Virus record (IMG/VR): IMGVR_UViG_3300047160_035999
Span: 5,059 to 69,058 of that record
Reading direction: 5' to 3' (one strand)
Length of the DNA: 64,000 nt
Source of the DNA: a virus
The translations under genes and the position numbers were made by a program. The number at the start of each line of letters is the position of its first letter. Positions within the stretch are counted from its first letter, which is position 1. Positions 1-64,000 of this stretch are shown here, piece by piece. The notes beneath the pieces were generated by a model. The model had not been told where the DNA came from, did no database searches, and was given only the letters and a program-made list of their open reading frames with translations.

Positions 1-700
1 GATCCTCCCGCATCTTTCCGCCGGCGGCCTTGTAGGCCTCGGGGCCGACGAAGGTGACGAGCTGCGCGCCCTCGTTCGAATTTCCGACGATCGCGTCCTT
101 GACCTGCCAATGGGATGAAAGCCGCTTGCTCTTCTTCAGCTTCTCCAGCATGGCGTCTTGCTGGGCATGATCCCCCGCCAGGGTAAAGAGCCGCGCGATC
201 TCGTCGGCGTCACCTGGCGAGAACTGCCCTGTCTTCCAGACCTCGCGGACCTTCGGTGAGAGTTGGCCAAGCGCGAGATACTGGCGGACCTCCGGCAACG
301 GAAGGCCGTATCCCTTGGCGATGTCCTCGGCCGCTTTGCCGCAGGCCTTCAGCTCTGCGAAGGCTTCATAGATATCGACCGGATGCATATCTTCGCGGAT
401 GAAATTGGTGGTCAGGCTGATGTCGGCCGCTGCGGCCGCGTCGACCTCCTGAAGCACGCACTTGACCGGCGTCTCCTTATCGAATTCGCCGTCGCGTTGA
501 AGGATGTGGAGCGCGGCAAGCCGCTTCTGCCCATCGGTGACCAGATAACCGCTCGGGCCGTTCCGGCGCACCGTCAGCGGGACGAGCATGCCCTTGTTGC
601 GGATGCTGGCTAGGAGCGATTCATCTGGTACCAGGTCGGTTTTCCGGACGTTCGCCGGATCAACCTTCAGGTCCATCAACTTGGTCTCAACGATATGCAT
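1..700 (-). CDS. ParB/RepB/Spo0J family protein (3' end beyond the window)
   Basis: Manual translation from ATG 700 (RBS GAGGA): MHIVETKLMDLKVDPANVRK...LLASIRNKGMLVPLTVR...YLVTDGQKRLAAL...NFIREDMHPVDIYEAF, then an HTH-like segment; ParB N-terminal motifs; absent from the ORF track because it is truncated. Confidence 0.85.
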   Translation of the reverse strand, partial: MHIVETKLMDLKVDPANVRKTDLVPDESLLASIRNKGMLVPLTVRRNGPSGYLVTDGQKRLAALHILQRDGEFDKETPVKCVLQEVDAAAAADISLTTNFIREDMHPVDIYEAFAELKACGKAAEDIAKGYGLPLPEVRQYLALGQLSPKVREVWKTGQFSPGDADEIARLFTLAGDHAQQDAMLEKLKKSKRLSSHWQVKDAIVGNSNEGAQLVTFVGPEAYKAAGGKMRED

Positions 701-722
701 GGTGGTCCTCAATGTGTTGTGG

Positions 723-2612
723 TCACTTTCGACGCGGAACTTTTTTCGATTTGGCCGCCTTCGCCGGTTTCGTGGCTTTGGCTTTGCGATTGGATGAGAA
801 GTCCAGGCGCAGCTGTCCGGCCATCCGGGCAACGGTCGCGTAAGTGCGTCCCGGCAAGCGCTCGGGCACGTCGACGAGTTTCAGGCCGTCCTTGTGCGCC
901 TTCTTCAGGATCGCCTTTTCGGCATCCGTCCATGGCAGCCGCTGCTTCAGCCCCAGCTGACTTGCCATCGACAGGATCGCGCCCCTCGACCGATCCAACT
1001 CCTGCATGATCTCGGCGACCGATTTGTTCGCCGTGTACATCTCGGTCAGCTTCTTGAGATCGTCATCGGTCCACGGCTTAGCGCTGTTCCGGCTGATCCC
1101 GTGCTTCTGCGCAAATTTTGTGACCCCGGTGATGCCACGCTCGAAGCCGGCATCCTTCAAATCCTGGATGATCTCGCGGGTCGTTTTGCCTGCCTCGAGG
1201 CCGGCGAGCGCGATCTTGCTCTCCTCGCCGGACCAGTAGTTGACGCGATCACGTGTGATTCCCAGCGCGATCGCGCGCATCTGCACGGCGACGCGGCCGC
1301 GGCTGAAGCCGTTCTCGGCAAGCTTGCCGACGATCTCGATGATCTTCAATTCCTTGGTGTAACCGTCCTTGACGATCTCGTCCTCTTCCGCCTGCCATCC
1401 AAGATTCGCCTTGTGGCTGATGAGACCGAGCGCGTGCGCGCGCGTGGAAATGCCGCTGGTCGAGACCTGCAGGCCGGCGTCGGCGAGCAGCTGTCCGATT
1501 TCCGCAAGCGGCGTCGCAGCAGCGTATCCGTCGCGGATGATCTTGTCGTGTTCCTGAGCCCAGTCGATGCCGCGCCTGCCGGCCTTTCGAACATAGACGG
1601 TCATCGGCTGCGGCGCCGCGGCCTCGACCGCTTCGACCTGGCTGAGGAGCGCCAGCGCCTGCGCGGCGCCGAGCACCGGGGGCGCCTCAATCTTCGGAGC
1701 CTCGCCCTTGTGCCGCGTCTCGACGCCGCCGGCCTTGAACCGGGCCCGGCCCGGCAGGTTGAAAGCCGGGCCAATGCCCACGAACTCGCCATCCGATAGT
1801 GTCCGCAGCGCCCGGCTGTGCCCCGCCGTGAAACCCAGCACGTCGCCGGCGCGCTCTAGGTCTCGATCGAAGATCGTACGGCCAACAATGACATTGGTCG
1901 GCTTGGCGATGACCGGAGTCGACGTCTCGGCGATGCGGCTGGTAGCGATGACGCCGGCGATGCCACGCTTGCGGCCGCGCGTCATGACATCGGCGAGCGC
2001 GCGGATAGTCCTCTTGCGGGTCTCGACCTCGACGTCGCCGGGGTCGTACCGAGGCACAAGGGATTGAGCCTCGTCGATCAGCAGAAGCAAGGGGTACCAA
2101 AGCTCGTTCGGAGCCTCGACCAGCGCCGTCACCAGCTCGGCAACGATGACAAACCGATCTTCGCTGGTTGCGTCAGACAGATCGAGCACTGCGCTGTAAC
2201 GATTCTGGCGGAGATGGCGGCCAAAGGCGGCGCCACCAATACGTTGCACGTCCGAGGCCTTCACTACAGCAACATCGAACTTCTCGGCGATCGTGGAAAA
2301 CTCGCCGTCAACGTCGATGAGCAGCTGCTGCACCTTGCCCCAAGACTGCTCGAACAGCCGGCGCAGCAACATTGACTTGCCGGCGCCGCTGTTGCCCTGG
2401 ATCAGCAACCGACCGTCAACCAATCGATCGAGGCTAACGCCGACCTGATCGCCGTTCGAAGCATGGCCGAGAAGGATGTCGCCCTCGCGAATAACCCTCA
2501 GTACCGGCTTGACCGGTGCCGGCGGCGGTACGGGCGCGCCAGATCCTCCGGGCCCGAAGCCACGCCCCTCACGAGCGAGAGCCTGCGAGATTCTGGTGTC
2601 GATTGCGCTCAT
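723..2612 (-). CDS. HerA/DUF87-like ATPase with five C-terminal Myb/GcrA-like HTH repeats
   Basis: Walker A GNSGAGKS, Walker B LLLIDEAQ, RGRKRG motif; repeats of pattern W-x-x-E-x-x-x-(I/L)...EI. Confidence 0.8.
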   Translation of the reverse strand: MSAIDTRISQALAREGRGFGPGGSGAPVPPPAPVKPVLRVIREGDILLGHASNGDQVGVSLDRLVDGRLLIQGNSGAGKSMLLRRLFEQSWGKVQQLLIDVDGEFSTIAEKFDVAVVKASDVQRIGGAAFGRHLRQNRYSAVLDLSDATSEDRFVIVAELVTALVEAPNELWYPLLLLIDEAQSLVPRYDPGDVEVETRKRTIRALADVMTRGRKRGIAGVIATSRIAETSTPVIAKPTNVIVGRTIFDRDLERAGDVLGFTAGHSRALRTLSDGEFVGIGPAFNLPGRARFKAGGVETRHKGEAPKIEAPPVLGAAQALALLSQVEAVEAAAPQPMTVYVRKAGRRGIDWAQEHDKIIRDGYAAATPLAEIGQLLADAGLQVSTSGISTRAHALGLISHKANLGWQAEEDEIVKDGYTKELKIIEIVGKLAENGFSRGRVAVQMRAIALGITRDRVNYWSGEESKIALAGLEAGKTTREIIQDLKDAGFERGITGVTKFAQKHGISRNSAKPWTDDDLKKLTEMYTANKSVAEIMQELDRSRGAILSMASQLGLKQRLPWTDAEKAILKKAHKDGLKLVDVPERLPGRTYATVARMAGQLRLDFSSNRKAKATKPAKAAKSKKVPRRK

Positions 2613-2887
2613 CGCGGATACCCCGCTCGTTGGCTGAGGTCAGTAACGCGCCCCTCGATCGCCTGGATGCACGCGCTCTTGGCGCCCTCGAGCGTCGTCA
2701 CCGGTCCGATGCGCCGGATCAAAGTGGTGTCGGTCGGGTCCATCGCGTGGGCGTAGAAAGGCCCGACGTCGTAGAACCAGAGAACGCCGGCGAGCCGTTC
2801 GCCCTTGTCGTTGGTCAACGAGAGCGATCCCTTGAACATCGGACGCCCTTCCTCATCGTTCTCGATCGGGTCGTCGCGCCAGTTCAT
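2609..2887 (-). CDS. Hypothetical phage protein
   Basis: 92 aa ORF, ATGA-coupled to its neighbours. Confidence 0.7.
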   Translation of the reverse strand: MNWRDDPIENDEEGRPMFKGSLSLTNDKGERLAGVLWFYDVGPFYAHAMDPTDTTLIRRIGPVTTLEGAKSACIQAIEGRVTDLSQRAGYPR

Positions 2888-3090
2888 AGCTCACCTCTTA
2901 AGAGCCGATTGGCGCGTCCAACAGCGGCTGCAGCCCTTTCGACAACATGGATCGCTGTGAAGAATTCGCCGCTAACCCTTCCGGAATTCCGGGCGTTGAG
3001 CCAGCGAAGCACCTGAGCCGCGGTGACGGTCTCAAGGTCCTCCGCAACCTCGAACTCGATCTGGGCGATAGCCATTTTGTCGCCGCTCAT
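2884..3090 (-). CDS. Hypothetical phage protein
   Basis: ATG 3090 overlaps the TGA of the upstream ATPase. Confidence 0.6.
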   Translation of the reverse strand: MSGDKMAIAQIEFEVAEDLETVTAAQVLRWLNARNSGRVSGEFFTAIHVVERAAAAVGRANRLLRGEL

Positions 3091-4814
3091 GCCCGCACCC
3101 ACGATTGCAGCTCGACCATGCCACCGCTGGGATAGTCGATGATCTCGAGCGTTCGCATCGAACCGATCACGTTTTTCAGGTGGCCTGCTTTCGGGTCCCA
3201 GCCGACCGCCTCCGCGACCTCGGCCCGCGACATGGCATTGCGCGTCAGAAGGACCTCGAAAATCTGCTTCTGCGGATTCGAGAGGACATCGCGCAGCCCG
3301 TCGACCAGCGTCAGCGACATGTCGGGCTCAGGCGCTGCGGCCTCGCCGGCGTCGGTCAGTGCGACATGACCGCCGGCCGAAAGCGTCAGTCCGGCCGAGT
3401 TCAAGGAGCCTATGACGTTCTTGAGATGGCCAGCCGTCACCTTCCATCCGGCGATCGCCGCCACCTGCGCGCGCGATGGGTTGTCGAAGCCCATCGCCCG
3501 CCACCAGGCGAGCGCCCGCAGCAGCGTCCGCTGCGGGTTGGAAAGAGAGGCATCACCGCTCGCCACCGGTGATGGTTTGCGCGCGGCTGGAACTGCCGCG
3601 CGCGGCGTCGGGGCTGCGGTGCTTCTGGTCACCGCTGGCGAGCCCGTTTCAGGGTTGATGAATTCGAGGTTGGTCGCTCCAACGTTGGTTTGCAGGGATT
3701 CGGTGAACGTCCTGACCGTCGTTTGCACTTGGTGCTTCAGGGCCGCATACGATTCCTTGCCCTGCTTGGCCGCTTCCGCAAAGCCCAGTTGGTAACCGCG
3801 CGCTTCGGCCTCGAGCAAACCTTCTCGCGATGGCGCTGACGGCGCCGCTGACCGCGCACCATCCCGCTCCTGCTCCAGCTTCCGCTTGTCGCGCTCGAGC
3901 ACCGAGATCCGCTCGCGGAGCTTCTTCGGGTCATCGGCCTCGGCCTTCGCGACCTCCTCGCCGATCAGCGCGCGCAGCGCGGCCTCGTCGACCGGCGCCA
4001 TCTTGACGTCGAACTGGTCATCGTCCCCCGTCGGCGTCGCGGTGTTGTCGAAGGTCCGGAACTTCGGGAACTTGGTCCGCTGAAAGAGCTGCGTGCGGCC
4101 GGAGCATAGCCAGCCCTCGCCGGTCTGCAGCGACGCTAGCGTTCCGGAGACCTCTGCGGCCGCCGACTTGTTCACGCCCTTCAGCCATTTGATGACCGGC
4201 TCCTGGTCGGCATCGAACATCAGCTGATGCGCAATCAGGGTCTGGCAGCTGCCGAGCACGGCATTGTGCAGCGCCTGGACGCGCTGCGTAGCGACGATGA
4301 GCCTGATACCCTTGGTGCGGCTGCCGGTGCCGAGCTTCTTCGCCCAATGGATGGACATGTTCTCGCCGCCGAAGCCTACCCGCTCTTTCGGCGCGATCTC
4401 GTGCGCCTCCTCGATGACCAGATACACGACGCCGCGGATGTTCTTCCAAAGCGACTGGGCGAAATCGACGAAGAACCGCTGGATGCCGCCGGCCTCGAAG
4501 TCGGCCATATCGATGATCGACAGCGGCAGCTTGCCGGTACCGACGAGCTGGCCGATCACCTTGCCGGCCGACGAGTGCAGCGGGACGTGGCCGCGCGGTC
4601 CGCCGAGAATCTTGAATGGCAGGCCCGCGCTCTTTCCGCTGGCGCTGGACGTGATGCCCCACCAGTCCGACTTGATTGTGTCGAGCACGCAGACGCGAAA
4701 GTTTTCGGCGACCTGCTCAACAATCAGCTTCTCGGTCGAGGTTTTACCGCTGCCGGTCATGCCGAGCACGGCAGTGTGAGAGGCGAGAATTTCGTCGGGG
4801 ATGGCGTGCTTCAT
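3087..4814 (-). CDS. HerA/DUF87-like ATPase with coiled coil and two C-terminal winged-helix-like repeats
   Basis: Start moved to MKHAIPD (4814, ATGA-coupled); Walker A GMTGSGKT, Walker B LVIEEAHE, ATQR; duplicated LSNPQ...SRA.VA...GW...AGHLKNVIGS unit. Confidence 0.8.
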   Translation of the reverse strand: MKHAIPDEILASHTAVLGMTGSGKTSTEKLIVEQVAENFRVCVLDTIKSDWWGITSSASGKSAGLPFKILGGPRGHVPLHSSAGKVIGQLVGTGKLPLSIIDMADFEAGGIQRFFVDFAQSLWKNIRGVVYLVIEEAHEIAPKERVGFGGENMSIHWAKKLGTGSRTKGIRLIVATQRVQALHNAVLGSCQTLIAHQLMFDADQEPVIKWLKGVNKSAAAEVSGTLASLQTGEGWLCSGRTQLFQRTKFPKFRTFDNTATPTGDDDQFDVKMAPVDEAALRALIGEEVAKAEADDPKKLRERISVLERDKRKLEQERDGARSAAPSAPSREGLLEAEARGYQLGFAEAAKQGKESYAALKHQVQTTVRTFTESLQTNVGATNLEFINPETGSPAVTRSTAAPTPRAAVPAARKPSPVASGDASLSNPQRTLLRALAWWRAMGFDNPSRAQVAAIAGWKVTAGHLKNVIGSLNSAGLTLSAGGHVALTDAGEAAAPEPDMSLTLVDGLRDVLSNPQKQIFEVLLTRNAMSRAEVAEAVGWDPKAGHLKNVIGSMRTLEIIDYPSGGMVELQSWVRA

Positions 4815-5089
4815 TGTGCAATACCCTCGAATCGGCAAGCGCGTTCCCACGCCTCGGCCTCGCTCAGAGCGCCGCGACCATTGATGCTGGGGTCTGATCG
4901 ATTGCCGATGTCGTACCTGACGCCGAAGCCGACAGGCCCGAACCATGCCCAACGCTCTCCTCCGTAGACGTCTTCGGTCTTGTCCAGTCCCATCGAAAGG
5001 AACGGCCAGATCCGGATGTCGAGGTTGAGCGACAATCGGCGACAATTTCGCCAATGCCAACCGGGCTCGGCAGGGCCAAAGGCATTCAT
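4811..5089 (-). CDS. Hypothetical phage protein
   Basis: 92 aa ORF coupled to the ATPase start. Confidence 0.55.
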   Translation of the reverse strand: MNAFGPAEPGWHWRNCRRLSLNLDIRIWPFLSMGLDKTEDVYGGERWAWFGPVGFGVRYDIGNRSDPSINGRGALSEAEAWERACRFEGIAQ

Positions 5090-5308
5090 CTATAATTTCC
5101 CGAATAAGGCCATCATACCGATGACCAGGAGGCACAGCGCCCCAACGGCGAGCATGAAGGCGCCGAAGCTGATGATCAGCATGATCGGCCAGCCGAGCAG
5201 CCAGCCAAATGTCCATGCGGACGTGAAATCGAAATGGGAGCCGACGAAGATCGCGTGCAATAGCGCGCCGATTCCGATGTATATGCCGAAGCCCATCAGC
5301 CGTGTCAT
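5090..5308 (-). CDS. Small membrane protein
   Basis: MTRLMGFGIYIGIGALLHAIF...; two hydrophobic segments; ATGA overlap at 5305-5308. Confidence 0.65.
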   Translation of the reverse strand: MTRLMGFGIYIGIGALLHAIFVGSHFDFTSAWTFGWLLGWPIMLIISFGAFMLAVGALCLLVIGMMALFGKL

Positions 5309-5562
5309 GCTGCCACCGGTGCTGGATAGTCGCGCGCGAGCTGGGTGAGCAATCGGGTGTCGTCGACATCGAGCTTCCGCGACGCGAGGATTTGCAGTGC
5401 GCCGCCGACGCGCGGATCGTCGAAGAGGATTTGAGGCTCGGGGCCGTTCAAGCCCCATACCCAGGCGAAGGTGCGAGGGCGGCCGGTCATTTCGAAGCAC
5501 TCCCGGCCGAGTTTAGATTTGTCGATGAGAGCGAGCGGCAGAACTCCTTGAAGTCCGGCCAT
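5305..5562 (-). CDS. Hypothetical phage protein
   Basis: ORF in the coupled leftward operon; start uncertain. Confidence 0.5.
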   Translation of the reverse strand: MAGLQGVLPLALIDKSKLGRECFEMTGRPRTFAWVWGLNGPEPQILFDDPRVGGALQILASRKLDVDDTRLLTQLARDYPAPVAA

Positions 5563-6323
5563 TGGTCGAGCTTCCCGAGAAGCCAACATTGCAGGAATTC
5601 GAGGCGCTCAAAATCGTCGTTGATCTTCTCGACGGCAAATCGAACGGCCGCTTCAAGCGCGGCAATCCGCCGCTCAGCCTGAAGGGCTCGCTCTGTCTGT
5701 TCGTCCTCTCCGTGGCGGGCTTCTGCAATTGCTGCGTCAGATGCTGCCGGAGTTTGAGACTTCGCCGGGCAGTGAAAATGATGGCATGGATCGTCCACGT
5801 GACGAGAGCAGCCGGGGCACCAAATCTGCGTTGCGGTCGCTGCCGAAGTGCGAAGAGCTGCGACCCGTCGGCGCTCGCCGGCAAGACACTTGCCTGACTT
5901 TCTGCAGGTATCCTCGCAAAGCTCCCAACCTTCGCAGGCTGATAATTCGCAGCGCCGCGTTGTCGATTGTTGGGCAGGCTCTATCGCTGCCGGTGAGCGC
6001 GGCTCTGTGTATGCTGGAGATACCGCCACGTTCGTTGCGTGCGCGTACATTTCGACATCGCGGGCGGCGCCTCTGGCGGCTTCCTCTGTGAGATAAATCG
6101 ACGCCTGCGGCCCGCTCTGTTTCATTGTCCATGTGACGAGCCATCCGACCGGCTGCGCTGTCGCGCTTTGGGCAGATGCTCGCGCCCAGGCAGTCATCGG
6201 CGCCCGGCATCCGCACGTCGCGCATCGGACGGCGGCTTCCTTGACGCTAGATCCTTCAGCGTAGAAGACGCCTTCAGAGACATTGTTGCCGCTACACAGG
6301 GGGCAGGGCGGAAGATCGGTCAT
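5487..6323 (-). CDS. Lar (restriction alleviation)-like Zn-ribbon domain protein
   Basis: N-terminal LPPCPLCSG...VRCATCGCRAP...W pattern; further Cys clusters downstream. Confidence 0.55.
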   Translation of the reverse strand: MTDLPPCPLCSGNNVSEGVFYAEGSSVKEAAVRCATCGCRAPMTAWARASAQSATAQPVGWLVTWTMKQSGPQASIYLTEEAARGAARDVEMYAHATNVAVSPAYTEPRSPAAIEPAQQSTTRRCELSACEGWELCEDTCRKSGKCLAGERRRVAALRTSAATATQIWCPGCSRHVDDPCHHFHCPAKSQTPAASDAAIAEARHGEDEQTERALQAERRIAALEAAVRFAVEKINDDFERLEFLQCWLLGKLDQWPDFKEFCRSLSSTNLNSAGSASK

Positions 6324-6643
6324 GCGTTCCCCGCTGGGTGCTGGACGGCCACGCGAGGGTGCTTCAGCCACTTCTTTCGAGCAACGAGCAGCTCCGCGAC
6401 GAAGTGCTTCGCGGACTTGCTCGATTGATACGCCAGCAGCTCGCTCAAGACATTGCCGAGGGCCGTGATGGTCTCACCGATGTTCACCGAAAAATCACCG
6501 GTCGGATTGCCATCTGGCGACAGCGCGGCTCGAATGCGGCACTCCATGCAGACGCAGCGCTGCGTCTTGGCATCAGCCTTCTGAGGCTGAGCCGCATCCG
6601 ATGCCTGCTGAAACACGTCGCCGATATCATTGCTCATGGCCAC
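6320..6643 (-). CDS. Hypothetical phage protein
   Basis: 107 aa ORF, ATGA-coupled. Confidence 0.55.
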   Translation of the reverse strand: MAMSNDIGDVFQQASDAAQPQKADAKTQRCVCMECRIRAALSPDGNPTGDFSVNIGETITALGNVLSELLAYQSSKSAKHFVAELLVARKKWLKHPRVAVQHPAGNA

Positions 6644-7002
6644 GTCTCCGGCAGCAGTTCCGCAGTCGGTGATCCTGCCGAGGACTCGGCTAACGCAGAC
6701 CCAGTCATTTGCCTGACTGTCGTCCGTGATGCTGCGCTGCTGTCCCTGCCCTCGGCAGGATTCGGGGAAAGTGGTGGTGATGGTCGCTGCCGCCCGATCG
6801 CGGCGGCAAGCGCGCTGACCAGATAGCCCTGGCAGGAGCCGTCGATCGCGCGCCAGAAGCTCATCGCGAGGTTGAGCTGATAGTCACCCTCGACGATCAC
6901 GTTGAAGTCGTCGACCTCGACGAACCGCAGGCCGAACGTGCGCAGCGCCGCCCGGACGAAGCCCCTGTGCGCCTCCCGCAGGCGCTCGGCCGCGGTCGTC
7001 AT
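6634..7002 (-). CDS. Hypothetical phage protein
   Basis: Start MTTAAERLREAH with RBS GGAGG; ATGA overlap. Confidence 0.55.
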   Translation of the reverse strand: MTTAAERLREAHRGFVRAALRTFGLRFVEVDDFNVIVEGDYQLNLAMSFWRAIDGSCQGYLVSALAAAIGRQRPSPPLSPNPAEGRDSSAASRTTVRQMTGSALAESSAGSPTAELLPETWP

Positions 7003-7430
7003 TGGCGCATCCTCTTGGTGATGGTGAGGTCGAGGCTCATGGCGAGCTGCAGAAACTGGCGGGCCTGCGCCAACCAAGGTTCCTTCTGTTCGTGCGTTCG
7101 CTCCTCCCACAGCGGCCGCATCAGGCCATGCCGACTTCGCAAGAGAAGCGCGCCGACCGCGTCGAGGAGCGCGAGGCTGGCTTTGAGCTCGTCCCATGCA
7201 AGCAGCGCGTCATCGAGCCGGGTGAAGGTCTGCCCGTCCGTGAGCCGGTATTCCTGGCTCTCCTGCCGGAACTCATGCTCCTCCTCGTCCATCCGCGAGA
7301 CGCAGACCACCTGCATGCCAGGCAGGCCGAGCACGTCGAAGACTTGACGCACCCGGCCGCCGTCGAGCGTGTCGGTCCGGAGGAGCTTCGAGACATAGAT
7401 CGTCTCGGCGAGAGGTTGCGCGCTGCTCAT
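6999..7430 (-). CDS. Hypothetical phage protein
   Basis: Start MSSAQPLAET overlaps the recT stop. Confidence 0.55.
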   Translation of the reverse strand: MSSAQPLAETIYVSKLLRTDTLDGGRVRQVFDVLGLPGMQVVCVSRMDEEEHEFRQESQEYRLTDGQTFTRLDDALLAWDELKASLALLDAVGALLLRSRHGLMRPLWEERTHEQKEPWLAQARQFLQLAMSLDLTITKRMRQ

Positions 7431-8725
7431 GACTGGTTCGCGTCCTCGATCTCGCTGCACTTCTTCTCCAGCTTCTCCTGGAGGGTCTCGCGCATGTCGG
7501 GCCCGACGTTCGCCTTGTTGCGAAGCGTCTTCTCGTCCTTCCAGCGCTTGCGCCCTTCGCCGGCATCGGTCAGCGCATCGCGCCACGCGTCCGCGTACTT
7601 GACGTACTCGGCCTCGTTCTTCGGCGCGGTGGCATTGCCGGTCTCGGCCTGGCTCGCGGCCTTGGGCGCCTCCTTCCCACCTTCATCTTTGGGAGGTTCC
7701 GATGTTCGGGAGGCGCCCTGGCCCGACGCAGTGGTCTCCATCTTCGGTCCATCGGAGGGACTTGCGGACGACTGCGCTGAGCTGGATTTGTCGGCACGGC
7801 CTGCCGTCGTGTCAGGACCGGATGGAGTCCCGGCCTGCCCTGCCGTCCCCGCATCGCGTTCTGAATGTGCTCCGGGTTCTTGCGATACGGTGGAAGTGGT
7901 GTACTCGATAGCGGTTGCCGGCGCGTCGGCCGGTGGCAGCTGGGCGAGCATGTCGAGTTTTCCGGCAAGCGATGCCGGCTGGCGCTGCGCGGCGTCCTCG
8001 CGCGCGGCGTCGAAATCATAGAGATTGTCGTCACGGCGGATCAGGTCATCGAGATCCGTGTTCAACGGCAGCCGCTTGGACAACCGTCGAATGGCGCTCT
8101 TCTTCGCCATTTCCTCCCACCACTCGACCCAAGGCCCCTTGTCCTTGGAGCGGCTGACGCTGCGAATCTTCTCGATGTCCGCCGGCTTCAGAACCTCGAC
8201 CTCGACCGCACCGTCCTTGAGCTTCGCCATGGCGAACGCGCAAAGCACCATGTTGCGGTCCTGGGCATCGCCGGCCTCGTACTGAAGGTGCTCACCTTCG
8301 TTGTCGATCCAGTTCCTGAATTTGTCGCCGGCATAGACGACCTTCGCGACGATGGTGGAGAGCTCGCCGGAGTTCCGGACCTTCTTGAGGATTCCCGCGA
8401 CCATCGGCATGTACTGGACCGCATCGATCCAGCGCTCGCCCTGATCATCCTTCTTCTTGGTCCGGTAGATGACGAGCGCGGCTTCTCGACCATCGCACAG
8501 CAGCCCGTCCGCGGCCGCCATCATCGCCGACGAGAAGAGCGAGGCTCGATCGGCAAAGAGCAGCGACGGATTCTTGTTCACGGCGGTGAGGATCACGCGA
8601 ACAAATCGTTCCGCGGGGATATGCGCTGGCAGTGCTGCGGCAAACTCTTGCTGCCGCGCTTCCACCTGCTGGCGGAATATCGCGACGGGGTTGGTGGGCC
8701 GCTCGGCGACGTCGGTGCCGGACAT
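7427..8725 (-). CDS. recT: RecT family single-strand annealing recombinase with long acidic/low-complexity C-terminus
   Basis: LPAHIPAERFVRVILTAV.KNP.L, GLLCDGREAALV, VQYMPMVAGILK, W.EWWEEMAKKSAIRRLSK.LP. Confidence 0.9.
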   Translation of the reverse strand: MSGTDVAERPTNPVAIFRQQVEARQQEFAAALPAHIPAERFVRVILTAVNKNPSLLFADRASLFSSAMMAAADGLLCDGREAALVIYRTKKKDDQGERWIDAVQYMPMVAGILKKVRNSGELSTIVAKVVYAGDKFRNWIDNEGEHLQYEAGDAQDRNMVLCAFAMAKLKDGAVEVEVLKPADIEKIRSVSRSKDKGPWVEWWEEMAKKSAIRRLSKRLPLNTDLDDLIRRDDNLYDFDAAREDAAQRQPASLAGKLDMLAQLPPADAPATAIEYTTSTVSQEPGAHSERDAGTAGQAGTPSGPDTTAGRADKSSSAQSSASPSDGPKMETTASGQGASRTSEPPKDEGGKEAPKAASQAETGNATAPKNEAEYVKYADAWRDALTDAGEGRKRWKDEKTLRNKANVGPDMRETLQEKLEKKCSEIEDANQS

Positions 8726-8735
8726 GAAACTCTCC

Positions 8736-9626
8736 TCAGCGGAATTGGGCGCTAGTGGTGGGGAAGATGCGGACGCCGCGCAGCGGCACGGTGTCCTTGT
8801 GGATGCGCACATAGGCGCGGATGGCCTTCTCGATATCGGCGCGGCCGATGTGCGAGCGCAGCGCTTCGAGATCCACGTCAGCAAGGCTGGCAATCTCGAA
8901 GTCGAACGACTGCGCCAAGGTCGCCAGTCCGCCGCTGGTGGCGCGGGTACGCGCCATATCAGCCGGTTTCTCCTCGGCGGCACGCTGCGCCTGGCTGGCG
9001 GTCGCGGCGGCGTCGATTTCCTTCTGCCGGGCGGCGCGCGCCTCTGCTTCCTTGCGATCGGCTTCGGCCCTGGCAGCGGCGGCGGCCTCCTCGGCTTCCT
9101 TGCGCTTGGCAGCGTCAGCCTCGCGCTGCGCAGCCAGGCGCGCCTCCTCAGCCCTGCGCCGCTCCTCGTCGGCCGCGCGTTGGGCGGCAGCGGCCTCCTC
9201 CTGCCGCTTGCGCTCGTCCTTGCGAGCAATGCGGGCTTCTTCCTCGCGGCGCCTGCGCTCGTCCTCGGCCTTCTTGTCAAGATAGCGCTTGGCGCGCGCC
9301 TCGATCTGCGCCTGCACGTCCGAGCACCGCTTCTTCAGCGAGCTGAAATAGGAGTCTACGATACGACCGGCGTCCAGATATGGCGCCTTGGTGTCTTCGC
9401 GCCTGGCCTCCGCTCGCTTGATCTCGTTGAGCAGGCCCCGCACGGCCTCGCGTGCCGCGGAGATATCCTCCTCGTCCTCAAACACCGCCGGCAGTTCAGC
9501 TGCAGTGTTGAGCGCGGTCGAGACTGCCGTCTCGAGGTAATCGAAGTCCTTTGCGAGCTGATCGGCGGTGATCAGCGGCTCGCGGTTGTCGCCATCTGCG
9601 GCGACGGCTTTTGCCTGCGCGACCAT
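8736..9626 (-). CDS. Coiled-coil phage protein in the recombination module
   Basis: 296 aa with a long E/R/A-rich coiled coil, between yqaJ and recT. Confidence 0.7.
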   Translation of the reverse strand: MVAQAKAVAADGDNREPLITADQLAKDFDYLETAVSTALNTAAELPAVFEDEEDISAAREAVRGLLNEIKRAEARREDTKAPYLDAGRIVDSYFSSLKKRCSDVQAQIEARAKRYLDKKAEDERRRREEEARIARKDERKRQEEAAAAQRAADEERRRAEEARLAAQREADAAKRKEAEEAAAAARAEADRKEAEARAARQKEIDAAATASQAQRAAEEKPADMARTRATSGGLATLAQSFDFEIASLADVDLEALRSHIGRADIEKAIRAYVRIHKDTVPLRGVRIFPTTSAQFR

Positions 9627-9627
9627 G

Positions 9628-10554
9628 TCAGCGGCCCTTCAGAATCTTGACCATGCGGAAACTGGTCGGGTTGACGAAGTAGCCGTCACGGGACGTCATC
9701 TTGTTGGACAGCATGCGACCGTCAGGCAGCAGCGCGAGCGCGGCGTTCTGCATTTTGGCGTTGATGACGGCCTTGGCAGATTTCTCCGCCGCCTCGGCTT
9801 CCTTCTTGGCCTCGCGCGCCCGCTCCAAGCTGACGACCGCGTCACCGATCTGGTTGTCGCCGGACAGGTCGATCTGCAGCCCGTTGTCCTTTGGATACAG
9901 GGACGAGATCAGCCGGCCGTCCCGCGCGTAGTCGGGCGGATAGGGTTCACCGCGATCGACCCGGCACCAGAACTGAGAGACCTCGACCTTGATCCGCTCA
10001 AAGATGCCGTCGTGCACCGGGATCGGAACGATCGGCATGTCGACGCCGAAGCCAATCACCATCGGTGCAACAGCCGCCCATACCCGGCCGGTGAGCTTGG
10101 TCTCGATGATCGCCTGCACCACGATCCAGAGCGGCGGCTCGATCAGACCGCTGTCGGTCTTCCACTCGCGCCGGAATACGCCCGGCTCGACGCTCTTGAT
10201 CTGAATGATGCCCGGCTCGCCCTTCTCATTCGTGGCGAAGACATCGGGTGTCGCTCCAACGCGCGCGACGGGATCGCGGTAGTAGTAACCGACCGGATAG
10301 TCCTCGATCATCCAGTCCGGATGCTCTTCACGCAGCACTTGGACGGCGACGGGTTCGAGCAGCCGTCCGCGGCGCATCGGCGCCGTCTCCTCTGGGTCCT
10401 CCTGCGTTAGTCCCTTCTTCAGCAGGTAGAGGCCGAATGCCGTCGAATATGGGTGCACGCCCAGCAGCGCGCCGGCGACTGATGCCGTCACATCCTGCTG
10501 GCGCAGGGAGAGCCACTGCTCGCGGTCGGTGATTGCGATCCTATCGACCGGCAT
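9628..10554 (-). CDS. YqaJ-like viral recombinase exonuclease (lambda-exo/RecE type)
   Basis: REQWLSLRQQDVTAS, RGRLLEP, GATPD, IQIKS, P.W..VQ motifs. Confidence 0.9.
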   Translation of the reverse strand: MPVDRIAITDREQWLSLRQQDVTASVAGALLGVHPYSTAFGLYLLKKGLTQEDPEETAPMRRGRLLEPVAVQVLREEHPDWMIEDYPVGYYYRDPVARVGATPDVFATNEKGEPGIIQIKSVEPGVFRREWKTDSGLIEPPLWIVVQAIIETKLTGRVWAAVAPMVIGFGVDMPIVPIPVHDGIFERIKVEVSQFWCRVDRGEPYPPDYARDGRLISSLYPKDNGLQIDLSGDNQIGDAVVSLERAREAKKEAEAAEKSAKAVINAKMQNAALALLPDGRMLSNKMTSRDGYFVNPTSFRMVKILKGR

Positions 10555-10876
10555 TGGACGTCTCCCTGGCGATCTGCTCCTTGATCCAGACCACGAGATG
10601 CGCGCGCTGGAGCCGACGCGGACCCGACTCCATCATGCCGGTGTTGGCATCGAGCAGGTCGAGCAGCGGCACCAGCGCGGTCACCTCTTTACTCAGCCGC
10701 GCGACCTTGATGCGCGTGAAGATGTTTTCTTCCGACCGCATCGCGAGCAGTTCGAGTTCGGCGAACAGCCAGGTCGTCCGGGTGAAGAACGGCGGCTTGT
10801 GGTCGCCAGTCTTCTTGCGATCGGCGTCGTCGAGGATTTCGCGCGCGGTGTGCATGAAGCGGGAGAGGTTCGACAT
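10541..10876 (-). CDS. Hypothetical phage protein
   Basis: Start MSNLSRF at a TAATG overlap. Confidence 0.55.
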   Translation of the reverse strand: MSNLSRFMHTAREILDDADRKKTGDHKPPFFTRTTWLFAELELLAMRSEENIFTRIKVARLSKEVTALVPLLDLLDANTGMMESGPRRLQRAHLVVWIKEQIARETSNAGR

Positions 10877-11178
10877 TATCGGCCACCCCATGCTGGATCG
10901 ATGTTCTCGGCATCGAGCTGGGCGCGGGCCTTCTGCCGGCGCAGCGCGGCGCGGCCGATCGCAACTGCCTGTTCTGCGGCTTGAACGCTCGTCACGATGA
11001 GTGTCGACATCCCGCGCTTGATCGCCTCGGCCATGTCGGCCGCCGTGCCGGAGCATGCCGAACAGAGCGGCGGCGAGTTCTTCTCGACGCGGACCCAGCT
11101 GCAACCTTCGTTGCAGGCGTTGTACTCGGTACAGCCGCAGACTCTGCAGGCCGGCTCGGATGATTTGCGGCGACTCAT
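10876..11178 (-). CDS. Hypothetical Cys-rich phage protein
   Basis: CRVCGCTEYNAC.EGCSWV...LCSAC motif. Confidence 0.7.
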   Translation of the reverse strand: MSRRKSSEPACRVCGCTEYNACNEGCSWVRVEKNSPPLCSACSGTAADMAEAIKRGMSTLIVTSVQAAEQAVAIGRAALRRQKARAQLDAENIDPAWGGR

Positions 11179-11450
11179 TGCTCACCGCCCTTCGCGAACA
11201 AGATGGCGTCACGCGCTTTCCGGCAATCGCCAGCGGTAGGACCACGATGGCGCTCACCTGCGATACGCCATGAGCAGATTGCGACGTCATCTGGCTTCCG
11301 GAAATGATCGCAGATGTCAGCAAGCTCGGCGAACGGCTGAAGTGCCCTGATCAGCTCAGCGTTTCGCTCGACCAATTCTGCTAATCGTTTCTCCCTCACC
11401 GCGGAGACAGCCTGCACGGTTTTCCTGTAGGATTCGGCTGGCTTGCTCAT
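11175..11450 (-). CDS. Hypothetical phage protein
   Basis: Start MSKPAES, ATGA-coupled on both sides. Confidence 0.55.
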   Translation of the reverse strand: MSKPAESYRKTVQAVSAVREKRLAELVERNAELIRALQPFAELADICDHFRKPDDVAICSWRIAGERHRGPTAGDCRKARDAILFAKGGEQ

Positions 11451-11653
11451 GCCGCCCTCCCCGGAACGTTCGGCACATCGCCATGCGCCTGGTTCTCGGC
11501 GTCGAGCTGGCGCCACATGGCGCGGACGCAGTGGTTGTGCCCGCTGCACCATCCGATGGTGGCCGCGGGCGCGCTGATGCCGACAGCGCCGACCAAAACG
11601 CCGCTGACAAACGGATGCGAGATGGCGAGGAGCACCAGATCCGCGAGCATCAC
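11447..11653 (-). CDS. Small membrane protein
   Basis: Hydrophobic N-terminal half; ATGA-coupled. Confidence 0.55.
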   Translation of the reverse strand: MMLADLVLLAISHPFVSGVLVGAVGISAPAATIGWCSGHNHCVRAMWRQLDAENQAHGDVPNVPGRAA

Positions 11654-12072
11654 TCGGCCCTCGCGTTCTGAAGGATGGTTGCAGGGGACGGATTTGAACC
11701 GCCGACCTCGAGGTTATGGGCCTCGCGAGCTGTCCGGGCTGCTCTACCCTGCTGTGATTGTTGACCGTGAACGTCGCGGGCATGGTGCTGCCGGCCGGCA
11801 TCGGTCCGGAAATACTTGCCGCAATGGCATTCGAACGGCTTGTGCTGCTTGGCCGCTTCGTGCCGTTCCCGGTTGATGCGGGCCGCCTTCCGGGCGTTCG
11901 CATTGCTTGGCATCAGGGATTTGCGCAACGCCGTCGTGAGAAGGTTGCGGCCGCTGCCACCGCCGCAGCCCGGGCAGCTGCGCGGATAGCCTGACGCCTC
12001 GCCGTCGATCAGTTCGACGCAAACCTCGCAGAGGATTCCTTCGACGACCATGTCAGCGATTTCGCCCATCAT
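11650..12072 (-). CDS. Zinc-finger protein (CxxC pair plus C2H2-like motif); 3' end overlaps the tRNA
   Basis: MGEIADMVVEGILCEVC...YPRSCPGC; KPFECHCGKYFRTDAGRQHHARDVH; ATGA-coupled at both ends. Confidence 0.65.
   Translation of the reverse strand: MMGEIADMVVEGILCEVCVELIDGEASGYPRSCPGCGGGSGRNLLTTALRKSLMPSNANARKAARINRERHEAAKQHKPFECHCGKYFRTDAGRQHHARDVHGQQSQQGRAARTAREAHNLEVGGSNPSPATILQNARAE
11676..11753 (-). tRNA. tRNA-Met(CAU), initiator-like, CCA encoded
   Basis: AGCAGGGTAGAGCAGCCCGGACAGCTCGCGAGGCCCATAACCTCGAGGTCGGCGGTTCAAATCCGTCCCCTGCAACCA folds into a full cloverleaf; 1:72 mismatch, A11-U24 and the GAGCAGCCCGG D-arm are fMet-like. Confidence 0.88.
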
Positions 12073-12425
12073 GCGGCCCTCCGGTCGGAGGCCGCTGCGG
12101 CCGAGATCGTCAGGCGAAGAAGGAATTCTGCGTTGTCGAGAATCTCGGCGTTGGCCAGCGTCGGCGCCACCGGCATCTCGACATCGAAGTCGTCGCGGCC
12201 GGCCGGCCCGATATCCCAAACCATCCCACCGTCGCGGTGGGACATTGACGCGCGGCCGATCTCGTCAGAGCCGCGATAAGCGACGATCGAGCGGCAGGCG
12301 CCGTACATGCCGACGTTGCGGACAATTCGGACGTCCGACCCCGGGACGGTCGCGATGACCGGGGCGGTGCCCCTGCCGGGCAGCGGGCCGGTGGCCCCAG
12401 TGGTCTGCAGCAAGTTGGTGAACAT
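12069..12425 (-). CDS. Hypothetical protein, first gene of the leftward early operon
   Basis: Start MFTNLLQ with RBS GGGAGG just downstream of the operators. Confidence 0.55.
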   Translation of the reverse strand: MFTNLLQTTGATGPLPGRGTAPVIATVPGSDVRIVRNVGMYGACRSIVAYRGSDEIGRASMSHRDGGMVWDIGPAGRDDFDVEMPVAPTLANAEILDNAEFLLRLTISAAAASDRRAA

Positions 12426-12460
12426 CGAAACCCTCCCAAGGTCTGGTTGGGAGAGTTTCA

Positions 12461-12503
12461 CGGTTATCTAACCGCGTCAACACATTTCACGGTTAGAGAA
12501 CCG
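12461..12503 (-). promoter_or_regulatory. PL-like promoter with two repressor operators
   Basis: CGGTTATCTAACCG (12461-12474) and CGGTTAGAGAACCG (12490-12503) flank a minus-strand TTGACG -35 box (12475-12480). Confidence 0.75.
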
Positions 12504-12781
12504 CATTTATTTTGAGGCGAGGTCGCGCGCGTACGTCTCCACGGTTAGACCTTTCCCAGAGGGACGGTGCCCAAAGCACCGTCCCAGTATGAGGAGATAG
12601 TAGTAGTTTATTCTATATAGGTGCGAATTCCATGCCATTTACCGCGCGACCAGCGCCAAACGGCCCCTTGAAGGGGCCGATGGCACGGTTTTGCGAAATG
12701 ATTTTCTATGGACCAAACCAGCGCGCAGAACCGCAACCGGTGCCCATATCGCCGAATCGACGGACCGTGATTCGGGTGCGG

Positions 12782-13090
12782 TTAGCCGGCGTGAAGACGG
12801 AAGGCCGTCCACTCTTCCCGAACGATGAGGCGATAGCTTCCAGTTGCGGCATCGCTCGCATTGAGCCGCGCCAGGGCCTCGCTGAACGGCGGATAGCAGC
12901 GGCCGAGGAAGTAGCTCAGCGCCTGGTCATAGGTCCGGACCTCAGCGATGAATGCAGCTGGCGCGCTGGACCGGATGCATCCGCGAAGGTTCAGAATCGC
13001 AGGCTGGAATTTTGCTGTGTCGTCGGCCGGCTGCGCGCTGGCCGGCGCGGCGAGCGCGAACAGCACCAGCGCTGCCGCCGCGCGCTTCAC
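12782..13090 (-). CDS. Secreted protein co-transcribed with cI (candidate superinfection exclusion factor)
   Basis: Signal peptide MKRAAAALVLFALAAPASA-Q; GTGA overlap with the cI stop. Confidence 0.6.
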   Translation of the reverse strand: MKRAAAALVLFALAAPASAQPADDTAKFQPAILNLRGCIRSSAPAAFIAEVRTYDQALSYFLGRCYPPFSEALARLNASDAATGSYRLIVREEWTAFRLHAG

Positions 13091-13833
13091 TGCGGCCTCA
13101 TGTCGATCACCGCCGCGGCCCAGGTGATGGTGGCGCCGATGATCGGCGGTTCGGTGTTGGACAGCAGCTCGTAACCGCCGCCGCGCACGCGACGGATTTT
13201 CTTGACCAGCACGCGGCCGTCCTCGAGCTTCACCACGCAGAGCTTGTTGACCAGATCCGGCGAGATCGACCGCTCCTCGTCGTTAAAAAACACGATCCAG
13301 CGATCGAATAGCTCGCCCAGGCTGTCGCCGCGGATTTCGAGCGCGCGCGTGCGGTCAGTGGCGTTCGGCGGCGCGCCGACGCGGTCGAGCTCGTTCTCGT
13401 GCAGCGGCAGATAGACGGCCTCGGCGCCGGCACGCACATAGCCGATCAGCGGGACGCGCATACCCATGTCGTGGCCAAAATGCGCGCCAGGTTCCGCCAG
13501 ACCGAGCAGCTCGCCGCTGTCGATGTGGCGGTCGCCGTCCGGAGCGATCTCGGCGCCCTCCCCGCTAAGCAACCATTGTGTGGTGGTCTCCAGGCCCTGG
13601 GCCAGTGCCTCGACCTTCTCCGAGCGCACCCCCGTCTGCTTCCCGGCGCGGAACTGTTTGCGCATCGTGTTCAGGAAGTCCGGCGTCAAGCCGGACCGAA
13701 TCGACGTCGCGCGATCGCTCAGCTTCTTGCCAGGACCGGCCAGAGCCTTCTGTCGCTTATCGATCCGCGCAAAAAACTCCCTGGCAAACCGCGTCGTCTG
13801 CGAAATGCTTGTTTTCTTTGTGGTTCTGCCCAT
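13087..13833 (-). CDS. cI: CI-like repressor (HTH plus S24 peptidase domain)
   Basis: N-terminal HTH (LAQGLETTTQWLLSG); VPLIGYVRAG; IRGDSL catalytic Ser region; VLVKKI Lys; divergent from cro. Confidence 0.9.
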   Translation of the reverse strand: MGRTTKKTSISQTTRFAREFFARIDKRQKALAGPGKKLSDRATSIRSGLTPDFLNTMRKQFRAGKQTGVRSEKVEALAQGLETTTQWLLSGEGAEIAPDGDRHIDSGELLGLAEPGAHFGHDMGMRVPLIGYVRAGAEAVYLPLHENELDRVGAPPNATDRTRALEIRGDSLGELFDRWIVFFNDEERSISPDLVNKLCVVKLEDGRVLVKKIRRVRGGGYELLSNTEPPIIGATITWAAAVIDMRPQ

Positions 13834-13835
13834 AG

Positions 13836-13925
13836 CGGGTATTAAACCGCACATCGAAACCGCGCGGCACGGTTAGTCGCCACCAAATTCGGGTCTTGAC
13901 GAATACGGTTATCTAACCGCATATG
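13836..13925. promoter_or_regulatory. OR/PR-like region with operators
   Basis: CGGGTATTAAACCG (13836-13849, 11/14 match); TTGACG (13896-13901) followed by CGGTTATCTAACCG (13906-13919). Confidence 0.75.
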
Positions 13926-13932
13926 ATGCTCC

Positions 13933-14202
13933 ATGGCCCCCAAGACCCTCAGAGAGCAGTTGCTCGCCGCCACGGATGCCTATTGCCAGGCAACCGGCCG
14001 GTCGGCCTCCCGCGTTTCCACCGTGATCTTCAACGACGGCAAGCGCCTCGGCGCGATCAAAGACGGTGGCGATCTCGCCACCGGCGTATTCGAGCGCGCC
14101 ATGTCGTGGTTTTCGAGCAACCTGCCCGAAGGCGTGGACTGGCCGGATGGCCTGTATCCGCGACCGGTGACTGAAGCCGACCAGGCCGGAGCTGCCGAAT
14201 GA
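13933..14202 (+). CDS. cro: Cro-like repressor
   Basis: Short HTH protein divergent from cI; alphaproteobacterial pattern ...FNDGKRL...F..AM.WFS.N.PEG..WP. Confidence 0.75.
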   Translation: MAPKTLREQLLAATDAYCQATGRSASRVSTVIFNDGKRLGAIKDGGDLATGVFERAMSWFSSNLPEGVDWPDGLYPRPVTEADQAGAAE

Positions 14203-14639
14203 AATCGCTGATCCCTGCACCCATCGCCGCAGCGTTGCCGAAGAACCGCCAACAGGCAAATCAGGCCGGTGAAAGACCTTTCGCTGGAAATGAAGATCCT
14301 TGCGGCGTTTTTCTGCGCCTCGTGAATACCATCAAGCACTTGTGGCCGCGCAAGACGGCCGCGACCGTCTCCCACCTGACAGGCACAAACGAGCGCACGG
14401 TGCAGTTCTGGCTGGCCTGCTCGACGCGGATGTCGGTCGAGGCCGTGGCCGCCCTCCTCCGCACGGACGCGGGTTACGAGATCCTCGAAGCCATCATGGG
14501 CGATTGCAAAGCCGAGTGGTGGCTGACGACCCAGAACGCGCACGAGCTCCGCCGGACACGCCGCGAGATCGCGGCCGCGCAGAAGCGGATCGATGCCGCG
14601 AAAGCACGTCAGAGCCAAATCGATCTTTTCGGCCAGTAA
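14199..14639 (+). CDS. CII-like transcriptional regulator
   Basis: Lies after cro; HTH-like KTAATVSHLTGTNERTVQFWL. Confidence 0.55.
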   Translation: MKSLIPAPIAAALPKNRQQANQAGERPFAGNEDPCGVFLRLVNTIKHLWPRKTAATVSHLTGTNERTVQFWLACSTRMSVEAVAALLRTDAGYEILEAIMGDCKAEWWLTTQNAHELRRTRREIAAAQKRIDAAKARQSQIDLFGQ

Positions 14640-14836
14640 GCATCATGCGCGCGCGGCACCGCAGCGCTTCTGCGGCCTGGGCGAGAAGAAGCCGGCAGTG
14701 ATTAGACAGTTCAGCATCAAGGCAGCGACGTGGCTTTCGCAGCAGTTCGTGCATTGCGCGAACTTCTGGGCGGACGTCGGCGAGGCGTTGAACCGGAGAG
14801 TTCGGCTGGGAACGGTGCGAAGCGAGCGAAGGGAGG

Positions 14837-15403
14837 ATGGGGATGCCCGCAGGTGATTGGTGCGACGAACATGTTACGACGCTGCGGCGTCTTTGGGACG
14901 CCGGCCTCTCTGCATCGGAGATCGCTGGCGAGTTCAAAGGCGCCTATTCGCGTAGCGCGATCCTCGGCAAGGTCAACCGGCTGAAACTGGCGCCGCGCCG
15001 CATCGACAATGCGCGCCATCCGGCCGGCGCGCCGAAACCGCCGCCAATTCCGCGGAAGCGGATTTCTGCCGGCCCCCCTGCTCCGGCTCCGGCACGAACC
15101 AATCGGACCAACGAGACCGTCGAGAGGTTGAGGGTCGCTGCTGAGGAAGCGGCCCAGATGGCGAGGCTCGAAGAGCCTAGCGACGGCAAGGGCGTCAAGC
15201 TCGTCGACCTTGGAAATCATCATTGCCGCTGGCCGAAGGGTGATCCGCGTAACGATGACTTCATGTTCTGCGGCGAGACCACCGCGAATTTTTCGGAGAA
15301 CCGGCCGTATTGCCCGTTCCACACCCTCAAGTCGATCGACCGCACGCGGCTGCGGAATCCAAAGGCGTTCGAGCGCGACGCCGCGTTCGCCGCACGATGT
15401 TGA
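14837..15403 (+). CDS. gcrA: GcrA family cell-cycle regulator homologue
   Basis: W.DE.V..LRRLW.AGLSASEIA...SRSAILGKVNRLKL; C-terminal L.DL...CRWP.GDP...F.FCG...PYC..H. Confidence 0.9.
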   Translation: MGMPAGDWCDEHVTTLRRLWDAGLSASEIAGEFKGAYSRSAILGKVNRLKLAPRRIDNARHPAGAPKPPPIPRKRISAGPPAPAPARTNRTNETVERLRVAAEEAAQMARLEEPSDGKGVKLVDLGNHHCRWPKGDPRNDDFMFCGETTANFSENRPYCPFHTLKSIDRTRLRNPKAFERDAAFAARC

Positions 15404-15429
15404 CCTTGTTCCAACCAGAGGAGCCCGGA

Positions 15430-16083
15430 ATGGGACGCAAAGGAAGTGGCGCAAAGAACGGCGGTGCATCCCCGTCGCCGAAGCAGACGGCAGAAGGCCT
15501 GTCCGACGATCAAGTATACTCGCTGACTGAGCAACACCGGAAGGACTACGAGATCGCGCTGGCCGCGAAGAAGAGCGCGGACAAGCGCCTGAAGGACATC
15601 GGCAAGATCATCAAGGCCGATCTCGGCAAGCACGGCATGGCGCAGATCAAGGCGCTGATCGAGGGAGCGAGTCCGGAAGGAACGGCCGCAATCAAGGCGC
15701 GCATCGAGCGGGACGCGCAAGTGCTGCGCTGGCTGGGTGAACCGATCGGCACACAGTCGGAGATGTTCCCCACCGATCGCACGCCGCTCGCCGAGCGCGC
15801 CTTCGCAGAAGGCAAGCGTCAGGGCCTCGCCGGCACCCGCAACGAGAATCCGCACCATCAATCCACCGAGGCCTACCACAAGCACAACGAGGGCTATGAC
15901 GCTGGACAGGCGACGCTTGCGAGCGGTTTCAAGCCGCTGGACAACACGCCGAAGGGGTCGACGCCGGCGAGTGACTGGCAGACCCGCACGCGCGAGCAGA
16001 ACCGCGAGGTGGAAAACGCGATCAAGACCGGCACTGTCGAGCGTCTCGGCAACAAGGCCCCCACCCACCAGGTCTCGGCTTGA
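15430..16083 (+). CDS. Hypothetical protein; possible GapR-like helical domain plus Rmf-like motif
   Basis: RBS GAGGAG; helical KKSADKRLKDIGKIIKADLG segment; AFAEGKRQGLAG...NPH...EGYDAG; similarity judged by eye only. Confidence 0.45.
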   Translation: MGRKGSGAKNGGASPSPKQTAEGLSDDQVYSLTEQHRKDYEIALAAKKSADKRLKDIGKIIKADLGKHGMAQIKALIEGASPEGTAAIKARIERDAQVLRWLGEPIGTQSEMFPTDRTPLAERAFAEGKRQGLAGTRNENPHHQSTEAYHKHNEGYDAGQATLASGFKPLDNTPKGSTPASDWQTRTREQNREVENAIKTGTVERLGNKAPTHQVSA

Positions 16084-16087
16084 CCCC

Positions 16088-16675
16088 ATGCCGCGCATCA
16101 CCGGGCTCATCTATAGCCTCGATCTCGGAGTCGTCTCTGGCTTTGCCAAGGGGCGGCCCGGTGATGCGCCGGTCTCCGGCTCCGTCCGGCTGAAGGCGCC
16201 AAAGGAAGGCATCGAGGTCGCGCACGCAAACCTGATAGCATTTCTCCAGGAGCAATTCGCGGAGGAAGCACCAGCACTGCTCGTCAAAGAGCGCATCATG
16301 TCGCTGGAGGCATTCAAGCAGCTCAACATGGGCCAGGACGTCGTCTATGCCCACGCGGGCTATCACGCAATCGTCGCGGGCATGTGCGGACGCTATGGCA
16401 TCCCGTGGGAAGACGTGCCGGATTCCACCGCGCGAAAACATTTCATCGGCAAAGGGCGCCTCGGCAATCGGGAAGCGACCAAGGCGGCCGTCATTGACCG
16501 ATGCCACGTCCTCGGCCTGATGCCGAAGGACTGCCGCGACGACAACCGCGCCGACGCGCTCTGTAATCACGACTTTGCCTGCGCGACATATGGCGGCCGG
16601 GCGGCATCGATCGGAGCATTTCAACTATTCGCTCAGGGGGGAACGTCACATGCCGGAAGCCGAAAGGCCGTCTAG
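16088..16675 (+). CDS. RuvC-like Holliday junction resolvase
   Basis: SLDLG, LVKER, RKHFIGKG...KAAV, DDNRADAL acidic motifs. Confidence 0.75.
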   Translation: MPRITGLIYSLDLGVVSGFAKGRPGDAPVSGSVRLKAPKEGIEVAHANLIAFLQEQFAEEAPALLVKERIMSLEAFKQLNMGQDVVYAHAGYHAIVAGMCGRYGIPWEDVPDSTARKHFIGKGRLGNREATKAAVIDRCHVLGLMPKDCRDDNRADALCNHDFACATYGGRAASIGAFQLFAQGGTSHAGSRKAV

Positions 16676-16943
16676 CTTCGACGATATTGCTGTTGCGCTC
16701 TCGCTCGCCGCCGCCAAGCTCAAGCTTGACCTGGACCAGGCCGAGCTGCTCGCCGCGCGGATTGACCTCTCCCCGATGGGACTCAATCTCGCCGTCACCG
16801 AGCTGCGCAAGAACATCGACCTCGTCGCGGAAGCTCACCGCTTCTTTAAGGACAACGCCGCAAACGAGAAACAGATCCGCGCGCTGGTTGCGAGCGGAAA
16901 GCGGAAGCCGTGGTTCGACCTCAGGAAAGTCGCCGTCCTCTAA
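16650..16943 (+). CDS. Hypothetical phage protein
   Basis: Start MPEAERP with a G-rich RBS. Confidence 0.5.
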   Translation: MPEAERPSSFDDIAVALSLAAAKLKLDLDQAELLAARIDLSPMGLNLAVTELRKNIDLVAEAHRFFKDNAANEKQIRALVASGKRKPWFDLRKVAVL

Positions 16944-16957
16944 ACAGGAGCATCGCC

Positions 16958-17374
16958 ATGCCGTTCGAGACACTGGAAATCGTGACGAAGAAGAACATGC
17001 CGCCCGTGGCCAAGCTCAGCTATATGCGGCCGGAAGCTCGCGGCAAGAGCGCAGGTAGATCCCGGCCAGATGCAAAGCCGCAGCTGATCATCGCGATTCC
17101 GACGACGATCTGCGGCACAGCAAAGGCCAAGACCTTCGCGCTAGCTCTCGGCAGCGGCGCCGATCGCGGCAAGCTCCGCGTGCGTGGCTTGACGGGAAAA
17201 GACGCGATGGGGGGGGTAGAGCCAAAGGAATTGAAGCACACGTTCGTGTTCCGGTTCGGCTTCGTACCGAAGCTGGGCGACGACATCTTCGACGGCGAGC
17301 ACCGGCCGGTTCGCAAGATATCGGACGACGAGTTCGAGATCGAAGTGCCAGAGAGCTGGTTTAACGGGCAGTGA
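16958..17374 (+). CDS. Hypothetical phage protein
   Basis: RBS AGGAG, start MPFETLE. Confidence 0.6.
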   Translation: MPFETLEIVTKKNMPPVAKLSYMRPEARGKSAGRSRPDAKPQLIIAIPTTICGTAKAKTFALALGSGADRGKLRVRGLTGKDAMGGVEPKELKHTFVFRFGFVPKLGDDIFDGEHRPVRKISDDEFEIEVPESWFNGQ

Positions 17375-17381
17375 TCGTGCG

Positions 17382-17741
17382 ATGAAGCCGTTTCGCCTCA
17401 CACCAGAGTCCCTCAACCGGATCAAGAAGTATGCGGCCGACCGGCGCAGTGCCGGCGCGATCGCGCGCCTCCTTGCCTGCTCGGTCGGCACCATCGAGAA
17501 CATCGCCCGCGAGCACGGCATCGATATCGTCAAGGATGACGGTGCGCCGCCGCTGTCCCGCTGTCGGCCGACGTTCGCAGGCGGAAGCACCATCGTCCTC
17601 GAGGTTCCGATCGGCTCCGCCGCCATGGAGCAGATCCGGCAGGAAGCCAACCGGCGCGGCTGCAAGCCCGCCGCGCTGGTCGCGCGCATGGCGGAGATCG
17701 TGGCGACTGACAAGATTTTTGCGGCGGTGCTCGATAAGTGA
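17382..17741 (+). CDS. HTH domain protein
   Basis: SAGAIARLLACSVGTIENIAREHGI HTH-like segment; possible C-terminal ribbon-helix-helix. Confidence 0.55.
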   Translation: MKPFRLTPESLNRIKKYAADRRSAGAIARLLACSVGTIENIAREHGIDIVKDDGAPPLSRCRPTFAGGSTIVLEVPIGSAAMEQIRQEANRRGCKPAALVARMAEIVATDKIFAAVLDK

Positions 17742-19588
17742 CGGTTCTCCGCACCAAGAAAGGCGCACTGACCGAACGTGTTGCGAGGCATCTGCTCGGC
17801 ACGCCGTCCGGCATTGACCCCATCAAGGGGCGCGTCTCCTTCGGAGAAATATCCGTCAACATCGCCACCGGCCGCTACTTCGATTCCGAGGACGAGACGA
17901 GTGGCACCCACATCGAGCTGATCCAGCGTTTCAAGAACCTGCAGAATGGCCAAGCCGAGAAGTGGCTCGAGGAGCATATCACCAAGGCGCCGAAGATCAT
18001 GCCGCCGGAGCAGGAGACCGAGCGTCTTCTTCTCGGCATGCTGGCGATGCGGCCCGGGCTGATCGAGGCGATCGAGGAGGAAGTGGAGGCGGCTCATTTT
18101 GCCTTGCCGTCGCACAAGATCATTTTCGAGTGCGTCAGAGACTTTGTTGTGCTGGTCCCGGAGCCGAGGCCGGCGATGCCCATACCGCACCTGCTGGCGG
18201 CTTATGGCGGCGATCCGCTCGCGCCGGTGGTCGGTGCTGAGGACTATACGGCGGCTCAGTATGTCGGGCTCTTGATCGCGCGCGCGCCTGAAGCTCCCGA
18301 CGCGGCACATCTCGCGCGGACGTTGGCAGCACAGATCCGAACCGCAGCCAATAGAGATGGCGACATCGAGGACGAGTACGACCTCGAGCCCGAACCGGAA
18401 CCGTTCGTGTCGCGGTTCGGAGGCATTGCCTTCGAGCAACTCGACGAGCCGGGCCCGGAGCATGCGCACGTCATCGACGATCTGATCACCGTCGGCGACA
18501 AGAGCATCCTGGGCGGGGAGTCCCAATCCGGCAAATCGTTCCTCGCCATCCACATGGCGATGAGCATCGCGACCGGCCGCCCCTTCTTCAGCCACAAGGT
18601 CATGACGCCGGGCCTCGTGATCTATCAGGCCGGCGAAGGGGGCCGAGGCATCAAGAAGCGGTTTCGGGCATGGCGGCAGTACTTCGGAATCGAACCAGGC
18701 CGAAAGGTGCCGCTCTACATCCTGCAATCGCGCGTCGACATCCACAGTCATGAAGGCGATACCGGAAAGCTCATCGAAGAGGTTCAAGGCATCTCGCGCA
18801 TGTATGGCATGCCGGTGGTCGCCCTCTTCATCGACACGCTCGCCAAGGCCTCCGGCGCGGCCGACGAGAACTCCGGGCGCGATATGGGCGTCGTCATGAC
18901 GAACGTCGACCGCATCGCCGACGCTGTGCCCGGCTGCCACGTCTGCCTCGTCCATCACCTCAACGCGGGCGGCACGAAGCTGCGCGGTCACACCTCGGTC
19001 TATGCCGGCGTCGATCAGGTCATCCTCGTCAAGAAGGACCCCGAGACGAAGCTCCGGTCCGCCGTGCTCGATAAGCAGAAGGACGATGCGGACGGGCTGA
19101 ATATCCAGTTCGAGCTGATGCAGGTCGAGATCGGACACCGGCCCGTCGACAACAAGCCGATCACGTCCTGCGTCGTTCTCCCGCTCGGCGGCAAGCTCGA
19201 AGCCAGGCTCGACGGCAAGGCGAAGGACCGGACCATCCCGCTCACGAGCCAACAGAAGAACATCCTGACCGCGCTCAAGGACGCGCTCGCCGAACATGGC
19301 GAGCCGACGCCGATCAGCCTGAAGCTGCCGCGGCAGATCGGCCGCGTCGTCCAATACAAGCACTGGCGCGAGGCCTATGCGGCGATCGCCGCCGATGCCG
19401 AGCCGAACGCCGTCAAGAAGGCGCTGACCCGTGCGGGCGAAAAGCTCTATGCGCTAGGCATCATCGGCAAGGTCAACCCGTACGTCTGGCTCACCGGCCG
19501 GGCAGCCGTGGAATCGCCCCTCGATGTGGCGCGGGGCGATAGCGGCGCCGCCCAGCCGAGCGGCATTCAGGAGGAGTTCCCGGAGTGA
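17738..19588 (+). CDS. Replicative helicase, AAA_25/RepA-like (SF4), with DnaB-N-like segment
   Basis: EQETERLLLGML...HF.LPSHKIIF; Walker A GESQSGKS; YQAGEG; FIDTLA; LVHH..A..TKLRGH. Confidence 0.85.
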   Translation: MTVLRTKKGALTERVARHLLGTPSGIDPIKGRVSFGEISVNIATGRYFDSEDETSGTHIELIQRFKNLQNGQAEKWLEEHITKAPKIMPPEQETERLLLGMLAMRPGLIEAIEEEVEAAHFALPSHKIIFECVRDFVVLVPEPRPAMPIPHLLAAYGGDPLAPVVGAEDYTAAQYVGLLIARAPEAPDAAHLARTLAAQIRTAANRDGDIEDEYDLEPEPEPFVSRFGGIAFEQLDEPGPEHAHVIDDLITVGDKSILGGESQSGKSFLAIHMAMSIATGRPFFSHKVMTPGLVIYQAGEGGRGIKKRFRAWRQYFGIEPGRKVPLYILQSRVDIHSHEGDTGKLIEEVQGISRMYGMPVVALFIDTLAKASGAADENSGRDMGVVMTNVDRIADAVPGCHVCLVHHLNAGGTKLRGHTSVYAGVDQVILVKKDPETKLRSAVLDKQKDDADGLNIQFELMQVEIGHRPVDNKPITSCVVLPLGGKLEARLDGKAKDRTIPLTSQQKNILTALKDALAEHGEPTPISLKLPRQIGRVVQYKHWREAYAAIAADAEPNAVKKALTRAGEKLYALGIIGKVNPYVWLTGRAAVESPLDVARGDSGAAQPSGIQEEFPE

Positions 19589-20313
19589 GCAGTCTTGTCC
19601 CTTTTGTCCCCAATGTCCCCGGTTTTGAAACTGGATTGGTTGTGAAAATGCGAGATAAATCAAAGCGCGGACGAAATCGCGGGGACAATGGAGACATTGG
19701 AGACGTCGATCCTTTGTCCAAAATGTCCCTCACTGATCGGGCCCGCCTCGCCGCCTTGGTCGAGGCCGACGGGGACGAGCAGCTTCGGGTCCACCTCTTG
19801 GGCGCGATCGGCCGCGCCGAGGCCGGCCAGCGCGCGCGGGAATCCGCCCGGGAGGTGCCGAGCAGCTGGACCATGATCCACGTGCTGGACCGGCTGGAGG
19901 AGGCCTATGCGGTGCTCTCTTCCCTTCCCGCCAAGACGAGGCCGCAGCAGTTCGGCAACGGCATGCCAACCCCGGTCCGGGAGAAGCTGACGAACAAGGA
20001 CTGGATCGACCTCCTCGAGGCCGGCGAGCTGGAGAAGGTCGAGCAGGACCGCAACCGCGTGCGCCTGGCGCCGACCACCGCGCAGATCACCAGGATGGAC
20101 CAGGCACTGGCATGGCCGTTCGAGTTCCTGCGCGACCAGCCCGAGCTTGCCAAGGCCATCAGCCTGCGGGCGTTGTGGGCGGTGCTGCGCGCCGACATCC
20201 GCAAGCGCTGTCAGCAGCGCGGCATCGATGCCGACAGGTTCAACCGGCAATGGCAGGAAGGCCTGCGCATTATCACTGCGCACCTGGTGGCCCGGCGGGT
20301 GCCGGTCACCTGA
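19585..20313 (+). CDS. DUF6362-like phage protein (possible late regulator)
   Basis: W....V.DRLEEA..VL..LP...PT.AQITRMDQAL.W pattern; last gene of the early rightward block. Confidence 0.55.
   Translation: MSSLVPFVPNVPGFETGLVVKMRDKSKRGRNRGDNGDIGDVDPLSKMSLTDRARLAALVEADGDEQLRVHLLGAIGRAEAGQRARESAREVPSSWTMIHVLDRLEEAYAVLSSLPAKTRPQQFGNGMPTPVREKLTNKDWIDLLEAGELEKVEQDRNRVRLAPTTAQITRMDQALAWPFEFLRDQPELAKAISLRALWAVLRADIRKRCQQRGIDADRFNRQWQEGLRIITAHLVARRVPVT
19595..19730. repeat. Iteron-like TGTCYC repeat cluster (candidate replication origin)
   Basis: TGTCCC at 19596, 19605, 19614, 19724; inverted GRGACA at 19682, 19691; AT-rich spacer between them; directly after the helicase. Confidence 0.6.
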
Positions 20314-20773
20314 TGATGTCCGGGGGAATTCTCAGCTCTCGACGTGCAATCTTACGAAGATCGTCGATCGCCGCTTCGATAGCAATTTCGCCCTCCTCTA
20401 CGTAAGAGGGCCAATCGTCAAAACGTACTTTGAGGTCATCGGCCAGCTTGGCAATTCGCTCAAGAAAAGCATCAGAGACAAGCCAAGTCTCCGCATCGAC
20501 CCGCCGCCTTATCGCAGCGGCGGCTTCCAAGGCTTCCTTCGCCAGCTTCTCCCGTTCATCATCAGGGATGTCGCGGCCGCGCTCCAACGCATCTGCGTGC
20601 GTAGCGAACCACTTGGCCTGATCGTGAAGCGCATCAAAGACAGCAGTGTAGGCGGCAGCCCGGCGCTCCCAAATCTTCTCGTGCCTAAATCGATCGAGAG
20701 CAAAACGAGCTGCAAGCCAAGACCCAACGAAAGCAGCGATGGCGGAAAGAACCGCGGTGGTGATTGCCATCAT
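20306..20773 (-). CDS. Single-pass membrane protein (moron-like)
   Basis: N-terminal TM AITTAVLSAIAAFVGSWLAA then helical domain; more AT-rich codons than neighbours. Confidence 0.6.
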   Translation of the reverse strand: MMAITTAVLSAIAAFVGSWLAARFALDRFRHEKIWERRAAAYTAVFDALHDQAKWFATHADALERGRDIPDDEREKLAKEALEAAAAIRRRVDAETWLVSDAFLERIAKLADDLKVRFDDWPSYVEEGEIAIEAAIDDLRKIARRELRIPPDIIR

Positions 20774-21111
20774 GTGATGAGCCTTCGCCTGATCTCCTCG
20801 CGCAGCATCTCGCGAATGATCCCGGTCGCCACGCTGCCGCCCTTGAAGTCGACGCCGAAGCGCTGACATGCCATCGCCGCGCCGCGCAGCATGTCGGGAC
20901 CGGGATTGACGCCCTGGCAGGCGAGCTGCAGCAGCTCGAGCTGGGCCGCCACCGGGCCGCTGGGGCCGGCGCCGGCCTCCCATTTGCGCCAGGTGTCCGC
21001 GCCGTTTGCCGGCGCGAGGCCCACGATCTTCGCCATGTCGGCCGTCGACAGCCGCCGGCCGATCGCATGGCCGAGCTCCTCGCGCAGATCCTTCAGCTCG
21101 TCGCCGGTCAT
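20770..21111 (-). CDS. XRE/Cro-type HTH protein
   Basis: MTGDELKDLRE.LG...TADMAKIVG...TWRKWEAG. Confidence 0.7.
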   Translation of the reverse strand: MTGDELKDLREELGHAIGRRLSTADMAKIVGLAPANGADTWRKWEAGAGPSGPVAAQLELLQLACQGVNPGPDMLRGAAMACQRFGVDFKGGSVATGIIREMLREEIRRRLIT

Positions 21112-21374
21112 GACGTTTGCGGCTTGACGAGCATCATGCCGTTCTCGGCCTGATGATACAGGATGGTCGCCCTCACCGCGTCCTCGACTGCGCGCATATG
21201 TTCACCGCAGAACCAGACCTCCTTCATCGGGCTTGGTTTTTGCGATCGGACCGCATCATTTGGGACGTAATATCGTGGATCCTCGCGGCCTTCCTCACCG
21301 TGCGGGCCTTGCGCCAGTAAAATGGAAAATTTGCCCGCGCTGCCGCAGCAGATGCACGCGATGCTAGATGCCAT
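21108..21374 (-). CDS. Small Cys-containing hypothetical protein
   Basis: MASSIACICCG...WFCGEH; RBS GGGAGG. Confidence 0.55.
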   Translation of the reverse strand: MASSIACICCGSAGKFSILLAQGPHGEEGREDPRYYVPNDAVRSQKPSPMKEVWFCGEHMRAVEDAVRATILYHQAENGMMLVKPQTS

Positions 21375-22017
21375 AAGGACCTCCCTTTTCGGCTCTGGAT
21401 TCGGTTGTCTTGAGGCTACAAAGTTCCGCGTCGAATGTCTCGCCCGTCTCCGCGCAGACGCAGGCAGTGATCGCCGGCACCGATGGAAAGACGTCCGGAT
21501 AGTGCCATCCCGGGGCCCGGCTGTGCACGCGCCCTGCCCGTCGCCGCATGCGGTGCTGATAGAACGCGATCGCCACGCGCAGGCCACGGCCGATATTCAG
21601 CGGCCGATTCAGCGCCGACACCGCCGGCGCGCGGACGACCTCCCCGTCGGCGAAGGTCACCACGATGGTAGGATTGCGGGTCTTGAAGGCGCTGAGGTGG
21701 TCGACCGGGTAATCGTGCCACGGGGGAGCCGGAAGCGCGGCGGTGGCGCGCGTAATGAGCGTTGGCGAGCCTCTGCCGCTCTCCAGAGCGGCCTTCAGCT
21801 TCAAGGCGGCGCCGTGCCAGTCTGGCGATGCAGCGGCCGCCTCGCGCTCGAACGCCGCCAAAGCCGCGGAGACCTCGCTCTCGCGCGGCTCCGGACCGTC
21901 GGTGCGCTGCGCCGGCGCCCACCCTTGCGCGCGCCTGGTCTGCCAGGCCTTGAAGGCGGCGGCCGAGCGGCGGCCGGAAATTCCACCATCGATGGGGACG
22001 ATCTCCGGCACCGTCAT
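21364..22017 (-). CDS. Hypothetical phage protein
   Basis: 217 aa ORF, ATGA-coupled to the MTase-like gene. Confidence 0.55.
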   Translation of the reverse strand: MTVPEIVPIDGGISGRRSAAAFKAWQTRRAQGWAPAQRTDGPEPRESEVSAALAAFEREAAAASPDWHGAALKLKAALESGRGSPTLITRATAALPAPPWHDYPVDHLSAFKTRNPTIVVTFADGEVVRAPAVSALNRPLNIGRGLRVAIAFYQHRMRRRAGRVHSRAPGWHYPDVFPSVPAITACVCAETGETFDAELCSLKTTESRAEKGGPYGI

Positions 22018-22841
22018 GTCTCCCCGAAAAGCGAGAGCTGGCGGGGCCGAGGCGCCGGTGGCGCCACCGTGCCCGTGGATGGAGGTTCAACCGATGGTGC
22101 CGGTAGAACCGCCTTGGGGTCGCAATTGAGCCGCTTGGGATGGAGGATTGCGGCAAGGGTGGGCGTCGATAGCCAGGTCTCGAGTGCCAGCGTATTGCCG
22201 TGGAAAACGGCCGCCGAGACGCCACAGATGTTGATTTGCAGGTATGCGGCACACTGCGCCTGGTAATCGATGTCGATCATGGTCCAATGGACCTGGCGCG
22301 CAAGGTCGAAGCCGTGCTCGCGGAGCACCTCGCAGGCGGCGAGCGCCATACTGCCGATACCGCAAGCCGGCTCCTGCAGCGTGATGAAGCCTCGGCCTGA
22401 TCGGCGGAATGCATCGACCGGCTGCTCGATGATCATCATCGCCATGGCCTTGGACAGATGGTATGGCGTGAAGAACTGGCCGAGCCGCGTGCTGGCCGCG
22501 ACCTCGCCGAAGACAGGCCCGATGAAATCGATTGGAGCGGCCTCGAGCGCGAGCACCAGCGCGCCGAGCATCCGAGAGAGGTCCGCCATCGTTTCGGCGG
22601 GGTGCCGGCACCGCTTCACGACACGCATATATTCGGCCTCGTTCTTGGCGCGGTCCTCCGGGCGGTGAACGAGTGTCGCGCCGCGCATTGCCCGGAATGT
22701 TGCGTCCAGCCAGTAGCTGACGGCTTCATGCGCGCGCCAGCCTTCCCGCCGGCATGCCTGGTTCATGTGATGGATGAACCGATCGCGCGCCTCGCGGTGC
22801 GCGTCGGTGTTGAGCAAGATCGCAGAGCGCTTGACGGTCAC
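22014..22841 (-). CDS. N-6 DNA methylase-like protein lacking catalytic motif IV
   Basis: GQFFTP (motif X), EPACGIGSM (motif I), DID, HGNTL; no (D/N/S)PP(Y/F). Confidence 0.75.
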   Translation of the reverse strand: MTVKRSAILLNTDAHREARDRFIHHMNQACRREGWRAHEAVSYWLDATFRAMRGATLVHRPEDRAKNEAEYMRVVKRCRHPAETMADLSRMLGALVLALEAAPIDFIGPVFGEVAASTRLGQFFTPYHLSKAMAMMIIEQPVDAFRRSGRGFITLQEPACGIGSMALAACEVLREHGFDLARQVHWTMIDIDYQAQCAAYLQINICGVSAAVFHGNTLALETWLSTPTLAAILHPKRLNCDPKAVLPAPSVEPPSTGTVAPPAPRPRQLSLFGET

Positions 22842-23281
22842 CGCAGCACCTGCAGGGCCTGCACCGTCGCGGCTCCACCGTCGGACATCACCAGAGTGCC
22901 GGCCGCCGAGTTGATGCGGTCAATGCGCGCAAGGTTCTCGCGGATGATGCTGGCGATCTTCTTCGAGTCGGTCTTCTTCGCGGGACGCGCCTTACGATCG
23001 AAGGTCAGTCGGTCGACCACGACGGTGGCGAGCAGCGGGTAATAGAACAGGCGGACCAGGCGCGGCCCGACGTCGAGCACGACATACCGGCGCCAGCCGC
23101 AGCCAACCTTCGCGTCATCAATGTTCAGATCCACCACCGGCTTTTTAGGATTGAAGGCGGCCGAGGGCTCGACGACGCCGGCGTTCAGCGTGGCGATGTC
23201 CGCGCGCGCTGCGTCGCGGGCGCGCCGCGTGGCCCATGCCTTCTGTGCAGCGTTCATCGGTGCGGGAGATTCACGCAGCAT
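22838..23281 (-). CDS. Hypothetical phage protein
   Basis: AAQKAWATRR motif; coupled to the next gene. Confidence 0.55.
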   Translation of the reverse strand: MLRESPAPMNAAQKAWATRRARDAARADIATLNAGVVEPSAAFNPKKPVVDLNIDDAKVGCGWRRYVVLDVGPRLVRLFYYPLLATVVVDRLTFDRKARPAKKTDSKKIASIIRENLARIDRINSAAGTLVMSDGGAATVQALQVLR

Positions 23282-23498
23282 CGTGACCTCCCGTCAGCTG
23301 CTCAAAGCGATCGGCGGGCAGATCGAGCACGAAGGCCACGAAGGCCCTGAGGCTGAAGCCGTCGTCCTGGCGCTCGGCGCGGAAGGCGAGATTGAGGGGA
23401 TGGTTAGACCAGAACGACCGGCGCGCGGCGGCGCGGCGAATGCCTTCTTGCTCGGAATAGACCCGGTCACCGGGCCGAATGTCGGAGAGTTGTCGCAT
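23271..23498 (-). CDS. Hypothetical phage protein
   Basis: 75 aa ORF with RBS AAGGA. Confidence 0.5.
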   Translation of the reverse strand: MRQLSDIRPGDRVYSEQEGIRRAAARRSFWSNHPLNLAFRAERQDDGFSLRAFVAFVLDLPADRFEQLTGGHDAA

Positions 23499-23542
23499 CG
23501 ATATGATCCTTCGAAAGGCGGGCCGATGGCCCTCTGCGAGAT

Positions 23543-23728
23543 TTATCCAGCGCGCTTGATGGTGATTGTGTCGCCGACGGCCAGGCTGTTGTTTTCGATG
23601 AGCTGCAAGACAGCAGCCTTCAGGCTGGCGTAGTAGAACGCGTTCGCGCCGTCGTCCGCAACAACGCGAGCGGTCAATTCCGCTGTCGTGCCGTTGGCGC
23701 GACGTAGAACAACAAGAACACTTTCCAT
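23543..23728 (-). CDS. Small hypothetical protein
   Basis: MESVLVVLRRANG...; RBS GAGG. Confidence 0.55.
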   Translation of the reverse strand: MESVLVVLRRANGTTAELTARVVADDGANAFYYASLKAAVLQLIENNSLAVGDTITIKRAG

Positions 23729-23778
23729 GGGAATACCTCGGAATGATGGGAGCGGCTCGTCACCGCTCCCCGCCCCGC

Positions 23779-24864
23779 TCAGGCCGCAGCCATCTCCATG
23801 ATCCGCGCGGCCGCGCAGTCGATCGCGTGACGGTCGGAGGCGTTCGGCAGATCGCGGGCGATCTCGGTCAGGCCGCCGGCATAGCCCCATATCGTGTTCG
23901 GCGCGCCGTACCAGTCGACGCGCTTCTCGGCCAGGTCGTACGCCTCGCCCGCAAGCGTCTTCGTGATGCCCTGCACCTTCAGCTTGAAGATGGCGTCGAG
24001 CACGTCTTCCTTCTTCGCGCCGAGCACGTGACGGCGGCAGCGCTCGACCTTCAGCTCGTCTTCGGAAGCGGACGCCTCGGCGTATTTCTTGACCTCGACC
24101 GCCATCATGTCGAAGGCCTTGCCGGATTGATCCTTGCCGATGTGGATGACCTTGGCTTCGGCGACGTCCTGCACGCCCCAAACGCGGTGGTTGCCGCAGA
24201 CGTATTCGTACAGGAATGTCATGATGCCGAAGGAAGCATCACCAACCTCGCTGTTCCAGCAGAAGAAGCCGCGCGACAGCCCGCCGCCGGGCCCGGTCTC
24301 GAAAATGCGGCGTTCGTTGTCGACGAGGAAGGCGAACATGTCGCGATCGCCGAGGTAAAGGCCGCGGCTGCCATCGAAGGCGGCCGGCGCCGGCTGCCAT
24401 GGGCCGCGCGCTTCGAGCTCGAGCAGTCGGCCGGTGATATCCGCGTTCCAGATGCGGGAATATTTGTCGGACGTAATCGCGCGCACGCGACCCTGGCCGT
24501 GCAGCAGCTGGACCGATTTTTCGCCGCTCTCGCCGCGGTGCTCCCGCTCCAGACCGACGTTGAGGCAGTCCGCGGCCAGCTGCGCCGGCAGCGTCTTCAG
24601 GTAGGCCGTCGGCGCCGATGCGCGCCCCGCCAGCTGGGAGAACGACCAGTTATTCATGACGGCTTCGCCGATGCCGTCGGCCTGTAGGATCAGGTTGTCG
24701 TTTGACGTGGCGACGGCGCGCAGCGCCTTGGCCTTGATCTCTTCGACGACGGCGGAGGACTTGAAGGCGCGCGCGGCCTTGTCCATGGCGTCGAGCGAGC
24801 CGAAGCGCTCGTCGGCCGGTCGCGATTCCCATTGGCGGTTGGCTTTGGTGAGGACGATAGACAT
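23779..24864 (-). CDS. DUF932/DUF945-like protein
   Basis: QW.SRPADERF.SL, WSFSQLA, LGDRDMFAFLVD, SRGFF..NSEVG, YEYVCGNH.VWG. Confidence 0.7.
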   Translation of the reverse strand: MSIVLTKANRQWESRPADERFGSLDAMDKAARAFKSSAVVEEIKAKALRAVATSNDNLILQADGIGEAVMNNWSFSQLAGRASAPTAYLKTLPAQLAADCLNVGLEREHRGESGEKSVQLLHGQGRVRAITSDKYSRIWNADITGRLLELEARGPWQPAPAAFDGSRGLYLGDRDMFAFLVDNERRIFETGPGGGLSRGFFCWNSEVGDASFGIMTFLYEYVCGNHRVWGVQDVAEAKVIHIGKDQSGKAFDMMAVEVKKYAEASASEDELKVERCRRHVLGAKKEDVLDAIFKLKVQGITKTLAGEAYDLAEKRVDWYGAPNTIWGYAGGLTEIARDLPNASDRHAIDCAAARIMEMAAA

Positions 24865-24890
24865 GTGCACTTTCTCCCTTCGTGCTGGTG

Positions 24891-25227
24891 GTGGGGCGAT
24901 GCCCCGGGAAGCTCACTGGAGGGGCGCGGCCCGTGAAGGCCGCGCCGCCCTTTCTCAATGAATGCGCTGCAGGATTGCGAGCGCCGCGACACCGGCGGCG
25001 ATCATGCTGCCGAGGCGGATCGTCAGCGCTGACTTCAGGTTGTCGAGCGAGAGGATCAGATCGGACTTCGTGACGAGTTCGTTCATGATGTACTTCTGAG
25101 CGGCTTCCGCGTGCGCGTCAGCCTCAGGACGGCCAACGCCAGCATCCTGAAGGTGCTTCGAAAATCCGAGGGTGTCAAAGGCAAAGGCCATAACATTCTC
25201 CGCTGTTTTGCGTGGGGCGATGCCCCG
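24891..25227. repeat. Two identical 16-bp hairpin repeats upstream of consecutive genes
   Basis: GTGGGGCGATGCCCCG at 24891-24906 and 25212-25227 (stem GGGGC/GCCCC). Confidence 0.75.
24955..25191 (-). CDS. DUF1640/CCDC90-like small protein with C-terminal TM
   Basis: FDTLGFSKHLQDAGV...AEAHA...LVTKSDL...LTIRLGSMIAAGVAALA. Confidence 0.7.
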   Translation of the reverse strand: MAFAFDTLGFSKHLQDAGVGRPEADAHAEAAQKYIMNELVTKSDLILSLDNLKSALTIRLGSMIAAGVAALAILQRIH

Positions 25228-25235
25228 TTGAAGTG

Positions 25236-25269
25236 AGGTTATATAACCGCATTTTTGAGCGCACCGCAA
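25236..25269 (-). promoter_or_regulatory. Leftward promoter with a CI-type operator over the -10 box
   Basis: Minus-strand TTGCGG (25264-25269), 17-18 bp spacer, TATATA; operator AGGTTATATAACCG (25236-25249, 12/14 match to the immunity operators). Confidence 0.65.
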
Positions 25270-25318
25270 GCATTTTTTGTATAAAATCCGCTACTTACGC
25301 CATTTTTCGGAGTAATTT

Positions 25319-25334
25319 TGTTTCACGTGACACT
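25319..25334. promoter_or_regulatory. parS-like site
   Basis: TGTTTCACGTGACACT, 14/16 match to the bacterial parS consensus TGTTTCACGTGAAACA, in an AT-rich intergenic region. Confidence 0.45.
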
Positions 25335-25366
25335 GCGGTTAAACACCTGCATGGTATAGGCCGCCC

Positions 25367-25936
25367 ATGGCAAAGCGTGACGACCTGATAGCCGGCCTAA
25401 TCGCCGGGAAAGCCCCCGCTATTGTTGCCCTGGTCCGGGGACCGGATGCCGAAATCCGCGCCGAAAGTGCCCCTTGGCCCGGCTCTGAAAGCTGGTCGGC
25501 GGCCGCTGTGGTCGACGCGATGGTGCTCGCCAAGCAAAGCCACGCCGAGCTGGTGGCCGCGATGGTGCGCGCAAGCCGCGACGCCGACGAGGCGATTGCA
25601 AGCATGCGGAGGATGGCCGACGAACTCGGTGCCGCGCCGCAAACCGTCGACCAGGTCATCGCCGCGGCCGCGGCCGAAGTCGACGAACTCGAGGTCCAGG
25701 TCAAGGCATGGAACGCGACCGGCGGCCTGTCGAAGATCAATGCGGCCTACAAGCGATATCGGACACTCTGCATCGCGACCGCAGCGACCGCCGTCAGCTA
25801 TTCCGATTATCTGCATGCCTACAAACTAAAGGTCGCCGACCAGGTTGGAAGAAACCTCGCCCTCGGAGCACCGAAGTTCACCGGTGTGCTCGACATCCAG
25901 CCGGACCCCCTGCCCTCGATCAAGACGCAGCGATGA
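25367..25936 (+). CDS. Hypothetical protein
   Basis: 189 aa helical ORF divergent from the leftward operon. Confidence 0.55.
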   Translation: MAKRDDLIAGLIAGKAPAIVALVRGPDAEIRAESAPWPGSESWSAAAVVDAMVLAKQSHAELVAAMVRASRDADEAIASMRRMADELGAAPQTVDQVIAAAAAEVDELEVQVKAWNATGGLSKINAAYKRYRTLCIATAATAVSYSDYLHAYKLKVADQVGRNLALGAPKFTGVLDIQPDPLPSIKTQR

Positions 25937-26007
25937 TCGCCGAGGCGCCGCGACCACGAACAGCGAATCTATGCGCCGAGTGAAAGTTAAAATCGCTAAA
26001 CCTGCCG

Positions 26008-26326
26008 GAGACATTGCTTCAAAAACCCCTTTGTCCCTTTTGTCCCTCCAAATTTTGTTTGCTCGACAATTCAACGTTTTGCAGGTCAAATGTCCCAAAT
26101 GTCTCCGAGCGGCATATTGACAGTACCGTTCCGGGTCGGCCATCCATCGCGCGCATCACGAATAGGGCGAAGTGCGCCAAGAGGGGGAAAGCGAGCCCTC
26201 TAAAGGCTCGCGCTTTCCGACCCTGACGCTCCGCTCTCTCCACAAACTCAGATCTCTTCCGGTACCGCGCGAAGGCTCGACGCCATGCTCGCGCGCCTGT
26301 CGGCGCTCGCTTGTCCCTTTTGTCCC
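26008..26326. repeat. Second TGTCYC repeat cluster
   Basis: TTGTCCCTTTTGTCCC at 26031 and 26311 (identical to 19595); further TGTCYC at 26091 and 26100; inverted copy at 26008. Confidence 0.65.
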
Positions 26327-26457
26327 CCGGTATCTCCGGACCCATGCCAGCGCTGGGACCTAAGCCGATCCGTATTCGGCGACAAACGCATCCCGTTCGA
26401 TCCGGGGTGGCTGGCTCCAGTTTCTTCACCGCTTCTTAACGCGCGCGAGACCTTCGC

Positions 26458-26652
26458 ATGTCGACATCCTCGCGCAGCTCGACCGGACTTGGGCTGCGGC
26501 TGATGCTTTGGATCCTCGGTTTTCTTGTCGACCATTTCGCGGCGATATTTCTGCTCGGTGTCGTCGCGGCCGTTGCTGTGACCGTCTACGCGATCATCTG
26601 GCTCGTCGCCTGGTATGCCGGCCCGCCGCCGGTGGCGTTCTTCGGCGGATGA
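26458..26652 (+). CDS. Small membrane protein
   Basis: 64 aa with two hydrophobic helices. Confidence 0.5.
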   Translation: MSTSSRSSTGLGLRLMLWILGFLVDHFAAIFLLGVVAAVAVTVYAIIWLVAWYAGPPPVAFFGG

Positions 26653-26668
26653 TCTGGGGAGGATTCCC

Positions 26669-26770
26669 ATGGACGCTTGGGCTGTCGACGCATTTCTCGT
26701 CCTGATGGGGCTGGGTATGTTCGTGGGTGGGGCCGGTGTGTTCGTCAATGGTCTGTCGGCGTGGCGCTGA
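26669..26770 (+). CDS. 33-aa membrane peptide
   Basis: RBS GGAGG; MDAWAVDAFLVLMGLGMFVGGAGVFVNGLSAWR; below the ORF-track size cutoff. Confidence 0.45.
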   Translation: MDAWAVDAFLVLMGLGMFVGGAGVFVNGLSAWR

Positions 26771-26975
26771 TGGCTGACGGCGCCGTGGCGAGACCCGATC
26801 AGCGGACGATGGATCGTGCCGCGGCCGGCGCCCCCGCAGTCGCCGGCGCGGGCCGAGCCTGTCGACCACTATGCCGCGGCTGCGCAGAGCGTGCGCATCG
26901 CCAACATTTGGCAAGCCGTCGTCTCGACCGCGTCCGCCTCGTCGATTGCCGATCAGCACCAGGAGTGACGGCCAA

Positions 26976-27143
26976 ATGCCCCGCAACTTCGGCGTCAAGC
27001 GATCGATATCCGGTCTCCGCGAGATGGCGGACGGATTCTGGAACGACCGCGATCCAAACCGCAGGTCGGTCACGCCCGCACCGTTTGTGCTGATCGCGAT
27101 CGCGATGATCGTCCTTCTCGTAGCGGAACGTCTGACCCGCTGA
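26976..27143 (+). CDS. Small protein with C-terminal TM
   Basis: RBS AGGAG; MPRNFGVK...FVLIAIAMIVLLVA. Confidence 0.45.
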   Translation: MPRNFGVKRSISGLREMADGFWNDRDPNRRSVTPAPFVLIAIAMIVLLVAERLTR

Positions 27144-27240
27144 CGGTTTCCAAGCCGGTCGCTCTCCGGCAACGCAGTGCCCGGCGCCTTCGCACTTCGG
27201 GCGCCGGGCCAACTTCATTCAGTGCAGGAGTACCGTATCC

Positions 27241-27432
27241 ATGACCTGGTTGTTTGCTGGAATGTTGCTCGGCTCGATCGTGACGAGCTCGCATGAGACG
27301 CGCGAGGCCTGCGAGGGCCGTGCGGTGCTGTTGCGCGAAAAAGGCGTCATCGGCCAATGCGTGCAGCAGACGATGTATTTGCCCGTCACGACCCCGAGCG
27401 GCAACATCATCACCCTGTCGCCGTCGCGCTGA
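27241..27432 (+). CDS. Small hypothetical protein
   Basis: RBS AGGAG; TGATG-coupled to the ParB-N gene. Confidence 0.55.
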   Translation: MTWLFAGMLLGSIVTSSHETREACEGRAVLLREKGVIGQCVQQTMYLPVTTPSGNIITLSPSR

Positions 27433-28049
27433 TGGCCAGGCAGACCAAACCGGCACCAGCCGCACCGATCGGCGAGCCCGTCGTCACCGACGAGACCCGC
27501 AAGCTCGCCGAGTTGAAACCCGATCCGAAGAACGCGCGACGGCATTCGGAAGCGCAGATCGCGCAGATCATGCAGTCGATCGAGCGGTTCGGCTTCGTCG
27601 ACAAGATCATCATCCGGCCAGACGGCCAGGTGATCGGAGGCCATGCGCGTCTCGAAGCGCTGAAGCGGCTCAACCGCGAAGACGTCGAGTGCCGCGTCGT
27701 CGACGGGCTCACGCTCGCCGGGTACACGGCGTTCGGGATCGCGCTCAACCGGATTCGGGAGAACTCGCGCTGGGATGACGATGTCCTGCGCGATCTCATC
27801 CTTGAGCTCCAGGATGAGGGCGAGAATGCCCTCACCCTCGGTTTTTCGCCGAACGAGTTGAGCAGGATCCTCGACGAGCCTGCCGACCTCGAGGTGAAGG
27901 AGATCGAGACCGGCGCCGTCGATGACGAGTTCTGGATCAGCGTGCGCGGTCCACTCGCCCAGCAGGCCAATGCGCTCCGCGCGCTCGAAGCAGCGATGAA
28001 GCCGTTCGCCGGCGTGAGTGTCGAGCAAGGCACGATCAACATCGGTTGA
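27432..28049 (+). CDS. ParB/Srx N-terminal domain protein
   Basis: LKP.PKNAR.HSEAQIAQI..SI.RFGF..KIII....VIGGHARLEA.K.L...N.I.ENS.WD...L. Confidence 0.85.
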   Translation: MARQTKPAPAAPIGEPVVTDETRKLAELKPDPKNARRHSEAQIAQIMQSIERFGFVDKIIIRPDGQVIGGHARLEALKRLNREDVECRVVDGLTLAGYTAFGIALNRIRENSRWDDDVLRDLILELQDEGENALTLGFSPNELSRILDEPADLEVKEIETGAVDDEFWISVRGPLAQQANALRALEAAMKPFAGVSVEQGTINIG

Positions 28050-28071
28050 GACAGTTCAGGAGTGCGGGCGT

Positions 28072-28314
28072 ATGGGCGTGAAAGACGACTTCGTCAAAGC
28101 GTTCTTCGACAACCTTCCGGAAGGTTGGGAAAGAGGCGAGCATTCCACGAACCGAGCGCTGGCTGAAGCGATCGGCGCTGGCCTCGAGGCCGTGCACGCT
28201 GGCGGGGTCCACTTTCATCTGATGCCCAACCATGTCGTCAGCAAGATCGGCGAGATGATGCAGATCACGCCGCAGCAGCAGCATATTTTCAACCAGGATT
28301 CGACGACCAAGTAG
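28072..28314 (+). CDS. Hypothetical protein
   Basis: RBS AGGAG, 80 aa. Confidence 0.5.
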   Translation: MGVKDDFVKAFFDNLPEGWERGEHSTNRALAEAIGAGLEAVHAGGVHFHLMPNHVVSKIGEMMQITPQQQHIFNQDSTTK

Positions 28315-28321
28315 GCAAGCA

Positions 28322-28528
28322 ATGCTGAAGGTGCTCGCCGTCATCTGCAGGCTCGCCGCGCCGACGGACTGCCACGAGGAAACCGTCACGACGTCGCACT
28401 TCGCACAGGTCTCGCTGCAATCGTGCCTGATGGGCGCGCCGCAGCTCGCCGAGTGGATGAAGGATCGTCCCGGCTACCGGCTGGCCGCCTGGCGCTGCGT
28501 GGTCGGTGATCGCGGCCTCGGCACCTGA
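28322..28528 (+). CDS. Small Cys-containing, possibly secreted protein
   Basis: MLKVLAVIC...C...C.M.AP.LAEW..D.PGY..AAWRC. Confidence 0.6.
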   Translation: MLKVLAVICRLAAPTDCHEETVTTSHFAQVSLQSCLMGAPQLAEWMKDRPGYRLAAWRCVVGDRGLGT

Positions 28529-28700
28529 TCGGAAGATACCAGGCACGCGCAGCCTGCCTGACACAGACCAGGTCGTCGCCGTCTGTGAATCGACGATACC
28601 GGCTCGGTTGCAGGACGAGCCGCGAAAGGCAGCGCAAGCACTGCGGCCGGCACCCTCGGGCACGCCGGCCGCTTTCATCTCACCATGAGGCAATCGAGCA

Positions 28701-28925
28701 ATGCCAGGCGTCCGCGTAACCGGCAAGGTCAAGTTCTTTTCGGACGAAAAGGGTTTCGGATTCATCCGTCCCGATGACGGTGGCGATGAAGTATTCGTGC
28801 ATCGGACCGACCTCGGCCAGAACCTCAACATGCTGATCACCGATCAGCGCGTGACGTACGAACTCGCCGACGCGCGCTCGAAGAAGGGTAACGGCAAAAA
28901 GGCTGTCAACGTCGAGCTGGTGTGA
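28701..28925 (+). CDS. csp: Cold-shock domain protein
   Basis: TGKVKFF..EKGFGFI.PDDGG..VFVH (RNP1/RNP2 motifs). Confidence 0.92.
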   Translation: MPGVRVTGKVKFFSDEKGFGFIRPDDGGDEVFVHRTDLGQNLNMLITDQRVTYELADARSKKGNGKKAVNVELV

Positions 28926-28934
28926 GCAGCGCCT

Positions 28935-29549
28935 GTGTCCCTGCGCAACAAGAACAATGCGGTCAAAACCGACAACAACCCGCAGGCCTTCCGCGCAAAA
29001 GTAGCGATCCGAAAGAGCGTGCTGGCCGCCGTCGGCGCCGAGAAGGCCTCGGTGTTCGACGCATTCGCCGGCAGCGGCGAGATGTATTCGGCGGTCTGGA
29101 AGGATGCCGCGGCCTACACTGGCTGCGATCAGAAGCCGCAGCGCGACGGCCGCCTGCTCTTCTGCGCCGACAATCGCCGCGTCATGCGCGCGATCGAGCT
29201 GGCGCCATTCTCGGTCTTCGACCTCGACAGCTACGGCTCGCCCTGGGTGCAGGCGATCATCATCGCCGACCGGCGCCGCGTGGCGCCCGGCGAGCTGCTC
29301 GGCCTCGTGCTGACCGAGGGCGCCGGCTTCGCGTACAAGTCCAACATCGTGCCGGAGGCCATCGCGCTGCTGACCGGCCTGCGCACCGGAATCGTTGGGC
29401 TGTCGAAGAAACAGGACGCCGTGATCGACAAGGCGATCGCGGGGCTGGCGCGGCGGATGAGCTGCACGGTCATGAAGCGTTGGCAGGCCGAAGGCCGCAC
29501 TGGGGCGGCCATGCGATACATCGGGCTTGTGCTGAAGGGGAAAGGCTAG
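28935..29549 (+). CDS. Class I SAM-dependent methyltransferase-like protein
   Basis: VFDAFAGSG (motif I), GCD, FDLDSYGSPW (motif IV-like). Confidence 0.7.
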   Translation: MSLRNKNNAVKTDNNPQAFRAKVAIRKSVLAAVGAEKASVFDAFAGSGEMYSAVWKDAAAYTGCDQKPQRDGRLLFCADNRRVMRAIELAPFSVFDLDSYGSPWVQAIIIADRRRVAPGELLGLVLTEGAGFAYKSNIVPEAIALLTGLRTGIVGLSKKQDAVIDKAIAGLARRMSCTVMKRWQAEGRTGAAMRYIGLVLKGKG

Positions 29550-29598
29550 CGCAGAAGCCAGCGGAGGTCGTCACCTAGCCTGTTACCATCGTTGTCCA

Positions 29599-29808
29599 TC
29601 ATTCCCCGGTCCCGCGCCGTTCCATCCGCATTGCCGGGTTCTGACGCGAGATCCATGCGTGAAACTCACGATCGCGGTCTCCCCATGATGTGACCCTTTT
29701 CCGGGGCTCGATGAGGAGGTGCGCGATCAAGAACCCGATCGCGACAATTGCGATCGCCGTCACCATCGCAAGCGTGAATGCTCCGCGTTGTTCGAGGTGC
29801 CTGCTCAT
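29599..29808 (-). CDS. Small membrane protein
   Basis: One TM segment; ATGA-coupled. Confidence 0.5.
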   Translation of the reverse strand: MSRHLEQRGAFTLAMVTAIAIVAIGFLIAHLLIEPRKRVTSWGDRDREFHAWISRQNPAMRMERRGTGE

Positions 29809-30014
29809 TGCGTCACCGGTTCCTTGCGATCACAGCTGAACATCACGACCTCTCGGTTCCGAACAGCTCGCAAAGTCATCAATGCCGCGATGCTGCCTCG
29901 CTCGCATTCCTCCTCGCTGGCGAAGCAGGAGACCGCCTGCGGATACCTCGGGTTGGGGTCGGCTGCCACCGACTTGATCGTCAGGGCCCATGCCAACGCG
30001 AGTGTGCAAACCAT
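29805..30014 (-). CDS. Small secreted Cys-containing protein
   Basis: Signal-like N-terminus; CF.SEEEC. Confidence 0.5.
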   Translation of the reverse strand: MVCTLALAWALTIKSVAADPNPRYPQAVSCFASEEECERGSIAALMTLRAVRNREVVMFSCDRKEPVTQ

Positions 30015-30023
30015 CTTAGCCTC

Positions 30024-30830
30024 CTAATGGTGCTGCGCCACGCGCAACGGGTTGTGGTAGCCGTCCGGCAGGTACTTCTGCAGGTCGCGCTTGATGTAGT
30101 GCGCCTTGCCGAGCTGCTGCAGCCGGTTGATCATGCGGTGCGTGTAGCTCTCCCAGTCCTCGGTCTTCGTGATTTCGAGGTAATTCACGCGGCCGACTTT
30201 GTAGAGATCGACGAACTCGTGCGTCGCGTCGACTATCGCGAGCGATGCCTCGACGTCGATGGTGGGCTCAAGGCTGACCCACGTGAAGATGCCCCGATCG
30301 TGAAAGGCCTTGAGCGCAGCAAGACGGTCACCAGGCAGAGCGGCATCCCTTTCCCACTTCTGTGAGAAGGCGTCGTCGAGGCTGGTGAGGGTCGAAGCGA
30401 AGGCGTCGCGGCCGGGCCGGAACAGCTCGATGTCGCGCAGCGCGCGCGTGCCGCCCTTCGTCAGGGTGCAGAAGCCGAGGCCGTACGCCTTCAGTGTGTG
30501 CAGAACTTTGCGTGTCAGGTCGGTGTCGCCCGGGTGATATGGATCGGTCGTGAAGCTCAGCATGACCTGCTCGGTGATGCCGGCGAGCTCGTACTTGGCG
30601 GCGTCGCGGATCAGCGCCTCCTGGAAGCCGGCGCGCGCAACGGCGCCTTCGTTGAATTCGCCGCGGTCCTGCTTGGTCACTCGCGGCACGTAGCAGTAGG
30701 CGCATTTGTGACCGCAGCCGCGATATGGATTCGTGGCGAGTGGCGCATACTCGCCGGCCTGGCCGCGCGGTGCGTAGATGATGCTGCAGCCTTTGACGGA
30801 AACGCCGTCGTCGTTCAGTTGGGGTGCCAT
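30024..30830 (-). CDS. Radical SAM protein (SPL/DUF5131-like)
   Basis: NPYRGCGHKCAYCY (CxxxCxxC); TTDPY; LTKG; TWVSLEP. Confidence 0.85.
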   Translation of the reverse strand: MAPQLNDDGVSVKGCSIIYAPRGQAGEYAPLATNPYRGCGHKCAYCYVPRVTKQDRGEFNEGAVARAGFQEALIRDAAKYELAGITEQVMLSFTTDPYHPGDTDLTRKVLHTLKAYGLGFCTLTKGGTRALRDIELFRPGRDAFASTLTSLDDAFSQKWERDAALPGDRLAALKAFHDRGIFTWVSLEPTIDVEASLAIVDATHEFVDLYKVGRVNYLEITKTEDWESYTHRMINRLQQLGKAHYIKRDLQKYLPDGYHNPLRVAQHH

Positions 30831-30938
30831 GGTGAAAGGTGCTCCGGCTCGTGAGTGATTTGCGACTCTGCGAATTGTGAGCGCAAACACCTGATTTCAC
30901 CAATCATTTTTACAACTTCGGTGCGAGCGCAGTTCAAC

Positions 30939-31361
30939 ATGGCGAGGAAGAAAGAACCGAAGCCGAATGGTCGACCGCCAGTAGTGATCGACTTGCTTCA
31001 GCTTGAAAAGCTTGGTGCTCTACAGCCGACCGTCGAGGAGGTTGCTTCCTTCTTCGGCGTGTCAAAGCGCACCATGATCGAAAAGCTGAAGGTCGAGGAG
31101 ACGAAGCTTGCGCTCGAGCGCGGCAAGAACCTCGGCAAGCTCAACCTCCGCCGGACGCAGCTGCGCCACGCGCAGGGTACCGGCTCCGGCGCCGTCAACA
31201 TGAGCATCCATCTCGGCAAGCACTGGCTCGGCCAGACGGACAAGTCGCTCCTCGAGCTGACCGGCAAGGATGGCAAGCCGATCTCGACCATCACCGCCAC
31301 GATGACGCCAGAGCAGGCCGCAGCCGCCTATGCAAGCACCCTGCACGGCGAGCAAGGATAG
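30939..31361 (+). CDS. terS: Terminase small subunit
   Basis: GRPP...HTH (EEVASFFGVSKRT)...G..NLRR.Q..A..G.V.M.IHLGK.WLGQTD; directly before terL. Confidence 0.75.
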   Translation: MARKKEPKPNGRPPVVIDLLQLEKLGALQPTVEEVASFFGVSKRTMIEKLKVEETKLALERGKNLGKLNLRRTQLRHAQGTGSGAVNMSIHLGKHWLGQTDKSLLELTGKDGKPISTITATMTPEQAAAAYASTLHGEQG

Positions 31362-33048
31362 CTGGCCACCGAACTACGTTGCGGTATGGGCGTGGCGTCA
31401 GCAGCAGCTGCAGAGGATCAGATCCTCTGCGGACATGGTCCTGGGAGCAAAGGAGTATTATCGCACTCGCCCGGTCGAGTTTATCAATCACTGGTGCGAC
31501 ACGTACGATCCGCGCAATGCCGGCACGTCCACGCCGGCGTACATGCCGTTCGTCATGTTCGAGCGTCAGGACGACATGGTCGTCTTCCTCCTCGGATGCC
31601 TGACGGATGAGGAAGCCGGGCTCGTCGAAAAGTGCCGCGACATGGGTGCGACGTGGATTTGCGTCGCCTTCTCGGTGTGGCTCTGGCTGTTTTGGCCCGG
31701 CGCCTCGGTCGGATGGGGCAGCCGCGAGCGCGACCTCGTCGACAAGATCGGCGATGCCGACAGCATCTTTGAGAAGCTGCGGATTCTGATCCGCCGCCTG
31801 CCCGCCGAGTTCATGCCGGCCGGGTTCAAGGAAGGCGAACACCTCGCCTTCATGCGGATCATCAACCCGGAGACGGGCGCCACGATCACCGGCGATATCG
31901 GTGACAACATCGGCCGCGGCGGCCGCAAGCTGATCTTCTTCAAGGATGAATCCGCGCACTACAAGCGCCCGGACCTGATCGAGGCGGCCCTCGGCGACAA
32001 CACCCGCGTTCCGATCGACATCTCGTCGGTGAACGGCACCGGCAACGTCTTCCACCGCCGGCGCGAGGCCGGCGCGGATTGGGTCCGCGGCGAGCCGCCG
32101 CCAAAAGGTCGAACGCGGGTCCTGGTGCTCGACTGGCGAGACCACCCCGCCAAGGACCAGGCATGGCATGATCAGCGCCGCCGCAAGGCGGAGGACGACG
32201 GCCTGCTGCACATCTTCGCGCAGGAAGTAGACCGGGACTATGCGGCGTCTGTCGAAGGCGTCATCATCCCTGCCCCCTGGGTCAAGGCGGCGATCGACGC
32301 ACACATCGCCCTACAGTTCGATGATTCCGGCGGCTGGTGCGCGGCGCTCGACGTCGCTGACGAAGGTCTCGACACCAATGCGATCGCCAAGCGCAAGGGT
32401 ATCATCCTCAAGAGCGTCATTGAATGGGGCGAGCGCGATACCGCGGTCACCACACGTCGCGCGATCGGCGAATGCGAGGGTCTCGGCGCAATCGACCTGC
32501 AATACGACTGCATCGGTGTCGGCGCCGGCATCAAGGCGGAAGCAAACCGCCTGATCGACGACAAGCTGATGCCGAAGGCGATCCACCTGGTGCCATGGAA
32601 CGCCGGGTCGGGTGTCATCGATCCGGAGAAGCGGGTCATTCCGGGCGACAAGGATTCGCCGAAGAACGAAGACTTCTTCGCCAACGTCAAGGCGCAAGGA
32701 TGGTGGTCGCTGCGATCTCGCTTCGAGAAGACATTCCGGGCCATTCGCAAGCTCGCAGGAGATCCGGACCAGAAGGATTTCAGCTACGACGTCGATGAAC
32801 TCATCAGCATCGACAGCAAGATACCGCTCCTCCGCAAGATCGAGAAGGAGCTGAGCCAGCCGACGATAAGCAAGGGCACGCGGATGAAGCTTGTCGTCAA
32901 CAAGACGCCGGAGGGCACGAAGTCGCCGAACCTGGGCGACGCGATCATGATGGCCTTCTATCCGATGCCGGTGAAGCGGCCCTTCGTCATATCGGATGAA
33001 GTGCTCGCGAAGGCCGCACAGCCGGTCCGCAGGAAGCCGCTATCGTGA
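31330..33048 (+). CDS. terL: Terminase large subunit
   Basis: EKCRDMGATW (Walker A variant), FKDESA (Walker B), ISSVNG, LDVADEG.D nuclease motif, SPNLGDA. Confidence 0.92.
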   Translation: MQAPCTASKDSWPPNYVAVWAWRQQQLQRIRSSADMVLGAKEYYRTRPVEFINHWCDTYDPRNAGTSTPAYMPFVMFERQDDMVVFLLGCLTDEEAGLVEKCRDMGATWICVAFSVWLWLFWPGASVGWGSRERDLVDKIGDADSIFEKLRILIRRLPAEFMPAGFKEGEHLAFMRIINPETGATITGDIGDNIGRGGRKLIFFKDESAHYKRPDLIEAALGDNTRVPIDISSVNGTGNVFHRRREAGADWVRGEPPPKGRTRVLVLDWRDHPAKDQAWHDQRRRKAEDDGLLHIFAQEVDRDYAASVEGVIIPAPWVKAAIDAHIALQFDDSGGWCAALDVADEGLDTNAIAKRKGIILKSVIEWGERDTAVTTRRAIGECEGLGAIDLQYDCIGVGAGIKAEANRLIDDKLMPKAIHLVPWNAGSGVIDPEKRVIPGDKDSPKNEDFFANVKAQGWWSLRSRFEKTFRAIRKLAGDPDQKDFSYDVDELISIDSKIPLLRKIEKELSQPTISKGTRMKLVVNKTPEGTKSPNLGDAIMMAFYPMPVKRPFVISDEVLAKAAQPVRRKPLS

Positions 33049-34751
33049 GAAAGAAGGCCGTCAAGGAACTCGCCAGACAGCTGGTGATGGAGTTTGCCGA
33101 CCTGCAAAAGCGCCCTGCCCGGCGCCGGCGCGCGCCGCGGCCGCGCGCCGTCAAGCAGATAGCAAAGGAAGCTCTGCAACCGGTCCAGGTCACGGCCGCC
33201 GCCGATCGTGCCGAACGGAAGCCCATCGTCATCTCCGACGATGTCCTGCAAAAGGCAAAACAGAAGGCCGACCGCTATACCCGCGTCAACCCGTTCAGGC
33301 TGCCGGACTTTCCGGTCCCGCTGATGGATCACATCCCCGTCGATCGCCGGATGGCGGCCGACGAGGCAATCACGGGCATCTCGGCGTGGGCCGGCGGCGC
33401 CTGGAGTTCGCTGGGCTCGAACATCGCATTCGAGGGCATCGCGTTCCTCGGGTACCAGTATCTCGCCGAGCTCTCGCAGCGCCCGGAATACCGGGTCATC
33501 GTCGAGACGATCGCGACCGAGATGACGCGGAAGTGGATCCGCATCCAGGCCAAAGGCGACAAGGACAAGACGAAGAAAATCGCGCAGCTGACCGAAGAAT
33601 TCGAGCGGCTCAAGGTCCGAGAGATGTTCTGCAGGGCCTGCGAAATCGATGGTTTTTTCGGGCGCGCGCACCTCTATCTCGATACCGGGTCGACCGAGGA
33701 CCGGGAAGAGCTCAAAATGCCGATCGGCAATGGCAGCAATGCCATCACCGAGAGGAAGTTTCAAAGAGGAGACCTGAAACGGCTCGCCGTCGTCGAGCCC
33801 ATGTGGACGTATCCGACGAATTACAACTCCAATGATCCGCTGAAGCCGGATTGGTACAATCCGCAGATGTGGTTTGTGATGTCGAAGGAGGTGCACATTT
33901 CGCGCCTTCTGAAGTTCGTTGGCCGCGAAGTCCCTGACGCGCTCAAGCCCGCCTATTCGTTCGGCGGCCTGTCGCTCACGCAGATGGCAAAGCCGTACGT
34001 CGAGAACTTCCTGAACATCAGACAGAGCGTTGCCGACATCGTCCAGGCATTCTCCGTTTTCGTGCTCTCGACCAATCTCGGCGAGACCCTGACGCCCGGC
34101 GGAGACGGATTGTTCCGCCGTGCTGACCTCTTCAACAACCTGCGCGACAACCGCGGGCTGATGATGATCGATGCGGAGTCGGAGGATTTCCAGAACGTCT
34201 CGGCCTCGCTTGCTTCGCTGGACCAGCTCCAGGCGCAGGCTCAGGAGCATATGGCGGCCGTCTCGCGCATCCCGCTCGTCAAGCTGCTCGGCATCTCGCC
34301 GCACGGGCTGAATGCGACGGCAGAGCCGGAGCTTCGGGCCTTCTACGACCACATCCACTCCTATCAGAAGAAGTTTTTCTCGCCGAACCTCGACAGGGTC
34401 TTTCGGTTTGCACAGGTCAATATCTGGGGGCGTTCCGATCCCGACATCTCCTATGTCTACGAACCGCTGTGGGAGCTCGACGAGAAGGGCCAGGCCGAGG
34501 TCCGCAAGACGAACGCGGAGGCCGCACAGATCCACATCGACAGCGGCGTGATATCGCCGGAAGAGGAGCGCGGCAGGATCGCGGCCGATCCTGGGACGCT
34601 CTATCCGGGCCTCGACCCCACCGATGTGCCCGATCTGAAGGAGGAGGAAGAGGAAGGCCTCGAGCCGAAGGGTGCCGCGGCCAAGCTGGCCGAAGGCGGC
34701 GAGGAAGTCGATGGCGAGCACCGCGAGAGCGAAGAAGAACCGGCAGAATGA
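33045..34751 (+). CDS. Portal protein, DUF1073/HI1409 family
   Basis: F.GY.YLAEL.Q.PEYR..VE..A.EMTRKW; IH.SRL; S.IPLVKLLG.SP.GLNAT; follows terL. Confidence 0.88.
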   Translation: MRKKAVKELARQLVMEFADLQKRPARRRRAPRPRAVKQIAKEALQPVQVTAAADRAERKPIVISDDVLQKAKQKADRYTRVNPFRLPDFPVPLMDHIPVDRRMAADEAITGISAWAGGAWSSLGSNIAFEGIAFLGYQYLAELSQRPEYRVIVETIATEMTRKWIRIQAKGDKDKTKKIAQLTEEFERLKVREMFCRACEIDGFFGRAHLYLDTGSTEDREELKMPIGNGSNAITERKFQRGDLKRLAVVEPMWTYPTNYNSNDPLKPDWYNPQMWFVMSKEVHISRLLKFVGREVPDALKPAYSFGGLSLTQMAKPYVENFLNIRQSVADIVQAFSVFVLSTNLGETLTPGGDGLFRRADLFNNLRDNRGLMMIDAESEDFQNVSASLASLDQLQAQAQEHMAAVSRIPLVKLLGISPHGLNATAEPELRAFYDHIHSYQKKFFSPNLDRVFRFAQVNIWGRSDPDISYVYEPLWELDEKGQAEVRKTNAEAAQIHIDSGVISPEEERGRIAADPGTLYPGLDPTDVPDLKEEEEEGLEPKGAAAKLAEGGEEVDGEHRESEEEPAE

Positions 34752-35532
34752 GCGCGTGCTCCGGCCGGTGCACGCCAATCGCGGCATCGAGGCGCGGTAC
34801 CGCAAGCAACTGGTCGACTTGGTCGACGAGATGAACCGCTCCATCCTCTACTGGCTCAGGGCGGCCTACCGCGCCAACCCACCGGTGATGGCGCAGGACC
34901 GCAACCCGGCGCAGGAGCTGCGAGCCGCGGTGCGCAAGCTCGCAGCCCGCTGGCAGCGCAATTTCGACGACGCGGCCAAAAACCTAGCGGAGTATTTTGC
35001 GACATCGGTGCGATCGCGCAGCGACGCGGCGCTGCGCAAGATCCTGCGCGACGGTGGTTTCACGGTGAAGTTCACCATGACGCCGGCGATGAAGGACGTG
35101 TTGGACGCGACGATCGCCGAGCAGGTCTCGCTGATAAAGTCCATCCCGCAGCAGTACCTGACCCAGGTCGAGGGCATCGTGATGCGGTCGGTGCAGACCG
35201 GGCGCGACCTCGGGCAGGTGACCAAGGACCTTCAGGAACAGTTCGGCGTGACGAAGCGGCGCGCCGCCGCGATCGCGCGCGACCAGAACAACAAGGCGAC
35301 CGCATCGATGACGCGCGTGCGTCAGATGCAGGTCGGCATCACCGAGGCCATCTGGGTTCACTCGGGCGGCGGCAAGCACCCTCGGCCCACGCATGTGGCG
35401 GCGGGACGAAGCAAGGAACGGTACGACGTTACGAAGGGCTGGTTCGATCCGGCCGTCGGGAAGCACATCTTCCCGGGCGAGCTCATCAACTGCCGGTGCA
35501 TCTCGAAGCCGGTCATCAAGGGATTCTCATGA
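34711..35532 (+). CDS. Head morphogenesis protein (SPP1 gp7/Mu F family)
   Basis: RRA..IARDQ.NKA; W.HS.G...PRP.H; PGE.INCRC. Confidence 0.88.
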   Translation: MASTARAKKNRQNERVLRPVHANRGIEARYRKQLVDLVDEMNRSILYWLRAAYRANPPVMAQDRNPAQELRAAVRKLAARWQRNFDDAAKNLAEYFATSVRSRSDAALRKILRDGGFTVKFTMTPAMKDVLDATIAEQVSLIKSIPQQYLTQVEGIVMRSVQTGRDLGQVTKDLQEQFGVTKRRAAAIARDQNNKATASMTRVRQMQVGITEAIWVHSGGGKHPRPTHVAAGRSKERYDVTKGWFDPAVGKHIFPGELINCRCISKPVIKGFS

Positions 35533-35861
35533 GCCAGGCCAGCGCCATCCTTCGCCGCGGCGTCGCCGGGTTCTTCCACTGGTGCCCGGCCTGCCAGGAA
35601 ATGCACCCGCTTCCGGACAGTTGGACCTTCAATCGCGATGTCGAAAGGCCGACCTTTTCGCCGAGCTTCAAGCAGACCTTCACGCATTGGCCCGACCGCA
35701 ACGATGTAACCCGCGGCGAGGAGCGCGTCTGCCACTACTTCATTTGCGATGGCCAGATCCAGTTTTGCTTCGACAGCTGGCACAAGCGCAGCGACGTCGT
35801 CGCGATGCCACAGATTCCGGCCCATCTGCGAGACACCTTCAGTCACGAAACCCAGGACTAG
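35529..35861 (+). CDS. DUF6527-like Cys/His protein
   Basis: CPAC.E.H; WTFN.D.E.PTFSPS; CHYFI.DG.I.FC.DS.H. Confidence 0.7.
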   Translation: MSQASAILRRGVAGFFHWCPACQEMHPLPDSWTFNRDVERPTFSPSFKQTFTHWPDRNDVTRGEERVCHYFICDGQIQFCFDSWHKRSDVVAMPQIPAHLRDTFSHETQD

Positions 35862-35865
35862 TTTC

Positions 35866-36129
35866 ATGCGTACCGTTGCCAGCATCGCCCTCGCCTGCCT
35901 TCTCTCCACCTCCGCCCTCGCGCAGCAGCCGACCGACAAGGTCAAGCTCGAGGTGACGCGCGCTGATCTCCAGATCATCGGCCAGGGTCTCATGGAACTG
36001 CCCTACAAGACCTCAGCACCCGTGCTCAATACGTTGCAGCAGCAATTGCTGGCGGCGGATCGTCCTGTCCCGCCGCCGACGCCGACCGAGCCGGAAAAGA
36101 AGCCGGCGGACGAGCCCGCCAAACAATAG
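35866..36129 (+). CDS. Small secreted protein
   Basis: Signal peptide MRTVASIALACLLSTSALA-Q. Confidence 0.6.
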   Translation: MRTVASIALACLLSTSALAQQPTDKVKLEVTRADLQIIGQGLMELPYKTSAPVLNTLQQQLLAADRPVPPPTPTEPEKKPADEPAKQ

Positions 36130-36139
36130 GGTACGTGAA

Positions 36140-38170
36140 ATGCCGAGCGTGTCGAAGGCGCAGCACAACGCCATGGAGGCGGCTGCGCACGGACACTCCA
36201 ACCTCGGCATTCCGAAGAAAGTCGGCGAGGAATTTGTCGCCGCCGATGCGGTGAACGGCAACGCCGCCGGCGTGCTGTTCGTCGCGAATGACGGCGATGT
36301 CCTGCTGATGCGCCGCTCCGCCGATGAGAAGAATTACGGCGGCTGGTGGGGCCTTCCGGGCGGCAAGGCCGAGGACGGCGAGGAGCCGATCGCGGCCGCG
36401 CGCCGCGAAACGCTCGAAGAGACCGGATTCGATTGCGAAGATCGCCTGTTCAAGGCGTTCGACAGCGTCGTGACGCCGGGCAAGATGGCGTTCCATACCT
36501 ATACCTGCGGCGTGGATGAGAAATTCACGCCGAAGATGGAAGACGGCGAGCACACCGGAGCCGCCTGGTTCTCACTCGATGGCCTGCCCGCGACGACACA
36601 CCCGGGAGTGGTCCGCGCGATCAAGGATCGCCTGTCGATAGCCGACGACATGACACCGGAGGACTGGAAGGGGCTGCGCGATGGATTCGCAAAATGGACC
36701 CGCGAGGAAGAGCGCGAGCCGGAGCACCGCGCGTTTGATGCGCGCGAGACGATCGCCTTCGACCGATCCGGATCCGTGCGATCCTATGACGGTGACGGCA
36801 GGCTGCACGTGGCCAGGACCCACATCAGCAAGGCGAACGTCTGCGAATATCTCGGCGGCGAGATTCCGGACTTCGAAAAGCTGGGGCTCAAACCTGACAA
36901 GCTCTACAAGCTCTGGCGTCATCCGGAGGAACTGGAGAGGGCGGCCGACAGCTTCAACAACTTGCCGCTTCTCTCTCGTCATGTCCCCGTCGATGCCTCG
37001 GACCACCGCCCCCACCTGGTGATCGGCTCTTTCGGCACCGATGCCGAGTTTAGGGACGGCTATCTCGACAATTCGATGATCGTCTGGGCCGGGGAAGGCA
37101 TCCGCGACATCGAAGACGAAATCAAGCAGGAATTGTCCAGCGCCTATCGATACCGCGCGGACATGACGCCCGGCCGCACGCCGGAGGGCGAAGAATACGA
37201 CGGCGTCATGCGCGACATCGTCGGCAACCACGTTGCACTCGTCAAGGAAGGCAGAGCCGGGCCAGACGTCCTGGTTGCCGACAGCAAGGAGACACTGAAC
37301 ATGGCGAAAGTCCGCATGACCCGTACCGGTGCCGCTGTCCGTAGCGTCATCGCCCTGCACATCAAACCGCGCCTGGCGCAGGACGCCAGCCTCGATCTGC
37401 GGCCGATCCTGGCGAAGCTCACCTCGAAGAATTTCGCCCAGCAGAAGCCGACCATCCTTGCCGGAATCAACAGGGCCGCCAAGGGCAAGCTTGCGAAGGA
37501 CGCCTCGATCGAGGATGTCGCCACCCTGATCGATGCGCTCGAAAAGGCGCCGATCGCGGAAGGCGACGACGAGCTCGACGTCGGCGATCTCGAGGAAGAG
37601 ACGATGGATTCCGAGGAGCATGGCGGCATCCATGAATTCCTCAAGGGCAAGCTCGGCGAGGACGATTTCCGGAAGGCCTGTGACATGCTCAAGGCCGGCC
37701 CGCACGGTGCCCACGACGAGGAAGACGAAGACGAGGAAGAGAAGAAGCGGAAGGAAAGGGAGCGCGAGGAAAAGATGGCCGGGGATGTCGAGAAGGCGGT
37801 CGCCGAGAAGACCAAGGACATGGTCGACAAGAAGGCGATGGACCAGGCGATCGGCGCCGCGGTCAAGACGGAACGCCAGCGCAACCAGGACATCGCCGAT
37901 GCCCGCGAGGAGGTTCGCCCCTTCGTCGGCGCACTCAAGCAGGCCTTCGACAGCGCCGAGGGGGTGTTCCAGGCCGCTCTTGGCGTCCTCGGTGTCGCCG
38001 ATGCCGACAAGATCACCGGCGTTCCGGCGCTGAAGGCCGTCCTGAAGGCGCAGCGTCCGACCGGCGCGGGCCCCGTCCTACCCAAGCCGGCGATCGCCAC
38101 GGACGCCGCCGTCCAGAAGAGCCTCGCCGAGCGCTTCCCGCACGCGGCCAGGATCGGCATCAGCGCTTAA
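36140..38170 (+). CDS. Nudix hydrolase fused to DUF2213 (capsid maturation protease/scaffold)
   Basis: Nudix box GG.AEDGEEP..AARRE.LEETG; DUF2213 motifs ELSS.Y.Y..D..PG and I.GNHVALV..GRAG.DV; acidic scaffold tail. Confidence 0.85.
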   Translation: MPSVSKAQHNAMEAAAHGHSNLGIPKKVGEEFVAADAVNGNAAGVLFVANDGDVLLMRRSADEKNYGGWWGLPGGKAEDGEEPIAAARRETLEETGFDCEDRLFKAFDSVVTPGKMAFHTYTCGVDEKFTPKMEDGEHTGAAWFSLDGLPATTHPGVVRAIKDRLSIADDMTPEDWKGLRDGFAKWTREEEREPEHRAFDARETIAFDRSGSVRSYDGDGRLHVARTHISKANVCEYLGGEIPDFEKLGLKPDKLYKLWRHPEELERAADSFNNLPLLSRHVPVDASDHRPHLVIGSFGTDAEFRDGYLDNSMIVWAGEGIRDIEDEIKQELSSAYRYRADMTPGRTPEGEEYDGVMRDIVGNHVALVKEGRAGPDVLVADSKETLNMAKVRMTRTGAAVRSVIALHIKPRLAQDASLDLRPILAKLTSKNFAQQKPTILAGINRAAKGKLAKDASIEDVATLIDALEKAPIAEGDDELDVGDLEEETMDSEEHGGIHEFLKGKLGEDDFRKACDMLKAGPHGAHDEEDEDEEEKKRKEREREEKMAGDVEKAVAEKTKDMVDKKAMDQAIGAAVKTERQRNQDIADAREEVRPFVGALKQAFDSAEGVFQAALGVLGVADADKITGVPALKAVLKAQRPTGAGPVLPKPAIATDAAVQKSLAERFPHAARIGISA

Positions 38171-38251
38171 GCCCGCCCCTTCACCTTTGAGCCAACCCAA
38201 GCCGGCGCGCAGATAGCCGCCGGCAACGAACCCTCCTGAAAGGAACATCCG

Positions 38252-39220
38252 ATGACTGGTGGTGGTTTTCAGACGGCGGTCACCGTTCAGCCGGCAATCG
38301 GCGTCGAAGGTGACTTTGCCAGTGCCAATCCGCGCTTTTCCGTGATCGCCGGCGCCGGCGCCTTCGTCTGCGGCGCTGCCGGCGTGCGCGTCGGCCGCTT
38401 TGCCTGGGCGAGCATGGCCGCGGTCGACGACGTCGGCGGTCCCGCGATCGTCAATAACTTCGGCTCCGGGCCCGTGACGGGCTTCGTGCACCGCGAGCAG
38501 CAGGGCCTGATCACCCAGTACCTGCAGAACGCGAGCATGCTGGTACCGGCCGGCTTCGGCATCACGTTGATGAACGGCGGTGACTTCGTCGTGCGCAATG
38601 CCGGATCGGGCCAGGCGCTGATCAATCAGAAGGCCTATGCCATCTTCGCGGACGGCTCGGTGCGCTTCGGCGCGACCGGGTCTCCGGATTCGGGTGGCAC
38701 CTCGACCGCCTCGACGATCGCGGCCGGCACCAGCTCGTTCACCGGCTCCATCACCGGCAACCTCATGACGGTGACCGCGGTCGGCAGCGGCACGCTCTAC
38801 AACGGCACCCAGATCTCCGGCACGAACGTCGCATCCGGCTCGGCCATCGTGTCTCAGGTCCTCCCGCTGCTGGCCGGCGAAGCGCTCCGCGGCATCGGGC
38901 GCTACAATGTGAACATTCCGGAGCAGTCGGCCGCCTCCACCACGATCAGCGGAACCTACGGCCTGCTGACGATCGGCGGTACGGTGGGCGGCACCTTCGG
39001 CATCGGCCAGCCGGTCTCCGGCGGCGGCACGTCGGCTGGTACGGTCATCACCGACCTCGGCACCGGCACCGGCGGCGCCGGAACCTACATCGTCAACAAT
39101 ACCCAGACGGTGGGATCGGGCGCGCTCAACACCGCGCTCGACGTCGAGACCAAGTGGTACGCGATGAGCCCGGGTCTTGCCGGCGAGCTCGTCAAGATCA
39201 GCGATCACCCGCTCGGCTGA
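38252..39220 (+). CDS. Head decoration/cement protein with two inserted beta-rich modules
   Basis: FQT.V..QPA.GVEGDFAS.NP; directly before the major capsid gene. Confidence 0.7.
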   Translation: MTGGGFQTAVTVQPAIGVEGDFASANPRFSVIAGAGAFVCGAAGVRVGRFAWASMAAVDDVGGPAIVNNFGSGPVTGFVHREQQGLITQYLQNASMLVPAGFGITLMNGGDFVVRNAGSGQALINQKAYAIFADGSVRFGATGSPDSGGTSTASTIAAGTSSFTGSITGNLMTVTAVGSGTLYNGTQISGTNVASGSAIVSQVLPLLAGEALRGIGRYNVNIPEQSAASTTISGTYGLLTIGGTVGGTFGIGQPVSGGGTSAGTVITDLGTGTGGAGTYIVNNTQTVGSGALNTALDVETKWYAMSPGLAGELVKISDHPLG

Positions 39221-39293
39221 TAGCTGATCGGCCCTCACCTCCTCCAACCAAGTCGAAACTGAGCCGAGCCCTTCTCGGCCGAAGGAGCATCAT

Positions 39294-40391
39294 ATGTACG
39301 GTTCTCTCCAGGAAGCGATGGATGCATTCGCGCGCGAGAAGGCGTTCTTCGCGGACCGCGGCATCTCCCTGCCCGACACGGTGCGCTGCTACGCGACCGA
39401 CGAGCTGAAGCGCAACTATCTCGCGATGGATGCGCAGCCGGCGCTGCAGACCGATCCAAACACCGGCATCCCGTCGTGGCTGTCGACTTTCATCGATCCG
39501 GATGTCTACAACATCCTGTTCGCGCCGACCGAGGCTGCCGAGATCGTCGGCGAGGAGCGCAAGGGCAACTGGACGACGACGACGGCCATGTTCCCGACCG
39601 TCGAGCATACGGTCGAGGTGTCGACCTATGGCGACTTCAACGAGAACGGCCGCGCCTCGGTGAACACCAACTGGCCCCAGCGCCAGTCGTACAACTTCCA
39701 GGTCATGATGGAGTACGGCGATCGCGAGATCGAGATGGCGGGCCTCGGCCGGGTGAACTGGATCAGCTCGCTCGATGCCGCGGCGGCCGACGGTCTCAAC
39801 CGCTTCCAGAACCTGTCCTACTTTTACGGCGTCTCCGGCCTCCAGTGCTTCGGTCTCTTCAACGATCCGAACCTCGGCGCGCCGCTGTCGCCGGCGCCGA
39901 AGGCCAACGGCGGGACTGCCTGGTTCACGGCGGACGGTCATCCCAACGCGACGGCGAACGAGGTATACAACGACATCGTCGCGCTGTACGAGAACATCGT
40001 GAACAACAACCTCGGCCTCGTGAACAAGAAGTCGCCGATGGTGCTGGGGCTGTCGCCGGGATCCGAAGTCGCCCTCACCTTCACGAACTCGTTCAACGTG
40101 AACGTCGAGGACCTGCTGAAGAAGAACTTCCCGAACCTGCGCATCCAGACCGCCGTCCAATATGGCGCGCAGACGCCGGCCAATCCGCAAGGTGTGCCCG
40201 CCGGCAACTTCATGCAGCTGATCGTGGAGAAGATCAAAGGCCAGAAGACCGCCTATTGCGCCTTCACCGAGAAGCTCAAGGCATTCCCGATCATCCGCGC
40301 CGCCTCCTCGTTCAAGCAGAAGAAGATGGGTGGCACGTTCGGCGCCATCATCCGCATGCCGGTGGCGTTCTCCTCGATGCTCGGCATCTAG
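39294..40391 (+). CDS. Major capsid protein, DUF2184 family
   Basis: KG.W.......P.VE..G..STYGD...G....N.N.P.RQSY; N..YF.GV.GL..FG..NDP. Confidence 0.88.
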   Translation: MYGSLQEAMDAFAREKAFFADRGISLPDTVRCYATDELKRNYLAMDAQPALQTDPNTGIPSWLSTFIDPDVYNILFAPTEAAEIVGEERKGNWTTTTAMFPTVEHTVEVSTYGDFNENGRASVNTNWPQRQSYNFQVMMEYGDREIEMAGLGRVNWISSLDAAAADGLNRFQNLSYFYGVSGLQCFGLFNDPNLGAPLSPAPKANGGTAWFTADGHPNATANEVYNDIVALYENIVNNNLGLVNKKSPMVLGLSPGSEVALTFTNSFNVNVEDLLKKNFPNLRIQTAVQYGAQTPANPQGVPAGNFMQLIVEKIKGQKTAYCAFTEKLKAFPIIRAASSFKQKKMGGTFGAIIRMPVAFSSMLGI

Positions 40392-40439
40392 CGCCGGGCA
40401 TCCCACCTCTTTTCCCAAAACCAGCCAGGAGTTCCTGAA

Positions 40440-40955
40440 ATGTCAGATGCCGCCCCGGCGGGGACCAATGTCGGTTCCCGCGTCGTGACTGTTGCCTGCA
40501 AGCTGCCGCACGGCATCAAGATCAGGGATCACCGGAAGTCCACCACGCACGAACCGGTCATGGGCGGCGGCTCGCGCAAGGTGGAAGTGTTCCGGCCTGT
40601 CGGGCCTACCTACCGCATCAAGGGCCAGAACGTGCCCGAGGCACTTAAGCCGTTTGTCGAAGTTGTCGGAGGGTATGCGATCACGCAGGGCATGCCGGCC
40701 GAGATCTTCGAGCGCTGGATGCGCTGGAACGAGGAAGCGCCCTACGTCAAGAACAACCTGATCTTCGGGTCGGAGAACGCCGATGAGGTCCGCGGCAAGG
40801 CGCGCGAGTTCGCCGCGCTCACGACCGGAATGGAAGCGCTTGACACCAGGATGAAGATGAACGCCGAGGGCCGCATGGAATTCGTCGACCAGCGGATCAA
40901 GGAAGCCGGCCTCAGCCAGATTGTCGATGGCAAGCTCGAGCTCAGCCTGACCTGA
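40440..40955 (+). CDS. Hypothetical virion-region protein
   Basis: VTVACKLPHG motif typical of this phage group; follows the capsid gene. Confidence 0.65.
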   Translation: MSDAAPAGTNVGSRVVTVACKLPHGIKIRDHRKSTTHEPVMGGGSRKVEVFRPVGPTYRIKGQNVPEALKPFVEVVGGYAITQGMPAEIFERWMRWNEEAPYVKNNLIFGSENADEVRGKAREFAALTTGMEALDTRMKMNAEGRMEFVDQRIKEAGLSQIVDGKLELSLT

Positions 40956-40977
40956 ACGTCATCGAGAGGATCGATCC

Positions 40978-41418
40978 ATGGGCGTGGTTGTCCAGTTCAA
41001 CTACGCTCAATGGGCTGCGATCTATCCGGAGTTCAACAACACGGTCAGCGCGCCACAGGCGCAAGAATATTTTCAGCTTGCGACTTCGGTCCATCGCAAC
41101 GACGGCGGCGGACCGGTGAACGACGCCGATCAGCAGCTTGCGTTGCTCAACATGCTGACGGCGCACGTCGCCGCGCTGATGGCGCCGGCGACCGCCGGCG
41201 GCCAGGCAAGCAGCATCGTCGGGCGCATTAGCGGCGCGGCCGAAGGTTCGGTGTCGGTCCAGACGGCCTATTCGAACAACGTCTCCCAGCAGATGGCCTG
41301 GTTCATCCAGACCAAATACGGCGCGATGTATTGGACGGCGACCGCGCCGTTCCGGACCATGCGCTACCTCCCGAACAGGAATCGAGGCGTCGTCGGCCCG
41401 CCGGGCTTCGGCGTCTGA
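40978..41418 (+). CDS. DUF4054 head-tail connector
   Basis: F....W...YPEF; LL..LTAHV..L; GR...A.EGSVSV; W..QT.YG..YW. Confidence 0.85.
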   Translation: MGVVVQFNYAQWAAIYPEFNNTVSAPQAQEYFQLATSVHRNDGGGPVNDADQQLALLNMLTAHVAALMAPATAGGQASSIVGRISGAAEGSVSVQTAYSNNVSQQMAWFIQTKYGAMYWTATAPFRTMRYLPNRNRGVVGPPGFGV

Positions 41419-41435
41419 AGCAGCAGGAGTAGACA

Positions 41436-41945
41436 ATGGACGTCGACGCAATCGGCAAACATGTGAGCGGCCTTTTGGCTTTCAAGAAGCGGGTTGAGGC
41501 GATCATCGACGCCGCCGAGGGCGGCGAGACGACCGCCGCGGAAGCACTGAGCGGCCGGATCGACGAGCTTAGCAGGAAGGTCGGCGACCTCGACGTGCGC
41601 GTGACGTCAAAGCTCGAGCAGGTCCTTGGTGACATCGAGGAGAAGCTGGCCGGTGTTGCCCTTATGCTCACCTGGTTCGAGGAGAATCGCGCGGCGCTCG
41701 ATGTGGTCCTGTCGATGGGCGACGATCTCGCCACGACGATCAGCGACGGCGCCGCGCAGGAGGAAAAGCCGGCCGTCGTGACCATCACCGCCCAGGCGCC
41801 GGAAGGCTCGGCGGAGGCCTCGGTCAACGAGACCGTCAATCCCCCGCTGCCAGAGGGCGTGAGCGCCACGACGGAGCCTGTCGCAGTACCGGACGCAGTA
41901 TCCGTGACCACACCGGCCCCCGAGGCCGAAACGCCGGCGATCTGA
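41436..41945 (+). CDS. Hypothetical acidic/coiled-coil protein
   Basis: RBS AGGAG; TGATG-coupled to the next gene. Confidence 0.6.
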   Translation: MDVDAIGKHVSGLLAFKKRVEAIIDAAEGGETTAAEALSGRIDELSRKVGDLDVRVTSKLEQVLGDIEEKLAGVALMLTWFEENRAALDVVLSMGDDLATTISDGAAQEEKPAVVTITAQAPEGSAEASVNETVNPPLPEGVSATTEPVAVPDAVSVTTPAPEAETPAI

Positions 41946-42388
41946 TGGCCTCGATCCGCGGCGGCGACCGCCTGGCCATGGCCCTGAGCAAGATTGCGCA
42001 GGGCCTGTCTAACGGCGGCATGCTGCGGGTCGGATTCCTGGAAGGCGCCACGGGCCCGGACGGCGATCCGATCGCGCTTCGCGCGGCCATGAACGAGTTC
42101 GGAACGCGGCACATCCCGGCCCGCCCCTTCTTCCGCAATATGGTCGAGGAGAAGAGCCCGGAGTGGCCGGAGGGCATCGCCACCCAGCTGAAGGCCAACG
42201 ATTTCGACGCCGGCCGCGCGCTCGAGGTCACCGGCCACGCCATCAAGAGCCAGATCCAGCAGTCCATCAAGGACACCAATTCCCCGCCGCTAGCGCCGTC
42301 CACGGTGAAGCGGAAAGGCTTCGACAAGCCGCTGATCGAAACCGGCGACATGATCAACGCCGTCGATTTCGAGGTCAAATCCGACTAG
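41945..42388 (+). CDS. Neck/tail completion protein
   Basis: LRVGFL; EFGT..IPARPFFR; PPLA.ST..RKG..KPLI.TG.M. Confidence 0.8.
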   Translation: MASIRGGDRLAMALSKIAQGLSNGGMLRVGFLEGATGPDGDPIALRAAMNEFGTRHIPARPFFRNMVEEKSPEWPEGIATQLKANDFDAGRALEVTGHAIKSQIQQSIKDTNSPPLAPSTVKRKGFDKPLIETGDMINAVDFEVKSD

Positions 42389-42407
42389 ACCAAAAGGACC
42401 CCTGCCC

Positions 42408-42929
42408 ATGCGATTCAAACCCAAAGCGTCCGTCATCGCGGCCGCCCTGCTTGCCTCGTCGGTTGCGGCCCTTGCGGCGAATACCACCTTCTTCACGTCG
42501 ATCGGCGATCTGGTTTTCCCCTTCAAGGCGCCCACCGCAAGCGCTCCCGGCACGATCGACAACATGACGATCGGCGCGACCACGCCCGAGGCCGGAAGCT
42601 TCAGCCAGGTCCAGATCGACCAGGGCACCAAGACAGCGACCGCCTCCTCCGGTGCCGCGACGCTCAACAAGGACGCCGGCGTCATCACGTCGGAATCGCT
42701 GAGCACCGCCGCAGGCGCGACCTATACGCTCACCCTCACCGATTCCTCGATCGCTGCGGCCGACCAGGTCATGGCAAGCGTCGCGCTGGGCACGGCGACG
42801 ACCGGAACGCCGGCGATCACGACGGTGAAACCTGCTGCCGGCTCGGTGGTGATCGTGGTGCAGAACATCCATGCCTCCGCGGCGCTCAACGGCACCATCA
42901 AGATCGCGTTCGTCGTTTTCAAGAACTGA
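42408..42929 (+). CDS. Fibre-like protein with N-terminal signal peptide
   Basis: MRFKPKASVIAAALLASSVAALA-A; IDNMTIGATTPEAGSF motif; Thr/Ala/Ser-rich beta domain. Confidence 0.6.
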   Translation: MRFKPKASVIAAALLASSVAALAANTTFFTSIGDLVFPFKAPTASAPGTIDNMTIGATTPEAGSFSQVQIDQGTKTATASSGAATLNKDAGVITSESLSTAAGATYTLTLTDSSIAAADQVMASVALGTATTGTPAITTVKPAAGSVVIVVQNIHASAALNGTIKIAFVVFKN

Positions 42930-42932
42930 ACC

Positions 42933-43310
42933 ATGAACCTGCGCGGGATTGCGAACGGGGTGACCAGCTCGGTCAACCCGAACGTCCCGCTCGTGGTTCA
43001 GATCTCAACCGGATACACGACGGCCGCGAACGGCCAGCGTTCGCCGAGCTACGCCGCTCCGGTGACCGTGCAGGGACAGGTCCAGGCGCTATCGAACAAA
43101 GAGATCCAGCACCTCGACGCCCTCAACATCCAGGATGCGCGCAACGCCATCTACGTCAACGGCCAGCTGAACGGCTTGGTGCGCGAAGAGAACATGGGCG
43201 GAGACCTGATCACCGATCCTGCGGGCAATGTCTGGCTTGTCGCGATCGTCCTCGAAAACTGGCCGGACTGGTGCAAGGTCGCGGTGGTCCGCCAGAACCC
43301 GCAGAGCTGA
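42933..43310 (+). CDS. Head-tail adaptor/stopper
   Basis: MNL..IA.......NP; QVQAL...LQH.D.LN.Q; W.V..V.E.WPDW. Confidence 0.75.
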   Translation: MNLRGIANGVTSSVNPNVPLVVQISTGYTTAANGQRSPSYAAPVTVQGQVQALSNKEIQHLDALNIQDARNAIYVNGQLNGLVREENMGGDLITDPAGNVWLVAIVLENWPDWCKVAVVRQNPQS

Positions 43311-43323
43311 ATGGAGACGACGA

Positions 43324-43668
43324 ATGCTGCGAGGACTTGCGCTTGCCCTCATCGCCGCCTCGATCCCCATGCAGGCCTGCGCCGATAGCGGCATCCGGCG
43401 CGTGGCGTGCGGCTATCAGCAGATCACCTCGCTGTCCTCGGCGCAGAAGCTGACGGTGCCGACCACATGTGGCGGACCGCCGACGCTCGCCGTCATCACC
43501 GCCGAGGCCCAGGCAGTCCGATATCGAGACGACGGAACGTCGCCGACTGCCACCGTCGGGATGCCGCTCGCGACCGGGGTCGCGCTGTCATATGAAGGCA
43601 CGCTGTCCGCCATCCAGTTCATCGAGCAGACTGCCAGCGCCAAACTGAACGTGCTGTTCTACCGGTAG
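43324..43668 (+). CDS. Hypothetical protein with signal peptide
   Basis: MLRGLALALIAASIPMQACA-D; beta-rich mature part. Confidence 0.6.
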   Translation: MLRGLALALIAASIPMQACADSGIRRVACGYQQITSLSSAQKLTVPTTCGGPPTLAVITAEAQAVRYRDDGTSPTATVGMPLATGVALSYEGTLSAIQFIEQTASAKLNVLFYR

Positions 43669-43680
43669 AGCGCGCAGCAA

Positions 43681-44244
43681 ATGCCCTTGTCGGTGTCGCC
43701 GTCGCAATCCGACATCCAGACGGCGCTGCGCGCCTTCCTGCTCTCGATCCTCCCCAGCGGCACCGAAGTGATCGAAGGCCTCGACAATCGGGTGCCGGAG
43801 CCCAAGAAGGCCAATTTCGTCACGATGACGGTTTTGCGCCGGCCGCGCCTCGCGACCAATCTCGACACCTTGAACGATACCGGCGACCAGACCGCGGTGA
43901 CACAATCCACCGAGGTCGTCTTTCAGCTCGACGTCCACAGCGACAACCTGCTCACCGCATCCGACAACGCGCAGCTTATCGCGACCCTGTTCCGCGACGA
44001 TTACGCGACGGACTTCTTCGACGACTATCCCGGCATTACTCCGCTCTATGCCGATGATCCGCGGCTCATTCCGTTCGTCAACGCCGAGAACCAATACGAG
44101 CCTCGATATGCCGTTGAGGCACGATTGCAGGCAGACCAGGTCGTCACCGTGCCGGCGCAGTCGGCCGACAGCCTCTCGCTCGACATCACCAACGTCGAGA
44201 CGGACCCTGCGTCATGGCCGAACTCCACCGTAACCGTACCTTGA
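43681..44244 (+). CDS. Neck/tail terminator protein
   Basis: VI.G.DNRV.EP...FV.M; QLDVH; PLYA.DP...PF.N.E.QYE.R. Confidence 0.75.
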   Translation: MPLSVSPSQSDIQTALRAFLLSILPSGTEVIEGLDNRVPEPKKANFVTMTVLRRPRLATNLDTLNDTGDQTAVTQSTEVVFQLDVHSDNLLTASDNAQLIATLFRDDYATDFFDDYPGITPLYADDPRLIPFVNAENQYEPRYAVEARLQADQVVTVPAQSADSLSLDITNVETDPASWPNSTVTVP

Positions 44245-44269
44245 TGCCATCGATCCGAGGTCACCGCCT

Positions 44270-46045
44270 ATGAGCACGATTCCTGCCGGCCTCTTCGTGT
44301 CGGTCAATCCGAGCGTTCTCGCCGCCGGCGGGTCGGCACTCGACCTGAACGGGCTGATCCTGACGACCAGCACGCGGGTGCCGATCGGGACCGTCATGTC
44401 CTTTCCGGACGGCGAGACGGTGGCCGAGTTCTTCGGCACGACCTCGAAGGAAGCGCAGATCGCTTCCGGCGGACCGGGCCTCGGCTCCGGATACTTCGGC
44501 GGATTCGACACCGCGACGGTGACGCCCGCCGCGATCCTGTTTGCGCAATACCCGATTGCGGCGGTCGCCGCGTACCTGCGCGGCGGCAACGTCTCGGGGC
44601 TGTCGTTGACCCAGCTGCAGGGATTCAACGGCCAGTTGTCGGCCACGATCGACGGCAACGCGCATACCGCCTCGATCAATCTTAGCGGTGTGACATCCTT
44701 CACGAACGCCGCCCAACTGATCGAAACAGACCTCGCCATTTCCGGCGTGCAGCAAGGCACGGTCACGGCCACGATCGCCGCCAATGTCATGACTGTCTCG
44801 GCGGTGCTGACCGGCGGCGCGCCGCTGGCGGTCGGAGACAAGGTCACAGGCACCGGCGTCACCGCCGCCTCGTTCATCTCCTCGTTCGGCACCGGCACGG
44901 GCGGCGCCGGCACGTACAACCTGACGCAGTCCTCGACGGTCGGATCGCCGACCACGGTGACCTCGTTTGCCCCGGCCGTGAGCTATGACAGCGTCTCCGG
45001 CGGATTCGTCATCGCGTCAGGGACGACGGGGAACGCCTCGACCATGGCGTTTGCGAGCGGTGCACTGGCGGTCGACCTGATGCTCACGCAGGCCACCGGC
45101 GCCGTGCTTTCGCAGGGCGCGGATGCTGCGACCCCCGGCGCCTTCATGGATGGCATGAAGCAGGTCACCCAGAACTGGGCATCATTCATGACCGGGTTCG
45201 ATCCCGACCAGGGATCTGGGATTACGCAGAAGCTCGCCTTCGCATCCTGGGCCAACGCTCAGAAGAACCGATTCGTCTACATTGCATGGGACACCGCCGC
45301 GGCCGCTGCAACGCAGGTGCCGGCAACGGCGACCCTTGGTTACGCGATATCGCAGGCCAACTATTCAGCGACATGCCTCGTCTGGGAGGTCGGAAACACG
45401 AACCTCGCCGCGATGGTGTGCGGCTTCATCGCATCGGTAAATTTCTCGCAGGCCGGCGGGCGCGTATCCTTTGCCTTCAAGAAGCAGAGCGGCATGACGG
45501 CCTCGGTGACCACCGAGGCCGCGGCCGTAAACCTCGGCGGCAACCCGCAGGTGCCGGGTGACCGCGGGAACGGCTATAACTATTATGGTGCGGTCGCCAC
45601 CGCGAACCAGGCGTTCATCGACTTCCAGCGCGGCATGGTGTCGGGTCCGTTCCAGTGGCTTGACACGCTGATCGACCAGATTTGGCTGACCAATGCCCTT
45701 CAGCTGGCGCTGATGAACCTCCTCGAGCAGACGAACGCGATCCCGTTCAACGCCGCGGGCGATGCCTTGATCGAGGCAGCGCTTGCCGACCCCATCCAGG
45801 CTGCCCTGTCGTTCGGCGCGATCGCCACCGGGATCACGCTATCTTCGGCGCAGATCGCGGCCGTCAATGCCGCGGCCGGAGGCAAGAACATCGCCGACAT
45901 CATCTCCACGCAGGGATGGTACCTGCTGCTGCCAGCCGTCTCGCCGTCAATCCGGCAGGCGCGCGGACCGAGATCCATCACGTTTTTCTACGTCGATGGC
46001 GAGAGCGTGCAGAGCATCAGCTTGAGCAGCACCACCATCCTCTGA
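44270..46045 (+). CDS. Tail sheath protein, DUF3383 family
   Basis: TIP....V.V.PSVL.AGG; NW..F.T.F; G.N.YG..ATA; F.W.D....QIWL. Confidence 0.88.
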   Translation: MSTIPAGLFVSVNPSVLAAGGSALDLNGLILTTSTRVPIGTVMSFPDGETVAEFFGTTSKEAQIASGGPGLGSGYFGGFDTATVTPAAILFAQYPIAAVAAYLRGGNVSGLSLTQLQGFNGQLSATIDGNAHTASINLSGVTSFTNAAQLIETDLAISGVQQGTVTATIAANVMTVSAVLTGGAPLAVGDKVTGTGVTAASFISSFGTGTGGAGTYNLTQSSTVGSPTTVTSFAPAVSYDSVSGGFVIASGTTGNASTMAFASGALAVDLMLTQATGAVLSQGADAATPGAFMDGMKQVTQNWASFMTGFDPDQGSGITQKLAFASWANAQKNRFVYIAWDTAAAAATQVPATATLGYAISQANYSATCLVWEVGNTNLAAMVCGFIASVNFSQAGGRVSFAFKKQSGMTASVTTEAAAVNLGGNPQVPGDRGNGYNYYGAVATANQAFIDFQRGMVSGPFQWLDTLIDQIWLTNALQLALMNLLEQTNAIPFNAAGDALIEAALADPIQAALSFGAIATGITLSSAQIAAVNAAAGGKNIADIISTQGWYLLLPAVSPSIRQARGPRSITFFYVDGESVQSISLSSTTIL

Positions 46046-46073
46046 GCACCGTTCGAAGAAGGATATCGAGATC

Positions 46074-46505
46074 ATGCCGAGCCTGACCGCAGCGAACGCA
46101 GTGATCACGCTGACGATCCCCGGCGTGTTCAACCGGCCTCAGCAGCTTCAGCAATTCGGCGTCGACGACGTCGCCGACGTCGATACGCTGACGATCGCCG
46201 AGACGGCCATGGGGGTCGACGGCACCCTGTCCGGCGGCTACGTCTTCAATGCGGTCAAGTATATCTACACCTTGCAGGCCAACTCCCCGTCGAACTTCAT
46301 CTTCGACCAATGGAAGGCCGCGCAGGACGCCCAGCAGGATACGTTCGCAGCCAACGGTCTCCTGACGCTGAAGAGCCTCGGCACGAAATGGACTTGGACC
46401 AACGGTTTCCTCACCGAGTACAAGCCGGCGCCCGAAATCAAGAAGATCCTGCAGCCGCGCAAATTCCAGATCACCTGGGAGCGCGTCGCGCCGCAGCCGA
46501 CGTAG
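46074..46505 (+). CDS. Tail tube protein (DUF3277-like)
   Basis: LT.ANAVI.L...G.F..P..LQ.F..DD; MGVDG.LSGG; TLQANSPS. Confidence 0.82.
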   Translation: MPSLTAANAVITLTIPGVFNRPQQLQQFGVDDVADVDTLTIAETAMGVDGTLSGGYVFNAVKYIYTLQANSPSNFIFDQWKAAQDAQQDTFAANGLLTLKSLGTKWTWTNGFLTEYKPAPEIKKILQPRKFQITWERVAPQPT

Positions 46506-46512
46506 GCTCATC

Positions 46513-47147
46513 ATGTCGATCAAGACGAAGATCATCACCATCGAGGCGGCCGCCGATGGCGCGCGCGAGAACCGTGACGCCGGGAAGACCTATCTCCTCA
46601 CCGAGATGCCGGCGCTGAAGGCCGAGCGCTGGGGACGGCACGCGGTTGCCGCGTGCAGCCGCAACGACCTGGACGTCAAGGGCGAGCTCGCCAAGCTAGG
46701 CCTCCTCGGCTTCTATCTCGTCGGATTTCAGGCGCTTGCCGGCGGCGACATCCAGGCCGTGGACGATCTGATGGACGAGATGCTGTCCTGCATCAAAATC
46801 GTCGAATCGCCGACGCTGGCGCGGCCGCTGGGCGGAGACGACGATATCGAGGAAGTCTCCACACTGATCCGGCTGCGGAAGGAGCTGATCGAACTCCACA
46901 TGGGTTTTACTTTCGGAGAGCTCGCTCAGATGTTGTTGGCGGCCTCTCCGAGCCCGACGGGCTAGCCGAGTACCCGAACGTCACCAACCTGATCGGCGGG
47001 GTGATCGGCGCCTTTGGTGGCGGGATGATGCGCGATATGGCGACGGTGCTGTCGATCGAAGATTGCTATGATCTTCTCGAGATCGCCGCGGTGGATGCTC
47101 ACAACAGGCGCGTGCTGAGAAAGCGGGAGGAGACGAATGCTCGTTGA
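46513..47147 (+). CDS. Tail assembly chaperone G (46513-46965) with probable -1 frameshift extension GT (to 47147)
   Basis: RD.GK.Y...EM; slippery G GGT TTT at 46902-46908; open -1 frame encodes LSIEDCYDLLEI..VD.HN. Confidence 0.75.
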
Positions 47148-48555
47148 CTCCCTCGTCGTCGAGCTTGGCCTGGATCCGAAGAAGTTCGACGAGGGCCAAC
47201 GGCGCGCCCTCGCCGAGTACAAGAAGACCAAGGAAGCCTTCGTCCGCGGCGGAAAGGACATCGAGGACCAGGCGAAGAAGTCCGGCGAGGCGATCGGCGG
47301 GATCAAGACCCAGACGCTGCAGCTATTCACGGCAGTCACGGGTGCCGCCGGCCTTGTCCAGTTCGCGGCTCAAGCCATCCACGCCGGTGCTGCGGTGGGG
47401 CGCCTGTCGCGAAACCTCGGCGTCTCCGTCGAGGTCATCTCGAGGTTTCAGGGGCTAGCCAACATGTTCGGCGGAAGCGCCGAGGGCATGGCACAGTCCT
47501 TCATCCAGATTTCGGACGCCTTGGCCGGGTGGAAGATCGGCGACGTCCGGGCGATCGTTGCGGACTTCCGCGCGCTGGGCGCCGCCGGCGGCACGATCAT
47601 CGACATCAACAAGGGGGTCGAACAGACCTTCCTAGACATCGCCAAGAACCTGCGCGCGATCCACGACACGCAGGGTCCGGCTGCCGCAGGATACTGGCAG
47701 CGGCGGCTAGGCCTCGACCCCGGCCTGTTCGATGCGATGATCCAGAAGGGCGAGAATTTCAACGAGCTGTTGAAGCGTATGCGGGCGCTGACGGATGCCG
47801 AGGCCGATGCCGCCAGCCGGCTCGAGCAGCGATGGAACAATTTCACGGAGAACGCCAAGCGCGCCGCGCAGGGCATGGTTCTTGACCTCGTCGACAGCGA
47901 CAGCAAATTCAACCCCCTCAAGAACGGGTCGGACGCTAAAGACCTGAAGATGATCGGAGGCTGGATCGACAGCCTTTTCGGAACACACCTCGTCAGCGCG
48001 GCAGCCGCTACGCCGGCGCCGGCGGCCGCGAGCACTGCCAAATCGGGCGCATTCACCTCCCAGGCCGAGAAGGAAGCCTTCATCCGCTCGGAGGCGGCCA
48101 AGCGCGGGATCAATCCCGACGTCGCAATGGCGGTCGCCAGAAGCGAGGGCTTCAACAATTTCAAGAGTTCGATCCCGGGCGAGGAGTCCTACAGCGCCTT
48201 CCAGCTCCACCTGACGCCTGGCGGCCGTGGCGGCCATGTCGGCGATCAGTTCCAGAAGGATACGGGGCTGGACGTCCGCGACCCGGCCAACGAGCGTGCA
48301 GCGATCATGTACGCGCTCGACGACATCAGGGCGCACGGATGGGGCGCCTATCACGGCGCCGCAAACAGCGGAATCGGAGCCTGGGCGGGGATCGATCGCG
48401 GGGCGGCGTCTACCAGCAACAATACGTCCATAACCATAAACGGGCCGATCAACGTCGTCACGCAGGCCACCGATGCCAAGGGCATCGCGGGCGGCATCAG
48501 CTCCGAGCTGAAGCGCCAGAGCTACGCGGCGCAGGCAAACGACGGGCAGAACTGA
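47137..48555 (+). CDS. Tape measure protein with C-terminal lysozyme/transglycosylase-like domain
   Basis: L.VELGLD; helical body; IRSEAAKRGINPDVAMAVARSEG...FQL. Confidence 0.75.
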   Translation: MLVDSLVVELGLDPKKFDEGQRRALAEYKKTKEAFVRGGKDIEDQAKKSGEAIGGIKTQTLQLFTAVTGAAGLVQFAAQAIHAGAAVGRLSRNLGVSVEVISRFQGLANMFGGSAEGMAQSFIQISDALAGWKIGDVRAIVADFRALGAAGGTIIDINKGVEQTFLDIAKNLRAIHDTQGPAAAGYWQRRLGLDPGLFDAMIQKGENFNELLKRMRALTDAEADAASRLEQRWNNFTENAKRAAQGMVLDLVDSDSKFNPLKNGSDAKDLKMIGGWIDSLFGTHLVSAAAATPAPAAASTAKSGAFTSQAEKEAFIRSEAAKRGINPDVAMAVARSEGFNNFKSSIPGEESYSAFQLHLTPGGRGGHVGDQFQKDTGLDVRDPANERAAIMYALDDIRAHGWGAYHGAANSGIGAWAGIDRGAASTSNNTSITINGPINVVTQATDAKGIAGGISSELKRQSYAAQANDGQN

Positions 48556-48556
48556 A

Positions 48557-49234
48557 ATGGCGATCCCTGGGCTTCCGGCGCTCGCCAGCGGCATCGTGAT
48601 CCAGGCAGTTCAGCTGATCACGGCAGATGTCTTGTCGATCCTGGGCGGCGCCGGCGCCCCGCAGTGGGGCCTGTTCCAGGATGGCCTGCCGGTCGTGACC
48701 GCCGACAACGTTCTTGCCTTCGAATTCCGGCAGGACCGCCGCATCTCGAAATACCCCATCGAGCAAGGGGCCTTCGAGAGCTACAACAAGGTGATCGTGC
48801 CGTACGACGTGCGGCTTCAGTTCTCTTCCGGCGGCTCGACGGCCAACCGGCAGGCGCTGATCGATTCGGTAGATGCCATCATTGACTCGATCGACACTTT
48901 CGACGCGGTGACGCCGGAAAAGGTTTACCTGAGCATCAACCCGGTTCATCAATCGATCCGGCGGACCGCACGTTCAGGGGCGGGTCTCATCGTCATCGAC
49001 CTGTACTGCGAGCAGATCCGGGTCACGACAAGCCAGCAGTTCACCACCTCGCAGCAAGGATCCACGACGCCGACGAGCCCGACGACGAGTGTGGAAGGGG
49101 TCGTCAAGTTCAGGGACACCGGCACGATCAACCAGCCGCAGTCGCCGAGCGCCGCGCCTCAGGTGAGCGGCGGGACGGTCCAGACGACGCCGGCAGCTCC
49201 CGGACAATTCGACCTATCGCAGGCGTTGCCCTGA
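48557..49234 (+). CDS. Baseplate/tube initiator protein
   Basis: QWG.F; IS.YPIE.G.F.SYNKV..P. Confidence 0.75.
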   Translation: MAIPGLPALASGIVIQAVQLITADVLSILGGAGAPQWGLFQDGLPVVTADNVLAFEFRQDRRISKYPIEQGAFESYNKVIVPYDVRLQFSSGGSTANRQALIDSVDAIIDSIDTFDAVTPEKVYLSINPVHQSIRRTARSGAGLIVIDLYCEQIRVTTSQQFTTSQQGSTTPTSPTTSVEGVVKFRDTGTINQPQSPSAAPQVSGGTVQTTPAAPGQFDLSQALP

Positions 49235-49542
49235 TGCAGATCATCCCGTTGCAGGCGGTCCCGAACCAGACGCTGACGGTGGTGCTCGGAAACCAGAATT
49301 GCCGCATCAATGTCTACCAGAAGTTCTTCGGCCTCTTCGTCGACCTCTCGATCGGATCGACGCCGATCGTGCGCGGCATCATCGCGCAGCAGGCAAACCG
49401 CATCGTCCGATATGCCTATCTTGGATTTGTTGGTGATCTTGCCTTCTTCGACACGCAAGGGACGTCTGACCCGGTCTACACGGGCCTGGGCTCGCGATAC
49501 CAGCTAGTCTATCTCGAGGCGGCAGACCTGGTGACGGGCTGA
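49234..49542 (+). CDS. Baseplate protein
   Basis: IPLQA.PNQ.L...L..Q.C; F.G.L.F.DT.G..DP.Y.GLG.RY.L.Y. Confidence 0.75.
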   Translation: MQIIPLQAVPNQTLTVVLGNQNCRINVYQKFFGLFVDLSIGSTPIVRGIIAQQANRIVRYAYLGFVGDLAFFDTQGTSDPVYTGLGSRYQLVYLEAADLVTG

Positions 49543-50435
49543 TGGCGCTCGTCAGCCGGAAGCTTCGCGCCACGATCACGCTGGCCCCGATCGAGGGGCA
49601 GGCGCAGACGTTCGCAAATAGCGGCGGGGCCGACACCGTCATCATCGAGAACCTGCGGATGTCGGCCGAGGTGCTGCACGCCGGCGGACCGTCGGACGGC
49701 ACGCTCGATCTGACCATCTACGGCCTGTCGCTGTCGACCATCAACCGGTTATCGACGCTCGGCATGCAGATCAACCTGGTGCCGAAGAATGCCATCGTCC
49801 TCGAGGCTGGCGACGATCAATCCGGCATGTCGACCGTCTTCACCGGATACATCCTGGCGGCCTTCGGCGACTTCAACGCCTCGCCAGATGTTTCCTTCCA
49901 CATCTCCGCTCATACGCTTGCCCCTCAAGCGGTGATCCCGGCGCAGGCATCGAGCTTCCAGGGCTCGGCCGATATCGCCACGATCATGAGCGGCCTTGCC
50001 ACGCAGCTCGGCCTGAAGTTCGAGAATTCCGGCGTCACCGGTACGCTCTCGAACGCATATTTCTCCGGATCGTTCAAGACGCAGGCGCAGGCCTGCGTGG
50101 ACGCGGCCGGCATCGCCTGGAATCACGGCGAAGGCGGCACGCTCGCGATCTGGCCGAAGAATGGCTCGCGCGGCGGCCTGGTGCCGCTGGTCTCGCCTCA
50201 GACCGGGATGAAGGGGTATCCGACCTATACGGCCTACGGCATCATGGTCGAGACGCTCTACAACCCGTCGATCGGCTTCGGCGGAAAGGTTCAGGTCCAG
50301 AGCAGCCTGCCCGCGGCCTGCGGCGAATGGACCGTCTACAGCCTCGGCCACCAGCTCGAGGCGGAGATGCCGGACGGCCGGTGGTTCTCGATTCTGCTCT
50401 GCTACAACCCGAAATTCCCAACGCCGGTGGCCTGA
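49542..50435 (+). CDS. Baseplate hub protein
   Basis: L.IYGL....N.L; LEAGD; TGM.GYP; V..L.NP.I..G. Confidence 0.8.
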   Translation: MALVSRKLRATITLAPIEGQAQTFANSGGADTVIIENLRMSAEVLHAGGPSDGTLDLTIYGLSLSTINRLSTLGMQINLVPKNAIVLEAGDDQSGMSTVFTGYILAAFGDFNASPDVSFHISAHTLAPQAVIPAQASSFQGSADIATIMSGLATQLGLKFENSGVTGTLSNAYFSGSFKTQAQACVDAAGIAWNHGEGGTLAIWPKNGSRGGLVPLVSPQTGMKGYPTYTAYGIMVETLYNPSIGFGGKVQVQSSLPAACGEWTVYSLGHQLEAEMPDGRWFSILLCYNPKFPTPVA

Positions 50436-50438
50436 CGC

Positions 50439-51146
50439 ATGGCGGATGACGCGACGAAGGGATATGGGCAACAGGACCCGTCCGATTCCGCCGGCGCCTT
50501 CAATCCGTTCGCCTTCCAGATCGCACAGGCGCTTGCGCGCATCTCGACGAACAAGATCGTGAAGGTGATGGCCGTCGACACCGACAAGAAGACGGTCGAC
50601 GTCCAGATCGCAGTCAACCAGCTCGACGGTCAGCTCAATTCGACACCGCACGGGACGATCTACGGCATCCCCTATGTGTGGGCCATGGGCGGCACGAACG
50701 CTTTCATGATCGATCCGGCCGTGGGTGACATGGGGATGATGTCGGTGTGCGACCGCGACATCTCCGCGGTCAAGAGTACTCAGGATATTGGCAATCCGGG
50801 ATCCTTGCGGAAATTCAGCCCCTCAGACGGAATCTACCTGTTCGGCATTCCGGGCCTCAACGGGACCGCTCCCGTGCAGTGGATCAAGTGGACGAGCGAC
50901 GGCATCGACATCACGGCCAACAACGGCAACCGCCTGACGTCGGATGCCTCAGGCTGGAAATTCACCGGCGTCGTGAATTTCGCGAACGACGTGCAGCTGG
51001 GTGGCCAGATCCTCGGGGGTGCCGGCGGCGAGCTCGCGGTCGACATCAAGACGACCGGCGATGTCGTTGCCGGCACGATCAGCCTGAAGGGCCATCACCA
51101 CACCGCACAAGGCGCAACGGCGCCGACGACGCCGGCGCAAGCATGA
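50439..51146 (+). CDS. Baseplate spike (Gp138-like)
   Basis: VDV..AVNQ.DG; P.VGD.G....CDRDIS.VK; terminal ISLKGHHH (HxH metal tip). Confidence 0.82.
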   Translation: MADDATKGYGQQDPSDSAGAFNPFAFQIAQALARISTNKIVKVMAVDTDKKTVDVQIAVNQLDGQLNSTPHGTIYGIPYVWAMGGTNAFMIDPAVGDMGMMSVCDRDISAVKSTQDIGNPGSLRKFSPSDGIYLFGIPGLNGTAPVQWIKWTSDGIDITANNGNRLTSDASGWKFTGVVNFANDVQLGGQILGGAGGELAVDIKTTGDVVAGTISLKGHHHTAQGATAPTTPAQA

Positions 51147-51508
51147 AGACGATGTTCCTCAACCCACAGACGTGGGACCTCGCCATCGACGCTTCTGGAA
51201 ACATCGCTGCCGCACAAGATCCCTATGCGCTCGCGCAGAACGCCGCGAGCGCCATCCGGCTGTTCCTCGGCGAGCAATGGTACAACACGACGCTGGGCGT
51301 GCCGTACCTCACGGCGAACGGGCGCAGCCAGATCCTCGCCAGACCGGTCAACGTGCCCCTGATGAAGGCAACGCTGGCGGCTGTGGCTGAAACGGTGACG
51401 GGTGTTTCAACGGCGCAGGTGTTCATCACGTCTATCGCGGACCGCAACGTCCGCGGCCAGGTGCAGGTGACGGACGAGAACGGGACGACAACGGCGGCGC
51501 TGTTCTGA
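51143..51508 (+). CDS. Baseplate wedge protein (gp25/gp46-like)
   Basis: WDL..DA.GNIA; AQ..ASA.RLF.GE.WYNT..GVPY. Confidence 0.75.
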   Translation: MKTMFLNPQTWDLAIDASGNIAAAQDPYALAQNAASAIRLFLGEQWYNTTLGVPYLTANGRSQILARPVNVPLMKATLAAVAETVTGVSTAQVFITSIADRNVRGQVQVTDENGTTTAALF

Positions 51509-51509
51509 C

Positions 51510-52925
51510 ATGACAACGAATGTCCCCCCGATCGTATTCACCCCGCAAGGGCCGGTCGCGCCCACCGAGGCGCAGATCCTCGCCGGCGTGCAGGCCGACT
51601 ATGATGCGGCATTCGACGGCGGCCTCGATCCCTCATTGTCAACGCCGCAGGGGCAACTGGCGACCAGCACGTCCGCGATCGTCGGGAATGGGAACGACTC
51701 GTTCCTGTTCATGGCGAACATGTTCAATCCGGACTTCGCCCAGGATCGGTGGCAAGACGCCCTTGCTGCCATCTACTTTCTCCAGCGAAAACCGTCCGAA
51801 CCGACAGTCGTCCAAGCCGTCTGCACCGGCGGTCAGGGCGTACAGATCCCCGCCGGCGCGTTGGCCAAAGCCGTCGATGGCAATCTCTATAGCTGCACCG
51901 ATGGCGGCGTGATCGACAATACCGGAAGCATCACGCTGACGTTCGCCTGCAACGCCGTCGGCCCGATCCCCTGCCCGGCGAATACGCTGACCAAGATCGC
52001 GCGCGCCATTCCGGGCTGGGATAGCATCAACAATCCGGCCGACGGCACGCTCGGAAATAACACCGAGACCCGCGCCGAATTCGAGACGCGGCGAAAGGAA
52101 TCCGTCGCCAAGAACTCTCGCGGCACGATCCAGGCGGTCCAGGGCGAGGTGCTCGATGTTTCCGGCGTGCTAGATGCTTGGTCGGTACAGAACGACTCAA
52201 GCTCGCCGGCGGTGATCTCGGGCGTGACGCTCGCGAAAAACTCGATCTATGTCTCCGCCGTCGGAGGAGCCGACCAGGACGTCGCCAATGCGATCTGGTC
52301 GAAGAAGTCGCCGGGCTGTGGCTACAACGGCAACACGACGGTCACCGTCGTCGACGACAGCTCCGGATATTCGCCGCCGCTGCCATCGTATCAGGTGACG
52401 TTCGAGCGGCCGACCTCGCTCGCCATCTTGTTCGCGGTCGTGATCGCCAACAGCCTGCAGGTGCCCTCCGATGTCATCGCGCAGGTGCAGGCCGCCATCA
52501 TCGGAGCCTTTGCAGGGTCGGATGGAGGTGCGCGCGCCCGCATCGGATCGACGATCTATGCGAGCCGGTACTATCCGCCGATCGCGGCACTGGGATCGTG
52601 GGCCAACATCATCTCGGTTCTGGTCGGTTCCAACAACAATGCCGGCGCCGTATTCACCGGATCGATCTCGGGAACGGCGTTGTCCGTCTCGGCGACCGCA
52701 TCGGGCGCAGTCGCCATCGGGCAGACGATATCCGACGCGGCCGGTCTGATCACACCGGGCACGACGATCCTCAGTGGTAGCGGGACAAGCTGGACGATCA
52801 ATAACCCGCAGACGGTCGGAAGCCGCACGATCACCGGAGCGACGGCGAACCTGACCCTGACGATGGTTCACGGGGATCAAACGCCCACCATCAACGCCAA
52901 CAACATCGCCGTCGCGCTGACATGA
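51510..52925 (+). CDS. Baseplate J-like protein with an inserted beta module
   Basis: L.TPQGQLA; QDALA.IYF..R; G...ET...FE.RR; KKSPGC..NG. Confidence 0.85.
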   Translation: MTTNVPPIVFTPQGPVAPTEAQILAGVQADYDAAFDGGLDPSLSTPQGQLATSTSAIVGNGNDSFLFMANMFNPDFAQDRWQDALAAIYFLQRKPSEPTVVQAVCTGGQGVQIPAGALAKAVDGNLYSCTDGGVIDNTGSITLTFACNAVGPIPCPANTLTKIARAIPGWDSINNPADGTLGNNTETRAEFETRRKESVAKNSRGTIQAVQGEVLDVSGVLDAWSVQNDSSSPAVISGVTLAKNSIYVSAVGGADQDVANAIWSKKSPGCGYNGNTTVTVVDDSSGYSPPLPSYQVTFERPTSLAILFAVVIANSLQVPSDVIAQVQAAIIGAFAGSDGGARARIGSTIYASRYYPPIAALGSWANIISVLVGSNNNAGAVFTGSISGTALSVSATASGAVAIGQTISDAAGLITPGTTILSGSGTSWTINNPQTVGSRTITGATANLTLTMVHGDQTPTINANNIAVALT

Positions 52926-53581
52926 GCGGCCCGGACATCAACAGGCCGAGGCCGGGATCGAACGGCATCGGCCAATTCATCATCGGCGTATCGCCGATCG
53001 GGACGATCATCCCGTTCGATTACTGGGACACGATCGCAAGCCAATTCGCCAACAGCGACACGATCACGACGCTCATTGGGAATATGGACGAGTACCTCGA
53101 CAAGACGGCCGCCCTCGACAACTTCTACGACTTCGTCTTCAACGTCGCGACCGCGCAGGGCTTTGGCCTCGATGACTGGGGCAAGATCGTCGTGGTGAGC
53201 CGCGTCCTCGACGTACCGACCGGGGGTGACTACTTCGGATACAAGGAAGCCCTCCCCGGCTCAAATCCGTTCAACACGCAGTCGTTCTTCTCGGGCCAGC
53301 AGCTGACGAACAACTTCATCCTGTCCGACAGCGCCTATCGCGTTCTGATCTATGCGAAGGCTCTCGCCAATATCTGCGACGGGTCGATCCCGGCGATGAA
53401 CCAGATCCTGCTGCGGCTCTTTCCGGGCCGCGGCAACTGCTTCGTGAAGGACGGCCTCGACATGTCGATGGCCTATCACTTCGACTTCGCGCTGACGCCG
53501 GTCGAGCTTGCGATCGTCGAGCAGTCCGGAGCCCTGCCCCATCCGACCGGAGTGTCGGTCGCCGTGACCGTGCTCGTCTAG
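52922..53581 (+). CDS. DUF2612 baseplate protein
   Basis: QFANS..I..L; TA.GFGLD.WG.IV.VSR; L.D.AYR.LI..KA.ANI; LP.P.GV. Confidence 0.85.
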   Translation: MSGPDINRPRPGSNGIGQFIIGVSPIGTIIPFDYWDTIASQFANSDTITTLIGNMDEYLDKTAALDNFYDFVFNVATAQGFGLDDWGKIVVVSRVLDVPTGGDYFGYKEALPGSNPFNTQSFFSGQQLTNNFILSDSAYRVLIYAKALANICDGSIPAMNQILLRLFPGRGNCFVKDGLDMSMAYHFDFALTPVELAIVEQSGALPHPTGVSVAVTVLV

Positions 53582-53593
53582 GAAAGCCAAACA

Positions 53594-54658
53594 ATGCAGG
53601 GCTCGCAAGTTCCGCTCCGGATGCAGGTGATCTGGGGCAAGAATGCCGGCGGAGCTTATATCCGGGTCGTTCCGGTCGCATCGCAAATCGGCACCCAGGA
53701 TGGCGCGGCGTCCTTCACCGACGGATTTCCGCCCGACAACTTCACGAACGTGTCCGCTGGCGGCGTGCCTCCGTTCGGCCAAGACATGAACGGAATCCTG
53801 AGCGTCGTCACCGCATGGCTGCAGTGGGCTCAGGCGGGAGGCCCCAACGTCTACGATGCGGCGTTTGCAACGGCGGTGGGCGGCTATCCCTTCGGAAGCA
53901 TCCTCAACTCGGCCTACACGGCCGGCGCCATGTGGGCGAGCTTCCAGGACAACAACCTGACGAATCCGGATGATCCGTCGACGTCCGCGGGCTGGGTGCG
54001 TGTCGGCCTTCAACCAGGTACGCCCGTTCCGCTTCTCACGGCCAACACCAACAGCCAGTTCATTCTCGCCAACGGGACGACTGTCGGAAACACGGGCTCC
54101 GGAGCGGCGCAAGCCGATCGCGGCTACGTGTACGTCTACAAGGCAATCTGGGATCAATTTTCGAATACCCAGTGCCCGATCTTCGATTCGTCCGGAAACC
54201 CGTCGACCCGCGGCGCGAATGCCGTCGCTGATTTCCTCGCGCTGAAGCGCCTAACGACCCCGAACATGAAGGGGCTCGGTGTCATCGGTGTGGACACGAT
54301 GGCAGGATCGGCCTCGACGTTCCTCAACGGCGTGCCGATCACAATCGGCAACACCACGACTCCCGGTTCGATTCTCGGCGAGAACCTGCATGCTCTGACC
54401 TCGAGTGAGAATGGAGCACACACTCACGTCAACACGCTGACCGACCCGCAGCACAATCACTCCTACCTCATTGCGCCCGACAGCGGCGCCCGCGTTTCCG
54501 GAACGGGAAACATCTATTTGGGCGGCCCGCAATCGAGCGGTGCGACGACGGGGAGCTCGAGCACCAATATCACCATCAACAATGCGTCGTCAGGAAGCGG
54601 CACCGGCCACAACACCGTTGAGCGCAACATGGCTGTCTACTGGGGGCTGAAAACATGA
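53594..54658 (+). CDS. Tail fibre protein (baseplate-proximal)
   Basis: GA.S..DGFPP......GG.PP.G.D.NGIL; F.TA.GGYP.G.IL; C-terminal HxH collar-like motifs. Confidence 0.8.
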   Translation: MQGSQVPLRMQVIWGKNAGGAYIRVVPVASQIGTQDGAASFTDGFPPDNFTNVSAGGVPPFGQDMNGILSVVTAWLQWAQAGGPNVYDAAFATAVGGYPFGSILNSAYTAGAMWASFQDNNLTNPDDPSTSAGWVRVGLQPGTPVPLLTANTNSQFILANGTTVGNTGSGAAQADRGYVYVYKAIWDQFSNTQCPIFDSSGNPSTRGANAVADFLALKRLTTPNMKGLGVIGVDTMAGSASTFLNGVPITIGNTTTPGSILGENLHALTSSENGAHTHVNTLTDPQHNHSYLIAPDSGARVSGTGNIYLGGPQSSGATTGSSSTNITINNASSGSGTGHNTVERNMAVYWGLKT

Positions 54659-55299
54659 CGACCCGCATTGCCAGGTCGGCCATACGAGATCCTGATGCAT
54701 TTGCGGTGGAAGTGGCTGCCTTCGCGCATGAGCACCGAAACTGGACCGCGCATATGGAGCGCGTCAAGCACGACGAAGATCGCGGCGTCACAGGAATCGA
54801 GCGGCATGCGCCCTATCCTCGCCCGCTCCACCATCAGCTGGTGATGGACGCCGTCAACGAGCATGGCCAGCCGGACTATGAAATATTCGACGACGGACCC
54901 TCTGCTTCGCAGGTGCTGCAGTCGAAAAAGACCGGCCTGCTGGCAGAGGTCAGCTGCGCCGAGGCCGCGGCGATCGCGGCCCTCGTGCCAGCGGGCAAGC
55001 GCCGCCTGCTCAACATGCGCGCGCAGAAAATCCGGGAAGACGATCGCGATCGTTACGCCAAGGCCGCCGAGGCGCGAAGCGGGCTTCTGACAAAACTGAT
55101 GATCACTTCGATCGATCCGGCTGATCTCGCCGCGGACGTCGAGGCGATGCGCCCCGCTGCCGACACGGCGTTCCTGAAAGAGCAGGACGAGATCAAGCGC
55201 AAGATCGATGCGATCGAGCAGAGCGCTGCGCAAGCCATGCACGACATCGAGGACCTCACGATCGACACCATCGATCGCTGGACGATGCCCGAATTCTGA
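54655..55299 (+). CDS. Tail fibre-associated protein (chaperone-like)
   Basis: ATGA-coupled after the fibre gene; helical. Confidence 0.55.
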
Positions 55300-55307
55300 A
55301 GGACACC

Positions 55308-58300
55308 ATGACCCTGTTGAAGTCGACAGCACTCGCCGTCGCGGCGTGGGCGCTCGCGTGCCCGGCCGTGGCCATGGCGCAGAGCACCCCTAACCTGACC
55401 TATGGACAGGTGCCGACCGCAGGTCAGTGGAATTCCTACTTTGCCGCAAAGCAGGACGTGCTGGGATACGTTCCCTTCAACGCCGCCGGCGGCACGTTCA
55501 CCGGGCGCGTGGTGATGGCGGCCGCCGGTGCATCGGTTGCGGGCCTCAACATCACGCCCGGCTCGACGCCCTCCAGCCCGGCACCTGGCGACCTGTGGGT
55601 GACCGACGCGGGGTTCTTCGGCTATGCCAACGGCGTTACGTCGCCGTTTGGACTGACACCGCCGAAGCCGATCTCGGGGTTCAGCTATCAGTATTCCGCG
55701 GCCGACAACGGATACATCGTCCAGCGCTCCAATGGCGGCCTTTCGATGGTCGACATCTTGCGCGGCGACACCATCCTACCGAGCGGCGCCGTCTTCACGG
55801 TGAAGAACGACGACGTCGCCGGCCAGCTTGCGCTTTCGATATCGAACGGCGTTGTCACCGGATCCATTTCCGGAACGACGTTTACCGCCGCGTCGGGGCT
55901 GGTCGGCACCCTTGCGCCCGGGCAAACCATCGGAGGGGCAGGCTCCGGTGTCCTCGCCGGCACCACGATCGTATCCCAGCTGACCGGAACGCCGGGCGGC
56001 CTCGGGACCTATCAGGTGTCGCTCAGCCAGACGGTTGCCTCGACGAGCCTCACATTCGGCGCAACGCTGAACGGTGATCTGAACAACTATGTTCCGATCG
56101 GTCCTGGTCAGAGCGCGAGTTTCGCGTCCGACGGCGTGAACTATCGCTCGATCGGCGCTCCGCTGCGCTCCAAGTCGATCTCGACGCCATTGGGCAGCGT
56201 CACGGGATCGATCTCGGGAACGACGCTCACGGCTTCGTCTGCCCTTGCAGGCACCCTGTCACCCGGTCAGATGATCGGCAATGCCGGGTCGACTATTGCG
56301 CTGGGCACGAAGATCGTGTCGCAGCTGACCGGCACCACCGGCGGGACCGGTACGTATCAGGTCAGCATCAGCCAGACGGTTGGCTCCGGCACCATCTACT
56401 TCGGCTTCCCGACGACGCTCTTTTTCGCCGCGAGCGGCGGGTTGGACGTAAACTCGGGCGTGGACCCGTCTGTTCCGCTCGCGACGCCGCAAGGCGCGAT
56501 GAACACGCTCTCTCAGCGCTATGATCTCAGCGCCGGTTTCTTCGTCGTGCAGGCCTGCCAGACCGCCGGATCAACCTGCAACCCGCCGAGCTCGCCGCAA
56601 ACCTTCTCGGGATTCCTGGTCCGGGGCCGTCCTCTCGGCGTCGGCAACCCGCTCGGCGTGAATCCCTTCTATCACGCGATCCTCTTTCGCGGGGACCCTG
56701 CCAACACGGCGAATTACACGATCAGCGCGCCGGGCACCTGCGTGCAGGCAATTCAGTCGACGCTCATGGTCGACGGTTTCACGCTCACCTGTGGCGGCGA
56801 CGGCATCAGTGCGACGACCAATTCCATCGTCGGCGTCGGCAACATCGCCTACGGTGCCATGACTGGCAATGATATGTTCGCCGGCGCGTCGTCGTACATC
56901 CATTGGGACAACAACAGCACGAAAACCGGCGCTGCCTCGTGTCACCAGCTGGCTGCGACCGGAAGCACGATTGCTGCGAACGGTTCTGGACTTACCGAGA
57001 CCATGAGCAGTGCCGTCTGGGGCACCGGCAACTATTGCGTGAAGGAGGGAGGCACCGTCGACAATACCGGAGGCACTCAGTCCGGAACGGCGACCGGGCC
57101 AAAGTTCAACATCGGCATCGGCGGCGGATACATCGCGATTGGAACTTCTGGCGTCGATCCGAACACGCTGCTGGTCGGCAACTCGAACGGCACTTACGGT
57201 GCGACCGGGCCGGCGAACAATGTAGCCGGCCCCGGCACCTTCAACGGCCTCACGGTCTCCGGGTCGTTCAGTGCTCCCGGCCTCGTCGGCAATGCGAGCC
57301 TGACGAACGCGTCGATGACCATCAACGGCACGACCTGCACGCTGGGATCGAGCTGCAGCCCGTCCGCCGCCGCAACCTCGATCGCCAACGGCAGCACGCT
57401 GGTGACCGGCGGCACCGGGGGTCGTGTCCTGATGGACAACAGCGGCACGCTCGGCGAGTATGCGATCAGCGGCACCGGCAATGTCGCGATGACAACCAAC
57501 CCGGTGTTCACGACGCCGAACCTCGGCACGCCGTCGGCCGTCACCCTCACAAACGGCACAGGCCTGCCCACCACCGGCCTGACCGGCACGCTCCAGGCCG
57601 CGCAATTTCCGGCGCTCACCGGCGACATCACCACGACGGCTGGTGCTCTCGGCACCACGCTCGCGACCGTCAACTCGAATGTCGGCACGTTCGGCTCGGC
57701 GACCCAGTCGGGGACCTTCACCGTCAACGCCAAGGGCCTGATCACGGCAGCGGCCAATGTCACCATCACGCCGGCGGTCGGAAGCCTCACCGGCGCCGGC
57801 TCGGGCGTTCTGACCGCGCTCGGCATTGCCGTGGGCTCCGCCGGCGGGCCCGTCACCAATGGCGGCGCGCTCGGTTCGCCGTCGTCGATCGGCATGCTCC
57901 CCGCCTTCACGCTCGGCGGCACGATCTCCGGCGGCGGCAACCAGATCAACAACGTCATCATCGGCAACTCGACGCCGCTTGCCGGATCGTTCACAACAGC
58001 ATCGGCCAGCACCTCGATCACGAGCCCGATCCACTACGGCGGATCGAGCGCCGGTTCGACGCTTACGTTGCAGTCGACCTCGAGCGGCGCGCCGTCGGGC
58101 GACAAGATCCTTTTCAACGCGGGCGGCTCGACGCGCGGAACGATGCTGTCCGGCGGCAACCTCGGTTTTGGGACGGAGACCAACCCGCAGTTCCCCCTCG
58201 TTGTGAGCGCCAACACGACGACCGGCATCAACGTGTCGGGCTCCGGAAACATGGCGGTCTTCGTCAACGCCGACGGCCAACCGAGCAACTTCGCCGTCGT

Positions 58301-58802
58301 CACCTTCGCGAACAACTCAGGCAACAATCCAGGATTCATCACGTACCATGCGGAGGGCACGGCCCTCTCGCCGACGCAGTCAAAGGCGAACGACGTCACC
58401 GGATTCTTCGCGTCCAAGGCCTACAATAGCAGCCCGGGCTGGAACGGGACGCCGCAGGGCCTCGCGATCTTCGCCGGGCAGGACCAGACGTCGAGCGCGC
58501 AGGGCGGGTACGCCAAGATGCTGCTGACGCCGAACGGCTCGACCACGCGAGGCACGGTCATGCGCTGGCATGGCAGCGGCGGCGTATCGATCGTCAGCGA
58601 GAACGACCCCGGCGCCGGAGCGATGCTCCTGAAGCCGCAGACGTTCGCCAGCCTGACGACCTGCAGCGGCACGATCGAGGGCGCGATGGCGTCGGTGACG
58701 GACAGCACCGTCAACACCTGGGGCTCGACGATCGCGGGCTCGAGCACCAACCACGTCATGGCCTATTGCGACGGGACTAACTGGACGGTCGCAGCGAAGT
58801 AG
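55308..58802 (+). CDS. Large fibre/adhesin-like protein with N-terminal signal peptide
   Basis: [25 protein letters not shown]; Gly/Thr/Ser-rich; two beta modules, a beta-helix-like middle and fibre-shaft motifs. Confidence 0.75.
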
Positions 58803-59847
58803 AGAGGTGTCCACCCAAGGCTATGCATAGCGCGGCAAACCGATGCGACGCGAAGACCGCAAATCGGTTGATCGGCGCAAATGTCCCCGCAGCGGCAAAT
58901 GAGAGGGCCACGATCAGCAGATCGATGCCGACGCGCGCCGCGAGGTCGCCTGCGTGGCGCATCAGCGGCTCGCCGAACAGCACGATGACCGGGCCGTGGA
59001 TCAGATAGAGCGGGAACGATACCTCACCGAGACGCGCGGAAAGCGGGCTGGAAAGCCATGCACGTATCGGCTGCAGACAGATGCACCCAAGGGTGAACGG
59101 GATCGCTCCGAGCAGGATCGCCGCTTCGACGTTGGACGATTTGAAGGGCTGCGCCGCGCCGAGCACCAGCAGAGCAAGTCCTGTGACCGAAGGAGTCCTC
59201 TCGATCCAGCCGCGATTGTAGCAATCAGCAATTGCAGCGCCAGCAGGAAACAGGGACAGCACTTTCGTTCCGTAGGTCGGCGCGTCCAGGGCGATCCAGA
59301 GAGCAAGGATCGCAAGCACCGGAAGCCGCCATGGTGCGCGTCCGAGCGATAGGACGGCCATCAGCACGAGCACTGAACCGAAAAGCTCCGGGCCCATCGT
59401 CCAGAGCGGCCCGATATAGGTCTGCTTGAGATCGAACGCAAAGAAAACATCCCAGAGTGCGAACCGGAAGAGATGTCCGGCCGTCGGCTGGAAATCAAAG
59501 GCGAACTGAAAATTCGGCAGGCGATCATCGGGCGGCGAGACCGCGCCGAACACGAGAGCCAGGTGCATGATGAGGCAGGCCGCAAAAATCGGGATCGCGA
59601 GCCGCAAGTAACGGCCCGCGAGAATCTTGAACCAGCCCTCTAGCTGATAGGTCTCAAGATACCGCACTGTCAGCGAAAAACCCGATACGACGAAAAAGAC
59701 CAGCACGGCGAGGTTGCCGTTGAACGGCACGAACTTCTCCAGCGCCTTGAACGACGGCGCCGGCGGCAGGCTGTCGCAGAAGCAGTGATAGAGCAGCACG
59801 ACGACGGCTCCCCAGCCGCGCAGCCCATCCAAAAACCTCAACTTCAT
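58777..59847 (-). CDS. Acyltransferase-3 family (OafA/Oac-like) membrane O-acyltransferase
   Basis: FLDGLRG.....V.LYH; AV..FFVVSGF; RY.RL; GPLWT...E; LG..SFPLYL.H; about 10 TM segments; antisense to the late operon. Confidence 0.9.
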
Positions 59848-59951
59848 GAGCGCTCCAACCGGCGGTCGGAGGTCATCTAACTCGGCAACTCGCCGGTGCG
59901 CAACTCCGGCGGGCATGACCATTCGTCGGGTAATTGAGCAGGAACAGCACC

Positions 59952-60827
59952 ATGCAGCACCCTTTCGAGACGCTGAAAGACGAATATGCCCATCAGCTTA
60001 CCCTGATGGCCGTCAATCCTGCCAGGACCAAGGCCATCGACGACGCCGCGAAGAAGATCCTGAGGCCGGACAATCTCGACGTCTACACGGCCGCATGCCA
60101 GGGCACGGCCATCCCGCCGGCCTTCATCGGCGCCCTCGAGCTGCGGGAGAGCGATTGCGACCCGACCCGGGCGCTCGGCCAGGGCGACCGCTGGGACCAC
60201 GTCTCGGTGAACGTGCCGCGCGGCATGGGCCCCTTCAAGTCGCGCCTGGACGCGATGGTCTTCTATATCCACTACGATGGGCTGGACCAGAATTCGGCGC
60301 CGTGGTCGATGGAATATGCGTGCTGGAAGGGCGAGGCCTGGAACGGCTTTGGGCCGCGAGCACACGGGCGCCCGACCGGCTATCTCTGGGCAGCCACCAC
60401 GATCTACGACAAGCCCTGGGGCGAGGGCGGGAAGTACATCAGGGACAACGTCTGGTCGCCGTCGACCTATGACACACAGCTCGGCATCGTGCCCGTGTTG
60501 CAGCGCATCGGCCAGCTGCGGCCAGACCTCGCCATCGGCGCGGCGTTGCCGACCGTGGAGGCTCCGCCCGTCGTGCCGGCGCCGTCTCCCCTCCCCGTTG
60601 GCGTCGGCGGAAGCGATCTCCTCGACCTGACGGACGTGGAGTCGGTGGAGGCTCTGCAGGCGATGCTGAACGAGAAGCATGCGACGGCGGATCCTCTCGT
60701 CATCGATGGGTCGTATGGTCGACAGACCCGCGCCGCGGTGCGCGCCTATCAGGCATCACACGGCCTGACCCCGGACGGCCTGGCCGGTCCCGCCACCCTG
60801 AAATCGCTCGGCTTTATCGAAGCCTGA
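59952..60827 (+). CDS. Endolysin: lysozyme-like domain plus C-terminal peptidoglycan-binding domain
   Basis: LELRES..D; E.WNGFG...G.PT.YLW; LQAMLN...L.IDG.YG..T..AVRAYQ..HGL.PDG.AGP.T. Confidence 0.85.
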   Translation: MQHPFETLKDEYAHQLTLMAVNPARTKAIDDAAKKILRPDNLDVYTAACQGTAIPPAFIGALELRESDCDPTRALGQGDRWDHVSVNVPRGMGPFKSRLDAMVFYIHYDGLDQNSAPWSMEYACWKGEAWNGFGPRAHGRPTGYLWAATTIYDKPWGEGGKYIRDNVWSPSTYDTQLGIVPVLQRIGQLRPDLAIGAALPTVEAPPVVPAPSPLPVGVGGSDLLDLTDVESVEALQAMLNEKHATADPLVIDGSYGRQTRAAVRAYQASHGLTPDGLAGPATLKSLGFIEA

Positions 60828-61024
60828 TGCGCGCGGCCATCGTCGCACTGGCGGTCGCGCTCATCGCCGGGACGCCGCCGATCTATGGGCCACCGATGTC
60901 CGCGCTCGAGTTCTTCACCGACCCGTGGCGGTGCTTTGGCGCCGCCAGATACGAGGCGATGAGCCGCGGGCTGCAATGTCCGTTCATCCAGCGCTATCCC
61001 CCGAAACGGCGGCCGAGATCGTGA
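60827..61024 (+). CDS. Small protein with signal-like N-terminus in the lysis cassette
   Basis: TGATG-coupled to the endolysin; MRAAIVALAVALIAG; no lipobox. Confidence 0.5.
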   Translation: MRAAIVALAVALIAGTPPIYGPPMSALEFFTDPWRCFGAARYEAMSRGLQCPFIQRYPPKRRPRS

Positions 61025-61035
61025 CGGAAACCAGC

Positions 61036-61701
61036 ATGCCGTCAGATGCGCTCGTCGCCTCGCTCTGCGCAGCGATCTACCGGCCGATGGCGATCGTCGA
61101 GCTCGACCACTTCGATGCCGGCGAGGATGACGGGGTGTGCTGGGGCATCAAGCGCCTGCCCGGCTGCGATGTGGTGATCTTCCGAGGGTCGATCACGACG
61201 CTGGATTGGGTCCGCGATCTCCGCGCGCTCGCCAGCAAGACGAAAGTTGGGCACGTCCATGTCGGCTTCTACGCCGGCATGGAGCACGTCTGGAGCGATC
61301 TGCGGCCGCTGGTCAATCAGCCCTGCATCGTCGCCGGCCACTCGTTGGGTGCCGCGCGCGCGGCCGTGCTGACCGCTTTGATGGTGGTCGACGGTGCGCC
61401 GCCGGCCGCCCGCGTGGTGTTCGGTGAGCCGAAGCCCGGAATGCTCGACTTCGCGAGAATCGTCGGGACCGTTCCGGGACGCAGCTACCGCAACGGCGAC
61501 AGCCTGCATCACGACCTCGTTTGTGACGTGCCGTTCAGCTTTCCACCGCTCCAATACATGCATCCGACGCCGATCGTGCCGGTGCTGTCAAAGCCTTCCG
61601 AATCGCTCTTCGAGCGCTTCGGCGTCTTCGCCTACCACGATATCGACCTTTATCAGGCCGCGCTGTCACAAGCGTCAGCACAAGCATCACAGGAGAAGTA
61701 G
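61036..61701 (+). CDS. Class 3 lipase (alpha/beta hydrolase)
   Basis: VIFRGS, GHVHVGF, GHSLGAA (GxSxG), FGEPKPG, DLVCDVP (Asp), YHDIDLY (His); alternative GTG start at 61021. Confidence 0.85.
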   Translation: MPSDALVASLCAAIYRPMAIVELDHFDAGEDDGVCWGIKRLPGCDVVIFRGSITTLDWVRDLRALASKTKVGHVHVGFYAGMEHVWSDLRPLVNQPCIVAGHSLGAARAAVLTALMVVDGAPPAARVVFGEPKPGMLDFARIVGTVPGRSYRNGDSLHHDLVCDVPFSFPPLQYMHPTPIVPVLSKPSESLFERFGVFAYHDIDLYQAALSQASAQASQEK

Positions 61702-61702
61702 C

Positions 61703-62575
61703 GTGCCCAACAAACCGTTCTGGCTTCCCGACACCCAGGGCTTCCTCGCAACGGCGATCATCCTCTTGATCGCAGTGGTCGTCCTGATCCTGATCCTGCA
61801 TCCGCCCGTCATCGATGAGCGCACCAGCGGCGTGCTGATGACGATCGTGGGCGTGCTGATCGCGTGCCTGAAAGACGTCTATTCCTTCTTCTTCGGGTCC
61901 TCGAAGGGCTCGGAGAAGAAGGACGATGCCCTCATTTCCGCGTCGATATCGCCGGGGGCGCCGAGTGCCCCGACGTCCGTCCCTGCCGGCGGCGTGGCTA
62001 CGGCGGTCAAGGCGATGATCGTCGCCCTCGCCGTCGGTTTGACCGCGATGGTGCTCCTGCCTCAGGAAGCGATGGCCCAGGGCGGCATCAAGGTTCGCTT
62101 TCCTGATCCGCTGAAGCTGAACCAGCAGCAGGCGACAAACGACGGCGCGCCGTCCGGCCTTGCCAAGTTCATGAACGACCTCGCCGCGCTCAAAACAGAG
62201 GTCGTCGACGGCGCCGTCGCGGACCTGAATGCCGCCGACGCGGACGCTTCGACGCTCACGAATGCGTCCGACCCGACGAGCTTCCGCGATCCGATCGCCC
62301 ACGCCTGCTATCCAGCGGCGGCGAAGTTCCTGCAGTCGCTGCCGACGGCGAGCCCGCCGACCGGAACATTTGTCCTGGTGCAGCTGTTCCAGAAGAAGCG
62401 CGACTTCGTCATGCAGATCCAGGCCGGCCTGCCGACCTACCTCAAGCTCGGCTGCGCGCCGCTGCTCGGCGACGAGGCTGCGATCTTCACGAAGGTCCTG
62501 GGCCTCGTCGGCGTGAAGGTGGCGCTCTCCTCGCTCATCCCGGGCGCCGGCACGCTCGCCGGTCTGTCGTTCTAG
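61703..62575 (+). CDS. Holin-like protein with a long C-terminal extension
   Basis: GTG start; two TM segments then FFFGSSKGSEKKD holin-type motif; third hydrophobic segment ending AMA-Q; helical domain; hydrophobic C-terminus. Confidence 0.65.
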   Translation: MPNKPFWLPDTQGFLATAIILLIAVVVLILILHPPVIDERTSGVLMTIVGVLIACLKDVYSFFFGSSKGSEKKDDALISASISPGAPSAPTSVPAGGVATAVKAMIVALAVGLTAMVLLPQEAMAQGGIKVRFPDPLKLNQQQATNDGAPSGLAKFMNDLAALKTEVVDGAVADLNAADADASTLTNASDPTSFRDPIAHACYPAAAKFLQSLPTASPPTGTFVLVQLFQKKRDFVMQIQAGLPTYLKLGCAPLLGDEAAIFTKVLGLVGVKVALSSLIPGAGTLAGLSF

Positions 62576-62597
62576 CGCGGCCGAGGTGCCGAAAGGG

Positions 62598-62978
62598 ATG
62601 GCCGACAGAATCGACGGGATAAGCCACGCGATTGGCTCGCTGGAGTCGTCGGTCAAAACCCTGACCGATACCTGGCAACGCCAAGACAGGGAGGCGGCAG
62701 AAGGTCGACGCCGCCTCTACGACAAGGTCGAGGAGTTGAAGGCGCAACAGGAAGAATTGGCGCGCCAGCAGCAGGACCTGACAGGTAAACTGGCCAAACA
62801 GACCGAAGAACTCGCCGAAATCAAACCGGCCATCAAACGGTTTGAAGCGCAACGGCAGCGTGCAGAAGGCGCGCGCAGCTTGATCAAGCTGATGTGGATG
62901 GGGATTGTCGCTTTCGCGACTGGCCTCGGATATGTCGGCCACGAGCTACTGGTCTATTTCTGGCCGCCGAAACACTGA
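62598..62978 (+). CDS. Coiled-coil protein with C-terminal TM (lysis-region accessory)
   Basis: AIGSLESSVKTL coiled coil; TM LMWMGIVAFATGLGYV. Confidence 0.65.
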   Translation: MADRIDGISHAIGSLESSVKTLTDTWQRQDREAAEGRRRLYDKVEELKAQQEELARQQQDLTGKLAKQTEELAEIKPAIKRFEAQRQRAEGARSLIKLMWMGIVAFATGLGYVGHELLVYFWPPKH

Positions 62979-62996
62979 GAAGTTGCAGACCTAATC

Positions 62997-63045
62997 GAGC
63001 CCCACTGTGCCCTTCGCCGGGCCGGTGGGGCTCATTTGTTGTTTC
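62997..63045 (+). terminator. Intrinsic terminator of the late operon
   Basis: Stem GAGCCCCAC/GTGGGGCTC (62997-63005/63025-63033) followed by ATTTGTTGTTTC. Confidence 0.7.
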
Positions 63046-63262
63046 AGGCCTGCTTCGGCCGCCTGCGCGAAGGCGGCCGCTCTCCCAGGAGCACGATGTT
63101 CGCGAGCGAGGCCAACAGCGTCGCGTTGCGCGCGAAAGCCGCTTTCTCGAGGCGGACTGCGACGACGGCGTGTGTCTCGTTTTCGGCGATGATCTTGGCT
63201 TCGGTTTTGAAATGATCGACAGAATTGTCTTTTTTGATACCCATGCTTCCGCCCCGCAACAT
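63044..63262 (-). CDS. Hypothetical protein
   Basis: 72 aa ORF; start uncertain. Confidence 0.4.
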   Translation of the reverse strand: MLRGGSMGIKKDNSVDHFKTEAKIIAENETHAVVAVRLEKAAFARNATLLASLANIVLLGERPPSRRRPKQA

Positions 63263-63385
63263 TGCATCCCCCGGATTCTGAAGTGTTCTTGGTGGTAGGA
63301 TGGCAATCTCAACATATGCTCGCGGAGGTTATCAACCGCCGAGGTGTCCAAAATGGACGAATCCCGTAGTTGTGCGGACAGTGTC

Positions 63386-63754
63386 CTAGCGCAGATGGCC
63401 AGCACTTGCCTGTACGAGCTTCACCAAAGCAGCGTGGTCGTCCAGTCTGAGTGCGGCAAGCCTGTTGGTCGGCGTACAATAGACTTTGCCGTTTCGCTCG
63501 ATGGCGCCGCGGCGGATAAGCGTACGCAATTTCCGGATTACGCTCGCACGCGGCATGCCGACATAGTCGGCGAGCTTGCTTGCGGTGAGCGGGCGCCCCT
63601 CGATCGTGCTGAGATAGACGGCAGCCCCGATGAGCAGGAAGTCAGTGCGGGAGCCGAATTGAGCCTGCATGTCCGGCGCCGCAGACCTGTGGAGCTGCCG
63701 GGTGAGTTCAATCCATAGCCGTGCGAGGTGGTAAAGCTTGGGTCGATGAGGCAT
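63386..63754 (-). CDS. Winged-helix (MarR-like) DNA-binding protein
   Basis: PLTASKLADYVGMPRASVIRKLRTL..RG.IER.GK.Y. Confidence 0.65.
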   Translation of the reverse strand: MPHRPKLYHLARLWIELTRQLHRSAAPDMQAQFGSRTDFLLIGAAVYLSTIEGRPLTASKLADYVGMPRASVIRKLRTLIRRGAIERNGKVYCTPTNRLAALRLDDHAALVKLVQASAGHLR

Positions 63755-64000
63755 TTGGCAGGGGCGCCCTCCCTGCTGCTGGCCGGCTGGTGCCGGGCGG
63801 GTGAAATTCAGCAGCAGAGCTTGCTGACCCCCATTATTCCCGCCACGCAGGGAGCGACCCCGCGCTTCTACTAGCGGTTATTCCTGGGGCCGCCCGGCCT
63901 ATAGGCCGGCATTGGCTCTGCTGCCTTACTCGCAGGGTCGGATTTCACGCCGGCTATGCGAGGGAGAGAGGTTAACACATCGAAACTGAAGTGAGAGGCA

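Follow-up and report, generated by a model that had tools for sequence, protein, structure and literature searches.

The gene at positions 61036–61701 of the window (the whole stretch of 64,000 nucleotides that was analysed) is, judged by profile and catalytic triad, a genuine class 3 lipase with predicted lipolytic activity, and comparison with related loci supported it as a genuine, conserved resident of lysis cassettes. The enzyme probably acts together with the endolysin as an accessory lipolytic lysin, an add-on in the cassette, where it fills an exchangeable "lipid hydrolase" slot in Bradyrhizobium-type prophage lysis cassettes.

Organization of the Lysis Operon

The region 59952–62978 was shown by ORF calls and spacing to be a single compact operon of five genes, which in the 5′ to 3′ direction encode an endolysin, a 65-aa exported peptide, the lipase, a 290-aa fusion protein and a 126-aa protein (Table 1). 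It is part of a provirus record of 69,395 bp that is 100% complete (CheckV). The tight order of endolysin, small ORF, lipase and "holin" described in an earlier note on this DNA agreed with the coordinates and spacing, and the fifth gene is an addition to the four-gene cassette described there. The "holin" was found in the position given for it, but not as a separate gene, since it corresponds to residues 1 to ~80 of the 290-aa ORF.

Table 1. Positions of the lysis operon genes, their parts and the catalytic codons of the lipase in the window.
Feature	Position	Strand	Remarks
Endolysin	59952–60827	+	291 aa; TTG at 59934 is an alternative start
65-aa ORF	60827–61024	+	Starts within the endolysin stop
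Lipase	ATG 61036 to TAG 61701	+	221 aa, class 3
Ser103 of GHSLG	codon 61342–61344	+	A1 alignment; codon checked
Asp164 of DVP	codon 61525–61527	+	A1 alignment; codon checked
His201	codon 61636–61638	+	A1 alignment; codon checked
290-aa ORF	GTG 61703–62575	+	AGGAG just 5′ of the start
N-module of 290-aa ORF	61703–61939	+	TM helices aa ~11–32 and 39–60; charged FGSSKGSEKK tail
C-module of 290-aa ORF	61940–62575	+	Pro/Ala linker, TM/signal-like segment, helical domain, hydrophobic tail
126-aa protein gene	62598–62978	+	130 aa if GTG 62586 is used; N-terminal coiled coil, one C-terminal TM (aa ~95–113), XhlA-like
Terminator-like hairpin, T-rich tail	63012–63033	+	Operon end

The putative endolysin contains an N-terminal predicted catalytic domain with an invariant Glu66, followed by a C-terminal PG_binding_1 domain (aa ~230–286, E 1.3e-14). 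PHROG endolysin families covered only the C-terminal part, and the profile of the N-domain matched nothing in Pfam or PDB. As Pfam, NCBIfam, PHROG and PDB searches gave no described family for the catalytic domain of the endolysin or for the "holin" module, the labels "endolysin" and "holin" rest on the PG_binding_1 domain, topology and position. No signal or SAR sequence was found in the endolysin or in the lipase. The 65-aa ORF, the start of which overlaps the endolysin stop (TGATG), showed an N-terminal signal-like hydrophobic segment (..ALIAG/TPP), a mature part with a net charge of +5 and two Cys, and a GC3 of 0.83. It matched no family in Pfam, PHROG and other profile searches, and relatives were found to place small exported ORFs that are non-homologous to it at the same position.

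Identification of the Class 3 Lipase

The lipase matched Pfam Lipase_3 (PF01764) over aa 46–167 with 50.5 bits (cut-off 22; E 2.7e-13), and phrog_21992, annotated as "esterase/lipase", matched at 1.3e-18. Homologues (n = 470) showed 57–85% identity and shared the start at the ATG given in Table 1 (MPSDA...). The full Ser-Asp-His triad reported earlier is intact, as Ser103, Asp164 and His201 were invariant in an alignment of 18 sequences (A1). The lipase was also confirmed to lack a signal peptide: aa 5–21 are moderately hydrophobic and were considered as a candidate, but this was rejected, the segment being a conserved fold element that includes Arg and Pro. A PDB profile search with 18 homologues placed the fungal mono/diacylglycerol lipases 5ch8 and 1tia nearest (E 1e-9), with feruloyl esterase A and a plant PLA1 as further solved structures near the lipase. 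The substrate is not readable from these sequence relationships.

The named hosts of close lipase homologues were Bradyrhizobium species, which is in line with the rhizobial or bradyrhizobial host that the earlier note had considered. Among cultured phages (INPHARED), tblastn of the lipase gave no match at E 1e-5, and distant homologues surfaced only at E <= 1. Gp58 of Ralstonia phage Raharianne showed 33% identity to the lipase over 119 aa (E 2e-10), and both this protein and gp42 of Burkholderia phage BgManors32 are homologous esterases/lipases encoded by the last gene of a lysis cassette.

The 290-aa Fusion Protein and the 126-aa Protein

The 290-aa ORF was shown to be a three-TM fusion in which the "holin" part makes up only the first third, and no in-frame stop was present ahead of the third TM and the ~170-aa exported domain. 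The N-module is holin-like by topology only and is regarded here as a presumed holin: its two predicted TM helices and the charged tail that follows them fit a holin, as does its place in a lysis-cassette gene, and AF2 predicted helices at 11–32 and 39–65. It showed no match to Pfam, NCBIfam or annotated PHROG holins; the only matches were to phrog_9990 (a 72-aa family, 9.4e-07) and phrog_1544, both without an annotated function. Relatives of the N-module, 80–170 aa in size, occur as stand-alone proteins.

The C-module contains a third TM or signal-like segment (aa ~99–117, with ..AMA/QG at 123–126), a helical domain that is predicted to be periplasmic and in which Cys202 and Cys251 are invariant, and a hydrophobic Gly/Ala/Leu tail at the C-terminal end (aa ~259–290). 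AF2 pLDDT for aa 150–270 was about 75–97 (block means); a Foldseek search of the 290-aa model against PDB gave no match, and an ESM Atlas feature search with the C-module gave no usable one. Relatives of the C-module (n = 431) included proteins of 140–220 aa in which the module stands alone with its own signal peptide, and elsewhere it follows, in fusion proteins, N-terminal TM modules of at least three unrelated kinds. It adjoins the lipase in 13 of ~44 lipase loci. A complex prediction for the lipase with residues 140–290 of the 290-aa protein returned a score of 0.00 ("no answer"), which is evidence neither way.

The 126-aa protein matched phrog_5211 (9.2e-07) and phrog_1193, annotated as "hemolysin" (5.2e-05). 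A 290-aa-type gene followed by a homologue or analogue of the 126-aa protein with a C-terminal TM was present in L001, L002, L066, L070, L071, L073, and L075.

Lipase Cassettes in Related Viruses

All close homologues with enough flanking sequence showed a similar organization, consisting of a tail fibre, an endolysin, zero to two small ORFs, the lipase and then two TM proteins, the first of 260–320 aa and the second of ~80–150 aa with a C-terminal TM. The endolysin beside this conserved lipase cassette varied in type (GH25, window type or phrog_181), and in syntenic cassettes endolysins of the GH25, GH108 or phrog_181 type take the place of the window-type endolysin. Endolysin was the commonest annotated neighbour of the lipase (17 of the 25 most frequent PHROG families; 117 neighbouring proteins).

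Fusions of the two enzymes were found as well. P0392 (526 aa) and P0393 (536 aa) combine the N-domain of the window-type endolysin, PG_binding_1 and Lipase_3 in one signal-less protein, and in P0391 (412 aa) the endolysin N-domain is fused to the lipase. P0392 is located directly 3′ of baseplate and tail-fibre genes in a myovirus, and a stand-alone protein of the C-module type follows it.

In four relatives (L066, L073, L074, and L075) the same cassette contained a 154–179-aa enzyme in the lipase slot. The AF2 model of this enzyme (pLDDT 82, pTM 0.80) matched the permuted NlpC/P60 structure 3kw0 (E 4e-4, probability 1.00) and also YiiX (2if6), and His31 and Cys122 were invariant in the YiiX-like enzyme. 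Lipid targeting has been reported for permuted NlpC/P60 enzymes, among them the phospholipase Tox-Act1 (PMC12994826, PMC3142127). The lipase and the YiiX-like enzyme are not strict alternatives, because L059 and L061 contained both. The close relative L066, which does not contain the lipase, showed 65% identity for the endolysin, 64% for the C-module and 61% for the 126-aa protein, and the lipase was absent from 5 of the 8 viral loci found through the C-module. Because of L066 and these five loci, the core cassette seems able to do without the lipase, unless a different enzyme takes its place, and a need of the cassette for the lipase is not supported in view of L066. Remote lipase homologues (<45% identity) were also found in contexts not resolved as lysis cassettes. 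Taken together, the synteny, the fusions, the displacement in the slot and the placement in cultured phages suggest that the lipase belongs to an envelope-degrading step.

Search for Spanins in the Provirus and Its Relatives

No canonical spanin was detectable in the provirus. The HMM search for spanins across the genome that the earlier note had suggested was run on the provirus, and the Pfam models Rz (Phage_lysis), Rz1 and DUF2514 showed no match across the 69,395 bp. A lipobox scan of the whole provirus in six frames from every start codon yielded nothing credible in or near 59.9–63.0 kb, and no i-spanin-like small protein, in which an N-terminal TM precedes a coiled coil, was present in the record. 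The earlier statement that the cassette lacks an Rz/Rz1 pair and a lipobox lipoprotein was thus upheld by both profile and lipobox scans. Two candidates were rejected: the 126-aa protein as an i-spanin, as its TM is at the wrong (C-terminal) end, and an 87-aa ORF at 35866–36129 as an o-spanin, as Cys11 is too early and the site is of the Sec type (ALA/QQ). When the C-module was compared with a u-spanin of the T1 gp11 type, it showed the hydrophobic C-terminal tail but no lipobox Cys, its export segment ending in AMA/QG.

A lipoprotein signal and a C-terminal TM in one protein were found in relatives only (L043, Raharianne gp57, and BgManors32 gp43). Moreover, homologous lipases directly adjoin u-/o-spanin-like lipoproteins or i-spanin-like genes in L029, L031, L043, L022, and L027 and in Raharianne (gp57) and BgManors32 (gp43), and the suggestion that the lipase acts in place of spanins is not borne out by these pairings. 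Comparison of the C-module profile (hhalign) with the lipoproteins of Raharianne, BgManors32 and L043, with L027 and with the C-terminal modules of L008 showed no significant homology, and weak similarity at the motif level only was detected with L006 and L013 (P ~4e-4). The likeness of the C-module to the spanin-like lipoproteins is therefore architectural only. Outer-membrane beta-barrels were also considered for the C-terminal modules of L008, L011, and L022, an impression that Pfam and PHROG searches did not support.

Proposed Role of the Lipase and Alternative Explanations

For the timing, release route, substrate and outer-membrane effect of the lipase we infer the following course. The lipase would be made late and would wait in the cytoplasm, together with the signal-less endolysin, until a membrane lesion is formed, as proposed from its lack of an export signal. 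The presumed holin (the N-module) would open the route to the periplasm. Since both the endolysin and the lipase are without a signal or SAR sequence, a shared holin-dependent release fits; release of the 24-kDa lipase through a large hole is assumed, as the presumed holin falls outside the described holin families. After its entry into the periplasm, the lipase would cut ester-linked acyl chains of envelope lipids, most likely those of phospholipids in the periplasm-facing leaflets of the outer and inner membranes, and acyl esters of lipoproteins or lipid A are possible substrates as well. The resulting lysolipids and free fatty acids may make the outer membrane weaker, so that its rupture is accelerated or completed. 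With regard to the LysB-like third lysis step proposed in the earlier note, the residence in the cassette and the link to the envelope step are thus supported, whereas a stand-in for spanins and an indispensable lipase are not.

Among the other explanations, it is possible, though rather doubtful, that the C-module, alone or with the 126-aa protein, is a non-lipoprotein analogue of a u-spanin and that the lipase is a separable helper. The C-module is the constant companion in these cassettes, with the lipase, with the YiiX-like enzyme, with neither, and beside an endolysin-lipase fusion; it combines an export segment with two invariant Cys and a hydrophobic tail at the C-terminal end, and the architecturally similar proteins of L043, Raharianne and BgManors32 contain a true lipobox and a C-terminal TM. 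On the other hand, the C-module shows neither a lipobox, nor significant homology to these lipoproteins, nor a fold match in PDB, and if signal peptidase cuts at AMA/QG, the inner membrane would be the only possible anchor of the mature protein. The C-module may just as well serve the holin as a sensory or regulatory domain in the periplasm, such as is present in T4 holin T.

We consider it unlikely that the lipase is the sole outer-membrane disruptor and a full substitute for spanins, maybe specialised for lipid A with very-long-chain fatty acids or hopanoids. No canonical spanin was detected in the 100% complete provirus, the named hosts are Bradyrhizobium, and ~15% of the phages of Gram-negative hosts are without spanins and need other means (bioRxiv 10.1101/515445). 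Against this stand the spanin-like genes that adjoin the lipase in seven relatives (L029, L031, L043, L022, L027, Raharianne, and BgManors32), the retention of the rest of the cassette without the lipase in L066, and the exported C-module as another candidate for the outer-membrane step. The lipid A of Ralstonia and Burkholderia is not known to have ester-linked very-long-chain or hopanoid features, and the presence of homologues in phages of these genera makes lipid A specialisation less likely as a general explanation.

It is likewise unlikely that Bradyrhizobium-type phages breach the outer membrane free of spanins by means of an interchangeable lipid hydrolase and an exported helical Cys-pair protein not described before. 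The hydrolase, a class 3 lipase or a permuted NlpC/P60 enzyme, would then be cytoplasmic and freed along with the endolysin, and the Cys-pair protein, often translated together with the holin as a single chain, would position the outer-membrane attack or enhance it.

That the lipase is cargo freed by lysis and acts only afterwards (for example on receptors, on membrane debris or vesicles that trap progeny, on neighbouring cells or in the plant environment) is very improbable: its release would depend on lysis, as it has no export signal, and its slot is variable and dispensable in L066, but the fusion to an endolysin with a peptidoglycan-binding domain points to the wall of the producing cell itself, and the translational coupling and the swap for another small cytoplasmic lipid hydrolase fit lysis better.

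The cassette bears on the way in which spanin-less phages get through the outer membrane of Gram-negative hosts, for which the disruptin of phiKT is the only demonstrated alternative to spanins. The lipase cassette family offers a testable enzymatic candidate for this step with three unusual supports: endolysin and lipase occur naturally fused, a second, unrelated lipid-hydrolase fold takes the lipase slot in relatives, and the cultured Ralstonia and Burkholderia phages are accessible to genetic work. Should these enzymes weaken the outer membrane from inside, the LysA/LysB scheme known from mycobacteriophages would extend to Proteobacteria, and the enzymes would also become candidates for the engineering of lysins that act on Gram-negative bacteria. 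The holin-fused exported domain (C-module) and the endolysin catalytic domain are new protein families that deserve a study of their own.

Comparison with Known Lysis Systems

Known solutions for the outer-membrane step are spanins (lambda Rz/Rz1, T1 gp11) and the disruptin gp28 of phiKT, the latter showing that spanin-less phages use other means (bioRxiv 10.1101/515445). Spanins act by membrane fusion and disruptin is a cationic peptide, neither being enzymatic, and none of their defining features is present in the provirus.

In Raharianne and BgManors32, the lipases (gp58 and gp42, known from annotation alone) are encoded last in the lysis cassette, after a holin-like gene and the endolysin, and are coupled translationally to a u-spanin-like lipoprotein of 151–162 aa with a C-terminal hydrophobic segment, whereas the window is without such a lipoprotein. 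No study was found in the literature on class 3 lipases in lysis cassettes of Gram-negative phages, and papers on the Yersinia T10SS and Burkholderia tailocins mention lipases only in passing.

A patatin-based lytic cassette has been hypothesised for the Wolbachia phage WO (PMC9203015). Both cassettes are found in alphaproteobacterial prophages and place a lipid hydrolase by a holin-like gene near the tail module, with spanins absent. In WO, however, the patatin-like PLA2 replaces the endolysin, since the host is without detectable peptidoglycan (PMC9203015), while in the window Lipase_3, not patatin, accompanies a normal endolysin.

T6SS effectors (Tle lipases; Tox-Act1, PMC12994826) show that small periplasmic lipid hydrolases lyse Gram-negative cells via lysophospholipids. 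The same two folds, alpha/beta GxSxG lipase and permuted NlpC/P60, are present in these effectors and in the cassette family; the effectors are secreted into rivals and paired with immunity proteins, whereas the cassette enzyme is made in the cell that is to be lysed.

LysB of mycobacteriophages (D29 gp12, Ms6 LysB) and the lipase are both Ser-hydrolase esterases without a signal peptide that are encoded beside the endolysin in a lysis cassette. LysB acts on ester-linked lipids of the outer layer in a step after peptidoglycan cleavage, and by analogy the same may apply to the lipase. The N-terminus of Ms6 LysB binds peptidoglycan (PMC8309991), with which the fusion of lipase relatives to PG_binding_1 can be compared. 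No homology was detected between the two: hhalign of A1 against D29 gp12 gave a probability of 0.2% (E 0.31), and no LysB chain was present among the 28 PDB matches of the lipase profile. LysB is cutinase-like and cleaves mycolyl-arabinogalactan of a mycolic-acid host, whereas the lipase is of class 3 and belongs to a Gram-negative alphaproteobacterial host without mycolic acids. The lipase thus appears to be analogous to LysB in logic rather than homologous to it.

Organization of the lysis region

The provirus record (69,395 bp, 63.5% G+C) was 100% complete according to CheckV, and the window corresponds to its bases 5059–69058. The late operon runs from terminase through portal, head, contractile tail and baseplate genes to a 1164-aa fibre (55308–58802). 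It is followed by an antisense Acyl_transf_3 gene, likely a lysogenic-conversion moron, and then by five closely spaced forward genes. The same antisense arrangement was found in Bradyrhizobium brasilense (L001). Since only ~30 bp are left between the Acyl_transf_3 gene and the endolysin gene, transcription of the lysis genes probably continues from the tail operon. In the longest ORF of the large fibre, a signal-like segment (55308–55380) lies ahead of the typical fibre N-terminus, and a 114-aa tail-module ORF (43324–43668) also has a signal-like N-terminus.

Features of the lysis region (window coordinates) and YiiX-like genes in the lipase slot of relative loci (locus coordinates)
Feature	Position	Strand	Description
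Acyl_transf_3 gene	58777–59922	-	O-acetyltransferase-like, phrog_3333; antisense between tail fibre and lysis genes
Gene 1, putative endolysin	59952–60827	+	291 aa; C-terminal PG_binding_1, E 1.3e-14
Gene 2, 65-aa ORF	60827–61024	+	Start overlaps gene 1 stop; signal-like N-terminus, cationic two-Cys remainder
Gene 3, lipase	61036–61701	+	221 aa, Lipase_3
Gene 4, 290-aa ORF	61703–62575	+	GTG start; AGGAG upstream
Gene 5, coiled-coil protein	62598–62978	+	126 aa; one C-terminal TM; phrog_5211
Terminator-like hairpin	63012–63033	+	3′ of gene 5
YiiX-like enzyme, L066	4110–4574
YiiX-like enzyme, L073	5001–5504
YiiX-like enzyme, L074	5001–5501
YiiX-like enzyme, L075	5001–5540

Roughly the first 200 aa of the putative endolysin (59952–60560) form a conserved domain with an invariant Glu66 and the motifs ..RE.., VP.G.GP and WNG.G. 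The domain showed no match in Pfam, NCBIfam or PDB, and it probably represents an undescribed peptidoglycan hydrolase family. In L074 it stands alone in the endolysin slot (206 aa). Small signal-peptide ORFs between endolysin and lipid hydrolase, like gene 2, were also found in L006, L007, L057, L066, L073 and L075 and are mutually non-homologous; the mature part is cationic in the window, L006 and L073, and Cys is present in the window, L007, L066, L073 and L075. The gene 5 product matched the XhlA-type 'hemolysin' phrog_1193 more weakly than phrog_5211.

The 290-aa ORF, called a holin in the earlier note, is a fusion protein. Only residues 1–~80 are holin-like (N-module: two TM helices followed by the tail FGSSKGSEKK), and the reading frame runs on into the remainder (C-module) without a stop codon. 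Behind a Pro/Ala linker, the C-module has a third hydrophobic segment with AMA/QG at its end, then a helical domain in which Cys202 and Cys251 are invariant, and finally a hydrophobic Gly/Ala/Leu tail. An exhaustive HMMER search gave 431 relatives. The N-module also occurs as free-standing proteins of 80–170 aa, and the C-module is either free-standing with its own signal peptide or joined to at least three unrelated N-terminal TM modules; no described holin family was found for any N-module. The AF2 model predicted, at high confidence, a helical bundle for the C-domain (block-mean pLDDT ~75–97 for aa 150–270), and a Foldseek search of the 290-aa model against PDB gave no match. In three relative loci (L008 8664–9629, L011 8692–9633 and L022 6801–7985), the lipase-adjacent gene encodes N-terminal TM helices, a signal-like segment and a Gly/aromatic-rich domain, which ends ..FKY or ..FLY in L008 and L011 and resembles an outer-membrane barrel; the barrel look of the three domains found no support in Pfam or PHROG.

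Identity of the lipase and its probable role in lysis

The lipase matched Pfam Lipase_3 (50.5 bits, cut-off 22) and phrog_21992 'esterase/lipase' (1.3e-18). A big protein collection contained 470 relatives of 57–85% identity, nearly all of ~220–226 aa, and its start codon, the ATG at 61036, agrees with that of homologues. The triad Ser103 (GHSLG), Asp164 (DVP) and His201 was invariant in aligned homologues. The nearest solved structures were fungal mono/diacylglycerol lipases, feruloyl esterase A, Thermomyces-type lipases and plant PLA1. No signal peptide was found on the 221-aa protein, and export signals were absent from both endolysin and lipase. The named sources of homologues were B. brasilense, B. 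oropedii, B. erythrophlei and strains STM 3843 and Tv2a-2; because these are Bradyrhizobium, the rhizobial or bradyrhizobial host guessed earlier proved right. In L054, the order of the two halves of a 230-aa homologue (1599–2291) suggests circular permutation, with FGEPRPG...HHMQLY (C-terminal half) ahead of ...GHSLGAAR (N-terminal half), possibly as an assembly artefact.

Every close lipase homologue with enough flanking sequence (L001–L011, L057 and L058) was found in a common cassette of tail fibre, endolysin (GH25, window type or phrog_181 type), 0–2 small ORFs, lipase, a 260–320-aa TM protein and a small C-terminal-TM protein, with neighbouring genes typically overlapping by 4 bp at start and stop codons. 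Endolysins made up 17 of the 25 most frequent PHROG families (117 neighbours, 44 distinct viral loci). A search for longer relatives revealed proteins P0392 (526 aa) and P0393 (536 aa), which combine the window-type endolysin N-domain, PG_binding_1 and Lipase_3, and the endolysin N-domain and lipase are likewise one protein in P0391. P0392 directly follows Baseplate_J, wedge and fibre genes and is followed by a 182-aa C-module-type protein with a signal peptide. The presence of wall-binding, wall-cutting and lipase parts in one signal-less chain argues that the lipase would act alongside the endolysin at the envelope of the producing cell. Distant homologues (33% identity, E 2e-10) were also found in two cultured phages, Ralstonia phage Raharianne (gp58) and Burkholderia phage BgManors32 (gp42), each as the last gene of the lysis cassette.

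The L066 cassette is closely related, with 65, 64 and 61% identity to the window's endolysin, C-module and 126-aa protein, respectively. It contains no lipase, and the lipase position holds a 96-aa exported Cys-rich ORF and a 154-aa protein of a family without Pfam entry (239 members, ~165 aa). The AF2 model of the latter (pLDDT 82, pTM 0.80) matched the permuted NlpC/P60 proteins 3kw0 and YiiX and, more weakly, TseH, PPPDE1 and HRASLS3; an invariant His31 precedes an invariant Cys122, the order of the permuted group. This group is the lipid-targeting branch of the superfamily, and one of its members, Tox-Act1, has proven phospholipase activity (PMC3142127, PMC12994826). The long contigs L073–L075 have the YiiX-like enzyme in exactly this slot: a GH25 or GH108 endolysin and then small ORFs come before it, a 293–348-aa fusion protein and a C-terminal-TM protein after it. 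L059 and L061 contain both lipase and YiiX-like enzyme. Occupation of one slot by two unrelated lipid-ester hydrolase folds, the lipase and the predicted NlpC/P60 enzyme, is the strongest sign that this position serves lipid hydrolysis.

The lipase and spanins

The earlier note had described a complete lipase in a lysis cassette without recognisable spanins, and Pfam, PHROG, lipobox and TM-protein searches agreed. HMM searches gave zero matches to Pfam Rz, Rz1 and DUF2514 across the provirus record. No spanin family was found in a PHROG scan of the cassette proteins, and no N-terminal-TM coiled-coil protein among the small TM proteins listed by gene in the record. A six-frame lipobox scan covering all start codons, able to detect nested genes such as those of LambdaSo (bioRxiv 10.1101/2024.01.23.576932), gave no credible candidate in or near the cassette. 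An exported family marked by a CC-x-ADG motif and by conservation of its C-terminal part recurs in L003 (7909–8493), L066 (5841–6440), L068 (6149–6544), L071 (3277–3627) and L075 (6797–7174) and is absent from the window's provirus. At the N-terminus, its members have a signal peptide, two TM helices or, in L068 behind an i-spanin-like gene, a lipobox; the family is a possible o-spanin-like component.

The lipase genes of Raharianne and BgManors32 show translational coupling to the gene of a 151–162-aa lipoprotein that carries a LAAC lipobox and, C-terminally, a hydrophobic segment. This is a unimolecular spanin architecture, and it recurs in L043. Further spanin-like neighbours were an N-terminal-TM coiled-coil protein together with a Pro-rich lipoprotein 3′ of the lipase (L031), a 72-aa lipoprotein immediately upstream (L029) and i-spanin-like genes immediately downstream (L022 and L027). 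The lipase was missing from five of the eight viral loci found via the C-module, and L068 has a C-module protein, an i-spanin-like gene and a lipoprotein in its absence. Because of these spanin-like neighbours, the lipase-less loci and the loci with both enzymes, the lipase is regarded as a frequent, exchangeable add-on. The proposed LysB-like third lysis step is thus partly supported: synteny, fusions, displacement and cultured phages speak for a lipolytic lysis helper, whereas roles as a spanin substitute or a lipid A specialist found no support. The exported C-module is the part that all these cassettes retain, either alone or accompanied by the tail-anchored coiled-coil protein; both may act in the outer-membrane step or regulate the holin.

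Proposed mechanism and known counterparts

Enzyme class, intact active site, operon structure, linkage, fusion and displacement are established for the lipase. Endolysin and lipase would both be held in the cytoplasm and then cross via the holin lesion; the lipase would cleave acyl esters of envelope lipids, and the released lysolipids and fatty acids would destabilise the outer membrane. This idea is directly testable in cultured phages. A preference for the esters of Bradyrhizobium lipid A is conceivable but found no support. Precedents for opening of a Gram-negative envelope by lipid hydrolysis are the periplasm-acting T6SS lipases and the outer-membrane phospholipase A activated by bacteriocin release proteins. 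The window lipase showed no homology to LysB but shares its lysis logic. Among Alphaproteobacteria, phage WO offers a published analogue, a patatin-based lytic cassette that is itself hypothetical (PMC9203015).
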